Positions 1 to 64,000 of a DNA stretch of 64,000 bases are shown one piece after another (position 1 is the stretch's first letter; every line of letters starts with the position of its first letter). The stretch is from Lytechinus pictus (taxonomy: Eukaryota). Both the position numbers and the translations under genes were made by a program. The notes beneath the pieces were generated by a model. That model worked only from the letters and a program-made list of their open reading frames with translations. It ran no database searches and was not told the DNA's origin. The stretch lies in the NCBI RefSeq assembly GCF_037042905.1, contig NC_087251.1:28026001-28090000 (forward strand), given 5' to 3'.

Positions 1-876
1 TGGTGATTATTCTTATTGCACGTTTTTGTATTAAAAATATTTTTTTTAATAAATAAGATGCGGTGCTTCCCCATATTATATTGCAATAGGTTATATAAGG
101 CAAGATCATTGTATTATATAAATTAGTGAGAATAAAAGGTGGCAATGTGAACTTTAGTCTACTTATGACACCAACAGCACATGACATTTTATACGATATT
201 TCATTAATATGATCTTTCCACGTAAGGTTATTATCAATTTTAACACCAAGAAATTTTAATGAAGTTACCTTATTTATTTCTTTGTTATTGATATGCAATT
301 TAATCAAGTCTTCGTTAATTTTCCTGTTTTTTGTTTTAAAAATTATATAATTAGTTTTTTTCAAGATTTATCAATAATTTATTGGCAAGAAACCAGGAAT
401 GCAATTTACTTAGTTCAGAGTTGAGAAAATAGTTCGATCGCTATATTCTCCCTGACCGAGTCTGGGGTTATTCAAAATATTTATTTTATAGTTTGGGTTG
501 TCGTTCCATACTTCAGATTGTGGGTGGGGACGTGAGGTGAAAACATATCTAAAATTTTCGGAGCGCTCAATCTGCGCGCCAATTTTTCAGGGCCCTGGGA
601 ACGATTTTTTGACTGATGACTGATGGGGTGCTGATGTAAAATAAATGATTTTAAAAGCAAAACAAACAAAAAAGTTTTTACTAAGAAATGGAGGTCATTT
701 TGGATACATTTTTCCATGTTTACACATCTTCCATTAAGGGGGTGCTGCCTATGCAGCTATACCCTAAGGAAAATCCCCGCTTCCCAAGCAGGGTCATGCA
801 AATTTTAACAGAATTTTGCACATGAATTAAGAGCTCCGAAAAATTGACAATTTTCTATGTATAATAGTATTTTAAT

Positions 877-1493
877 CACTGGCGTAAATCCGAGCAGTGG
901 GGGTGACAGCAATGATTATAATGATCTGAAAATCCAAAATTTTGAGGAAAAAGAAATATAAAGAGTAAACAAGTATTAAACAGTCCATATTTTGTTCGAT
1001 AAAAACTCATTTGCTCACTGGCCAAAGGTGAGATGAGAATGAAAAATCATAATTATCGGGATTAATTAAGGGTGCTTATAATGATTGTAGGTCATCAGGC
1101 CACAATACAAACTTCCAAAAACGTGGAAATAGTACAATGATGCAAATATTAAAAGAAAAATATTGCAGAAAGGAAAGATTTTGAATAATTAATCGTTAAG
1201 ATTATATTAGGAGATGATTCAACATTCAAAATTTGGAACAAACTTCATATTTAAAATATTTATTAGATTGTGATGGAAGATTTAAAGTCTCTTATAAACG
1301 GATGAAATTGTAAAGTGAGTGAGAAATATTGCTGTCCTCTTTTGCCTCTGTGTTTCAGTAACGGCATTGATTTGGTCAACCATCAGTAACTATTCGTACT
1401 CTTATAACTAGACGTATAGCTTATATACCTATATTTTTGTAAAAATTATCCCCCGCTTCCACAAAGATGCCCCCCCCCCCATTCACGCCAGTG
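877..1493. mobile_element. MITE, hAT-like
   Basis: TIRs CACTGGCGTAAAT / ATTCACGCCAGTG with G/C runs inside; TSD degenerate. Related ends near 2541-2559 and 4638. Confidence 0.55.
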
Positions 1494-1609
1494 TATTCAA
1501 AGGATGTTTTTATTTATTTATGATCAAAGTTATATAATGAGTAATTGGTATCATGCAATTCATAAATGGACGTAATACTACTATTAAAACCATACTCTCA
1601 TGATGGAGG

Positions 1610-2140
1610 CCCGGGGGGTGGCCACTTACTTTGACGAGTTGATACCATGCGCGAACCAAAAAACACGTAAAAATGATGTCTTTTCAAGATAGGGCGTGTT
1701 ACGTACATAACGTAATAATGGTGTCATAAAACAGTAAAATAATGTAAAAAGGGTATCTATTCGCTAGGAAAGCTGTACGTGTTTAGGGTCAAATTTGCGG
1801 GGGTATAAAAATTAAGACTAAAAGTTTTATTAAGGATGTACTTTTTGCCCCAACACTACGTGTTTAGAGTCCAATTTGCACGAGGTGGAGCCGTAATAAA
1901 CCCAATGTATATAGGTAAAGGTAAACCGACGACCGACGTCCGTGATATAACAATTAAAATATCACTGTACTTGTTTAGGGGTCAATTCAGGAAATACTTG
2001 CCAAGGGTACCGTTTTGTTTCCAATACTTGTTAAGGGAAGGGTTTCACATGTCAATACTTGTTTAGGGTGCTTTTCGAGACCCCATGGTCGCGCATGGTA
2101 TCCACTCGTCAATGGAATAAGTGCCCCCCCCCCCCCGGGG
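1610..2140. mobile_element. Non-autonomous DNA transposon with CCCGG ends and 8-bp TSD, copy 1
   Basis: ~45-bp TIRs (cccggggg..ttgacgagt.gataccatgcgcga / tcgcgcatggtatccactcgtcaa..ccccggg); TSD GATGGAGG at 1602-1609 and 2141-2148; homologous to 3331-3906. Confidence 0.85.
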
Positions 2141-2150
2141 GATGGAGGGG

Positions 2151-2237
2151 ATAATAATATAATATAATAATAATATAGGTATATTTACCCAGGGAAGCCG
2201 CTTCAGTTCTGAAAACTGTTCTCCCAGCGGGCCCTGC
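2151..2237 (-). mobile_element. 3' tail of an L2/CR1-type LINE or SINE
   Basis: Minus strand gcagggcccgctgggagaacag..cttccctgggtaaata stem-loop followed by a (TATTA)n tail. Confidence 0.4.
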
Positions 2238-3330
2238 ATTATTATAACATTTGCAATATGCTAAACGTAGGAACTTGTCATGGCTAAAATCTTGTAAGAA
2301 TGAGCGCAGGAGCGGAGCGACCGCGCGAGAAATTTTGCTGCATTTTTAGAATGAGAAATTGGGCAAATTTAAGCACTTTGACTGCATTTAAAGATGCATC
2401 CACGTAATACACGCATGAACCGTATAGTACGTATTTGATGATTAAAAAAATCTCGTTTCTGTCTTGAAAAGTGGGGAATGCTTGTACATGCCACCCCCTC
2501 TCCGAAAAGTGGGAGGTGGGGTGCCCGCCACCCCCCCCCCCCGGATTTATACGCCCGTGATTTTAATGTCAAGTATAATGCTTTCATGGTGCTTTCCGAT
2601 GCTTTTTCAAACATATGTTTACATTGAATACTATATTATCCAAATTATTGGGGGAGCAAATCGATATGTTTGCCCCTGCCCCCTCGAACAAGGCCTGAGG
2701 TTAGAGTGATTTGACTTGTGTATGCTACTGTGTTACACTGATGGGCAGAGATCCTAGGCCATGTTCTTTTGTAGCCTGTCTGCATGTTGAGTATCCCATT
2801 CAGGAAGATATATTTATATATTTCAGGATAGTTTTGAAATATCACAAGTTGTAAATATGTATATACATCTGGTTAAAAAAATGTTTTCTCAAATTATAGA
2901 TAAATTTCTTTATTATCATGTGTCTCCAAAATGCTGGAGAAATGAGATTATACTAATTACATATTTCAATACTAATCATAATTTATAAAAACATTGTACA
3001 TTTGATGCTGTGATATAGATTCTTTAAATGACATTATAAATCCTTATGATAATAACGAAATAACGTTTGGAGTATTCATTGATCTTAAAAACGCTTTTGA
3101 TTGTATTAACCATGACATATTGCTTAATAAATTATCTTTTTATGGAATACGAGGTATTGCCCTTAAATTAATACACGAACTTATTATTTAAGTAATAGAA
3201 AGCAATGTGTCCTTTATGATTCATGCCACTCTGAGTTCAAAAGAGTATCAATAGGCATATCGTAGGGTTCAATCCTCGGTCCTCTTCTGTTTCTTAAAAT
3301 TATGTTGATGATCTTCATCTCTATTCTAGT

Positions 3331-3906
3331 CCCGGGGGGCCACTTACATTGACGAGTGGATATACCATGCGCGACCAAAAAAACACGTAAAAAGGATGTC
3401 TTTTTCAAGATAGGGCACGTTACGTACGTAACGTGATAAGGGTGTGTCAAAACACAAAAATAATGAAAAAAGGGTATCTATTTCGCTAGGAAAGCTACGT
3501 GTTTAGGGTCAAATTTGCGGGGATGATAAAACAAAATTAAAATGTTTTATAAAGGATGTCCTTTTTGCCCCAACACTACGTGTTTAGAGTCCGATTTGCG
3601 CGAGGTGTGGAAGCTGGGGCCGTACTAAACCAAATGGTGTGTAAACTGTAAAGGTAAAACCGACGACCGATGGACTCGTGACATAACAATCAAATATCGC
3701 TGTACTTGTTTATGGGTTCATTTCAGGGAATACTTGCCAAGAGTATCGTTTTGTTTCCAATACTTGTTAAGGGTAGGGTTTCAGACGCCGATACTTGTCA
3801 AGGGGTGCATTTTCAGAATTGGGAAAATACGTGTTTAGGGTGCTTTTCGAGACCCCTTGGTCGCGCATGGTATCCACTCGTCAATGGAAGTGGCCCCCCC
3901 CCCCGG
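3331..3906. mobile_element. Non-autonomous DNA transposon with CCCGG ends and 8-bp TSD, copy 2, inserted in the LINE
   Basis: Same TIRs and interior as 1610-2140; perfect TSD ATTCTAGT at 3323-3330 and 3907-3914. Confidence 0.9.
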
Positions 3907-4109
3907 ATTCTAGTTTATTAAAATTTGTTCTTTTTGCTGACGACACAAATATTTATATTTTTTAGCCACAGCTGTGACTTAGGTTATTTACAACAAAATA
4001 TGAAATATCAAACTTAATAAAGTACAGGGATGGACATGGACCCTATTACTAAGTTAGTTTTGAATATTCAGAAAACAAATTTTATGATCATCAGTAGAAA
4101 CAATGTATT

Positions 4110-4228
4110 TTTGTGAACAAATTTTCGGCATTACTCTTATAAGTTTAAGATCGCATGCTATCTGCCATCATAAGTTGGAACCAGTGGGATTGGAACCTGC
4201 CATCTACTGCTTTTCCGGGCAGTAGATG
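4110..4228 (-). mobile_element. Partial tRNA-derived element (same family as 56047-56374)
   Basis: Shares gcattactc..tttaagatc..gaaccagtgggatt.gaacct.ccatctactgc with the 56 kb element; ends in the hairpin catctactgc/gcagtagatg. Confidence 0.65.
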
Positions 4229-4509
4229 AAAAATCTGTTAAATTATGTATAAATGATACTGAAGTAGAAAGGGTGGAGAGTTTAAAATTTTCTTGGAATT
4301 TATATTGATGAAAATTAAAAATGCAAAAGTCATGTTAACAAAATAAAATCCCTCATTTCTAGAAATATAGGTGTCTAAAAAAAGATTACGTGAATTTGTC
4401 CCACAAAATATTCTCTTAATGCTTTATAACACTTTAATATTATCATTTCTCAATTATGGGACCATCGTTTGGGGGTCTTCAAATAAATATTTATTAGATA
4501 GAACTTTAG

Positions 4510-4510
<1 letters not shown>

Positions 4511-4547
<37 letters not shown>
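4511..4547. repeat. (TA)n microsatellite
   Basis: Directly visible TA run. Confidence 0.9.
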
Positions 4548-4551
<4 letters not shown>

Positions 4552-5074
4552 AGTAATAAGAATGATATCTTATTCTGGTTTCAGAGCGCACACTGCTCAA
4601 CTCCTTCTTAACTATAAAATATTGCCTGTGTATGAATCACATGACGTAAATCCGGTCCGAGCAGTGGGGGGGGGGGGGGGCGTGAAAGCAATTGACCTGA
4701 ACATTAAAAAAATGGGGGGCACCCCCACAACTATGCTGGGGCTATGTATACGGGGATTTATAACCGTATACATAATCCGTTTACCTTTCAGTTAAAGGCC
4801 TCTCATCATTTTTTTGTTTTTTATGGCTAACTACTGAACTAAGTTAGTTAATATCCCAATGCGAGCGAGCAGATATTTAGTAGTTGAAAGACACGATGAC
4901 CAAAATCGTCATTTATAAGGTGTGATTATTGGATAATGGGAGTGAGTATAGAGAGTTAGCAAATTTTCAGTATATAGGTGGAAGAAAGACTGTTGCCAAA
5001 ACCCCTTAGCCAAAAATTTCAAGTGGTGTGTAATTATCACATCACGGGCTATATACTTTTTATAAACGCATACA

Positions 5075-5215
5075 TTCGTAATTCCGACGCGTCATTATTC
5101 CGAAGGTTCGAATAGTCCGAAGGTTGATCAATATTCCGAAGGTTTGTAATTCCGAAGGTTCGTAATTTCGAAGGTTCGTTATTCCAAAAACGAAATGAGG
5201 TTCGTTAATCCGAAA
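5075..5215. repeat. ~16-bp minisatellite (ccgaaggttcgtaatt)
   Basis: About 7 degenerate tandem copies. Confidence 0.75.
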
Positions 5216-5507
5216 ATGAAATATGGTTCGTTTCAAGTACTTATTCTTTTCATGTATTCCATATTTTCTCAAAATCTTCCTTTTCAAGTCTGATCGTCAA
5301 AATTTATCAGCTGCATGGCGCTGCGTGCTCGCATTTTCATTAGTACTATAAGCCCTGCTATGCTTCTATATGAATTCTGAAACTACTTAAAATCCATCTT
5401 TATGACAATTCATCAAAAGTTTCAGCTCTCACTTCGCGCTCGAAGTAATTAGTTAAATCATAGAGATATGGTATATACATAACTCGAACTATTATGGTCA
5501 TGATGGT

Positions 5508-5784
5508 CAGGGGCGGATCCAGGATTTTCCAAAAGGGGGCAAATTTTTCGGAGGAAAATTTTGACAAGCCCCCCAAAAAGAAAGTTTTCAACCACAAATA
5601 AAGGATATTTCGTACCCGAAAAAAATTGACAAGCAAAAAAAAAAAAAAAGGTCTTAAATTTCTTAAGAGGGGGCACATCTCTGTTTTAATGGCATTTTTA
5701 CATTACATTTTTTTTAATTGCTTCTAAAAGGTGGGGCACGTGCCCCCTGTGCCCCCCCCCCCCCCCCTGATGGATCCGCGCCTG
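5508..5784. mobile_element. hAT-like MITE
   Basis: TIRs CAGGGGCGGATCCA / TGGATCCGCGCCTG; perfect 8-bp TSD ATGATGGT (5500-5507, 5785-5792). Confidence 0.85.
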
Positions 5785-6178
5785 ATGATGGTATTCGGAA
5801 GTGTACCATGTGCAGTAATTGAGAACCCTTGCGTCATTATTTTAGTCTACTACATTACAGACAGTTTTCTTAAAATTTCGATAGAACTAAAAGTAAACCT
5901 TACATTAAAAAAAAATGTGATTACGTATAAACATAGATCAAGGTAATTAAATATATATAATATCATAATATTTCAAAATTAAAGGGCTAGCAATATATTG
6001 TAAAGGTATGAAAAAGTAAGTAAAAATAATATTATTAAGTGTTTGATTAAATAAGACTATTAAAGTATACAATTCTAGCATTTTCTGATTTTTCATGCTG
6101 GTAGCTGTAGATTTCGATATCTGGCCTCATTCTTACTATTCGATATAATACAAAGGAAAATCATATATTTCCGTAGAA

Positions 6179-9100
6179 ATGGCTAAGTGGGGACAAGGAG
6201 ATCCTCGATGGATTGTGGAGGAACGAGCAGATGCCACAAACGTCAATAATTGGCATTGGTAAGTTTTTTTCGAACGTAGCTGCGTAGCCGTAGTCGTAAG
6301 GTACTCGTACCGTACTAGAACTTAGTGCAACACCCATTGGAGATTAAAGTGCCGGGCCTGTCGGGCTGGGTTGACCGGTTGCCTTGTTGTGGTGTCCGCT
6401 TCGTAACTTGCGTTTGCTTGCTAATGTGTTTGTCAACTTGAACAAGGAGCGCTGCGCCATGTCCGCATGTCGTTTCATCTTCGAGATAGGCTGCAGAGTC
6501 CTTTAAAATTACAGCATATGATGATGAATGGATGCCCCCTTGTTGATTGTCTGCGCACTTAAAATTGGACTGAAATTTAAACTTTAAGCTGTTATTAAGT
6601 GAAAATGAAGAAATAAAACACGTCATGACTGAGTTTCTTTGAAAGTCAAAAGTTATGAAAGAGTGATAAAATTGTTGTACTAGATCTAGATCTACTACCA
6701 CTACGTTATTACTAGCTTCCCGAAATTCAACAAGACAACATGTGAAGCTTTTCTGCAGTAATTTTTGTTCTAAAAAAGTCTTTAGTAAAAGTTTGTTCAT
6801 CTTTAATTGCAATGGTTTTTCTTTAAATTTCCGTCTTGATATTTCTGAAACTGAAAATCTTGAAATATGATTATGAATATTGAATAAAGTGCCCAAATAT
6901 CGGACACTTCTAATCATAATTGGACCGAAACAAAAATACAATCATTGAACCAAATAAAATTAAAAATCATGTGTATGATGGGGGGACCTACATGTAAAGC
7001 TACGCACTTTGTTTTCAAACGATAAAAACTATCCCAATTTTAATATTTCAACAAATATCTTTCACTAATCTGTGGCAAACATTCTAAAGATCATTAACCA
7101 AGAAGAAAATATCGCAAAACTCACTAATACGAAAATCCCGCCATGTTTTCCGAACACCTCTTGATTTCGCCACCCGATGTAGAAGGGGTCCTAAAGCTAC
7201 GCACTCGATTTATCATGCAAAAAAATAGTATTTCCTGTGCCTCAATTTCCAAAATATATTCATATTATTATAGGAAAAAATGAAATTTAAGCGAATATAA
7301 CTCCAAAATTCCAAACAGTTGTTGGTTTCTCTGCATTTAGGCAAGGCTCGACATTAGCGGTGGCCCGGGGCCACCAAAAATTCACCTCGGGCAACCATTA
7401 TTGATAAAATGTTAAGTTTTGGTGGCCCGAATCGGGCAACCAATAATTTTCAAAGTAGCGCAATTTTTCTCCCAATTTTGCACGCATTTATCAACTTTCT
7501 ACAGCTCAAATTGCAAGCCAGTTCGTCATGCGCCCTTTTTGTTGATCTACACACAAATACACACACACAAAGTTTGCATATTAGGCCTACAGCTATAGCA
7601 TACAGTAGCTATTATCCAGCCAGACGCGCCGGCCGGCTGGCGTGAGCTTTGCATGAAGCCACTGCATACAGCTGTGCTCTAGATCTAGCTCAGCCTATTC
7701 AGACTCAGGGAGCTGCGATAAAAAATGTTGCTGCTGAGAAATCTTCCACAGAACTTTGAAAATCTCAGTCAAAGTCACATTTTACACCAATGAAATGCAA
7801 TTCTACAGTCTATATTACGAAAATCTGGTGTGTCCTGATTATTTGCAAGTATTAAGAAGAGGAATTATGACCTCTCTTTTGACTCAAAAAGACCGATTTC
7901 CACATGAATTAATACACATAAAACACATAGGCAAGTACATCACAGTCCCACGTGTGCATTTGTATGTATGTTGATACTTGGTTTCTTTCGAAGCTGTGTA
8001 TTTTCTAGCCAAAAACAAACAGACAGTTTCTTTCTTTCTTGTTTATAAATGACTTCTTAAACCACTCTTGAGAAAGTAAATACTTTGGGAAGGCATTTCA
8101 TTGATATGAAATGTGATTTTTTTCCCCAACATTTTGGCAAATATAGGGAAGGACTTTTCTCACACTTTTTTTCCAGATATAATTTTTGCCGTTTTTTTTT
8201 TTTTTTTCCTTTCATTTTTTTTTGACAGTGGTTAAACCATTTATACCCCTTCCCATTGAATATGCCTGATTAAAAAATATGTTTCTACTGAAAATAAAAT
8301 AATACAAACTAAAGGATATAAAAATAAAAATGTGCCATTCCCAAAAAGTAAGTGAAAATTATTTGCTTGGCTTTTAATTATATTCCAGTCAGAATAGACT
8401 GTTGCCACAGCTGTTAAAAAATATATGTAATGGCTTCTTAATTTTCCCCTTTTCCCCATTTTTTTATTAACTTTGTTTTATTAATTTTTCTTTCATTTTC
8501 TTTTCTTTTTTCTCTCTAATTTTTTTCTTTTCTTTTTTTCCCTGTTCTTTGTTTTTTCTTTCTTCATTTTCTTTTTGTTTTATTTCACTAATTTCTTTTA
8601 TTATTTTTGTTTTCTTTTTGTAATATACTTTTTGAAAATTATTTTCGTTTGTTTTCCCCTTTTATGCATTGTTCTAATTTTGCAGCATATTTTTCTGTGA
8701 TTTTCTCCTTCTATAATATGCTGCAAAAGAGAAAACAGAAATAAACTGGATTTGGGGCATGCATATTCTAGGTTTTAGGATTCAAAGAGGAAGGAAGGAA
8801 AAACCATTGTTTTGTACATCTATCTGAATTTGCTATGCACTATTTATTTACTTTACCATTATCTCTATACAGAGATTTAAAAAAAAGTCCACACAACCTG
8901 CGAACAATACAATTAATTTATTCTCTTCCAATCATTTCATTTTTACAACGATAGAAACATTTATCAATTAGCAAAGTAAAATAACAGCAAACAAGGTTTA
9001 CATGTATAAAGTAAAAGTAACATAGTGGTAGGGCCTAGTGGCTGCAGAATTAATATTTCAGAAGTTTGTTTTATTCATTTTTAATGTTTTTCTTTATATT

Positions 9101-12100
9101 TTTCGGGCCACCAAACTTTAATATCGGGCCACCAAAAAAAAAATTTTGATGGTTTTGGTGGCCCGAACGGGCCACCACCAAAAAAAGTTAATGTGGAGCC
9201 TTGATTTAGAGATTTACTGCAGCCTCTGTAGAAAAAATTGAATAGGAATCGTTCGTCACTCTGCAGTCACAGTTCCACACACAGAGTGCGCATTTGCCAT
9301 AAAAACTGCATGCGCGATGAGTGGTGCGTAGCTTTAGGACCCGCGCAGCTTTAGGACCCCCTGCCATAGATCTATTTCTGTAGTACAAATGTTAAATATT
9401 AAATGTCATAAAAAATTGAATTGAAAAAATTATTTACTTACTACCACTACCAGAAGCAGTGGTGTAACTACGTGTATGGGGGCCCGGGGGGGGGGGGTAC
9501 TCAACCAAAAAAGTGGTAGGTATGTGCTGCGGGCGAGACAAAAAACGGGGGCTTTGGAGCGGGCTTATTGTAAAAAGGAGGGTCCTCGGAACGGGCTTCG
9601 GAACTACAAGTGTTTGTGAAACGGGGGTCCTTGGAACGGGTCGCCTGCGTGTGAGTGCGTATGCATCCCTATGGAACGGGCATACGTGCATGCAGCTAGC
9701 CCGGCGGCATGGGCGCCGTGTGTGCTCGCACAGAGGCGATGGTCGGACAGTGCTCTGCGGCCGCTTTTCGCCAAAATTGCAGCTCATTGTAGCGGATCAA
9801 TGCGGCTGGAACGGCGTAATGAAAAATATAAGAAGCTTTGGAACGGATTTCTTCTTTTTTCTCGATAAGAAGAAAATGCTATGCTTTGGAGCAGCTTTCT
9901 TCTTTTTCTAAAAAAAATAAAAATGCTATGCCTTGGAACAGAAATTTGAGTGTAAAAATGGGGTCCCCTCCGCGGCACCTACCTACCACGCGTTATATAC
10001 TGAGTGCCCCCCCCCCAAAAAAAAAAAAAAAATGGGGAAAAGGAGAAAAAGAGGGAGAAAGGAAGAGAAACGTAGTGGGAAAGAAGAAAATATTATTCAT
10101 TATAATGTTATATTATAATTTACCTCAAGTGATGTTTGTGTAGGCTCCACTTCACTACCCCCTACAGCACGTTTTTTTGCGATAGATCAGACATGTGCGA
10201 TCTCAGCGGCGATAATTCTGGTGGAAATCACTTCCCCCTTACGAGATTTTTTTGGGTCATTGATCTTTTGGAGGCCATAATTAGCGAGGGTCATAACTCA
10301 TAAGAATCTTTGGAAGTCAAAATCATGGATTTTACCCATGGATTTTACCACTGGAATATTTTTTTTAGCAGCAACCTGGATCTACTGTGTGTGCTGTTAA
10401 ATAGCACTGCAGGTATGTTCAGGTATCACATGCATGCAAGTCCCCTGCCAGTTCTGGTCCCTGTAGTTGTGGGGAAGGAGTTGTTCGTCATTTTCGTCCG
10501 ATATTTGGAACCATCCAATATTTGGGGAGTTTACTCTAGGTGTACATACATACAGTATATCGGCATGTTTTTTTGGTCACGATTCAACAGCCCCTGCCCT
10601 TTATTCAACATATTATATGTTGAATAAAGGGCACACTTTTAATCTATATGCAATCTGCCAGCCAAGAAATGCTTTTCTAGACCTTGTTTATATGGAGAAT
10701 ATATCATATATTCTCCATGTAAACAAGGTCTAGAATATGGAGAATATATCATATATTCTCCATGTAAACAAGGTCTAGAAAAGCATTTCTTGGCTGGCAG
10801 ATTGCATATAGATTAAAAGTGTAAATATTTGATAATCATGATTTTTGACAAAAGATTATCCAAATATGACTTTGTAGTTGTACTTCTTCTCAAAATGCTA
10901 GAACAAAAGTTTGTTTTAGGAATTGTGAGAAAATAACTGAGTGATTTTATAGATCTTTTCGCATCCATCATCTCGTCTTTTTGTCATGGAAAACAATTGC
11001 ACAGTCGTTACATGCCAACTGCCAGCCAGACAATTGAAACCATGCAGCTTTTTTTTTTCAATCATCTGAGTATCTGCCTATAAATCGGCAAAGCGTTTCC
11101 TTTGGTCTTGCATTTTGCAAAGAAAATTCAGATTTTAGATGTCATGTTTTCGTAACATGCAGAATAATATTTATGGTATTTTAACAAATTAATTTACCAT
11201 CTGATATATGGATAATTTGTTTTTAGAGTGAAAATATTATTTAAAAAAACCTATTGCGTTATACTTTGATGTTGTCGATACTTTTCTATTAACAGGACAG
11301 AAAGAGATGCATCAAAGTGGTCCAAAGAGAAATTGACTGAACTATTTACAAATATCAAGGTTGGAGATGAAAGGGGTGAGTTGTAATTTCTTAGAGAAAT
11401 TTTATTAATTTCACAATGCTGTTCTTTGCTTCATCAGAATTAAACCCATTTGTTTTTGCTTTTTTCTCACATTTATGGAATGTACACAACTATCAGAATT
11501 CAATTGGAAATCATTCTTGAAATGACAGTAATGGAAGGACAAGGTAGATTCGAGCAGGTGAATTAAATGTGGAATTTTAAACTAATTATGTGAAGATTTT
11601 GAGGAAATAAACAAAGACATGAAAATATTGCATGCTTGACTTTTGTGAAGCCATTGGGTTATGGTCAGCCCCCCACTTTCAAACCATTTTGCAGCCCCTG
11701 TGATTTAGTTTGAAATTGCCGAGTGAAAATATTTTATATACAGGTCAGGTGTATTAAATGTTTAGGATTTCCAAAATTCTTATCCTTGTTTTCGGTTTGA
11801 TTTTTTTTTTAGGTCAGTGTGAGATTTATGAAGTGAAGGAGATGAATGGTGAAGCCTCTGCCAGCAATCGGAAGGCAAAACTGATCTTCTTTTATGAATG
11901 GGATGTTAAGTTGAAGTGGAAAGGTGGGTTTGAGCAGAATCCATAACCTAATTACCTTTTTGTCTTGTTTTCTGCTATAAAGGGTTGATAAATTACTCTT
12001 TTTTAAATTCTTTTTGATGATTGCTGCCACAGCAAGAAAAACCTGATAATCGATGTAATAATGCCTCCTGCAGCTCTCCTAAGAGTCCTATTAAAGGAGA

Positions 12101-15100
12101 TATCTACACAGTATATGAAGTACCCCATCTACACATACATTGAAGAACTACATCTGGAGAGCTTTGCAAAAATGTATATGTATGCGTCAAATTTTTACAT
12201 GATTGAAAATTCCTTGTCTTTTTGCATTGTTTCGTTGTATTGGTTTTTGCATTGCTCTTTAATGACTTCAAAAGAAAAATCTAAGTGTCAGTTAATTTAT
12301 TCATTTTTCCTTAATTAAAGTGAAAAGTATCTCATCCAGGTACATTATTTCATTTGCATTTGAATGAAAAGTATAATTTGTCCTCTTTATATCCATTCTT
12401 TCAGGTTTATTTGTTCATATCAAAGACAGAAATCTTAACCTTTACATGTATAATGAAATAAACTTGAAAATATAAGGAAATGTATATAGCATAGTCACTA
12501 TGTCAAGTCTAATAGTAGCATAAGATGCAGAAAGATTAATTATTAGCTTCATTAAAAAAATAATACTAATGGAGCTTTGCAAGAAACTCGCAATCAATTG
12601 AAAGTTAATTTTGGGTCCCAAATCAATCGCAATTTCTTGCAATTATTAGCAATCTCAGTTTCTGGTCAACTTTTTAATAAATAAAATTGAAATCAATTGG
12701 CTTTAGTTAAAATTGATCTATCAATTTTACAATGAAATTTGCAATTGGTTGCAAATATTTTCTTACCACACCCCATTAGAAAACTTGAAGAGAGATGATA
12801 GGGTATAAATGTTTCTTGTCTGTTTGTTGTTATTGATAGGTACTCTAAAGGATTGCACCACTGAATTAGAAGGGACCATCTCGATGCCAAACCTCAGTGA
12901 TGAAAATGGAGTTGATGATGTTAATGTATGTATTATTGAACATGAAGAGGTTTTCTTTGTGTGTCATATTAAACTGAAGAAAATCCCACAGTGCATGCTT
13001 TTCTTTATGAAAAGATAAGTACATGTAGTTCTCTGGCTAGCCAGAGTTAAATCCATTATTTGGTTTATAACAAAAGTGAGATATATATATATAGTTCATT
13101 TCGAGTCTTCTCTCCTTGTAGAAACATCAGTGAATTATACTCTTTATATATATTATATATAGTAAGAAAATTTGAAATGAATTGAATTCAATTGATTTAA
13201 TAACCATTATGAAAGGAATTTCATCACAATATCTGTAATTCTATTTCTGTCACTATCCACATGTATCTTCAGTGTTCATGATGTATTCTTGTGGTTTATA
13301 TTGTGAGATAATAAAATGTGGCAATCTTGCATGCATAAGTCTTGAAATTTCAATCGTATTTTTTGTTAAATCCTTTAATATTTCCATTTATGTTGGTCAT
13401 GACTATGCCATGTAATCTAGTTAGTCATGCAGAAATGAATGAAGGAAGTGAAAATCAGACTTGCCTGGGTTGCTTTCGCATGCTGTCCCAGTTATTGTAT
13501 GTCATCCTCTTTATCATTTATCATACATCCTGGTATGATCCTGCATTTAACTTGTAATTCTGTCCACAGATTGACATTTCAACAAACACTGCAACACCAG
13601 AATCAAACACCCTGAGAGAGGTTATGAAGAGCAAAGGAATCCCAGTCCTTCGACAGAAAATAGGAGACTACACAAAGGCACTGAAAAAAGGTAAAATTCT
13701 AAGGGAATTTTGACAATGGAATATGGACAGGGCTCCATAACCTTGAGGTCTGCAAATAACCACTAAATGGCAATGACTAATCATAATCATTTCTACATAT
13801 GCATTTTGTTCAAAACACCAACGATGAACCAATCATCATTGTTTTCAGGTTTGCAATCCATTACAAACCTTTGTGATAGGGGCCTAGATTTTGTGATTTG
13901 GGGCAGTGCAATAACTTCTTGGAAATATTTCTTCAACATTTGTCAACTGACAAACTTTCTTTGGATCTGATTGGCAATACCACAGACAAGATTTTTGAGT
14001 CAAGAATCCATCTAGTTTGTTTCAAATCTCACCTTTTTTTATCTCAAAGAAAAAAGCAACTTTGCCATGAAGAGGAGAGTGATATGTTTAAATACAATGT
14101 CACCCATGTTTTTACTTGAGATAACATTCAAATTATTTTGAAATACAAGGTTTTGTTGCCCTGACAGTAGTGTGTGTTCTGAATTTACAATTATAATTTC
14201 CTCTTGTTCTAGGAGTAATAAGCTATATCACTAATTATCTCTTCCCTTCCTATGCTATGTAGCAATTCCAAAATAGTTTTTTGTCTCACCTGCATAGCAG
14301 AGCGAGATTATAGGCGACGCTTTTCCGATGGCGGCGGCAGGCGGCATCGTTAACATCAAATCTTAACCTAAGGTTAATTTTTTTAATTGATATCATAACT
14401 TTAATCTTGGACGTAAGTGTAATCAAGTACTACTAAACATCCTGCCTTGGTTTCAAGTCACATGACCAAGGTCAATGGTCATTTAGGTCAATGAACTTTG
14501 GCCAAGTTGGGGGTATTTGTTGAATTACCATCATAACTTTGAAAGTTTATTGGTCTAGTTAAAAAAACTTGGACATAAGAGTAATCAAGTATCACTGAAC
14601 ATCCTGTGCAAATTTCAGGTCACATGACCAAGGTCAAAGGCCATTTAGGGTCAATGAACTTAGACCATGTTGGGGGAATCAATATCGAAATCTTAACCTA
14701 AGGTTAAGTTTTTGAAATGTCATCATAACTTAGAAAGTAAATGCACCTAGTTCATGAAACATACATAAGGGTAATGAAGTATTACTGAACATCCTGTGCA
14801 AATTTCAGGTCACATTACCACGGTCAAAGGTCATTTAGGGTAAATGAACTTTGGTCATTTTGAGGGTATTTGTTGAAATACCATAAAAACTGAAAGTTTA
14901 TGGATCTATATTCATAAAACTTGGACATAAGAGTAATCAAGTATCACTGAACATTCTGTGCAAGTTTCAGGTCACATGACCAAGGTCGAAGGTCAATGAT
15001 CTTTGGCCATGTTGTAGGTAATTGTTGAATTGCCAGAATAACTTTGAAAGTTTTATACGGATATAGTTAATGAAATGTGGACATAGGGGTAATCCAGTAT

Positions 15101-18100
15101 CATTGCTCATCTTGCACAAGTCAAAGGTCACTTGATCAAGGTCAAACATTTAGGTTCAATGAACGTAGTAGCAGATTATGTGAATGGTGTTTTTTTTTAA
15201 TAATTATTTTATATTCATTTTCAAAGTCAGCGCTGCTGCTATATTGAATGGCATAATGCAGGTGAGACTGCCAGAGGTGCTCCACTTGTTTCCCACATGA
15301 TTATTTATTAGCCTGCCATATCGGTGCCTGTTTATTTCTTTATTTCTTTTTAGTTACGTGATATTAGTATATGACCCTGCCTAATTTTCCCATTTGCCTG
15401 GCAGATAACCTTCTGTGTTCATCATGAAAAAGGTTGCCTTGTTTGAACAAAAATTACTACTTTATCTCTCCCTCTCTCTCCATTTCTCTCACTCACTCTC
15501 ACACTTTCCCCTCTCCCTTACCCCTCCATCTATCTTCTCTTCTCTCATCCCACCTCATTTTTCCATGTTTTTTTTTTCCTTATTCTCAATTTGATCATGT
15601 AGAATTCAGTCAAGGGATGATTCTACCATCAAAAGCCCAGGACAGCTCACCAGTAAATACCAGTGATGCCAAGAAATCATCATTACCAGTATGGGTTACT
15701 CATTATTTTTCTTCTCTAATGATTATTCAATATATATTTTTTTTAATCCTTATAGAAAGAATACAAGTAATTGAGTCTCAACTTAATTTTGTGGCATACA
15801 CCTGTAGTCCCACTGCTTTGGTGCAAACCAATTAAAACTTATTTCAAGTTTTGTTGATACCCTCCAAAAATAGCTGTCACTATTCCAATTCCTTACTAGT
15901 TTATTTGAATATGTATTCCCTAAAAGCAGTTAAAATGTGGAGGATATGAAATTAACATGTGCTATTTATTCAATGAATTCTGCAAATTTAATTTGTTTGG
16001 GTTCCCAGTCACAATATCATCTACATATTTTGTCTTTTGTATAAACCACTTTTTAAATGTGAAAGGGGCTAGAAATTTTCATGCTGATATTGGTAAACTT
16101 TGTTGTTAGCTTTCTGAACTCCAGTTACTAAATGTGTATATTTTGTGTTCCAAGGCCCCATTAAAAAAAAAGAGAAAACAATACAGAAAGAACTCATTTT
16201 GTGACCATAAAAACAGCTGGAAACATTTCCCTTTTTATTGTAATTACAGGAGCCTGTACCAGTAAAGAAAACAGACACTGACTCAAGTGCATCGCAGATG
16301 AAAGGGCTCAATCTAGGGGTTAAAATAGATACACGTAAACTGGAATTGTCAGAAGAATTCAAATGTGAATCTGCTATGCTCTATTTGGCATTTACTGAAG
16401 TAGATGTAAGTACATGTACATAAAAGTTTTTTTTTTTAAACTGAAGGGCAATTCCATAAAATTATCAACCTCTTTGTACATCCGACCCCCATTTTTCTCA
16501 AGTTTTACTTCACTTCATAAACTGACCAAGTCATGGTCCTTTGAGGACATTACAGACTGTCAAAAGAACAAGAAATCAGAGACAGAAAATTTCATGAAAG
16601 TCCTACATATAGGGGGTCGGACGTACATATTTTATGGAATCTGCCCTGAAGCATGTGAGCGCAGTTTTCAGCTGTGCCAGCTAAGAGCTTCAATTTTTTA
16701 ATTAAACAGATATGGTTCTAATATGGTTTTGAAGACATTTCATTGTGTATTGCCTTTTTGACATTTGGATAGACTTGAAACATAAATATATTTGGTATGG
16801 CAATGAAAAGTAATAAAACCTTTCACCATGAAATAGTTCAAATTGAATTTGGCAAGTCCATGGGGCTCTATACTATCATAGGATGATGTGCATGTACTGT
16901 GATATCAAGAGGAGTAAACAATAGAAGAAATTCAAGTGGTTCAAACTGTTGGTTTGTGTAATTCAGCTTTTATAGATGAAACTGTCTGATATGATGAATT
17001 ACATTTGGCAATGACCCTTGCTTTGAACCCATTGTGGAGATAATCCCTCAACCAATTTTCTTCTTAATGATGGATTAACCTATTGCTTACTGAAAATCCT
17101 ATAGAAAGGATGGAATTCAATAGTCAACTGGTTAATCACTGTTTCTCCTTATTTGTAGCGGTTGCAAGCCTTCACCCAAGCCAAAGCTACATTGAACGCC
17201 GAAGCTGGAGGAAAATTCACCATGTTAGATGGCAACATCTCGGGAGAGTTTGTTTCATTAGTAAGTAAATTTGAAAAATAATTGTTCAATTGTACTCGCC
17301 TTCTTAATATGACACATAATAGATGAAACAATTGGGCACACTTTATAATTAGTCCCATACTTTTTTTTTTAATGTGACTTTCAGCGGGAAGGAGTCAATT
17401 TATCATTTTGGTGACATAAACCATCTTTCAAAATAACTTTGAGAAAGTTCCTCCACCTTTCAAAATCACGACAAAAACTAAGTTTGATCATTGAATGTAC
17501 ATGTACTTTATTTTTTTTACAATCTTTTCTCATCATTATAGGAACCCCATTCCAAGATTGTCATGAAATGGAGATTCAAGTCATGGGATGAAGGTAAGAA
17601 TTGTTCATTTTAGTTCAGTCAGCATTTTAAATGACCAAGTTCTAAACTTATAAAATGGCTTCACAAACTGGCTGGACAAACCTTGACTTCCAGGGGTTAA
17701 AACATTTTGTAGAAATAAAACAGTTCCATGACATTTTCTCCAGCAACAATTGCTCCGCTGTGAATTCCACACTCTAATGGAATGGTCATCTTTAACCCTG
17801 GATTTTATCTGACAAGATAAAGCCCGGAGTAATTGTCGCCAGAGCAAACGTCGTGTTACCAATAAAACATGAAGTCTTTTGGAACCTGTGACACAAGTCT
17901 ACAATTTAATTTGTACATTATTTTTTTTTGTGTGTAAATTGAATTTACCTTGTCTTTTAATACAGGACACCACTCGCTGGTGACACTACAGTTCAATCAG
18001 AAAGCCGACTGCACTGAACTCCTGCTCACTCAAAAGGGCATTCCCAAAGCAGACTATGAGCGCACAAGGCATGGCTGGCATACCGTCTTCTTCCAGAGGA

Positions 18101-18138
18101 TAAAAGGCACCTTTGGTTATGGCGCCTCGCTCTTCTGA
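6179..18138 (+). CDS. AHSA1: Activator of Hsp90 ATPase 1 (Aha1), 10 coding exons, ~348 aa
   Basis: join(6179..6258,11296..11375,11813..11923,12840..12925,13570..13690,15603..15688,16250..16405,17159..17260,17542..17593,17966..18138); 1047 nt, all GT-AG, phases consistent. Translation begins MAKWGQGDPRWIVEERADATNVNNWHWTERDA, contains NRKAKLIFFYEW, MPNLSDEN and EFSQGMILP, and ends FQRIKGTFGYGASLF*; these are hallmark Aha1 motifs. Confidence 0.97.
6974..9368. mobile_element. TA-flanked non-autonomous DNA transposon, host of a hAT insertion
   Basis: Ends tatgatgggggga..taaagctacgcac / gcgcagctttaggaccccctgccata; the subterminal ggtcctaaagctacgcac motif is repeated near 7185 and 9325. Confidence 0.6.
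7342..9203. mobile_element. hAT-like non-autonomous element
   Basis: TIRs CAAGGCTCGACATTA / TAATGTGGAGCCTTG; repeated subterminal ggtggcccg / cgggccacc motifs; near-TSD atttagg / atttagag. Confidence 0.75.
9484..10016. mobile_element. CCCGG-ended MITE, second family
   Basis: Left gggggtactca..gtggtaggtatgtgctgcgg pairs with right ccgcggcacctacctaccac..tgagtgccccc; internal ggaacgg repeats. Confidence 0.6.
10595..10822. repeat. Two abutting palindromes with 1-nt loops; the second carries a 45-bp internal duplication
   Basis: 10595-10633: 19-bp arms. 10633-10822: ~70-bp arms centred on gagaatatat-c-atatattctc; 10690-10734 is repeated at 10735-10779. Confidence 0.9.
13730..13883. mobile_element. 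Degenerate Harbinger-like MITE
   Basis: gggctccataac / tgtgataggggcc ends, resembling 21447-21601. Confidence 0.45.
14281..15289 (+). mobile_element. Helentron-associated (HINE/DINE-1/pearl-like) element, copy 1
   Basis: 5' TTgtctcacctgcat; 3' subterminal IR atgcaggtgagac, short hairpin and ccacttgTT; (GGC)n; ~5 internal ~163-bp repeats; homologous to 50592 and 52578. Confidence 0.8.
17723..17860. mobile_element. Small MITE
   Basis: IRs catgacattttctccagcaacaattgctccg / cggagtaattgtcgccagagcaaacgtcgtg. Confidence 0.55.
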
Positions 18139-20942
18139 CGTCAGAGTGGTGGCTGGACACTTGCGGATGCTTTTTCATGGCGAACATTGAGTACAGTGCC
18201 CCTGTGTGTTCTAGCCCTGTTCCTCTTTAAGAGATATGCCCTTGATCCTTGACGATGAGCTAATTCTGTGCTATGATGAAGATCACTTAAAAAACATTTG
18301 GATCGTGGAGGATGATCGTCCCATTTTTACCCTGTAAATCGTTACCTGGATTATGCAAGTGCGGTCGTACAAATTGTGATTTTGATTGGACAGCTGTGCT
18401 TATTTATATCAAAGCTATTGAATTTGCCGGTGTCATTATTTCTACCGTATTATGTGCACATAAAAAATGCCTTTTTGTTTCTTAACAAAGGGACTGAACT
18501 TGAATGGTGAATGTTGTGATTTCTTAAAGTTGGTAACCGTGAAGAAAAAAGGGGCCAATGCAGTTGTCAAGAGTGATTTTTTTTTTTTAAGTAAAGAAAA
18601 ATTATGGAATTGCCGATAACTTTGTCTCCATTAACAGTGCTGTACAAGAACATGATATATGAATTGGCAATGCCAGATGCAATTTCTAGTCAAGAAATAT
18701 GTGAATCACATTTAGATGGTTGTTATTCCTCATTCTGTGTGTGAATAAAAATGAATATTTGATGATTAAGGTATTTTTCCTTGCAAAAATCAGCCAAAAG
18801 CTTGGATATGGTTTAAATAATCTAAGATGAAATACCACCAAATTTTTAAATAGCAAATATTATTTGAAGCCACTTGCTATTGGCTGAAACAATGCTTATC
18901 AGTCCTAAAACAAAATAAGTACCATTATTTCAAATGTAGATTAGATCAAATAAAGAAATCAAAATTGAAAAAGGTGTTATATTTTTTATACTGCCTGTTT
19001 TCAGAAGTTTAAATTGATTGCTATAACTGGTATTGTTAATATAACCTAATTTACCGTATTTAACATATTGGTTGGTGCTGAAATATATATTAAATGCATG
19101 TTTGTATTGAACCTATCCCTCAGGTCTAATTTGCATGTTTTTCAAACAAATACCTCGATATTAGAGTGTGATGAGAAACCTAGAGAACCAAAATTTCTCT
19201 ACTGCATAATTACTCCCTTCTGCTATAGTTATTTGCATATTTATTTTTTTGTAGACAGTCCCTTCTCTTAAAGGAATGAAACAAATATTTATTTGAAATC
19301 AACGAATCTGTCAAATATTTTTTTCATTTGAGAAAGAAATGTTCAAAAGTCTACTTAAAATGAATATATATTGTATGTACCTCACAACTGTAAGTAATAA
19401 ATTATATATTTATACTTGTGATGCAGTAACACGGGCATTTTAAGGTCTACACAACATTTCATGATGATGTTGATGGCACAAATATAGATATGCTAGAAAC
19501 GTATTGGCAATGTTAATGTAGCTTCTTTTGCATGACAGTTTTAAACCCCTTGACCCTTACCGGCCACAGTATACCGCTTCCGAAGACAATAAACCTAACT
19601 CAAAATATTTTTCCTAGGAACCAAGGAATTATATCAAATATACTGGACAATAATTAATGAACATGTTAACTCAAAGGTTATCCTGAAAACCATTGGTTTT
19701 AACTTGTGTAGTAAGTAGATAGTCAGTCACAAACATTCTTCTTTGGAAAGGTGTATTGATCTATTAAAACAATGACCAAAATGCAATTTACGAAACTCAT
19801 AATACACAGCATGTTGAGGAGGAATTTGTACCTGTCATCACGAATTAAAATTGAAGAAATTCAAACCTCTCTTAGCCTCTAATGGAAATTTATATAACCT
19901 TAACTATTTTTCTTGTATTTTTCTGCTTTTATTAGAACCAACATGGCATTCTTCCCCATAATTGTGTTCAGTTATTATGGCTGTAAGGCAATTCATTATT
20001 ACTCATTCAATTCCTCTATCATTACCCAGGATATATTCCCACTAGAATGATAAATAATCATACCGCAATATTTGCCTCCAAACATGAACTGTAGTCTGAA
20101 GCAGTCCTTTTTATCAATTTTGATCAAATGACAATCATTTTTAAAACCAATGTAAACAATATATTAAGTGTGGATGATTAAGTTCCTTGGAGTTAATTTC
20201 TCTTTTAAATTGCTGCACAACTAAATCATGAACTTGTATCTATCTATTCAAGCCTTTTGCTTATCAAGAAATTATGTATGGAGAGAACAGAAAATAGACC
20301 CATAATAATAAACTTGCTGTTAGACTAATGAAAGTCATCTGTTACATGATCGTAAAGATAACGGCTTGTATTCAAGAAAAATTTGATTGTCAAATTAATT
20401 TCTCATAGATGTATTTGCACAATATTTATGGAGATTATCAAATTACAAGTCTGAAGAAGCTAAATGGATTCTATTTGTAACGTGACAGTGTTGACTGTAT
20501 GTCTCTCAAATAAAATAAAACACTAAAAATGAAAATTGAATGTGCAATGCTTATCACACTACTTTGGTAAGTGTATTTTATACACTTTAGTAGTTGTTTT
20601 GGTTTAATCCCAGATCCTATCAATACATTTGGTTATTTGGTCTAATTCTCTTTGTCCTCTGCCTGATTCATCACATCCTACAGAGTCTAATCCAGTGTTT
20701 TAAATTTTGTACTTCAAGGCTCACCTTGGCTTTTGTAATTTTTCAGGTCAATTTTTTTTAAGGTCCACCTCAAAAAATATTAAATAACATGACAAGAAGA
20801 AAATACAGAAGAAAATGTGTGGTTATTGTCTGCACCACATGATACATGTAACTTACTTTTATTTGTACATGTATTCATTTGGTCTACCAGCAGATGCTTT
20901 AATTATCTGATTGTAAGTCACCACCATGGCTAACTCCACTTG

Positions 20943-21150
20943 GGGTTTGTTTCACAAAGATTAAAGTATGACTTAGAGTCGCACTTATATGATCTGACCA
21001 ATGCAGTATAAAAGGCATGACCGCATTGGTCAGATCATGCAAAGAGGACGCGCACTACTGCGTATTAATAAGACTGCGAGTTGCATATCTTGTACGCGTC
21101 AGTATTTAAGTGCATCTTAAGTCATACTTAAATCTTTGTGAAACACCCCC
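20943..21150. mobile_element. Harbinger-like palindromic MITE
   Basis: gggtttgtttcacaaagattaaagtatgactt / aagtcatacttaaatctttgtgaaacaccc; same family as 55577-55754. Confidence 0.8.
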
Positions 21151-21446
21151 CCGGTCTACTGTGAATTGGATCCAATTGCCACTTGGTGCAACCATCATTT
21201 CAACTGTCGTTTAGTATAATGCCCAGATAGTTTAATCTCCATTTTGTCTATTAACTTTGTACTTTGGCAAATGAAATTTGAATCATAAAACGGTTTATCT
21301 AATAATTTAGGCTATTAAAGTGGAGTAAACCAAGAGGATATTGGTCAAAGTGATGAAGCCAAACTGGAAATCAGACAAAATGGTGAACTAGCAATTAGAT
21401 CAAATGGCCAAGATGAATTGGTTGTAGCATGGACCTATGAGAACTG

Positions 21447-21601
21447 GGCTCCGTAACACAAAGATTAGCGATCAATCGCTAAATAACTGACCAATCAATA
21501 TCAATGTTACACGCGTGTTAGGTTTATAATACTGACCAGGGACCAATCAGTGCGGTTCTTTCATATTGGCAATTCATCGCAAACATTTGTGTTACGGAGC
21601 C
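21447..21601. mobile_element. Harbinger-like MITE
   Basis: TIR GGCTCCGTAACACAAA / TTTGTGTTACGGAGCC; 3-bp TSD CTG on both sides. Confidence 0.8.
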
Positions 21602-22953
21602 CTGGACATTCATCGGTTAGTTAATGAATTCACTGAATTCACAAACATGTGACTGTCATTGTCATCTGAATAACATTCTCTTTATGTTTTTCTTTTGTGA
21701 TCCCATCATGGTCACTGTCAATTAGGGCATGAGTTAACAGAAGCTTTTTGTGATTAGACATTAATAATGCACAAATTGTATGCGGGGAAGATAAATCACT
21801 TAAATCCTGGAAAATCAATGTGCAGTTCTGGTTTGCAAATGGTAATCTTCGTTCCGTGTGTTTTATTTGGGGAAAATGTATTTCAAGATTGAGACTGAAA
21901 TTACATTGATTGTTTGTAATTGATAATCACATTTTTTGAAGATTTTCTCATAAAAATTCCAGAGAAACATTGCACATTGCTTGTAGGGGACATGTCTCTC
22001 TTGTTACTAGGGTCATTACAAGTGTGCAGAAGTGTGCAAATTAATAACAAATTTGTTATCACAAAAATTGTCTGCTTCTCAATTTTGCTGCTCCAAATCT
22101 GAAGCATGTTGATTGAAAGGCATATTCTGATACAGGACATCAGCCAACAAATGCCAAAGGAAAATGTTTCCTTTGTTAAAAATCATACGCCTAGGTAGCC
22201 GCTATTGTCAAAACACCTGTATATTCTCATTAATATGCACATAATCAGGATACGGCGACTATGACTGCATCAAAGAATGCTCGCTTTTGTCGTCCATTTC
22301 TTATAGGTCCATGGTTGTAGGTCTGTGTGGGATGAGACCAAATAGAAGTAGATAAAGTGCGTGAAGAAATTGACCCTTACATTATTTACACCCACTCTCC
22401 CCCGTTTTTGTTCTAAATTTCGAGAGATATTCTTTTTGTAACCACATGATTATCCTGTATTGATTTCCTTTGGGGGTAAACTTAAATCCATTTGTTGTGA
22501 CGATGGTCTAGTTGAATACATGATTAGTCACATAAAGAGAAAGAATTCTTATTTTTCAGTTGCAACAAATAAATTTGGCTAACCTAATGGTTCTCATTAT
22601 CCTACATGCCGTTGAAATGTTCACCCCATAATGCACAGCACAACTGCCTTGAGAAAAATGTCAAATAATCCATGAGGGTATGAGACCAAGTGGACCACAA
22701 GACAATAAGATCAGATTGAAGATAGACCAGTTGGGTTTAACCAAAATCATGTCCAATGATCCACCCCAATGGCAAACTGATTTGAGTAAATAGACAAATT
22801 AAAAGAGCATAACACTGAAAATTCTAACAATTGGATGTAAAATATGGCATTTTTTTCAAGTTTTCCTCTGTGACCTTGTGATTCCAAGATCTAATCAGAT
22901 CATCAGTGGTTCCACTGTGCATACATGATTCAAATTCAGGCCAATTTGCTGTA

Positions 22954-23197
22954 CACTGCAAAAACTCTGTTGTTGATTTAACACCAGCCCGGAATCTATA
23001 AGTCCACACCAGAAAGAGAAGTGTTAAACGACACCAGTTACGTTTTGGTTTAACACCAGATAGGTGTTTATACAACACCAATCAGTATTAAAACAGCATC
23101 AGTTTGATTCCAAACTGGTGTTGTTTCAATACTTCTCTGGTGTGGACATATATAGATTCCGGGTTGGTGTTAAATCAACACCGGAGTTTTTGCAGTG
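22954..23197. mobile_element. CACTA/EnSpm-like palindromic MITE
   Basis: CACTGCAAAAACTC / GAGTTTTTGCAGTG termini with long IRs; 2-bp TA TSD; internal aacacca repeats. Confidence 0.8.
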
Positions 23198-23753
23198 TAG
23201 TTGTGACACCCCCCCCCCCCTTATATGCATACATGAATCAAATTTAAAGTTGACCTGTAAAATTTGTATAAATTAGTAATCATAATACAGAGCAATTTAA
23301 AAGAAAATCATGACCATTAACCTTGAGATAACATCAGATTATCATCCATCCTATATATGTAATCCAAGTATGAAGTTTGTCCAAGCAGTTTTAACGCTAC
23401 CATGAGAACAAATCTGGATGGACGGACAGGTAATCAGTACCTTTGGTAAGCAAACGCACAATGAAAAATAATTCAAAGAATCTCAAAGTCATTGCCGAAA
23501 TTTATTTGTTCAGAATTCTGGCTAGTAAAGTGAGTCATCTCCAAGATTCAAGAAGTTTATTTGCATTTCCATGACAAATATAAATCAATAAATATGAAGG
23601 TGATTTGCATAAAACTGCAATTCATCTGGCATGTTAAAGGTAAACTAGGCTTCAATTGCACTGATATGTTATTCTCATTAATCAGAACCCGAATCAAAAT
23701 GTCTGTTATGTCATAACGTTTCCTCCTGAGATCACTTCCTTATATATATTTTT

Positions 23754-26700
23754 TCATCTTGTATTTGAAATCCCAGGGTGCACTGGACTATCCTCGGCGT
23801 GATCTCCATCCTTGATCCTATTCCTCAAATCTCCTAGATCATCTTGCAAGTTGTGATTAAGGCCAGCTTGTCTTCTATGATCTTCAATTATCTTGGCTCC
23901 TTTTCTTGCTTCCTCCACATATTTGTCCACTTGTTTGGTGACAAGGCTGATGCGTAACCGTGGTAGCACGTCTTCCAGCATCACAGCAACAAGAGGCGCA
24001 AATTTGACTTTTGGCATATTGTTCATGTTTAACCTCTCCAGATTCCTAGAAAATGTAATTCAAAAATTTGAAGAGTAACAAAAGGAAAAAAAATACATAT
24101 AAAAAAATAATCTATGTACATAGTGTCCTTTTCAAAATGTGAATGACTTGATTGAAACAAAAATTATCTCCTAAAGTAAACAAAACAACAGTAACTTTTA
24201 TGAAGGAAAATCTAACTGACCTCTTAAAATGTGAGATGTCATACTTTCAGTATTTACAAATAGGAACTAGTTTTTATGTCATGTTTGAGAAATCATCCAT
24301 GTTTAAATATGAAAAAAATGGCAGAAACTGAATTTCAATTGATAGGGTTCATTCCATCTACCCTAGCATCAAGTTGGTTTTGATAAAAAAAAATTAATTA
24401 AGGGCTGGTGAAAATCCATCTAAGAATAATTGTTATGAATTGTCAGTTTTTATTTTTATTATGCCACATGTGAGCAGCTGTCTCATGTCATATGTAATAT
24501 AACTTAAATTCCCACTTTAAAATTCATGACTGGAAAATGTTGTTAGAGAATGAATTGTAAATAAAATAATGAGATCAGTCTGTATATTCAATGAAAAGTT
24601 AAAATAATCAATTTTTTGAGAAAGTTTAATTATACAGAATTCGCATCACATGACAGATGGGAAAGATGCTTGAATGTGACATCACAAAATTAAACCTACA
24701 AAATCTACACCCGAGTTGAATATTCTTCGATAGATTTTTACCAAATCTTCATTCACACAGTTCTCTTGTTTTTTATACAGTGGTAAATTCCCCCCCAACC
24801 AATTAATTTTGATGTGAAAACATAAATACGTAAAAAGAAAAATACCTTAGTTTGTGGAGTGTTGCTATCCCATTCTCTGTAACTTGCTCACAATTGTTAA
24901 TATTGAGATGGGTAAGGGTATCTCTTAGATGTACAAGGCTAGCAAGGCAGTGGTCATCTACCATAGCACATCCTTCAAGGCTTAGATATTTTACTGCAGA
25001 TAATTTGACTGTAACACAATCAAAAGGAAATTTTGTTTGCAATGGCATCATTAGCAGTTGTTCAATTGACCTTTGATAAGTGGAATCTACTGAGAATTTG
25101 AAAGCGCTTGACTAAGGAAATGTTTTGTTTTCTGTTGAACAAAATTTGACATAATGGTTTGACGTAATTGTAATTTTGCCATTCAATGGTAACATCAATC
25201 GATTCCCTTACTTTGATTGTATGTTAAGCATAAATACAACTTTTCTGTCCCACTGGATAATTGTTATAAACAGGTTTACTTTATCACAATTCAGTTTTCA
25301 TGGAAAGATTATACATTGTACATGATTGAGATTATCTTGAAACTTTAGTGAGAACACAAATGCAAATGCCTTACCAAGATCGGCCATGCTAAACTGGTCA
25401 AGGTCGGTGTCCATTGCATCAATGGCTATTACAGACTGACCCTCCAGTTCATCAAGTGGTAGTGACCCTCTCTTGATGTCCTGCTTCGTGTACCAATTTC
25501 CATTTGTAAACTGGACTCTGGCTCCCATTTTGATTAGCATATGGCACACACCAACCTCAAGTCCAAACTTTTTTATGGTATCAAATGATTCCCTGGGTGG
25601 ATAAAGCAAAAACTTAAGAATGTTATAAAAAGCCTGCATTGCCCAAAAGCAAAATGTGACATTCCGATCAAAGTACAATTTTAGATCTATCCACATTTTA
25701 ATAGCGATTTGTGATTTTAAATATTCATCATTCTTTTATTCATTGACTGTATCTCAATAACCTTGCACTAAAATGTTATCAAAAATGCTTTCAAACATTT
25801 CTGCTGCCTTCTATAATGGTCAAAGAAATGTTGACGCAGTTTCATTCTCATTTTACTTGGTTTTACTATTTCTAACTTCTGTTACCAGCACCATCACAAA
25901 CACTACTACTTATTAAAAGATGAGGAATCTTACATTTTGACCTGTTCAGACCATGCACGCTGTATTCTCTTCTTTGCGAAGTACCAGATTGACATGTTCC
26001 TGCATTGATCTCTTCTCGTTCCTGTCATCATGGCTAGCTGAAGAATAGCACACCGAGGTGACCTCCATACTACAGCATGCCGTCTGAAGATACAGACACA
26101 GCCATGACCTATTCTGGACTAGGATATAAAAAATTTGTTTCAAAATGAACGTTTGTATTGAACATTGAAAAAATTGTAATAATGTAAGATGACACTCAAA
26201 AACAAACAAGTGTATGCATATTGGGGCTCATGATGGCAGACATGGCAGTGGTTATCTCCCATCACTGCACAATCATCCTTTAATATTGACCATTGATTGA
26301 TGATAGGTTCTCATGTAGCACTTTTGTAGCAAATCGAAATTGAGCAATACTATACGAACCTCTCATTTGAGTGACTGCACTATATATTCTATTCAATATA
26401 TATGTATCAAAATTATCAATTAAAATTTCCACTAATATAATCTAACAGTACTTGAAATAGCTTAATTCTAATGATGTTGATATTTCTATTGACAAATATA
26501 TTACCAATATTCATCTGTACAAACAAGATTAATTCATATTTTATTGTAACGTAATCACAAATATAATTAAAGACTTCTTGACTTCTAACATTAAGCTTTT
26601 TACAGGTAAATTTGTCATATTCACAAAGTAATGATTAAAACATGGAAAATTATGGTTACTTTTTTATTTTGTTTTGTTGGTTATTCTGCTGGATTACGCC

Positions 26701-27236
26701 TTGCTTCACTACCAAGCTGTTCACTACACCTCCATAGACTGAAATCATTCTTCCACACTGTATGTAGACCCATACCCCAAACTTAATTCTTAATATTTTC
26801 TGTTGCCAGTGACTCAGTCAGTGAAGGCGTCACCGTCAGTCAGTGAGTGATTTTTCATCTAAATTAATCTGGTAATCATATCCTGGTAAATGATCCAACA
26901 CCCTTTTATATATTTAATTTACCTTGGACGTACATGAAATGGCTATATTTAACAACTCTCAGTTAGATCTAACATAGTCTTACTGAGAGCAATCCAATTG
27001 ATTCATCCAGACCATTCACAATTATTAATCGAGAACGAATTTCATCTGAAGTCAAATAACACCAAAAACTATATGTGGGGCAACTGACCCGCAACGGGCA
27101 CAAGTAGCAGAAGTCATCATAGACAGTTAGAAATCTTAGAATACCTACTCGTCTACGATACAATCATTTCTAGTTGTAAAACCAAAATAGTAACCTGCTC
27201 ACCAAAGTTTCAAGTGTATTCACTTACCATATTCAT
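23754..27236 (-). CDS. DMAC2: Distal membrane-arm assembly complex protein 2 / ATP5SL-like (ATP5S factor B family LRR protein), 5 coding exons, ~288 aa
   Basis: complement join(27228..27236,25934..26118,25375..25592,24846..25008,23754..24045); 867 nt, phases consistent. Arg-rich N-terminus (presequence-like), then LIKMGARVQF..IAIDAMDT..LSLEGCAMVDDHCLASL..LNINNCEQVTENGIATLHKLRNLERLNMNNMPKV..MLEDVLP. This matches the DMAC2/ATP5S family, with a C-terminus closer to DMAC2. The first micro-exon is less certain. Confidence 0.78.
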
Positions 27237-27344
27237 AATTTGCGTTGACTTTTATGGCGTTACTTTCCTCCTTTTCTCTGAAAACATGCACCATACGAGG
27301 TACGGTATCGTTAAATCGTCAAATGACAAATGAAAACACCGCCG

Positions 27345-29344
27345 CACAGTGGGCCAGAATGAACCCAAAGTGCGCCAAAACCCATTATTCACACATTTGT
27401 ACGATTAAATTTTGTAGATAGGGGTAATTTCACCCGTAGAATTCAATAAAAGTATTTTCAAATATTGATGACGTCGTTAAAATACTGTTTTCTGATTGGC
27501 TGTTAACATTTGAGAAGAAAGTACATGTTTCTAATTCTACAATAAGTTTCAAATTTTCAGAAACTAGTTTTAGAGAAATTTCAGCAATAATTAAGCATAA
27601 TATTAGCAAACAGCAAACACACAAACAGGCAAACAAACAAGAAAAGTCTGTGCTCGGGGTACAAATAATTCAAATGGTGACTCGAGTATCGCTTAAAGAG
27701 GGCGCCCTACCAAGATTCCGGAATTGTAAAATTCAAAGTGAAATTGTAAAAAAAAGTATTTTCATTCCCTGGGTACAATGATTATCCACACCTACATGAA
27801 TTAAAATGGATTGATACCAGAAGTGGACAGTGAAATCTTAAAAATAATTATTCTAGTGATAAATGATAGAAGCCGGGTCCTCTGCAGGTTAATCAGTACA
27901 AGGCCCTACAAGGCCTACCTATTTCACAAAGAACGGCGTATACAAAGTTATTCCGAATCAGAGTCTCTCTCTACTATCTCACCAACTATTATGTCTTTGG
28001 TGAGAGGATCTTTTACTATATTTTGAACATCAGGGGGAAGAGGCTGTGATTGTTGTACTCTTAAAAATTTGCTACTAATCACAATGTCACCTGTTACCAT
28101 TAGTCTGTGGAATACATATAAAGTCAATGAGAGTCATAAACCAAACAATCCTTGAATTTTGAAATGATAATATACACTTCCTTCTTGATCGATACTAACA
28201 ATTATAGCAAATTTGAAATGAGCCAAGAGCCAATTCATACGTGTATGTGAAGTTACAAACCCTCTTGGGGGGATAAATACTAATAATGATAATGCAACTT
28301 AGGCATGTAATAGAGCCCACGTATATCCCATCTCTGTCCACACATACATTTTCATATTTTGTCAGAAAACTGCGTGAGACCTATCACATCCCTAGTCATG
28401 TGTGTTATAGTGATATACAGTAGCCCCTACTTGGTTTATGAACAACAAAACAAATATATAATCTTACTCGGGAATCTTATCTTAAGAATTAATCTTCTCA
28501 GGATGACAGCATATCAGATATGGGACACGGGATGGAACAGTTTGGCATCAAAATGAAGTTGTGTTACATGTATTATTATATAGTTAGTGGAATTGGAAAT
28601 GAAAGCTTGCCTTTACGTATGTTTAACGAAAATATTTTAAAGGCAGACACCAGTCACAAGAGCCAGACACTTGAGCCAGACACCCCCCCCCCCCTCTCTC
28701 TCTCTCTCTCTCCCAGCACGCGGCGGGGAGTTTCAATGTCACCCGCAACGTTCGGCACGCGCATAATGGGACACTAACTTGGAACGATTTTTGTGATAAA
28801 TACGGCGAACATGTGGTTGGAAAATTGGTTATATCTCCAGAAAATGCACGTATATGCAGCTAAATTTGGTATCAGTGTAAAGCATGAACTATAAAAAAGA
28901 CCGTCATGGTATTTACAGCGCAGCAATCGGCAGCAATTTGTAAAAGATATGCTCATGAAAAAAAAAATTGCTAAAACCCTCCATTGTCAAATGGTTTCGT
29001 CCAAAATTGCCTCTGAAGGGATTATCATTTTATCTTGAAAATATTTCATCACTTAAAACAATCATTCATCAAAGAGCACCGTGAATAAGAAATAAATTAA
29101 GCAATGCGTTTTGTTAAAACAGTGAAATATCTAAAACGTGTCAGTTACACATGCGGTAGCCGTATAGAGTCATTTTCCGGTAATATTGAATAAAAATGGG
29201 CAACTCATAATCAATTTAATGGAGAACTATTGTATGGAGGCATTCTACAGGTTCTTATCTTTGCTTAGAACATGAAAAAAACAAAATTTGTTTCATGACC
29301 AAAAACCAGTTTTGGCGCACTTTTGCTCTCTCCTGGCCCATGTG
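27345..29344. mobile_element. Non-autonomous Transib-type transposon with RSS-like TIRs
   Basis: Left end CACAGTGGGCCAGAATGAACCCAAAGTGCGCCAAAAC; right end (revcomp) CACA-TGGGCCAGGAGAGAGCAAAAGTGCGCCAAAAC; perfect 5-bp GC-rich TSD CGCCG (27340-27344, 29345-29349); no long ORF. Confidence 0.82.
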
Positions 29345-29414
29345 CGCCGCCGCCCCCCTACCATATGCAATTCCCCCCCCCCCCCCGTGTTCCTGGGTGG
29401 CAAGGGCCCCTCTA

Positions 29415-29604
29415 CAGGGGCGGATCCAGGATTTTCCAAAGGGGAGGGGGCATTTTTTTCGATGAAAATTTGACAAGGAAATAACAATTCCTCACTTTGA
29501 AGGGGGCACACTTGGGTAAATTTACATTACAAATTTTGATTATGGCTCTCAAGGGGGGGGGGGGTACGGGTCGGCTGTGCCCCCCCCCCCTGGATCCGCC
29601 AGTG
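29415..29604. mobile_element. hAT-like MITE related to 5508-5784
   Basis: CAGGGGCGGATCCAGGATTTTCCAAA / CCTGGATCCGCCAGTG; no clear TSD. Confidence 0.65.
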
Positions 29605-29769
29605 CCCGAGTCCACATTGAGCCAAGCCCATGCAAAGAACCGAGCTCAGTGGCCTACGTGTCCACTGAGGAGAATTGGGTGGGGAACATGGCATGCCCCA
29701 TGTGCGGCTGCAAAAAAAAAAAAGGGGGGGGGGGGGGGGGGGGAGGTCGACAGAATCAGAACTTGCAGA

Positions 29770-30368
29770 AAGGACCGATAGTAAAAAACAACAACAAAAA
29801 GTTGATTTGAATAATAACTTGAGAGAAAATCCAACGAGCATAGCACCGAAAATTTCATCAAAATCGGATGTAAAATAAGAAAGTTATGACATTTTTAAGT
29901 TTCGCTTAATTTCACAAAACAGTTATATGCACATCGGTATGTAAATGAGGGGACTGATTACATCACTCACTCACTATATCTTTTGTATTTTATTATATGA
30001 AATATGAATTATTCTATATTTTCCTCATTGTCCTGTTTATTCCTCCCTGAACGTGTAGTAGTACCATTGATATAACATCTCATGGTGCAGTTATGTTTGT
30101 CCTTAATAATGTCAAATTGGTAACAATTGAAATATTGTACAATTCAAACAACAAAAGAAATAGTGAATGATGGACATCATCGACTCTCTCATGTGCATGT
30201 CACTTAGCTGTGCATACAACTGTTTTGTGAAAAATAAGCGAAACTTTGAAATGTCATAACTTTCTTATTTTACATCCGATTTCGATGAAATTTTCAGCAT
30301 TATATGCTTGTTTGATTTTTCTTTATGGATTCAAATCAACATTTTTCTGGGGTGGACTTGACCTTTAA
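29770..30368. mobile_element. Kolobok-like fold-back MITE, left end damaged
   Basis: Long IRs gaaaatttcatcaaaatcggatgtaaaataagaaagttatgacattt / aaatgtcataactttcttattttacatccgatttcgatgaaattttc; right end ggggtggacttgacctTTAA. A degenerate relative lies at ~30930-31460. Confidence 0.7.
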
Positions 30369-31936
30369 GAAGGTAACTACTTGGCCGGAGCACTGTTTTG
30401 AATTCCTCCCTACACGCCCGGGCCTATGCAACCATATTATGAACTTCTCTGATCTTGATATGTTCACAACTTTATCATGTTTATGTATTATTATTGTATC
30501 TAGATGTCTAGGCCTATAGTATAAAAATAAGGGAGTTGAAATTGTATGTAGCCTTCAAATATTCATTAAGTTATTGTTAGTAATAAAAATCACTCTCTGT
30601 ACTCAGGAAATAGACGAATTGACTCCGATGATTCCATAATTAAAGTAAGGAAAATTAATTAGAATAGAGGCCCTATACGAGGTGAGCATATTGATGAGAT
30701 AGTATATTTTCTAATTTGCAATTGGTGCCAAAATATTTTATGATATTTTTTTCGACTTGAGATACGTTTTCCAAGTGAGCCTTCACTCGGGCTTTTCATA
30801 AAATATCTAGTTTATTGGACCCCATTAAAATACTTATCACCTGGCAAGGAGGCAAGCACAAACCTCATTACTGAAAAAAAAACATCCCAATTTAGTTAGT
30901 GAATTAATTTGCCTTTTTGGGGCACTTTTTAAACTTTTCCCCAACTTAAATTCACAAAGCAAAATGCTAAATGATTTCATCAAAATCTTTAAAAAAACAA
31001 GTTATTAAATTTTCAACTTTAGCAATATTTTGTAAAAACGGATGTGCACTTCTTCATTAATATTTATTAGGTGGGCTGATGATGTCACATCCCCACCTTT
31101 TCCTTTTTCTTTATATTACGTGAATTCATATCCATTTCATTGTTTCGTACAGTTTGAATGATACGTCTTCCTTCTGATGAAATAAGCTGCAGCATATTGA
31201 ATATCGAATGCATTAAATCAGTTGTCACTTGTCAATCCAACTTTTTTAGATCTTGGGGGACAAAATTTTGGGGGAAAATAATTCATATAATAAAATACAA
31301 AAGAAGGGGGAGATAATGACATCGTCATGCATGAGACATGCACAGATCACATTTCACCGAGAAAGCAAATTTTTAAATGTCATAACTTTGTAATTTTTGG
31401 TCCGATTTAGATCAAATTGTCAGTGTTATGTTTGTCTAACTTTTCTTTATATGTTCACATCATATTATTGTTAGCCTGAAGTAGGCCAGACCAACCACTT
31501 TAATAAAGGACCCGCCTGCCTGCATGGAGCTTTTAAAGGCCCTGTCATTTCCCATTCCCTTCTTCGTAAATAATCCTCTTTTTGGTACTGGGGATGGGTG
31601 ATGGTGGTGGTGGTAATGGTGTTGGTGCCGTGGTAGGGGGGCACTGGAACTGGTAGCATCCACCCCCCCCCCCCCCGTAGACTAGCGCTAGCATAGCAGC
31701 GCAGCGCAGCGAGCACCGGTCACCCGGTTAATTGGGGCTGAGGTTGCGTTTGAGAAGTTCCCGAACTCCGAAGCGCCATTGTTGAATTTGATGTGAACTT
31801 ACGAGGCGTGTTTTTGTTCATAACTTCATGTTTATGTATTTACTTGATCTCGTTTTCATCTTCATTATGTGTTAAATCGACTTAGTATCTTTGTCTTCCA
31901 AGTTTTTCTTTGAAAATGGTGGGATAGTTGGTGACG

Positions 31937-34900
31937 ATGAACAGGAAAACGAGTGCGACCACTGCAGGCTGCAAGAGCAGCAAGCAAACAACTTTATTTC
32001 AGAACTGGAGTACGGATCAAAATGTCAGAGAAAATGAAGGATTGCCGTCAAAAACAAGTAAATTTACAATAATTCCGTGTATTATAAATCATTAAATTGA
32101 ATCGCATTAATGAAAAATTGTTTTATTCCTTCAAATTTTAGAAATTTGTGTTATGGTAATGGTATAGATAAACTGGCCCAAGCCAGCAAGGAAAACACCA
32201 ACAATGACAGTCACTACTACTACGGTACGGCTCGTTCTCCCCACGCCGCGCCTCCCGGGGGCAGTTCGCTCTAGCGTCAGAGGGTTGGTGGCCGCTGGTC
32301 GACGGCTGTCTCATCAGTGACAGTGTTTCTATTTCTATTTCTACCTCTCCGAAATTCGGGGAAATTTTGACTTTTTCCAGGAAAGGCCCTATAATAAGAG
32401 AGATGAAGGTTGGCTCTCGAGCTCTCATGGTTTCTCTTGCCAACAACTTGTTGAACAAGGTTAAATATGTGGAACGCCTAAGACTTATGCCTGGCATCGG
32501 CAAGTTCCCCCAAAAGTCTGCGCTAGCCAGGAGGCTTCTAACAGTTAGAGAGTACAAATCATTTACTAACGTATGCTTACTCTCCTCGAAGCCAGGAATT
32601 CCTTCTCATTCATCTGCGTGTACCGCCAAAAAACCTGAAACTTTCGCCCCCGAGATTTGTACTTTCCTTCTAAAAGATCTAGCCCTAAATCATGTAAATG
32701 GGATACAACTTCATTTCCGACATTTCTACGCTATCAATTTCATTTTTAAACAAGAATTCATTAAAAAAATGAAAAAAATATTATGAAAAGACGGGGGAGA
32801 CTTGCCCGATGTTAACGCCACCATCTTGTGTCCTATTGTTCTTCCCCAACGTTACAGACGCACGCGTCCGTAACTATGTCATTCTTAGACAGCTGGCAGC
32901 CGTCTGTTTCGAGGAGTTTATAAACATTTTTTTATTTTTTACATTTCTCCTCATACACAGACGGCTCACTATCGTGCAGCCACCATTAGGGGACTTACAA
33001 TGCAAATTCCCCCCGTCGGGGCTCTTCAATTTTTGTCTTTAATAAATCAAACTTTTGAAAATTAATGCGACCGAAATGCAAATTAATATTCCCTCTTGGC
33101 ATTAATTGCCAAAAAATGGGGAAAATCAAGTTAAAAGGAACAAAAACAGTGACTTACCTCTGCTGTCGCGCAACTTCACTGCCCTGTTTTATCCGAACTT
33201 AATACACATAAACATATGGCCATTGAGTCCCCTGTACAGATCGCGCTAGAACTTCGGTCTCTGTATTTGGTGAGTGAAGCCAACGGAGTTCAGCTGAACA
33301 ACCAACATAACAGAGACCAAAGCTTTTGGTCTATGTCATTCTAAGCCAAATGAAGAAATGCAAACCAGGTAGAGTTCTACATGTATGGTAGTGGATCGTA
33401 TTACCGAACACTTATCATGAATTCAATCATATCAAACACATTTTGTTCATAAAATTCACCAAACTTTGAACATAAATACACAATTACCTACAAAATATAA
33501 ATATGTAAAAATTTTGCCGAAATCGTTTTTCCTTTTTACGATATTAGCTTCTAATCGGACCCCTCTTTGCACGTGAAATATTTTGGTCACTTGAAAAAGG
33601 TATCGTATTACCGAACGTGTGTTTTCTATGGGAAAAGTTGAGAAAACAACAAAAACACTTACCGGTATGAGCTATTTTGACCATATTTTACCTATATAGA
33701 ATATTAAGACTTTGAAAATGTATTTTTGACAATTTTTCATCAATTTCTATTCAAGTTCTCTTTGGAAGGATGTTGCAAAATTTTGAGCGTATGAATTTAT
33801 TTTCTGATGCGTATGATGCGTGCGTTCGGTAATACAAGGCCGGTCGGTAATACAATCACTCACTATATATCTAGCCCCCCCCCCCTAAGGTGGCATTATA
33901 TTTGTGTAAAGTTCATTCATTTTAGTCAGCAGGGCAGTACTCTGCCATTTTTTATGGCTAGTGGTGGTTCATGCTAAAGCATGTCTCTAAATTGGACTGG
34001 GACAGACAACTGTTCAACTTCATGGACTTTCTAAGTTTGACCAGTACCAGAAAAAAAGGATAGTTGGATTCCTGTAAAATTCATTTCTTGATTGTTATTA
34101 CAACTGGAAATGGATAACAATATTTGATTAGCTTGTTGATAACATTGGGTGATTTCAAGTACGGTGTTAAAATCTGGTGTTGGTGTTGTCACAACACCAA
34201 CACCAGCCACAAGACCGTACTTGAAATCAGGCTGGTGTTGGGATTGACCTCGGAAAATATGACGTATTTCCGGCAGTTCGTCTTGAATGCTGGTGTTGAA
34301 TGTCGTCTGCTGAACCCCGCACTGCGGCTGGTGTTGACGATCTACGTGCAATTTCCCCATTCACCAACACCAACCCCCAGGGATTGGGAAAATCATGATT
34401 TCAAGTTTGGTGTTGGTGTTGGTGTTGGCAATCTCAAGCTCGTGAACAGGAGGCGAACACGATGAAACATCCCCGTAAAATTAGCTTTTACAGTTAAGAT
34501 GAGTACAAATCATTTGAGCTGTATATATTTTGATGAAGAATAATGTTCACTCTTTCGAATTCTTGAATTAATTAAAACATTGGTATTCTGTACGATGAGA
34601 ATTTAATGCATTTCTCTCCATTTCATTTTCGTCGTCGAGACTTCTCGCGTGAAGTTGAGATTATTTAGCAGCGCAGCACAGAGGCGTGACGTCATGTGCT
34701 ATCGATAACGCAATCGGTATCATTCCTCTGAACCCAGCTCGGTGTTGGAGCTCGGTTCAGCTGCCTTTTTACGCTCTCAACACCAACACCGAACACCGAA
34801 CTTGAAATCACCCATTGACTACAATGTATTCACCATGATGAAGAATAGAGATTCAATCATTCAATGATTACCCTTTGCTTTTTCTAGATCAACAAAATGA

Positions 34901-37900
34901 GATGGATGAGCAGTTTGATGAGGAAACCCTTCTTGCAGCGTGCGAAGAGTGGGAGATGGAAGAACTGGGCAATTGCTCCACCACTGGACCTCATCCGCCG
35001 GAGGCTACACCCCTTGAGGATCTACCTGGGTTTGATGTCTCTGCTGGTCACATTTACATCTACCCTACCAACTACCCCCTCAGGGATTATCAGTTTAATA
35101 TTGTCAGCCAGGCCCTCCTCAAGAACACTCTGGTGACATTACCCACCGGCTTAGGCAAGACATTCATAGCTGCTGTTGTCATGTATAACTTCTATCGGTC
35201 AGTATATTTTTCAATATTTCTTTCTCATCCTCAATTCGTTCATTCTTTTTGTATTTTCATAGATTTTTTTCCCACTGTCATTTTGATATTTTGTTCTTGT
35301 AGAATGAACTTTTGTTTTATGACTTATTTATTTTTATAACTTATTTATTTACTTTTTTATGTACTAGCTAGGTCATATGCAGGAACTTTTTCTTGGGGGC
35401 AAGAATATGTTACATATTTATATTTAAGGAATACACAAACAAAAGGGTCCCCTCACTTCGATTTTTAGGAGCCTCCACAACTTCCATTCCTCCTGAATAT
35501 AGTATTGGGGTGCAACATTCTCACAGACATTTTCAATGTAGAGCAAGCCTGATGTGAATAGTTTGCATCCTTCTCACATGGGGGGACTTTGCTGCACTTC
35601 ATCCAGGTTAAGTGAATTAGAACAAAAATTCAAAGTTTTGACAATTTGATACCCAGGTCATCATGCTGAGACTGTGCCCTGTGATAATGATTCTATCTCA
35701 CTTTCAACATTCATGCTTTCTCCTCCAATCTCAGGTGGTATCCGAGAGGGAAGATTGTGTTCATGGCTCCAACCAAGCCATTGGTCTTCCAACAGATTGA
35801 AGCCTGTTTTAACATCATGGGTATACCTCAAGAAGATATGGCAGAAATGACTGGTAAGTCTGTCTCTACCCATAGTACATTCCCATTTCTCATCATGTTC
35901 ATTCCTAATGTATCTTCCCTCATTTTTTTCTCATGCTTATCTCTTTCTCTTTCTTTCTTTTCTTTTTTTCTCTCTCTTTCTCTTCCCCATTTCTTTATAA
36001 ATCAGGGACCCATTGCAGAAAGAGTTGCAATCAAACAGAACACCACAAATCAAACATAATTTGATCTTCATCCGATGAAGAGGTGCACGTTTCAGATTTT
36101 CACTTAATAGTTTGACTTACAAGTTTTGAAATGTAAAACTATCACGAAAACAGCCCTAAACACGCCATCTCATCTTTCGACTATTACAGGGAACATGCAT
36201 CCGCCTGAAAGGAAGAAAAGTTGGCAGCGGCAGAGGGTGTTCTTCTTGACCCCACAGGTCATGACCAATGACCTTAGTAGAAGGGCATGTCCTGCGACAG
36301 AAGTGAAGTGTGTAGTCGTAGATGAGGCCCACAAAGCTCTTGGTAATCAAGCTTACTGCCAGGTAATTGGAAAGTTTGCATTGTTCAATCGCAAAGTGAC
36401 AATGGCCAGTTGGCATCTTTGTTGCATCCAAAGACTGGCAAACCAATCAGGAGTGCTTTATCAAAGGTGCATCTGATTGCAAACCTTTGTTTAGCAGGTT
36501 CCAGATTGTCAGATTCTTGGCAATAGAGTACCGAAGTGTGACGTCAGTTGCCACAGTGTCATGGCGGGCTGGATCTAAACAGAGTCGTAGCTGACGATCT
36601 TCTGTATACATTTGTATTTGCAAATGAAAATGAATGGCTCGTCTGAAAAATAGGTTGCAAGTGATCAAATTCCGATAGCAGCCATTTTCTCCTATGAAAA
36701 ATGCATGCTTTCATTCGGCGGGTCCATTTGTTTAGAACCAGGCCGCCATGACAACTGACGTCATCGCTTCAGTACTCTTATTTTGACTGGGAGACCAGTG
36801 ATATTTATTTCATATTTTTTCATGTACAAGTTCAAAAGCAGATGATGATTTTTGTATGAGACTCGACACCAACAAACAATATTTTACTGGAAATGTGAAT
36901 TGAGGTTGGTGTTTGGCTTGACTGGGAAGATGTGAACATATGACATATTTCTTGTAGTTCCTATTGAAAGCTGGGATAGGAAGTGGTTTGGTGAATGGAG
37001 TATCCCAGATGATATTGACAGATTATATTTTATTTCCCAGTCACCAACACTAGCACCATGAAATTGGGGGAGGGGGGTCATGTTTTCAATTTCCATGTTG
37101 CTGTACCATTTCAAATAAGTACAAAATGCAATAAATGGATATGTTTTCTTTTTCCATTCTGTTGTCTCATTTGCTCTCATCTTTAAGGTTATACGTGAAT
37201 TATCAAAGTATACCAATCAGTTCAGAGTGCTGGCTCTTAGTGCAACACCTGGTGGTGACATTAAGGTAAGTTGAAATAGTATGTTGACAATGTGCAGTGG
37301 GCAAAATTTTGGCCTCTAACTCCAATGAATTTCAAAAGTACCAGACCGGGTTTTTGGGGTGTAACTGACCGGGGGTGTGATTCACCCCCCTCCCTTGAGA
37401 TCTCAGCTGCCAATCGCGCGAACGCTGTGAAAATTGGCATGATAATAGTGTGAGATGTAATTTACAAGGCTGTGTGGTTAATTTTTCCAAAATATTTTAA
37501 TATGAATTAATTATGCTAATTTATGCATAAATCATACTTATTGCTCTAATTTTTTTTTATAAAAAGCTCATAGACTGCTAATTTCTGGTGTAAATATTCT
37601 TTATACCATTGCTAACAAATGAAAACAAATCCTGGTTTGAAAATAAATTTCTTATGTATTTTATCGTTTTATGAATTTCTTATGTATTTATTTGTGTTTT
37701 ACCTTTTTTTTTTTTTTTTTTCACCAAATTTATAGCAGAACCTTTTCAAAGCATTATTATGCTAAAATCAATGAATTTCAGCTGATGAAAGTAAAAATAA
37801 TCATATCTTTATGATTGGCAGCAGAGATGTCAAGTGGGGGTTGATTCAACATTCAACCCAAAAAAGCCCGGTTTGGTTAGGGTTAAATGGAGTGCCGAGT

Positions 37901-40900
37901 ACAACCAAAATTCAAACATTTTGATTGATTGCCTATATGTTTATTAAAACTTAGTCATTTTACACTTCTTCTGAACAAATGAATAATGAATCTTTGATAA
38001 TTCCCTTGTTGTTACAGGCAGTCAACGAGGTCCTAACCAATCTTCTAATATCTCACATTGAGATTCGATCTGAGGATTCTATAGACATCAGGCAGTATGT
38101 CCATGAACGGAAGGTGGAGAAAATAGTCGTGCCCATTGGTGATGAACTCAAGCAGGTCAAAGAACAGTATCTAAAGGTAAATGCCATGACCATTTACTCT
38201 CATTTCCACTATACATAGGGCTAGGGAAGTGTGGGAAAATAGTTGTGCTGATTGGTGATGAACTCAAGCAGGTCTAAGAACAGTATCTACAGGTAAATGC
38301 CTTGATCAATCACTCTCATTTCACATGAAGTAGATAGTGTTAGGAAAGTGTGGGAAAGTAGTTGTTCATAGCCAATAAATTCAGGCAAGTCAAATAACAG
38401 TATCTATAGGTAAATGCCTTGATCAATCACTCATTTCCTATAGAGTAGATAGAAAAGTGTGAGAAAGTAGTTCGTTTAGGCAATGAGTTCAGGCAGGTAA
38501 ACGAACATTATCTACAGGTGAATGAATGCAAACATTCTATCACTCCCCCTAATGATTAGACTGTTATCCAGAGGGATGGTATTCCCTGTACCTCCAAAAA
38601 ATTCTTCAATCTTATAATATGACAGGTCAATGTAAATTCTCTCCCTCCTCATTCCATCAAGTTATTCAGAAACAAATTTCAGAGGATAGAGCAGCCTTGG
38701 ATGTGAAATTAATTGGCATGTTTGATTTTTATTGATATGAAATGTAGGCAAGCATGAAATATATATTCAGGGAGACTGGGAGAGTGTGACATTTACAGAA
38801 CTTATGTAACTGCTGCATGAGCACCACCATTTGAATACTTTCTGTGGCTTGGAGGCTCTCTCCTAGAGGCAAAAATCAGTGTTAATAGTCAGGTGTAAAA
38901 CAATAACATCAGGAGAGATGTTCTCATTTTCTGTCTGAGTGACGGGGGAAAATTTCAACTCCTAAAAAGTGTCAATTATGCACAATTCCTTTTAACGCTT
39001 CAGTGCGCTGTGATGAAAGCATGCTTTATTTATTGGACTCTTTTTTAAATTAAAAGCGTAACTAATGTATGAAATATGCATTAATCATTGTTCAGACGGC
39101 AGGTTCAAAACCACCTTGTAAATTATGGTGAAAATGACTTGACCCTACTAGAACTTGTAATCATGTCTTACATCCTTGCTCCACACTTACTCTGCCAATA
39201 TTTATTTGTATTCAAATTTATCTTTTATTTTGTATTTGTTTTTAAGTGCATAATAAATAACGAATGAATAGATGAATAAATGGATTTCAAAATCCAGAAT
39301 ATCTCCTAAAATGAACTCTTTGTTCTTTTCATAGATCTTGACGGTGTTTGTAAATAGGTTGGTGAGATGTCGTGTCCTTTTCTGTCGTGACCTTGAGAAC
39401 CTGACCAAGTTCCAGATTCTGAAATCAAGAGAACAGTTCAGGCAGGATCCTCCACCAGAGATAACAGTAAGTCATCCAACTTGCCTTCTAAATGACATAT
39501 TGATGCCCTTTTAAACTGCATGGAAAAGAACACAACTTTCAACCTAAAGAACACTGCCTACTGGAAACAAAAACGCTCTATTCTTGGCCCTCTGTGTCAT
39601 TAATCAATATTGTAGTGGCTAATTAGGTCTGTTCCAAATTTGACCATGGATGCCTCTCGTGATATTTTCTGGCTGTGGCGGCTTATTTACCACTTGATCC
39701 AAGTCAGTAGAGGAGAGATCTCTTTTAGCTGGCCAACAAAAATGTTGTTAAGTGTAACTTATTTTCCTAAGAAAATCTACTTCAAAGTCACCAGTAATAC
39801 TAGTGTTGGACTCTTCACTCCATTGATCTGCCCAACAAAATATTTCACAGAATTCTTTCCTGTAAACTTCTCAAGAACCCAGTTGCCTTGTTCAATATAT
39901 TTTTTTCGAATAGGCAGTTCTTGCTCTAATTCCTCTTAACTCTCACCTGAAGATTCACTTTCCATCTCTCTTTACTCTTGTTTCACTTTCAACCTCATTT
40001 TCTTTCATCTGATTCATGTTCATCTTTACTTTCTTCAGATTCACTGTCAACTTCACCTTCCTTGGATTTTTTCCATGAACTGGCTTTTTCTTGGCCACTC
40101 TACTAGATGAACTATTTGTCAAAGTCCCTTTTTTTCAACATTCTTTTTGGCTTTCACTTTTTTTTTACCAGAAAGAGACTTGTCTTGTTGATCTTTCAGT
40201 CTGTTGTGCAAAGTGTCCCTTTTCAACTTGAATTCTTCACATGCTTTTCTAATTGCCATTCCCTTCTGACATGCTTTCACAGCCTTTTCAAGAGATTCCT
40301 CATAATATTAGTTCTTGTTATATCTGGCTCCATCTCTTCTTTTATATGTTCTCTCCATTGTTTAGATCCTAACTTTCCTATCCTTACTATCCTAACTATG
40401 CTTGCTACTCTGAAAAAGAAAGCAAAGTAGTTATATAGCTGTCAAACATTTTGGTACTCGTTTGATGTCCGAAGTCACCCCATACGTGAAGACAAATCAT
40501 GAGGTGAAATTGCAAGGGTTGTCAGGTATCATGACTATACAGGTGGGTTAATGATCCCTTTATGTTCACTATCCAACCAACAGGCTTGAGCTTTTGTTCT
40601 TCAATATTCCTCAAGTACCAAAAGTTTGAGGGCCAAAAAATCAAGCGTTTTATGGACCCTACAAAGAAAAGTACAAAAACCATGTAAGGCAATGCAATAT
40701 ACAAGAGCACAATAGTCATTCATAATATTCACACATTCCCCTAAAATAACATACAAAAAGATACTGGCAATAGCAAAAGGAAAAAATGTAAATGAAACAA
40801 TGCTTTTTCTGTTGTTTCCAAAGTCACCCAGTTTATGGTAAGTTGAAAAGAATAGTTATTGATTTGCATTTAGGGACCCTCTTGAATGCATTTAGTGAAA

Positions 40901-43900
40901 AACTTTTCTTCGTTTCCTCTGATATTGAATTTAAAAATATTGACTTTTGAAAAAATTAGTTCTTAGATTAGATATGTGAGAATTATCATTGCCCCTGGAT
41001 GCATAAGTATGGACATTACAATTTAAAACAAAACGATTACAATGCCATAGCATACAAAAAAAAACTCTGACAATTTAAAGTTAGGGGTAAATGAGTTTAT
41101 TGCCATGACCTAGTCAGGTCGTTCAACAAGTATTGATCGCAATAACACAGGAGTATGGAACGAAATTATACCAACACACAATTAACACAAAGTGGCGTGA
41201 CTACCCTTTTCCCTTCCTGTGATTCTTTAATAAAAGCGCATACATTTTTTACAAACAAAGTCAGTAAAATGAAAACACTGCAATTTATTTTACCCGAATA
41301 CTGTCAGCTAACTAAGGAACTAAAACTTAATACATATCTACACTTTAATGACAAAACATCCATTTACTCCTTGTATCTAAAATAAACTGAACAATAATGC
41401 CATACGGTACATACGTGTATGAAATATCCCTCAGAAAAAAATAAAGACAACATAATGATAATCAATATCCACATGTTCAAATATTGATATAATTGAAATA
41501 AGAAAAATGAGCACAGTATAAACAACTTGGTACATGAATATAATCACCGTGGAGATCTAGATCTACCGACATATCTTCAGCAATTACCTAACCATCAAAC
41601 CACAAATTGTTATCTCTGTGAGACAGCAAGGATGAACATCTGCCAATTACATTTGACTTTGGAATGGGGATTCCCCCAACTATAGGAATGCTTTCCTCAC
41701 CATCGACATCAATAAAACAAAAACTGTCACTAATTTCAGTATCTGCAACCGACTTTCTTACCATATTTAATGGTGCAATCACTTCTTGCCTCAACCTGTA
41801 AGATACAATCACCCTCCTGTTGCCCCTGTATAATAGCTGGAAAGCATGGGGCTGTAATGTGCTGCCTCTTCGACGCATCGCCCATGGGCTTGGTCATGCT
41901 GGTCACGACAATGGAGCAGCGCTGCTTTGATGCAGTAACATACATTTTCTTAAGTATGTGGGACTACACATTCACCTAAGTTAGAACAAACCTGAAATTA
42001 TCATTGAAAAGTACACCCCGTCCAAGTGACTGGATAAATTCCATTGGTGCCTGGATTCATGCTGCGTCAAATGGCCTAGGTTCAGATCCCAACATGTGCA
42101 CAAATTTACTATGGTACAACACATCTTCAGCAGTAAAACTTAAAATTGCAATTTCATATTCATAAATGTCATAAGAATCTAATATCTTGTGAATCTTGAT
42201 ACTTGGTTTGGTATGAGCATAAAATGATGAATGGTTTCTCATCCTTATTGTGTGCTTTTGTAGTTAACAAATTCTATTTAGATATTAATATGAAGCACTG
42301 CCTCATGTAACACTAAATCCGTTGCTATAGAGTTAGCTTGGTTGTGTAATTGGGTATTTTGTTTACATGAATAATTCTTCATTCTTTTTACCATGAGGCT
42401 GCAAGGAGAGGTCCAGTTGAAGGTGACTTTGCCATCTGCATGAGCCTATACCATGGCTTTGAGCTTCTACTCCAGCATGGTCAACGCTCCCTCTACAGCT
42501 TCCTTCAAAACATCGTAGACGGCACAAAGGCCAACGCGAGGACGCGCTCCGAGCTCATGCGAAATTCCGACTTCTCCAACCTCGTCGAGATGCTGGAGGC
42601 CAAGTACGCTGGCTCCATGATGAACTCCAGTCATAATATCAGTCATAACTCAAGCCATAACTCCAGCGGGCTGTTTACATCCATGTTGTCCCCGTCGCTA
42701 AGGGCAACAGGGTCAAAAGTTGAAGAGGAGGAGTATGTCATGAGTCACCCCAAGATGACCAAGCTGAAGGAAGTTGTTTTAGAGCACTTTGAAAAATTCA
42801 CATCGGGTAAGGAATGATAGTATATTTACTAGTTTAAAGTCATAGATTTAATGCTCATTGTGAGTTAGAGAAATATAAGAAGAAAGAAGAGTAACAATTT
42901 ATAAAGAATCTGTACTGTAAAATATTTGCTAACTATGGTAAACAAAATTATTCAGACTACTTGTATAGATTTTCAGATTATTTATATGCTCCACTGTCTT
43001 TTATTCTTGTAATGCTTTCATTGATCTAGGCAACCAAATGGAGGCAGGTCCGTCAACCAGTAGGGCTTCTAATAAACATAGTACCAGGGTAATGATCTTT
43101 GCTCAGTATCGTGACAGCGTTCAAGAGATTACTCAGATGCTCAACCGTCATCAACCCACAGTGCGATGTATGAGCTTCATAGGGCAGGCATCGGCAGGGA
43201 AGAATACTAAGGGATTCTCGCAGAAAGAGCAAATCAGGGTACAGTATATGCCATGATGAAACAAAATTTTATAATGATTTTCATGGTGTTCTGTATTTTT
43301 ATTCACAGATTTCATGTTTGTCAGGAAGTGAACAATTTTTCATGAGTGTTTAGAAATAAATGGGTAAATAAAACCTCAGCAAAATGTTCTGCCTGTTCAT
43401 GAATTCTACTACAACAGACTATATGTAGACCCCTCATTTATGATGCTTTTCATGAATGACAAAGGTACAAGCCATTGTTATGAGCTGATAAATTTCTGTC
43501 ATTTGATTGGTCAAATTCTTTCTAGAAAAAGTATTGATAATTATGGTTTTATGAAAAAAGTGCCCACAAATGACTCACAATGACCCCCAAATGACAAATT
43601 ATTTTCACATTGAGATGACTCGCATTCTTATGATTTTAGCTTCATTATTTCTCTCATTCCTTATATTGTTAAATTTTGATTTGTAGCTTCTTTGATCTGA
43701 TTTTTTTAATTGTCGTTTGTCATCAACATTTAATGGTAATTTCCTCTCTGCTGTGTCCCCCAGGTGGTCAATGAGTTCAAGAATGGCGGTTACAACACCT
43801 TGGTCTCCACATGTGTTGGAGAGGAAGGTTTAGACATTGGTGATGTTGATCTCATTGTTTGTTTTGATGCTCATAAGAGCCCTATAAGACTAGTCCAGAG

Positions 43901-46900
43901 GATGGGTAGGACAGGGAGGAAACGACAAGGCAGGATCGTCATGCTAGTGACGGAAGGGAAAGAATCTGCAGTAAGTTCACTGAAACTTCACTATTTCATA
44001 TCGCATATCATTCTTCACTTTGGCAAATGCTTATTTTTTTATAATTTTCCAAGAAAATTTTCAGGTAATGATTTTTATTGCAATTTTTTATTGTGATGCT
44101 GATGAAGAAAGAAATTGTTCTCCATTACTTTAATCCATATCCATATTTTATTGTTTAAAATAGACATCAAAGTGAAATACTCAGAAAATTGTTTTGCCCA
44201 ATTGAGTGTAGGCCCAGCAGCCGCTGTGCAGTGTCAGATCGGCTAGGCTCTATCCCTTTAATCATTGAACGCCAAACTCCCATCTTTTATCGTCTTTTGG
44301 TCCGACACGGCCAAGGTTTGAACTCACGACCTCCCGGTTGTGAGACGGACGCTCTACCAAATGAGATTACTCACCGGCTTATGTCATCAAAGACAAAAAC
44401 AAATCTTGTTTTATATTGTCTTGTGCTATTTTGTGCAAATGAATAGTAAATGGTAAATGGAAATGAGAAAAGTTTTTCTAGTCTCTGTATGTTTAAACAA
44501 AGTCCCATTTAAGTGTTTATAAATATATACATGAAATACAAATTAGAGTGTCCATTTCACATACCTTGAAGTACAATTACCTTCGAGAACAAAACATTTC
44601 AAATCTCCACTGGCACAAATGTTTCAGGTTCTTAATAATAAGTTGGGAACTAAACTTTGTGGACTGGGGTCTATGGAAAAAGACTGTTGTAGAGCATAAT
44701 CAATCAACCATTTTCTAACGTGTTAACAACAACTCTTTCATTCTCTCCTGCAGATCTATGACCGTAGCCAGTATAGCAAGAAGGGGATCCACAGGGCCTT
44801 GCAGGGTAACAGCAAGTCCCTTCACCTCTTCCCTGCTAGTCCCAGGATGGTCCCAAGAGGGCTCAATCCCACTGCTCATAAGATGAACATCAAGGTAGGG
44901 GAGTATCAAAGCAAGCACAAGACAAAGATGGCCGCTCCTTCCAGCGCCACCACCAGTAAGAAGAAATCCAGTATGGGAGGAGACATCTCAAGATTCCTGC
45001 AAGGAAGTAAGAAGATTCTATTCCACATTATCTCAATAATGTTTAAATCCTTTGTGAATTGCTTCTTCTTTTTTTAAGAGATGTACATTCAAAATTTCTA
45101 CCTTTAAAATAAACTGAAGTGATGATGATTTCACTCATTCCATGGAGGAACTGAGGAATTATTGATGTTGTATTGATCTTTGTTTTTCTTTTCTCTTGCA
45201 GCCAAACCTGACCCTGCAGAGGATGTATTTCTGACATATGAAGAGCTTGTATTCTGGAACCTTCATTATAAAGTCGATCAAGGGGAGCAGCTTAAAGCAC
45301 CTGGAGAATCTAAATTCCTCTCCCTCAACAAGCAAGCAGCTAAAGAGGTGAATGTTAATTTGATGTTGTTAATCTGTCATCAATTTTATAGGAAAGAATT
45401 TAGAATGTTGTAACAGTATTTGTAGATTAGTGATTGTCCATGATGAGGATATGAACATGTTTCCCACATACAAATTGTTGATTATGAGGATATGGATATA
45501 TTGCCCAAGTATGATATGTAGATCTTAATATTTTGCAGTCGTTGTTCTAGTTAGCCTCTTACCGCATCCTTGTTTATTGCAATCTCACTTATACAAGGTA
45601 TAATATGCCGTATTATAGCCGAAATATAACCTAATAATCTAAGCCAACTTCCTAAGCCAACCAAATGTCACATGTTTCTTCCCACAGGTTTCCCTGACAA
45701 ACGACAAGGAGCTTTCACTGAACTCTTATGCAGAATGGCAAACCAATAAGCAGCCGACCCACAAGGTTTCCCATTCACAACGCTGTGCAGTCTTTGTGGA
45801 GATGATGGAATTCTTTGAGATACAGGGTCACACCGAAGACGAGGATATCTATGGGGCTGAAATGGCAATGTACTTGGATGAAGGGGATGTGTTGAGACCA
45901 AATGAAAAAGAAAGTAAAGGAAAGGAAGGAATCCTGAAATACTGTTCTCAGGAAAAGAAGAACCAGAAGGAAACAGACATTGTTATCTTAGATGAAGATG
46001 AAGGAGATGGTGATCACAAGGAGAGAACTAGGAAAATAAAGAAAAAGGCAAAAGTTCGGAAAAGAGCGAAGAGTACATCCTCAGAAATGGAAAATCTTGG
46101 TAGTGATGATGGTCTTCCTGCTGTGGATCTCTTCAGTGAACCCAGTGAAAAACAAGATGGATACTCTGAAAATACAGAGGAGCACAAAGGCAAGGCAAAG
46201 AAGGGCAGAAAGTCTGATGATGGGAGCAGTAGTGACGGAAAGGTTGGAAGGACTAAAAGGGGTAAGAGCCCAAGAGGTGGACAAGAAAGCAGACTGAAAA
46301 GAAAGACGATTCCATTACCATGCGATTCAGATGAGAATGATTTTGATACTGACAGGAAAAGTGTGACCCCTCCAAGACCTGTTGTTGCAAATACTGAGGG
46401 TGAAGTTAAACAACAGAAATCAGTCAACACCAAGGAGGATATGACTGATTCAGATCAGGGTGCTCTCAATGATGAACCTATGGACACTGCCAGTGATGAT
46501 AACCAGGTTGAACCTTGTGCAGCTTCCCCAAGCAGTCCGTCCAAGAATCAACAAGAGCATGCCAAAGGCGACGCTTCTTTGAATACTTCTGATATCTTTC
46601 TCTCTTGCTCCCAAGTCTTCAGGGCACCTGAGGTTCCTTCAGGTGCCTCCAAAAGAGACAAACGTACATCTGAAAGGTCAAATGGTGAGGGAGAAGCTGA
46701 CGTGATGCCACCCCCTCCACCTTCACTCTCTGGTCTTGATCTTCTAGACGATATTGATCTGTCATTCAATGCCTCACAACTTGCCAAAGAGGACATCTGG
46801 ACAAAGAGTTCACCAAAAAGAGAGTCTCATCGACCTGAGATAGGTATTGCTCTGGATGAGCCAGTGATTGTTCCACCTTTACCTCTAAACGGAAAAGAAA

Positions 46901-49900
46901 CCATGAAATTTGAAAAGCATGGAGAAGAGCTAAACATGAGGACTAACCTTGTTACAAGTGAAACATTTTCCAAAACAGTGCAAAATGATAATGGTCTTGA
47001 TATTAGCAGTACAGCGTCATGTCACATAAATCATGACATGGATGATGAGTTTGGAAAAGTTTTGGATTCTGACGCTGATGAAGTTGATGAAGCTGTCTCC
47101 AACTTTGAAAATGGTAAAATCAATCAGGAAGAAGCTGATGAACCTTTTCTCATATCTCCAGTCCTAACTAAGCACTCACTCAAGAAGTGTGTTCAGGTGC
47201 AACAGAGTGTTGATGATATTGATCATGAAGAGGAGACAAAAAATATCACAGATGAGCTTGTGGATGCATGGGACAATTTTGAGGGGGATATCTTTGACGA
47301 TGACGATGATGATGTGGTCTTTGACAGGGAGCCTGTTTCTAATCATTTAACCAAATCCCCAATCCTTTCAACAAATGTTAAGAAAGTTGTGGGTAGGAAA
47401 GGGGATGTCAAGAATGACACCGCGGCCAGTCATGCATATGAAGCACATTCTGAAGACACAGATCAGAGAAATGGATTCAAAGTTTCTACAGCATCTCACA
47501 GTATTAAACCATGGACTGACGTAAATCATGGAATGACAGAGAGGCCTGGGATTGAAATAAATCATAAAGAAGAGATCGGCAGTGCTGTGCTTTGCAGTTC
47601 CAGCAATCAACTTCAGAAAATCCAACCACAGCTGGAACATGAAATTACAGACGAAAATGAGATCAAACATACGCAACAACCTAAGTTTGATCTTGATTTT
47701 GATTTTGGTGACTTTTTTGAGATGGATGATGAGGCCTTTGATGAGATTGGCATTGTTCCTCCTTCACCTCAGGTCAGCCAGAAAAGATCAGGCTTCATGG
47801 CAATGTCCCAGGCATCCCAATCAATGATAAGACCAGAGAGAGATGCAAGAACAAGTCACACAGATAAAGATGGATCCAAGGTGGATATCATTGGAGAGCA
47901 AGAAGCCAAGCTTAAAAATAATCCAACCACTCAAAATCAAGTTATTCCAACAACAAACTGTGGTCTTTCTGCTTTAGAATCATCAAAACCGTCTAAGATA
48001 GAAGTCAAGACATCTTCCCTGAGTAGATTTAAGCGTAACCTGATGCATCCTGTCAACACCAACGATTCCAAAGTGGTAGCGTCATTGGCACAACCAGAGA
48101 AAATAGAGACTGCTGATTTGGTTGGAAACGTCTACAAAGATACAGTATCAAGAGTTTCACATCCTCCTGCTGCCTCAACTCCAGTGATGTCAGATGTTGA
48201 AAGGGATGGTAGGCATCAGGGTAGTACAGTGTCACCTATTGGACAGTCTGGTCGTAGAGACATTTTTTCACCTGTAGAAACTCCTAGCTCACATCTGCAG
48301 AAAGCCAAACCCTTAGGTAGCCTTCGCAGCCGGCTCAGAATTAAGAGAAAGGATGGCTCGGGACCGAAGCAGAGTGAAGGATTGTCTATCCAAGATCAGT
48401 CTTCCAGACCTACAGCTCTTCCTGGCAAGAGAAAGAGTTCACCTCTTGTTGACGAAGGACATTTTGAAGATCCTGTGTTATCAAACCCTCTGAAGAAACC
48501 AAAGACGTCTCTGAAGGAAGAAACCAGTCTGTCACCTCATAGAATAGAAGGGCATGTCATCAAACCATCACTGGGACTCAAGAGTGGGAAGATTAATGAC
48601 AAAGATGACATTAACTTTCTTCTTGAAGGCATTGATTGGGAAGATTCATTCCTATCTGACAACAAACCTACAATACCTGATAGAGTGAATGATGGATTTG
48701 ATAATAAAAGAGATTCTACAGACTCTACAACATCAAAGAAAGGTAAGATTAACATCATCCTTTGATAACCCAACTTAACTTTCAGACTGTAAATTAAATT
48801 TACTAAAGAAATTATTAATAAAGGTGCCTTTTGTATGATATTTAAAAATAAATAGAGAATCATTGTAATATATCGGAAAAGTATATTATAACTGTATGTT
48901 TAAAAGCACACATCATTTTTAAAATGATTAATGAAGTAAATGCTTAAAGTTTCAAAAATATCATATTTGACAGTAGTAGAGGCATAATGTTAGAGCATGC
49001 ACAGTCTTGAATCCAACATATTATTTCTCATTTTCATTTTTAAATGCATACATGCCTATTCAGATGGTGAAAATGCTGATCACCCTCATCATGAAGAAAA
49101 CTCTCACAGCTCTAGCATTTTTGGAAGTCATGTGATGTACTTCATATCTGAAAGTGAAAGGGGCATTAATTTTTAATGCATGCAATTTAGTTTTCACACA
49201 CTGCTTTTTTTTTTGCTCATTATTACAGGCACACATATTTCTTCTGATGATGACGCCAATCTCTCCCACCATCTCAAAGACGATGATGAAGATAGTGATG
49301 ACAGTCAAGATGTCATCGGTAGAGTCACCAAGAAGAAAAGAGCTGTGGTGCTGACGTCCCCAGACACTCCGATGGCTTTCAATGCGTCACTTAGGTCGCG
49401 TCTAGCTGCAAAAGCATCAATTGTCAAAGAGGTAAACTGTCTTTATGAGAATATGAATGCTGAACCCACTCAGTCCTCAGGCTATTAAGTAACTTATTTC
49501 CGTGCCTTGAACCTGTCTCACACTAATGCAAAATACTGTAACCCAATTTTGCAAGTTGAAATACATGTACCCCTAAACTCATTGAGGGTATGATGATCAT
49601 ACTGAGAGACAATCAAATGGCATCATAAAGCCTTCTTGGTGATCTGTGAAGGTTTGCATTATGATATACAGATAACATAGAAGAGGATTACACCATGCGG
49701 TGAGTCCTGAAAAGGACTATTAAGATGGTGGAATGAAGAGAATTTGACGAAAAATGAAAATGAAAGAAATTTGGTTGGATTTGAGGGAAAGAAATAGATG
49801 ACAGAGTAGAATTTTCTTTCATGTGATATAATGAAACCCTTTAAATGATCAACATATTTGTAAGTCTGACTCATTTCTCTCTCCATTCTTCACTTTATCA

Positions 49901-52900
49901 AAGTGCTGAAGCCTTGATAACTTGAGAGCATAAACATAATATGAAATGGAAAGAGACAAATATCAGGTTATTTCCATTTTATAAGGGGATCGGTCATCGG
50001 ACACATATTTTATGGACTTGAGAATTGAATTTCTTGTCTGTTGTTTCAGAAGAGTGTCCATGTGCTGTCTGATGAGTCATCTGATGATTCCTCCTTCATC
50101 ATTCAACCTAAGAAAAGGAAAGCAAAGAAGATACTGGATATGAGTAGTACCATTATTATCCCTGAAGGAGACGATGATGACTTTGAAGGTATACTTTGAA
50201 GATATTGTAATTGCATCGAGGGATCATTTAATGAAAGGGCTGGTTAGATTTTGTTACCATAGTAACTGTCAGACATGCTTCAAAATCAAGGAAAATTGTC
50301 AGATCTCTCAACTTTTCACATGACAAGTGTTGACGAAATACTCTGTAGGACATAAATTTGTTTGTCTTCTTCAAGCTGGAGGATTCTGGTGCTATAACAA
50401 CTCACAACTTATTTTCTCATCTGTTTTTTGCTAAACGACATATTACTATTTCTGTTTTTATTGATGTTTACTCAAATTTCAGTATATATATTATTTTTAT
50501 GAATGTTACTATACACCAATGGAACTCTTATTTTTAAACTCCTCAAAAAAAGTTTGGAAATCTGACTTTGATCGATCCCTCCTCGGTTTTATTGTCTCGC
50601 CTGCATAGCAGAGCGAGACTATAGGCGCCGCTTTTCCGACGGCGACGGCGGCGGTGACGGCGGCGGCGTCAACATCAAATCTTAACCTAAGGTTAAGTTT
50701 TTGAAATGACATCATAACTTAGAAAGTATATGGACCTAGTTCATGAAACTTGGACATAAGGTTAATCAAGTATTACTGAACATCTTGCCTGAGGTTCAGG
50801 TCACATGACCAAGGTCAAAGGTCACTTAGGGTCAATGAACTTAGACCATGTTGGGAAAATTATTTTCAAAATCTTAACCGAAGGTTAAGTTTTTGAAATG
50901 ACATCATAACTTAGAAAGTATATAGACCTAGTTCATGAAACTTGGGCATAAGGTTAATCAAGTATTAGTGAACATCCTGCTTGAGTTTCATGTCACGTGA
51001 CCAAGGTCAAAGGTCATTTAGGGTCAATGAACTTTGGTCAAGTTGGGGGTATTTGTTGAATTACTATCATAACTTTGAAAAGTTATGGATCTAGTCCATG
51101 AAACTTTGGACATAAGGTTAATCAAGTATTAGTGAACATCCTGTCTGAGTTTCAGGTCACATGACCATGGTCAAAGGTCATTTAGGGTCAATGAACTTTG
51201 GCCGTGTTGGGGGTATTTGTTAAATTACCATCCTAACTCTGAAAGTTTATGGATCTAGTTCATAAAACTTGGACATAAGAGTAATCAAGTATCACTGAAC
51301 ATCCTGTACGAGTTTCAGGTCACATGACCATGGTCAATGGTGATTTAAGGTCAATGAACTTTGGCCGTGTTGGGGGTATTTGTTAAATTACCATCCTAAC
51401 TCTGAAAGTTTATGGATCTAGTTCATAAAACTTGGGATATAAGAGTAATCAAGCATCACTGAACATCCCCTGTGAGTTTCAGGTCACAAAACCAAGTCAA
51501 AGGTCAGTTAAGGTCAATAAACTTAGGCCATGTTGGGGTAATTGTTGAAGTGCCATCATAACTTTGAAAGTTTATGGATAGAGTGAATGAAATGTGGACA
51601 TGGGTGTAGTTGACAGTCTTAAGTCTCCGTTCAAATGTCATTTATGGTCAATGAATGTGGTATTATGTCATTATATGAATGATGTTTTTGTGAATGATTA
51701 TTTTATAGTAGTTTTCAAAGTTAGCACTGCTGCTATATTAAATTGCGTAATGCAGGCGAGACTGCCAGAGGCGTTCCACTTGTTGAATATTAATATGTAA
51801 TTAATATCAATGAATAGAGCATTTAATTCTCTTTAAAATGATACCCTACATGATATGATTATGGTTCACATGGAGGTGCAGTGCCTTTCAATGTGGGGCA
51901 AGGTCAAAATTCAAAAGTTGCAAAATGACACAATATTGAAAGTCATTCTTTTTTCCGTGGTGATGAGTGAGATTCTCAGCGGTTTCTTTTGACTTTGATC
52001 GATAATTCATAATCAGTTTTAGTAAATATTAATGTGTAATTAGTATCAATGAATAGATCTTTTAATTTTCTTTAAAATGATACCCTACATGATATGATTA
52101 TGGTTCACATGGAGGTGCAGTGCCTTTCAATGTGGGGCAAGGTCAAAATTCAAAAGTTGCAAAATGACACAATATTGAAAGTCACTGTTCTTTTTTCAGT
52201 GGTGATGAGTGAGTTTCTCTGAGGTTTCTTTTGTTTTCATGCACCTTAAAATCAACATTAACATGGAATCAAACACACCTCTGCACAAGCAAACACATAA
52301 CAAACAAACATGTATGGGTATTTCAAACCACCACTCAAAGTCTCAAACCATGTTATCTCACAGAACCTTCACTACTGAACAGAAGCAGGGGCTTGATTTG
52401 AATGGATTTTCATCTCTATTGACACAGACAAAAGAATCACGTTCTGTATTGACCCTTCATGACTATTTCTGCTCGATTTGCAGCTTTTCAATTCAGACCT
52501 CATCCAACACTTTTGAATCCTGCTCTTTTCGTGATGGTATGATCGTAACAAGCATGATATCATTTTAAAGAGAATTATTGTCTCGCCTGCATAGCAGAGC
52601 GAGACTATAGGCGCCGCTTTTCCGACGGCGGCGGCGGCAGCGGCGGCGTCAACATCAAATCTTAACCTAAGGTTAAGTTTTTGAAATGACATCATAACTT
52701 AGAAAGTATATGGACCTAGTTCATGAAACTTGGACATAAGGTTAATCAAGTATTACTAAACATCCTGCCTGAGTTTCAGGTCACATGACCAAGGTCAAAG
52801 GTCATTTAGGGTCAATGAACTTAGACCATGTTGGGAAAATTATTTTCAAAATCTTAACCGAAGGTTAAGTTTTTGAAATGACATCATAACTTAAAAAGTA

Positions 52901-55900
52901 TATGGACCTAGTTCATGAAACTTGGGCATAAGGTTAATCAAGTATTAGTGAACATCCTGCTCGAGTTTCAGGTCACGTGACCAAGGTCAAAGGTCATTTA
53001 TGGTCAATGAACTTTGGTTAAGTTGGGGGCATTTGTTGAATTACTATCATAACTTTGAAAATTTATGGATCTAGTCCATGAAACTTGGACATAAGGTTAA
53101 TCAAGTATTAGTGAACATCCTGCCTGAGTTTCAGGTCACATGACTAAGGTCAAAGGTCATTTAGGGTCAATGAACTTTGGCCAAGTTGGGGGTATTTGTT
53201 GAATTACCATCATAACTTTGAAAATTTATGGATTTAGTTCATGAAACTTGGACATTAGGTTAATCAAGTACCACTGAATATCCTGTGTGAGTTTCAGGTC
53301 ACATGACCATGGTCAATGGTCATTTAAGGTCAATGAACTTTGGCCGTGTTGGGCGTATATGTTAAATTACCATCCTAACTCTGAAAGTTTATGGATCTAG
53401 TTCATAAAACTTGGACATAAGAGTAATCAAGTATCACTGAACATCCTGTACGAGTTTCAGGTCACATGACCATGGTCAAAGGTCATTAAAGGTAAATGAA
53501 CTTTGGCCGTGTTGGGGGTATTTGTTGAATTACCATCCTAACTCTGAAAGTTTATGGATCTAGTTCATAAAACTTGGGATATAAGAGTAATCAAGCTTCA
53601 CTGAACATCCCCTGTGAGTTTCAGGTCACAAAACCAAGTCAAAGGTCAGTTAAGGTCAATAAACTTAGGCCATGTTGGGGTAATTGTTGAAGTGCCATCA
53701 TAACTTTGAAAGTTTATGGATAGAGAATGAATGAAATGTGGACATGGGTGTAGTTGACAAGTCTTAAGTCACCGTTCAAATGTCATCTATGGTCAATGAA
53801 CGTGGTATTATATCATTATATGAATGGTGTTTTTGTGAATGATTATTTTATAGTAGTTTTCAAAGTTAGCACTGCTGCTATGTTAAATTGCGTAATGCAG
53901 GCGAGACTGCCAGAGGCGTTCCACTTGTATAATCTTATAAATGATATCAAATATGCATTGTGTAATATTGGGAGTTGGGAAAAATTAATGGCCAAACTCA
54001 GATTTCCAAACTGTTTTTGCTCGTTTTGCAGCTTTTCAATTCAGACCTCATCCAACACTTTTGAATCCTGCTCTTTTCGTGATGGCATGATCATAACAAG
54101 CATGGTATCATTTTAAAGAGAATCAAATGATCTTTTCAATGATGTAAAATATGCGTTGTGTAAAATTGGGAGTTGGGAGAAATTAATGGCCAAACTCAGA
54201 TTTCCAAACTTTTTTTGAGGGGTTTATATTGGAGATGCTAATGAATTCAATTTAATCAAATTCAATTAAAGATTGTTAATTTCAAACTGATCATAATTTC
54301 AAACATGAAGAAATAAGTTGAAATGCATATTAAGTCTATAAATATACCGGTAAGTATTATTCATGATTTCTCCAGTTAGAGATATTCATGTCTAATCTCT
54401 GTAAATTTCATTTTAGATCCCATGAAGCAGGGCAAGTTGGTAAAGAATATTGAAAGAGAACAGAGGAGAGATGATATTCTACTCAAGCACAGACTCGAAA
54501 AGAAAGAAAAGAGAAATAAGCACAAGAAGGTAGATATTAACAACTGTTTTTTCTGTGTAAATTAATTAAAATATAATATCTCTGTCAAAAGTATGAAAGT
54601 CTAAACAAGAAACATTTACAGTGTATGTATATCTGTACTACATGTATATACAGAATAATTGTTGAAAAATTGAAAAGGTGGACAGTACAACGTTATAACA
54701 GCAAAATTTGATTTATTTGTGGTGATAGGCATAGGGATCATATATTGACATGTCATCATTATTTGCATAATAGATCAGTAGAAATAAAAGAAGCTTGAAT
54801 AAGTGCAACAATAAATCAAATACATTACACAGTGGCATGCAATCAAAAGTAGTGTATACAAAAAATATCAGTTATAAAATATACAAGACACGAAACAAAG
54901 TAGCAATTTGAAAATATCGTTATTTTGAAAACATTGAAACATAAATATAGGAACAATCTGAGATTTCATGAAAAGAATTTCCTGCAATCTATTAAATGGT
55001 TTTGTTTAATAGTGAAAGAATATGAGACAGAATTACACCAATTACCTAATTTTCTTAATTGTGTAAAATTTGATATCCAACACAATTATAATATGAGTGA
55101 CACAAGATGTTCAATGTTAAGAGAGTGAATATAGCACAGTTTTGGCATTGTGAATCTGATTATTACCTATTTGCAGTCATTGAATCACCGTCGTAAAGCG
55201 GCACATTTCCTTGACGAGGAAGCAGAGGTTTCGGAGGATGAAGAATGGTCATCAGATGAGGAAGGCTCAGACCTTGATAACTCTTTAGAAGGCTTCATCA
55301 ACAATGCATCTCAATCAAGTCAAACAACATGCCCACGAGGTAAGGCATCTGACTTTACATTAGGAAACTTTTCTTTGTCTTGAGATAAACTGTAGCTGAA
55401 TACTTGGTCAGTCTCTAACTCCATTTTAAAGTTAGATGTCTCATTGAGATAAAATGCCAAGAACAGCAAATATTTTGAAGATTTTCATAAAGAAATATCT
55501 GAGATTTTTCCTAAAGAAATTGGAGGAATAGGAGTCAGTCTAGTAGTAGAAGTACTAATCAAGGTTTTTAAATCAGGGGTGTGTTTCACAAAGATTTAAG
55601 TATGACTTGCAACGCATGATCTTATTGATAGATACGCAGTAGTGCGCGTCCTCATGACACGATCTGACCAATGCAGTCAATCCTTTCATACCGTACGCAA
55701 CTCGGTATTTAAGTGCGACTGTAAGTCATACTTAAATCGTTGTGAAACACCCCCCTGGAGATTTACTTCTTCCACACACAGAAATTGACCTTACCCCCAT
55801 CCCTCCACTTCACCCTGTTGAGAGCATCTTCCTCCTTCAGTCCTTCCTTTCTGATTCTATCTGCGTGAAATGAAAAGCTGTTCTCAAAACACGATCAATG

Positions 55901-58900
55901 TCCCTCCTCAACCAATGTCTTTTCTTTGTCACAAATGCCAGGTTTCCACTGTTGCTTTATAGCAAGTTTAGAAATATTAATTCAAATATTATGTTAAAAT
56001 CTATGAAACATAGTAAATGAAGAAGCTTTAATAGGAGGAAAATATAATTTGTTTACAAACTTTTGGCATTACTCCTATTTGTTTAAGATCGGTATGCTCA
56101 ATCTGTAATGAAAATCATAAGTCAGAAAAAATTAGAACCAGTGGGATTCGAACCTACCATCTACTGCTTTCCGGGCAGCGACTTAACCACCAGGCTATTC
56201 TGGTTCACGGCTAAGCCACGATGAACTGAAATTCAAATACCCTCGATCCTCCTGCAGTAGATGGCAGGTTCGAATCCCACTGGTTCCAATCTTTTCTGAC
56301 TTATGATTTTCATTACAGATCGAGCATACCTATCTTAAACAAATAGGAGTAATGCTGAAAATTTTTTAACAAATCTATAAAACATGTTTAGACACTTAAA
56401 TAGCAACATATAAGTCGTATTATCTTTTTTAATCAACAGTGATTAACATGAATTCGGATTGCATGGTCCTTTTAACTTCAGTTACTGTCAGATGATATGG
56501 TTTTCTGTTCCTACTTAATAGGGAAGCAAGTAATACTTGTTTACATTGTTGAAACTGATAATGGTTTTGGCCAACCACTACACTATTTTCATGAAAATCA
56601 TAGTAATATGACCTGTATCTGTTGCAGATATAGTATGAAACAATCTTCCTATTCAGTATCAAAGTGTAGCAATGTTATTGACATGAGTAGCATTCTGAAT
56701 AACTTCTTTTATGCTTTGTTTTGCAGATATGCATGCTATTTATATGAAATCAGTCAAAAGCCCTCCAGTACCCGGTCCAGGTGGCCGCTTCAAGATGGTC
56801 CAGCATCATTCCCCAGACCTTGATGTCTTCTCACAGGTCCCACAGCAAGATGCCACTTACATGGAGGACAGCTTTGTCGTCCAAGGAGATGATGAGGAGG
56901 ATCATGGTTTGAGAGAAGACATCAGTTTGCTTGCTATGGACAACACCATCAATATGGATAATATCATTGATGGAGGATCCAGGAGGGCTGGAGGAAGGAG
57001 GTTGAGGAATAAGGGTGGGGAGAGCAGAGCAGCGAGGATATTGAGGGCAGGGAGGGCTGCTGTGTTGAAATCGGACTCTTCGCTGTCTGACGTGGAAGAG
57101 GCGGTGGAGGATGATGATTTGATGGACTGGGAGATTGAGTTAGATTTTGAAGCTAGGAAAAAGAACCAGAAAAGGAACCATGCTATTCATCAAGCTTCAG
57201 GAAGGGGAAGACTGCTTGGGAATCATAGGGGATTAGGAAAGGGGATGGAGTCCTCGAAACCTTCTGGTGGGGAGTGGATTAGTAAGCCTAAAACACAATC
57301 ACAACCATTTCAGGTTAATCCTAAGAATGTGCATGATAAAGAGGATGGGCTGACGAATGTACAAGGTGCAAGTGAAAAGGAAAAGTCACCTCTCAAGACC
57401 AACTATGCCTTGATGAATTCAGGTCGGACCAAAGATAGCTTGATTGGTTCTGACAAAGGATCATCAAAACCATGTACATTTGTTGCTCCTCAGTCTGCTG
57501 CTGCCTGTAGCAGCGGTAGTTCTTTGATGGACTCCCCCAAAACACTGGCTCAGAAAGAGAAGGAGGAGAGGTTGAGACGACAGAAGCAAAAACAGGCGGA
57601 ATTCCAGCAGAAGATGCAGCAAAAGCAAGCGCAGACTTCATCTCAGGCAGCGATCAGTCCTGTCAAAAGAACATTATCTTTGTCATCAGGGAGTCGTAAG
57701 AAGGAGGAGGCCTCGACTGAAAAGACCTCAGTTAATCGGACACTGTCTTTTGCAACTCCCGGTTCTAACCCCAGAGCTGCTTTTCCAAACTCTGAGGGAT
57801 TCAAAGTTCCTTGGTCATCAGAGGGCAGTTTGAACACTAAGACTGACTCTGGAAATAGTGACACTTCAAGTAAGAATGCAAGCCCTGTTCTCCCCAACCA
57901 AAATATTAGTTTGCTACCAGTCAGGTCTACAACTGCAGTCTCACCATCGAATAAAATCAACAACTTAACACTGATGGACAATTCTGTGGCCAATGCTACA
58001 ATGTCTTCAACCATTGTGAACAGTTCTACACTCAGCAGCCCTCGGGTAAGTATACATGTTCTTTTCTTCCATTTTTGATAAAATGCTTATTTCCTTGTGG
58101 AATTGTCAGTATGTAGAAATGTTCATTAATAGAAATCTTCCCATGTGTAATGATGTAAAGAGGATATTGATAAAGTTGTGAACTTATAAAAATCAGGTGT
58201 CCTCAAACAGCTTTCAGATGAAGAAGAAGGAAGAGAAGGATATAGAGTGGAAGGAGATACCTTCTTTACTGATTAAAATTGTTAAGACCTCCCCCTCCCA
58301 AATAAAATGATGTTAATTATACTGTAACCATTCTTACAGTGAATCAAAGTTAATATATATTTAAATTGCAACTGATTTGATTTCTCACCTATCTCAGTCA
58401 GCCACTGGTCAAGCACCTTTGGTCATCCTAGTGGACAGCAAAGAACTCTCCAGTTCTCCTCACATAGTATCAACATTGACCATTACCTATGGACTCAATC
58501 CTATAGTTAGTCAGCTGCAGGGGTGTGATTATGTAACCAGTACCCGTATGGGGGTGGAGAAACGTACCCTTAGTGGTAAATAAAGAGAATCCTGTTTATT
58601 GTTTACCCTTTGTATCACATATCTCTAAAATATTCTTTTATACACTCACTTTTATGAATTTAATAGGTTTTATATTTTTTTCTGATGTGTTGGTGTTTGA
58701 TAGCATGAATAATATCCAATATAGTGATAAACCATGAACCAGAAAATTGAATCATCTTTTATTTTCATTCAAGCAACTAAGTTGTTTGAGCATGCCTTTT
58801 TTATGTTTTCCTTCTTTCACCAGGCAAAGTCATTTTCGATTTTTTTTTTCCTTCTACCTAAGAAATAAATTATATTTATCCACACCATTTCAATTTTTTA

Positions 58901-60955
58901 TTTGCTTCATGGAACTAAAATATGTGCTCCATTATTATCCTTGATGTTAATTTAAAGGAAAGTTCAGAAAATTTAAATTTGAATGATATCCTTTTTTTAT
59001 TCATTTTTTTAAAGGTTTTTAGTACATATTTCATAGTTACATCAGTTTTGATTGTTTATTAGACACGTACATTCAATAAAATATAAAAATACTTTGGTTA
59101 TGGTAACTTTGCAATAATAAGTAATTTAATGGAAATCATGATTTTATGAGGTTTGTAACTTTTCTGTTTAATTGTTCGACTGCAAAACCATTCAACTTGA
59201 TAATTTTGTCTGTACTTTATTCTTAATTTCAGAATTTGCGAATGGGGCCAACAGACAGAAGCTGTTGGATAGAGTACGTCATATGTGTGAGCTGTTTGAT
59301 AGACCTTGTCTGATCATTGAGAAAGATAGAGACAAGAACAGAGATAAAAGACAACCACCAAAGACACTGTAAGACAAAGCATATATTTTCATGTAGTGTA
59401 CTTAAATTTGGAGGTGCCATGATAGAGTTTCTTAGGCACCAGGGCCCCCGTCTTACAAAGAGTTACGATTGATCCAATCAATCGTAACTCTATGGAAATC
59501 CATAATTTTTTCTACAAGAAATTTGCAAATTGTCCTTTGTAAGCAAAGGAGAACATACCAAATTGTCAAGAAATCAATGAATTTATGAATATACATTCAT
59601 ATCTAGAATTTTTTTGGAACAAACATGCATTTTATATGTTGACTTAGCTGGCCTTCCATAGTTGCGATTGTTCGGATCAATCACAACTCTTTGTGAGACG
59701 GGCTCCAGGATAGTGCTTTGTGAAAGTACTTGTCATACAGTATGTTTTATCCAAAAGAGTCTTTTTTTATATGGCCGTTACCACAGTACCAATCAGACAC
59801 TTTTTGCCTCTCAGCCAATCGAAACCAAGGAAAGTTTGTCTGATCTGATAACTTGTTAGATGACAAATGCTTATGAATCATTTCTTGATGTTTAGACACA
59901 TGAAACTTTAAAAGGGTTGATCAGAACCCAGCAATGGCAATTGTAGATGTATAAATGAGTAAGGTATTTCTTCTACTGTGTTCTTTTATGTCTGTGGGAT
60001 GCTGGTGTTTGAAGGTCAGTCCCACATGTGAAATAATCACATCTGATTGATACAAATATTAAAAAAATGAAATCATTACAATGTCATGAGTTTACCCTTA
60101 AACTATTAACAAAATTGTTGAGACTTGGAGCATGTAATAGAGGCGATTTGTCTCAACATATCTGAACACTAAGAAAACAATGCTGTGCTTTATCACTCTC
60201 TATTCAAACTTTGTGTCAATTGAGCTTTGTTAGGGATATTTCAGTATTTGGAAGTCATTGACACTGACACGAAAACTCCTTTCTGGAATAGATTGAGCAA
60301 ACCACCTCTGAGCTTTTGTATCTGTATACTAATTTCTCTTTGTCATCTTATGTTGATACAGAATCAGAACAAAGTATTTGGATTCTACTTTGGCTTCCCT
60401 GACTAAGACTCATGTCAAAGTACTTTTCTCCGATTCAACAGGTGAGTAGATTGTTGGATTAAGCCATTGAGGACAATTTGCAATCTTATTTGTTTACTTT
60501 TTATATATGAAGCATGTACATTCTTTTTTTTTCATTTCTCCATTTTTCCATTTTCAATTTATGGCATTAGAAATATAGATTGACAGAGAACGTCTTTACA
60601 GATTGAAAATTTGCATTTATAAACAATACGTTTGAGGATCCCTTCTTGTTGCCAAGTTCGAAATCAATTTGATTATTTTCGTATAAATTATTTTTTACCA
60701 TGGAATGGAATGCTCTGGTCTTTTTTCTGATGTATTCATGATTTTAAAGGTTCAACATCAAAGTTTATAGGGCCAATTACAAAGTGCAGTCAATTTTCTG
60801 ATTTTAGTTGAGCAAGTTCCTTTCTGACATTTACCTTAGACTCTGTCTGACACTTAATATTTGTGGTTGAATGTGAAAAAATATATATTTTACAATTATT
60901 ATCATTGTCATTATTGATATTATAACTATTATTCATAGAAGTAGCTGCAATAGTA

Positions 60956-60989
<34 letters not shown>

Positions 60990-62584
60990 CAGCAGCAGCA
61001 GCAGTAGTAGTAGAAGAAGCAGCAGTCTAATCATCAACATCATTATTATTTCACAATTATTTTTATAACCATCTGCAGAGGAAACTGCTCAAATCTTAGC
61101 TGACTTGACCAAGATTGAAAGCAGAAAAGGAGCTGCTATTCCAGCCACCTTGGACATGGATTCTACCTCTGAACAGGTGATATATCAGGATATTTCAAGA
61201 GTTGAGAAACAGAAGGGTGTATCTTCCTTTATGGCTATTTTGAGTTACTGGTACCTAATCAATCAGTAATGCATGCAGATTATGAAAACTATAAAGCCTT
61301 GATTCAATTTACTTCCTAATGTGTGTAGAGGAAAATGGTACTTTGCCACATTTCAATTTGCTTAGGAAATTCTTTTTTTTTTAATCACATTTCTATTTCA
61401 CATTCTGTTGTTTCTTTTTTTGTTTTTGTTCTTAAATACTATTATTCTCTTATAAATTGATTTAAAGGTAGTGTATCGACTTGCAGACAATGCTAAATAT
61501 TTATTGGGTTGGCAATAACATACAAGTTGTTACCGAGGTACTTGTAATGCTCACAGTCATACATGTGTAGCTTACTAACTTACAACAATTTGTGGAACGC
61601 CATCCAAGGAAATAATGAAATTTTCTTGTGCATTGAGATCTTGCTTATGTAGGATCCTAAAAAAAGTCCATGAACACACTTTTCTATCTGCTCTTCATGC
61701 CTATTCTGTCTCTGGAATTGTTCTAAGTGAAAATAGTGGGATAGCTTGAAATCCAATTTTCACATTTACCTGAGCCCCATTGCATGAAGAGCAAGGATAC
61801 CATTGAAGTTACCATTGGTTAACCAACTTACCATAATAGTAGCTTTCATGTACTATGGTCCTGTCCTTGAAATAAAGTTATTCTTGAACCTCTTTCTTAG
61901 GTGTTGAAGTTCTACCAGTCTATACCCGGAGTAAGTTATGTTACGGCGCTCAGTCTCATACATCATTATCCGTCTGTCGCGGACCTCCTCTCAACGTATG
62001 TATCTCCAACATTTATAGTTAATATTGTTCAAAGTAGTATTTACAAATTTAATGTTTACAATTAATATTTACATACAATCATAAATATTGTTCAAAGCAA
62101 TGTTACTAAACATTTTCTTGTTTTATGATAATGTTAATGATGATAACGATAGTTCGAATATTATTATTTGCAAAATTTTACTTCTGATTCTCATGATAAT
62201 GATATTAGGAGTTTGAAAATTATGTATGATGGTGACAATACTAGTAATTAAGAGAATAATTAATGATTATTATGAAAACAGTTATAGTATGAAATCATGG
62301 TTTCCATAGAAGTGCCCTTTTAACTGAAATTCTTAGTGGTTTCATGAACACCTGTCCAGATCTTGATCCATTTATGTTGCAATTTTTTATGAAACTACCT
62401 TACTTCACCACGTCTCAGTGTATAAATGTATCATAAATCTGTACAATGTTTTTCTTTATATGTCTTGTATGATAGATGTGAATCCGTATTGCAGTCCAGG
62501 ATTAAGGTGTCGTCCATCCGAGCCAAGCAAATCATGGCATACCTCAACCACAGCTTTGATGAACAAATGACAGGGTCCAGGTGA
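31937..62584 (+). CDS. FANCM: Fanconi anemia group M DEAH helicase/translocase, 24 coding exons, ~2667 aa
   Basis: join(31937..32057,34888..35197,35735..35853,36190..36362,37188..37265,38018..38176,39335..39466,42398..42806,43030..43238,43764..43970,44754..45006,45202..45347,45688..48742,49229..49431,50050..50188,54417..54529,55177..55339,56727..58045,58398..58575,59233..59368,60362..60441,61079..61176,61901..61995,62476..62584); 8004 nt, all phases consistent. Motifs: KQTTLFQNW (N-terminal PIP-like), [51 protein letters not shown]-binding region, [25 protein letters not shown]4-like ILVDSKE..EKR, HhH IPGVSY. Confidence 0.97.
33384..33866. mobile_element. TA-flanked MITE
   Basis: tatggtagtggatcgtattaccga / tcggtaatacaatcactcactata; subterminal tcgtattaccgaac repeated. 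Confidence 0.65.
34147..34813. mobile_element. PIF/Harbinger-like MITE
   Basis: TIR GGGTGATTTCAAGT.CGGTGTT / AACACCGAACTTGAAATCACCC; 3-bp TSD ATT; internal ggtgttgg/ccaacacc hairpins. Confidence 0.8.
37338..37886. mobile_element. piggyBac-like MITE, left end degenerate
   Basis: Right end aaagcccggtttggttaGGG-TTAA pairs with left accagaccggggttttt. Confidence 0.55.
38109..38545 (+). repeat. ~116-bp tandem repeat of the FANCM exon 6 3' end plus its splice donor (4 units)
   Basis: Unit ..aaaatagt.gtgc..attggtgatgaactcaagcagg..aacagtatcta.agGTAAATGCC; donors after 38176, 38292, 38409 and 38517. Confidence 0.85.
39560..40840 (-). mobile_element. Internally deleted pogo/Tigger-like (HTH-psq) transposon
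   Basis: TIR-like end (TA)CCATAAACTGGGTGACTTTGG at 40840, motif repeated near 40472. Minus-strand pseudo-ORF from 40358: [54 protein letters not shown] (psq HTH), then an acidic tract and [23 protein letters not shown]. Confidence 0.7.
41588..42242 (-). pseudogene. Decayed gene resembling a Polinton/adintovirus minor capsid (penton) protein
   Basis: Reading through 3 stops and a frameshift: [62 protein letters not shown]. Motif order resembles penton proteins by recall only. Confidence 0.45.
44203..44378 (-). mobile_element. tRNA-derived SINE with Meta-domain-like core
   Basis: Minus strand gccggtgag..ttggtagagcg (A box)..gagttcaaacc (B box)..gaccaaaagacgataaaagatgggag..ttggcgttcaatgattaaaggg. 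Confidence 0.75.
50592..51784 (+). mobile_element. Helentron-associated (HINE/DINE-1-like) element, copy 2
   Basis: TTgtctcgcctgcat ... atgcaggcgagac-tgccagaggcg-ttccacttgTT; (GGC)n; 5 full ~163-bp repeats. Confidence 0.85.
52578..53928 (+). mobile_element. Helentron-associated (HINE/DINE-1-like) element, copy 3
   Basis: Near-identical to copy 2, with 6 full ~163-bp repeats. Confidence 0.85.
55577..55754. mobile_element. Harbinger-like palindromic MITE
   Basis: gggtgtgtttcacaaagatttaagtatgactt / aagtcatacttaaatcgttgtgaaacaccc; flanked by CAG and CTG. Confidence 0.8.
56047..56374. mobile_element. tRNA-derived fold-back element (inverted SINE-like arms)
   Basis: ~120-bp inverted arms. Minus strand 56206-56135 is a 72-nt tRNA-like head with A box TAGCCTGGTGG, B box GGTTCGAATCCC and pairing ends GAACCAG/CTGGTTC. 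Confidence 0.75.
59443..59705. mobile_element. Harbinger-like MITE
   Basis: ggcccccgtcttacaaagagttacgattgatcc / ggatcaatcacaactctttgtgagacgggctc; CAG TSD. Confidence 0.8.
60950..61026. repeat. (AGT)n/(AGC)n compound microsatellite
   Basis: Directly visible. Confidence 0.9.
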
Positions 62585-62772
62585 CCAGGTTCTCCTTCTA
62601 TGATAAACGTATAACAGATGACATGGTCAGGTTAACCTTTGATCATGACCAGGTTTGCCTTCTGCTGTGATGAAAGGGTGACTGGTTTGGTTGACCTTTG
62701 ACTTTTGATCATGGGGTATCACTACTACGTTGAATAGATGACTTAGTCAGGTTGACCTTTGATCATGACCAG

Positions 62773-62898
62773 GGGCCCGTAACTCAAAGCATAGCGATCA
62801 TCGTATAATTTTTTTAGATTGATTGCATTGACTACGGTGTACAATCAATCGTTAATATCAGGCGGAAGATTAATTGCTAACTTTTGTGTTAGGGACCC
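62773..62898. mobile_element. Harbinger-like MITE related to 21447-21601
   Basis: gggcccgtaactcaaagcatagcgat / ttgctaacttttgtgttagggaccc. Confidence 0.65.
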
Positions 62899-63004
62899 GG
62901 GCTCACCCACAGCTATGATGAACTGATGATGTGGTTAGGTTGACTTTTAATCATGTGTTCATCACTGCTACAATGAACAAATGACAGGATCAAAGTGACT
63001 TCTA

Positions 63005-63878
63005 GGCCCAAATTCACAAAGGTGGTTTTAAAAACCCATGGTTGAATCCATGGTTTATGCAGAACAATGACGTGTATTTGACGTGTACATACTCCTGCAT
63101 TATTCTACAAGTACGATGATACACCAACCTGGTGGACTGTACTTAAACGGATGATGATTTGAATCAGAATTTATTTTTATTTGGTTGCCCTGACGCTCAA
63201 TACTCTACTGTAAACCGTTATATTCTTTACGCTAAATATTTTATTTTTTCGACATGTTGTAAGGGTGATCGGTTGTGTTTTAGCTCTTTTAAGATCATAT
63301 TGAAACGCTATTGTGAAATTGAAAGGGTTCTCAGTCAAAACCATCATAATTTTGTGTTATCATTAGATAATAGTACGCATGTACAGTTGTTGTAAACATG
63401 TTCGCTTCATGATTTTTCTGTAAATTGAATTGCTTTCGTGTTTGATTTTGAATAAAATCTCTATAAAAGAAAAAAAAAGATTTCCTGTATAAATTATGCT
63501 TAATTTAGCGCGTATCGGGCGTGTGTATAAAAAAATTCCAATGCTGATGCGCGGTGTATAAAAAAATTCCAATGCTGATGCGCGCTTTTGTCACAGTGCG
63601 CCAAATCGACGCATGTTACCATGGTTAGATACGCTATTTTATTCATGAGTCCATTGTTTGAAGAGTGGACTCATGAATTGAAAACAGTGAACTCATGAAT
63701 AAAATAGCACGGATAACCACGGCAACAGGCTTCAATTTGGCGCACTGTGACAAAAGCGCGCATCAGCTTTGGACATTTTTTATTATACGCGGTAAAATAA
63801 GCTTAATTTATACAGAAAATCTGCATAAACCATGGGCTCAACCGTGGGTTTTCAAAACCACCTTTGTGAATTCGGGCA
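63005..63878. mobile_element. Harbinger-like fold-back MITE containing a LINE insertion
   Basis: TIR GGCCCAAATTCACAAAGGTGGTTTT / AAAACCACCTTTGTGAATTCGGGC; TSD CTA; long IR arms. Confidence 0.8.
63064..63478 (+). mobile_element. 5'-truncated L1/Tx1-type LINE 3' end
   Basis: LFLFG..VNRYILYAKYFIF..F..ILKRYCEIERVLSQN resembles the L1/Tx1 ORF2 C-terminus; AATAAA and a poly(A) tail follow; it splits the left arm of the host MITE. Confidence 0.7.
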
Positions 63879-64000
63879 CTAATGTTTGATCAAGACTAGG
63901 TTCACCTACTACTATGATGACCAGATGACAGGGTTAGGTTGACCTTTGACACTTAATACTGACATATTACTGCCTCATTGAGAAGGCTGACAGGGTTTAG

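Follow-up and report, generated by a model that had tools for sequence, protein, structure and literature searches.

The transposase of Transib transposons pairs ends of the RSS23 type, cuts DNA by nick and hairpin, prefers GC-rich targets and leaves a 5-bp duplication. The cited part of the 2005 description likewise reports Transib ends that resemble RSS23, yield 5-bp duplications and favour GC-rich targets (Kapitonov and Jurka 2005, PMC1131882). The autonomous Transib1_SP has a length of 4,132 bp, encodes a 676-aa transposase and is flanked by a CGGCG duplication (PMC1131882). Fig. S4g of the same paper prints the ends of Transib-N1_SP, a non-autonomous Transib of Strongylocentrotus purpuratus. 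Its 11 published copies are about 0.56-0.99 kb long. By hand count, CG[ACG]CG forms the left flank in 10 of the 11, and CGCCG is present on both sides in two of the 11 (PMC1131882).

RAGL, ProtoRAG and TransibSU transposons share CAC-initiated terminal inverted repeats (TIRs) and 5-bp GC-rich duplications. RAGL TIRs flank RAG1L-RAG2L, and their positions 8-10, next to the heptamer, form an AAA or A-rich block; in RAGL-A, the two ends show an asymmetry of 10 bp (cited parts of PMC7204232, PMC10629977 and PMC4411706).

The element described here lies upstream of DMAC2 in Lytechinus pictus. It is an ordinary copy and largely known in kind, as a 2005 paper already described RSS-like Transib ends of such a sequence, with such a target motif, from a sea urchin. 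The RSS likeness is a Transib hallmark in print since then and not a new link. The element tells nothing new on RAG origins. Among the titles listed for Lytechinus together with Transib or with promoters, none dealt with the present Transib family or locus.

Boundaries and termini

The window is the whole 64-kb stretch of DNA that was analysed. The original prediction had described a 2.0-kb non-coding segment in it, bounded by imperfect TIRs of about 37 bp and a perfect 5-bp duplication and located 109 bp upstream of the DMAC2 start codon. This outline was confirmed. The element spans 27345-29344, exactly 2,000 bp, between two CGCCG copies (Table 1). The TIRs align over 37 bp with 30/37 identical positions (81%) and one gap. 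The left heptamer is 109 bp from the predicted ATG, which is on the minus strand.

Table 1. Features of the DMAC2 locus and the inserted element (positions in the window).
Feature	Position	Strand	Remark
DMAC2 coding exons 2-5	23754..26118	-	Match to DMAC2-like protein
DMAC2 first exon, cover of the X1 spliced contig	27228..27372	-	ATG at 27236; X3 covers only 27228-27288
Left target-site duplication CGCCG	27340..27344	+	Target class shared with Transib-N1_SP copies
Left TIR with exact heptamer, spacer of 23 nt and nonamer-like box (7/9)	27345..27381	+	31/36 against Transib-N1_SP end
CRE-like TGACGTC in the element (putative)	27469..27475	+	Motif; 10 matches in the 64-kb window
Putative CCAAT-box-like motif CCAATCA of the element	27493..27499	-	Motif; 18 matches in the 64-kb window
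Non-coding interior, multi-copy over full length	27382..29308	.	Longest stop-free frame of 113 codons; no transposase match
Right TIR, heptamer short by one base, CAC kept	29309..29344	-	30/36 against Transib-N1_SP
Right target-site duplication CGCCG	29345..29349	+	Seen in sequence
GC-box-like GGGGCGG (putative)	29350..29356	-	Now 2 kb from DMAC2; in the empty site next to its leader

Both TIRs have the layout of Transib ends: a CAC start with heptamer, a spacer of about 23 bp and an A-rich box. The 5-bp GC-rich duplication, CGCCG on either side, also agrees with Transib. The left end was correctly described as an exact CACAGTG followed by 23 nt and CCAAAACCC, which matches the nonamer ACAAAAACC at 7/9 positions. 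For the right end, the heptamer without one base and the box CCAAAACTG at spacer 23 were found as described; the box GCAAAAGTG at spacer 12, which had been called weaker, is its equal with 5/9. The left end has a spacer-12 box as well, CCCAAAGTG, with 4/9 matches to the nonamer. Either end thus has a box at each of the two spacer lengths, which leaves no 12/23 asymmetry, and a reading of the ends as a 12/23 RSS pair was discarded.

The left end resembles a vertebrate V(D)J recombination signal in its exact heptamer, in the 23-nt length of its spacer and in a nonamer with 7/9 matches. The element differs from V(D)J signals by the absence of a 12/23 pair, by a right end with 5/9 and a damaged heptamer, by the transposon-wise orientation of its ends and by a spacer conserved between them. 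The right-end heptamer is intact in two related loci from metagenome contigs (L001 and L002, see below). Two contigs of other copies, from runs X1 and X3, cease to align at 29340. The missing base is likely a lesion private to the copy at 27345-29344, judging from these sequences.

Chance controls

The arrangement could in principle have arisen by chance, or from the ends of two unrelated repeats within CCG-rich sequence, and the duplication is located in repeated CCG, where five bases match more easily. In the 64-kb window, 122 CAC...GTG pairs have a perfect 5-bp flanking duplication. The pair of the element scores 23/30 in the TIR, and the runner-up 16/30. The best TIR score in 100 shuffled windows was 20/30, so that the element exceeds all shuffles. 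Nonamer likeness alone is weak evidence, because a 7/9 match at spacer 23±1 is attained by three of the window's 82 heptamer-like sites; the two others show no sign of an element end. The stretch 54828-54866 served as a chance control: its exact heptamer is followed at spacer 23 by a 7/9 nonamer, and nothing marks it as an element end. A chance origin is exceedingly improbable. It is also largely refuted by the contig depth with its step at the left boundary, by the empty site and by a family in print whose ends and targets are the same, all described in the following sections.

Coding capacity

The description as non-coding held (longest stop-free frame in Table 1). No transposase was found in six frames read through stops against Pfam and PDB, a search run without a positive control that short decayed remnants could escape. 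The same six-frame search detected no RAG1 or RAG2 remnant inside the element. Weak Pfam matches to BPP1_LPA (E 0.033) and DUF3654 (E 0.008) were below the cut-off, and PDB matches to antibodies (E 0.36-0.91) were dismissed as chance. The single Rfam match (E 0.52) is outside the element and was also taken as chance. The absence of an own transposase is the state of a non-autonomous Transib.

Copies, empty site and age

Contigs of four of the 24 runs listed (X1, X3, X5 and X15) were mapped on 25250-29715; none of the runs contained half of the sequence words of the locus. X5 is a DNA run of organism B, a relative; X1 and X3 are organism-A runs. In X5, the summed depth had a median of 11,541 in the 12 interior bins, compared to 89 in the 14 flank bins, a ratio of about 130 that is rough and does not represent a copy number. 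The depth rises in a sharp step at the left boundary of the element. Because it is high along the whole interior, a nested insertion as source of the 2-kb length was discarded. A dip at 28528-28825 falls on a skipped simple repeat.

A comparison with orthologous loci, which the original prediction had suggested, revealed the empty site. One X5 contig (depth 54.5) joins 27345 to 29380 and skips the element; it is the one such row among the matches listed, beyond which more empty or filled alleles may exist. Fifteen letters between the two positions match the right flank. Compared to the reconstruction, the contig lacks 14 nt: 5 nt in a CCG/C run and 9 nt in a poly-C run. The indel is clear, though not letter-perfect. 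Run X15 has almost no cover on the unique flanks and is hence silent on the empty site.

Other copies with such ends had also been expected and are present. Among the matches listed, loose ends of X15 contigs at 27339 and 27343 have the flanks CGCCG and CGTCG, and record 25 of X5 provides a third CGNCG flank; these flanks were seen at one side per copy, not as paired duplications. Dispersal over different flanks, as indicated by depth, loose ends and record 25, together with the joint at the empty site, is the pattern of Transib. The element is a real transposon copy of an abundant family.

A scan of metagenome contigs detected two loci with a related right end, at 77-78% identity over 124-138 bp. 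Their flanks are CGGCC and CGACG, and each locus contains one end only. Both are marine-type contigs (L001:50-390 and L002:1-526). In L002 the likeness runs about 520 bp inward, so that different families have kept the subterminal region at the right end conserved. The TIR pattern had no matches in viral contigs.

The element and the X15 contigs differ in 51 of 1,889 bases (2.7%; seven of the eight pieces listed, one duplicate dropped). In a DMAC2 intron, the window and organism B differ in 57 of 921 bases (6.2%). With 2.7% between the copies and 6.2% in the intron, the insertion probably took place at about the time of the divergence from organism B, or later.

Family placement

The 36-bp ends share 31/36 (left) and 30/36 (right) identical bases with Transib-N1_SP by hand count against the printed ends (PMC1131882). 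Further common features are the symmetric RSS23-type ends and the CG[ACG]CG targets, including CGCCG; the present element has no coding capacity. Differences concern five positions among the nine middle TIR bases, the right heptamer, which is short by one base in the present copy, and the size: 2.0 kb and multi-copy over the whole interior, compared to about 0.56-0.99 kb. Because of its length and multi-copy interior, the element would belong to a related, longer family and not to Transib-N1_SP itself. This placement rests on a comparison of ends and target motif, the interior of Transib-N1_SP being unprinted. Transib1_SP belongs to the same superfamily and target class, with its CGGCG duplication. 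It differs by encoding a 676-aa transposase in 4,132 bp, whereas the present element encodes none. Transib1_SP is likely the kind of element that would supply the enzyme to the present family.

The two groups of transposons differ at TIR positions 8-10. The element has GGC, as in Transib ends, in place of the AAA or A-rich block of RAGL. A deletion derivative of a RAGL or TransibSU transposon, a RAG1L-RAG2L remnant with 12/23-type ends, would share the CAC start and the 5-bp GC-rich duplication, and RAG1L-RAG2L loci are present in sea urchins. However, the ends are symmetric save for the loss of one base, neither flanked RAG1L-RAG2L genes nor the 10-bp asymmetry of RAGL-A was seen, the six-frame search detected no RAG1 or RAG2 remnant in the element, and the family that the ends match was published as Transib (PMC1131882, cited part). 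A RAGL derivative is therefore very improbable. The proposal of a non-autonomous family moved by a Transib or RAG-like transposase stood in its first half, owing to the copies, the CGNCG sites, the empty site and the Transib-N1_SP-like ends; the RAG-like half is not favoured, given GGC at positions 8-10. Over all readings together, the identity as a non-autonomous Transib is held with high confidence.

Insertion at the DMAC2 promoter

The probable course of events is that a 2.0-kb gene-less Transib, moved in trans, landed at CGCCG just upstream of DMAC2 and has remained a passenger there. A single-subunit Transib transposase encoded elsewhere likely moves the element by cut-and-paste. It would pair the two symmetric RSS23-type ends, and the excised element would be inserted at a CGCCG target, with duplication of the 5 bp. 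The preference for CGNCG may steer copies into CpG-rich promoter DNA. The observed/expected CpG ratio is 1.15 at 27200-27400, compared to 0.45 in the intron at 26800-27000. In Drosophila, over 20% of the insertions of the Transib Hopper/Kodama were located less than 1 kb from start sites in one strain (bioRxiv 10.64898/2026.08.26.747230, cited part). A promoter-proximal landing is expected because of the CpG-rich site and this Drosophila precedent. Hopper/Kodama is likewise a non-autonomous Transib that is often less than 1 kb from start sites in expanded strains. It differs in lineage and target motif, and the cited part of the preprint describes no promoter function.

Exons 2-5 on the minus strand are 100% identical over their coding parts to a 288-aa NCBI protein, DMAC2-like of Lytechinus pictus. 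The first residues of this protein, MNM, fit the ATG at 27236. For exon 3, a PDB search gave no match.

Run X1 was taken as RNA solely from the GT-AG splicing of its DMAC2 contig. The spliced contig has no differences to the window and a mean depth of 9.62, and it extends across the junction, with 28 nt in the left TIR. The X1 stock may be close to the assembly. Zero depth in three intron stretches (25697-25845, 26144-26441 and 26889-27186) argues against contamination by DNA. The last 31-mer of the contig is the last one before sequence common to CG-flanked copies. Because the following 31-mers are common to these other copies, the stop at 27372 fits an assembly break; under this 31-mer rule, which we infer, the contig likely stopped at the repeat and the RNA may extend further. 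In X3, from another study, the DMAC2 contig comprises 61 nt before exon 2 and ends at 27288, about 57 nt outside the element. The bin depth agrees with this end (4.79 predicted, 4.78 seen). The contig represents another haplotype, with four differences in exon 3, possibly one without the insertion.

The X1 contig entering the TIR is at odds with a mere passenger, as is the separation of a GC-box-like motif from the leader by the insertion. These observations bear on a second reading, in which the same Transib copy now supplies the proximal promoter and start of DMAC2, and insertion-bearing alleles start inside the element. It draws on the spliced X1 contig, with its probable assembly stop and RNA that may run on, on the zero intron depth and on the shorter X3 contig from a haplotype possibly free of the insertion. 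Sequence motifs fit as well: CCAATCA at 27499 and TGACGTC at 27469 face DMAC2, and GGGGCGG has been pushed to 29356. We take the three to be CCAAT-box-, CRE- and GC-box-like, respectively. A sigma-70 promoter scan was set aside as inapplicable to an animal promoter.

Several findings speak against a captured promoter, which is rather unlikely. The X3 contig ends outside the element. The CRE-like and CCAAT-like motifs are short, with 10 and 18 matches in the window. For X1 there is one contig, of mean depth 9.6; contigs, one per case and unstranded, cannot show transcript start, strand or level. Contigs cover the family along its length in both organism-A runs, X1 and X3, so that read-through is possible. 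Longer leaders also gain upstream ATGs, which are predicted to lower translation. On the minus strand, two are found just 5' of the shorter leader, at 27287, with a frame of 11 codons, and at 27294, with one of 79 codons that overlaps DMAC2 out of frame. Still longer leaders include ATGs at 27385 and 27396. With the element as a passenger, DMAC2 would start mostly in its own flank near 27290, and some transcripts would start further upstream, in or through the element.

The added value of the locus is local: the insertion is young and sits at a housekeeping promoter, a relative has the empty allele, and a spliced transcript spans the junction. These features make DMAC2 an easy case, in a tractable sea urchin, for asking if Transib ends can serve as promoters directed outwards. 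There is a modest chance that DMAC2, a nuclear gene whose protein is mitochondrial, had its proximal promoter replaced by a recent Transib insertion, and that an outward CCAAT/CRE end starts the DMAC2 mRNA. If true, insertion-bearing alleles would have an RSS-like heptamer and part of the spacer in their 5' UTR, and upstream ORFs would tune translation.

Neighbouring repeats

A helicase gene (Pfam ResIII/DEAD), presumably FANCM-like, is arranged head-to-head with DMAC2 and starts about 7.6 kb away. The sequence between the two genes (27236-34900, ~7.6 kb) contains several repeats. A very high-copy GC-rich short repeat is located at 29415-29604, with at least 226 and at least 73 loose ends at its boundaries in X5; it is also present in X1 and X3. 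At 32138-32786, stop-free frames of 155 and 192 codons overlap on opposite strands and have no Pfam match. A MITE-like element at 29848-30295 has 65-nt arms that are 94% complementary. Near the end of the window, a fold-back element (63478-63822) consists of a 79% palindrome (63558-63783) and outer 38-bp arms at 89%. Both arms carry CACAGTGCGCCAAAT, which is internal and without a 5-bp duplication and has GTGCGCCAAA in common with the Transib TIR.
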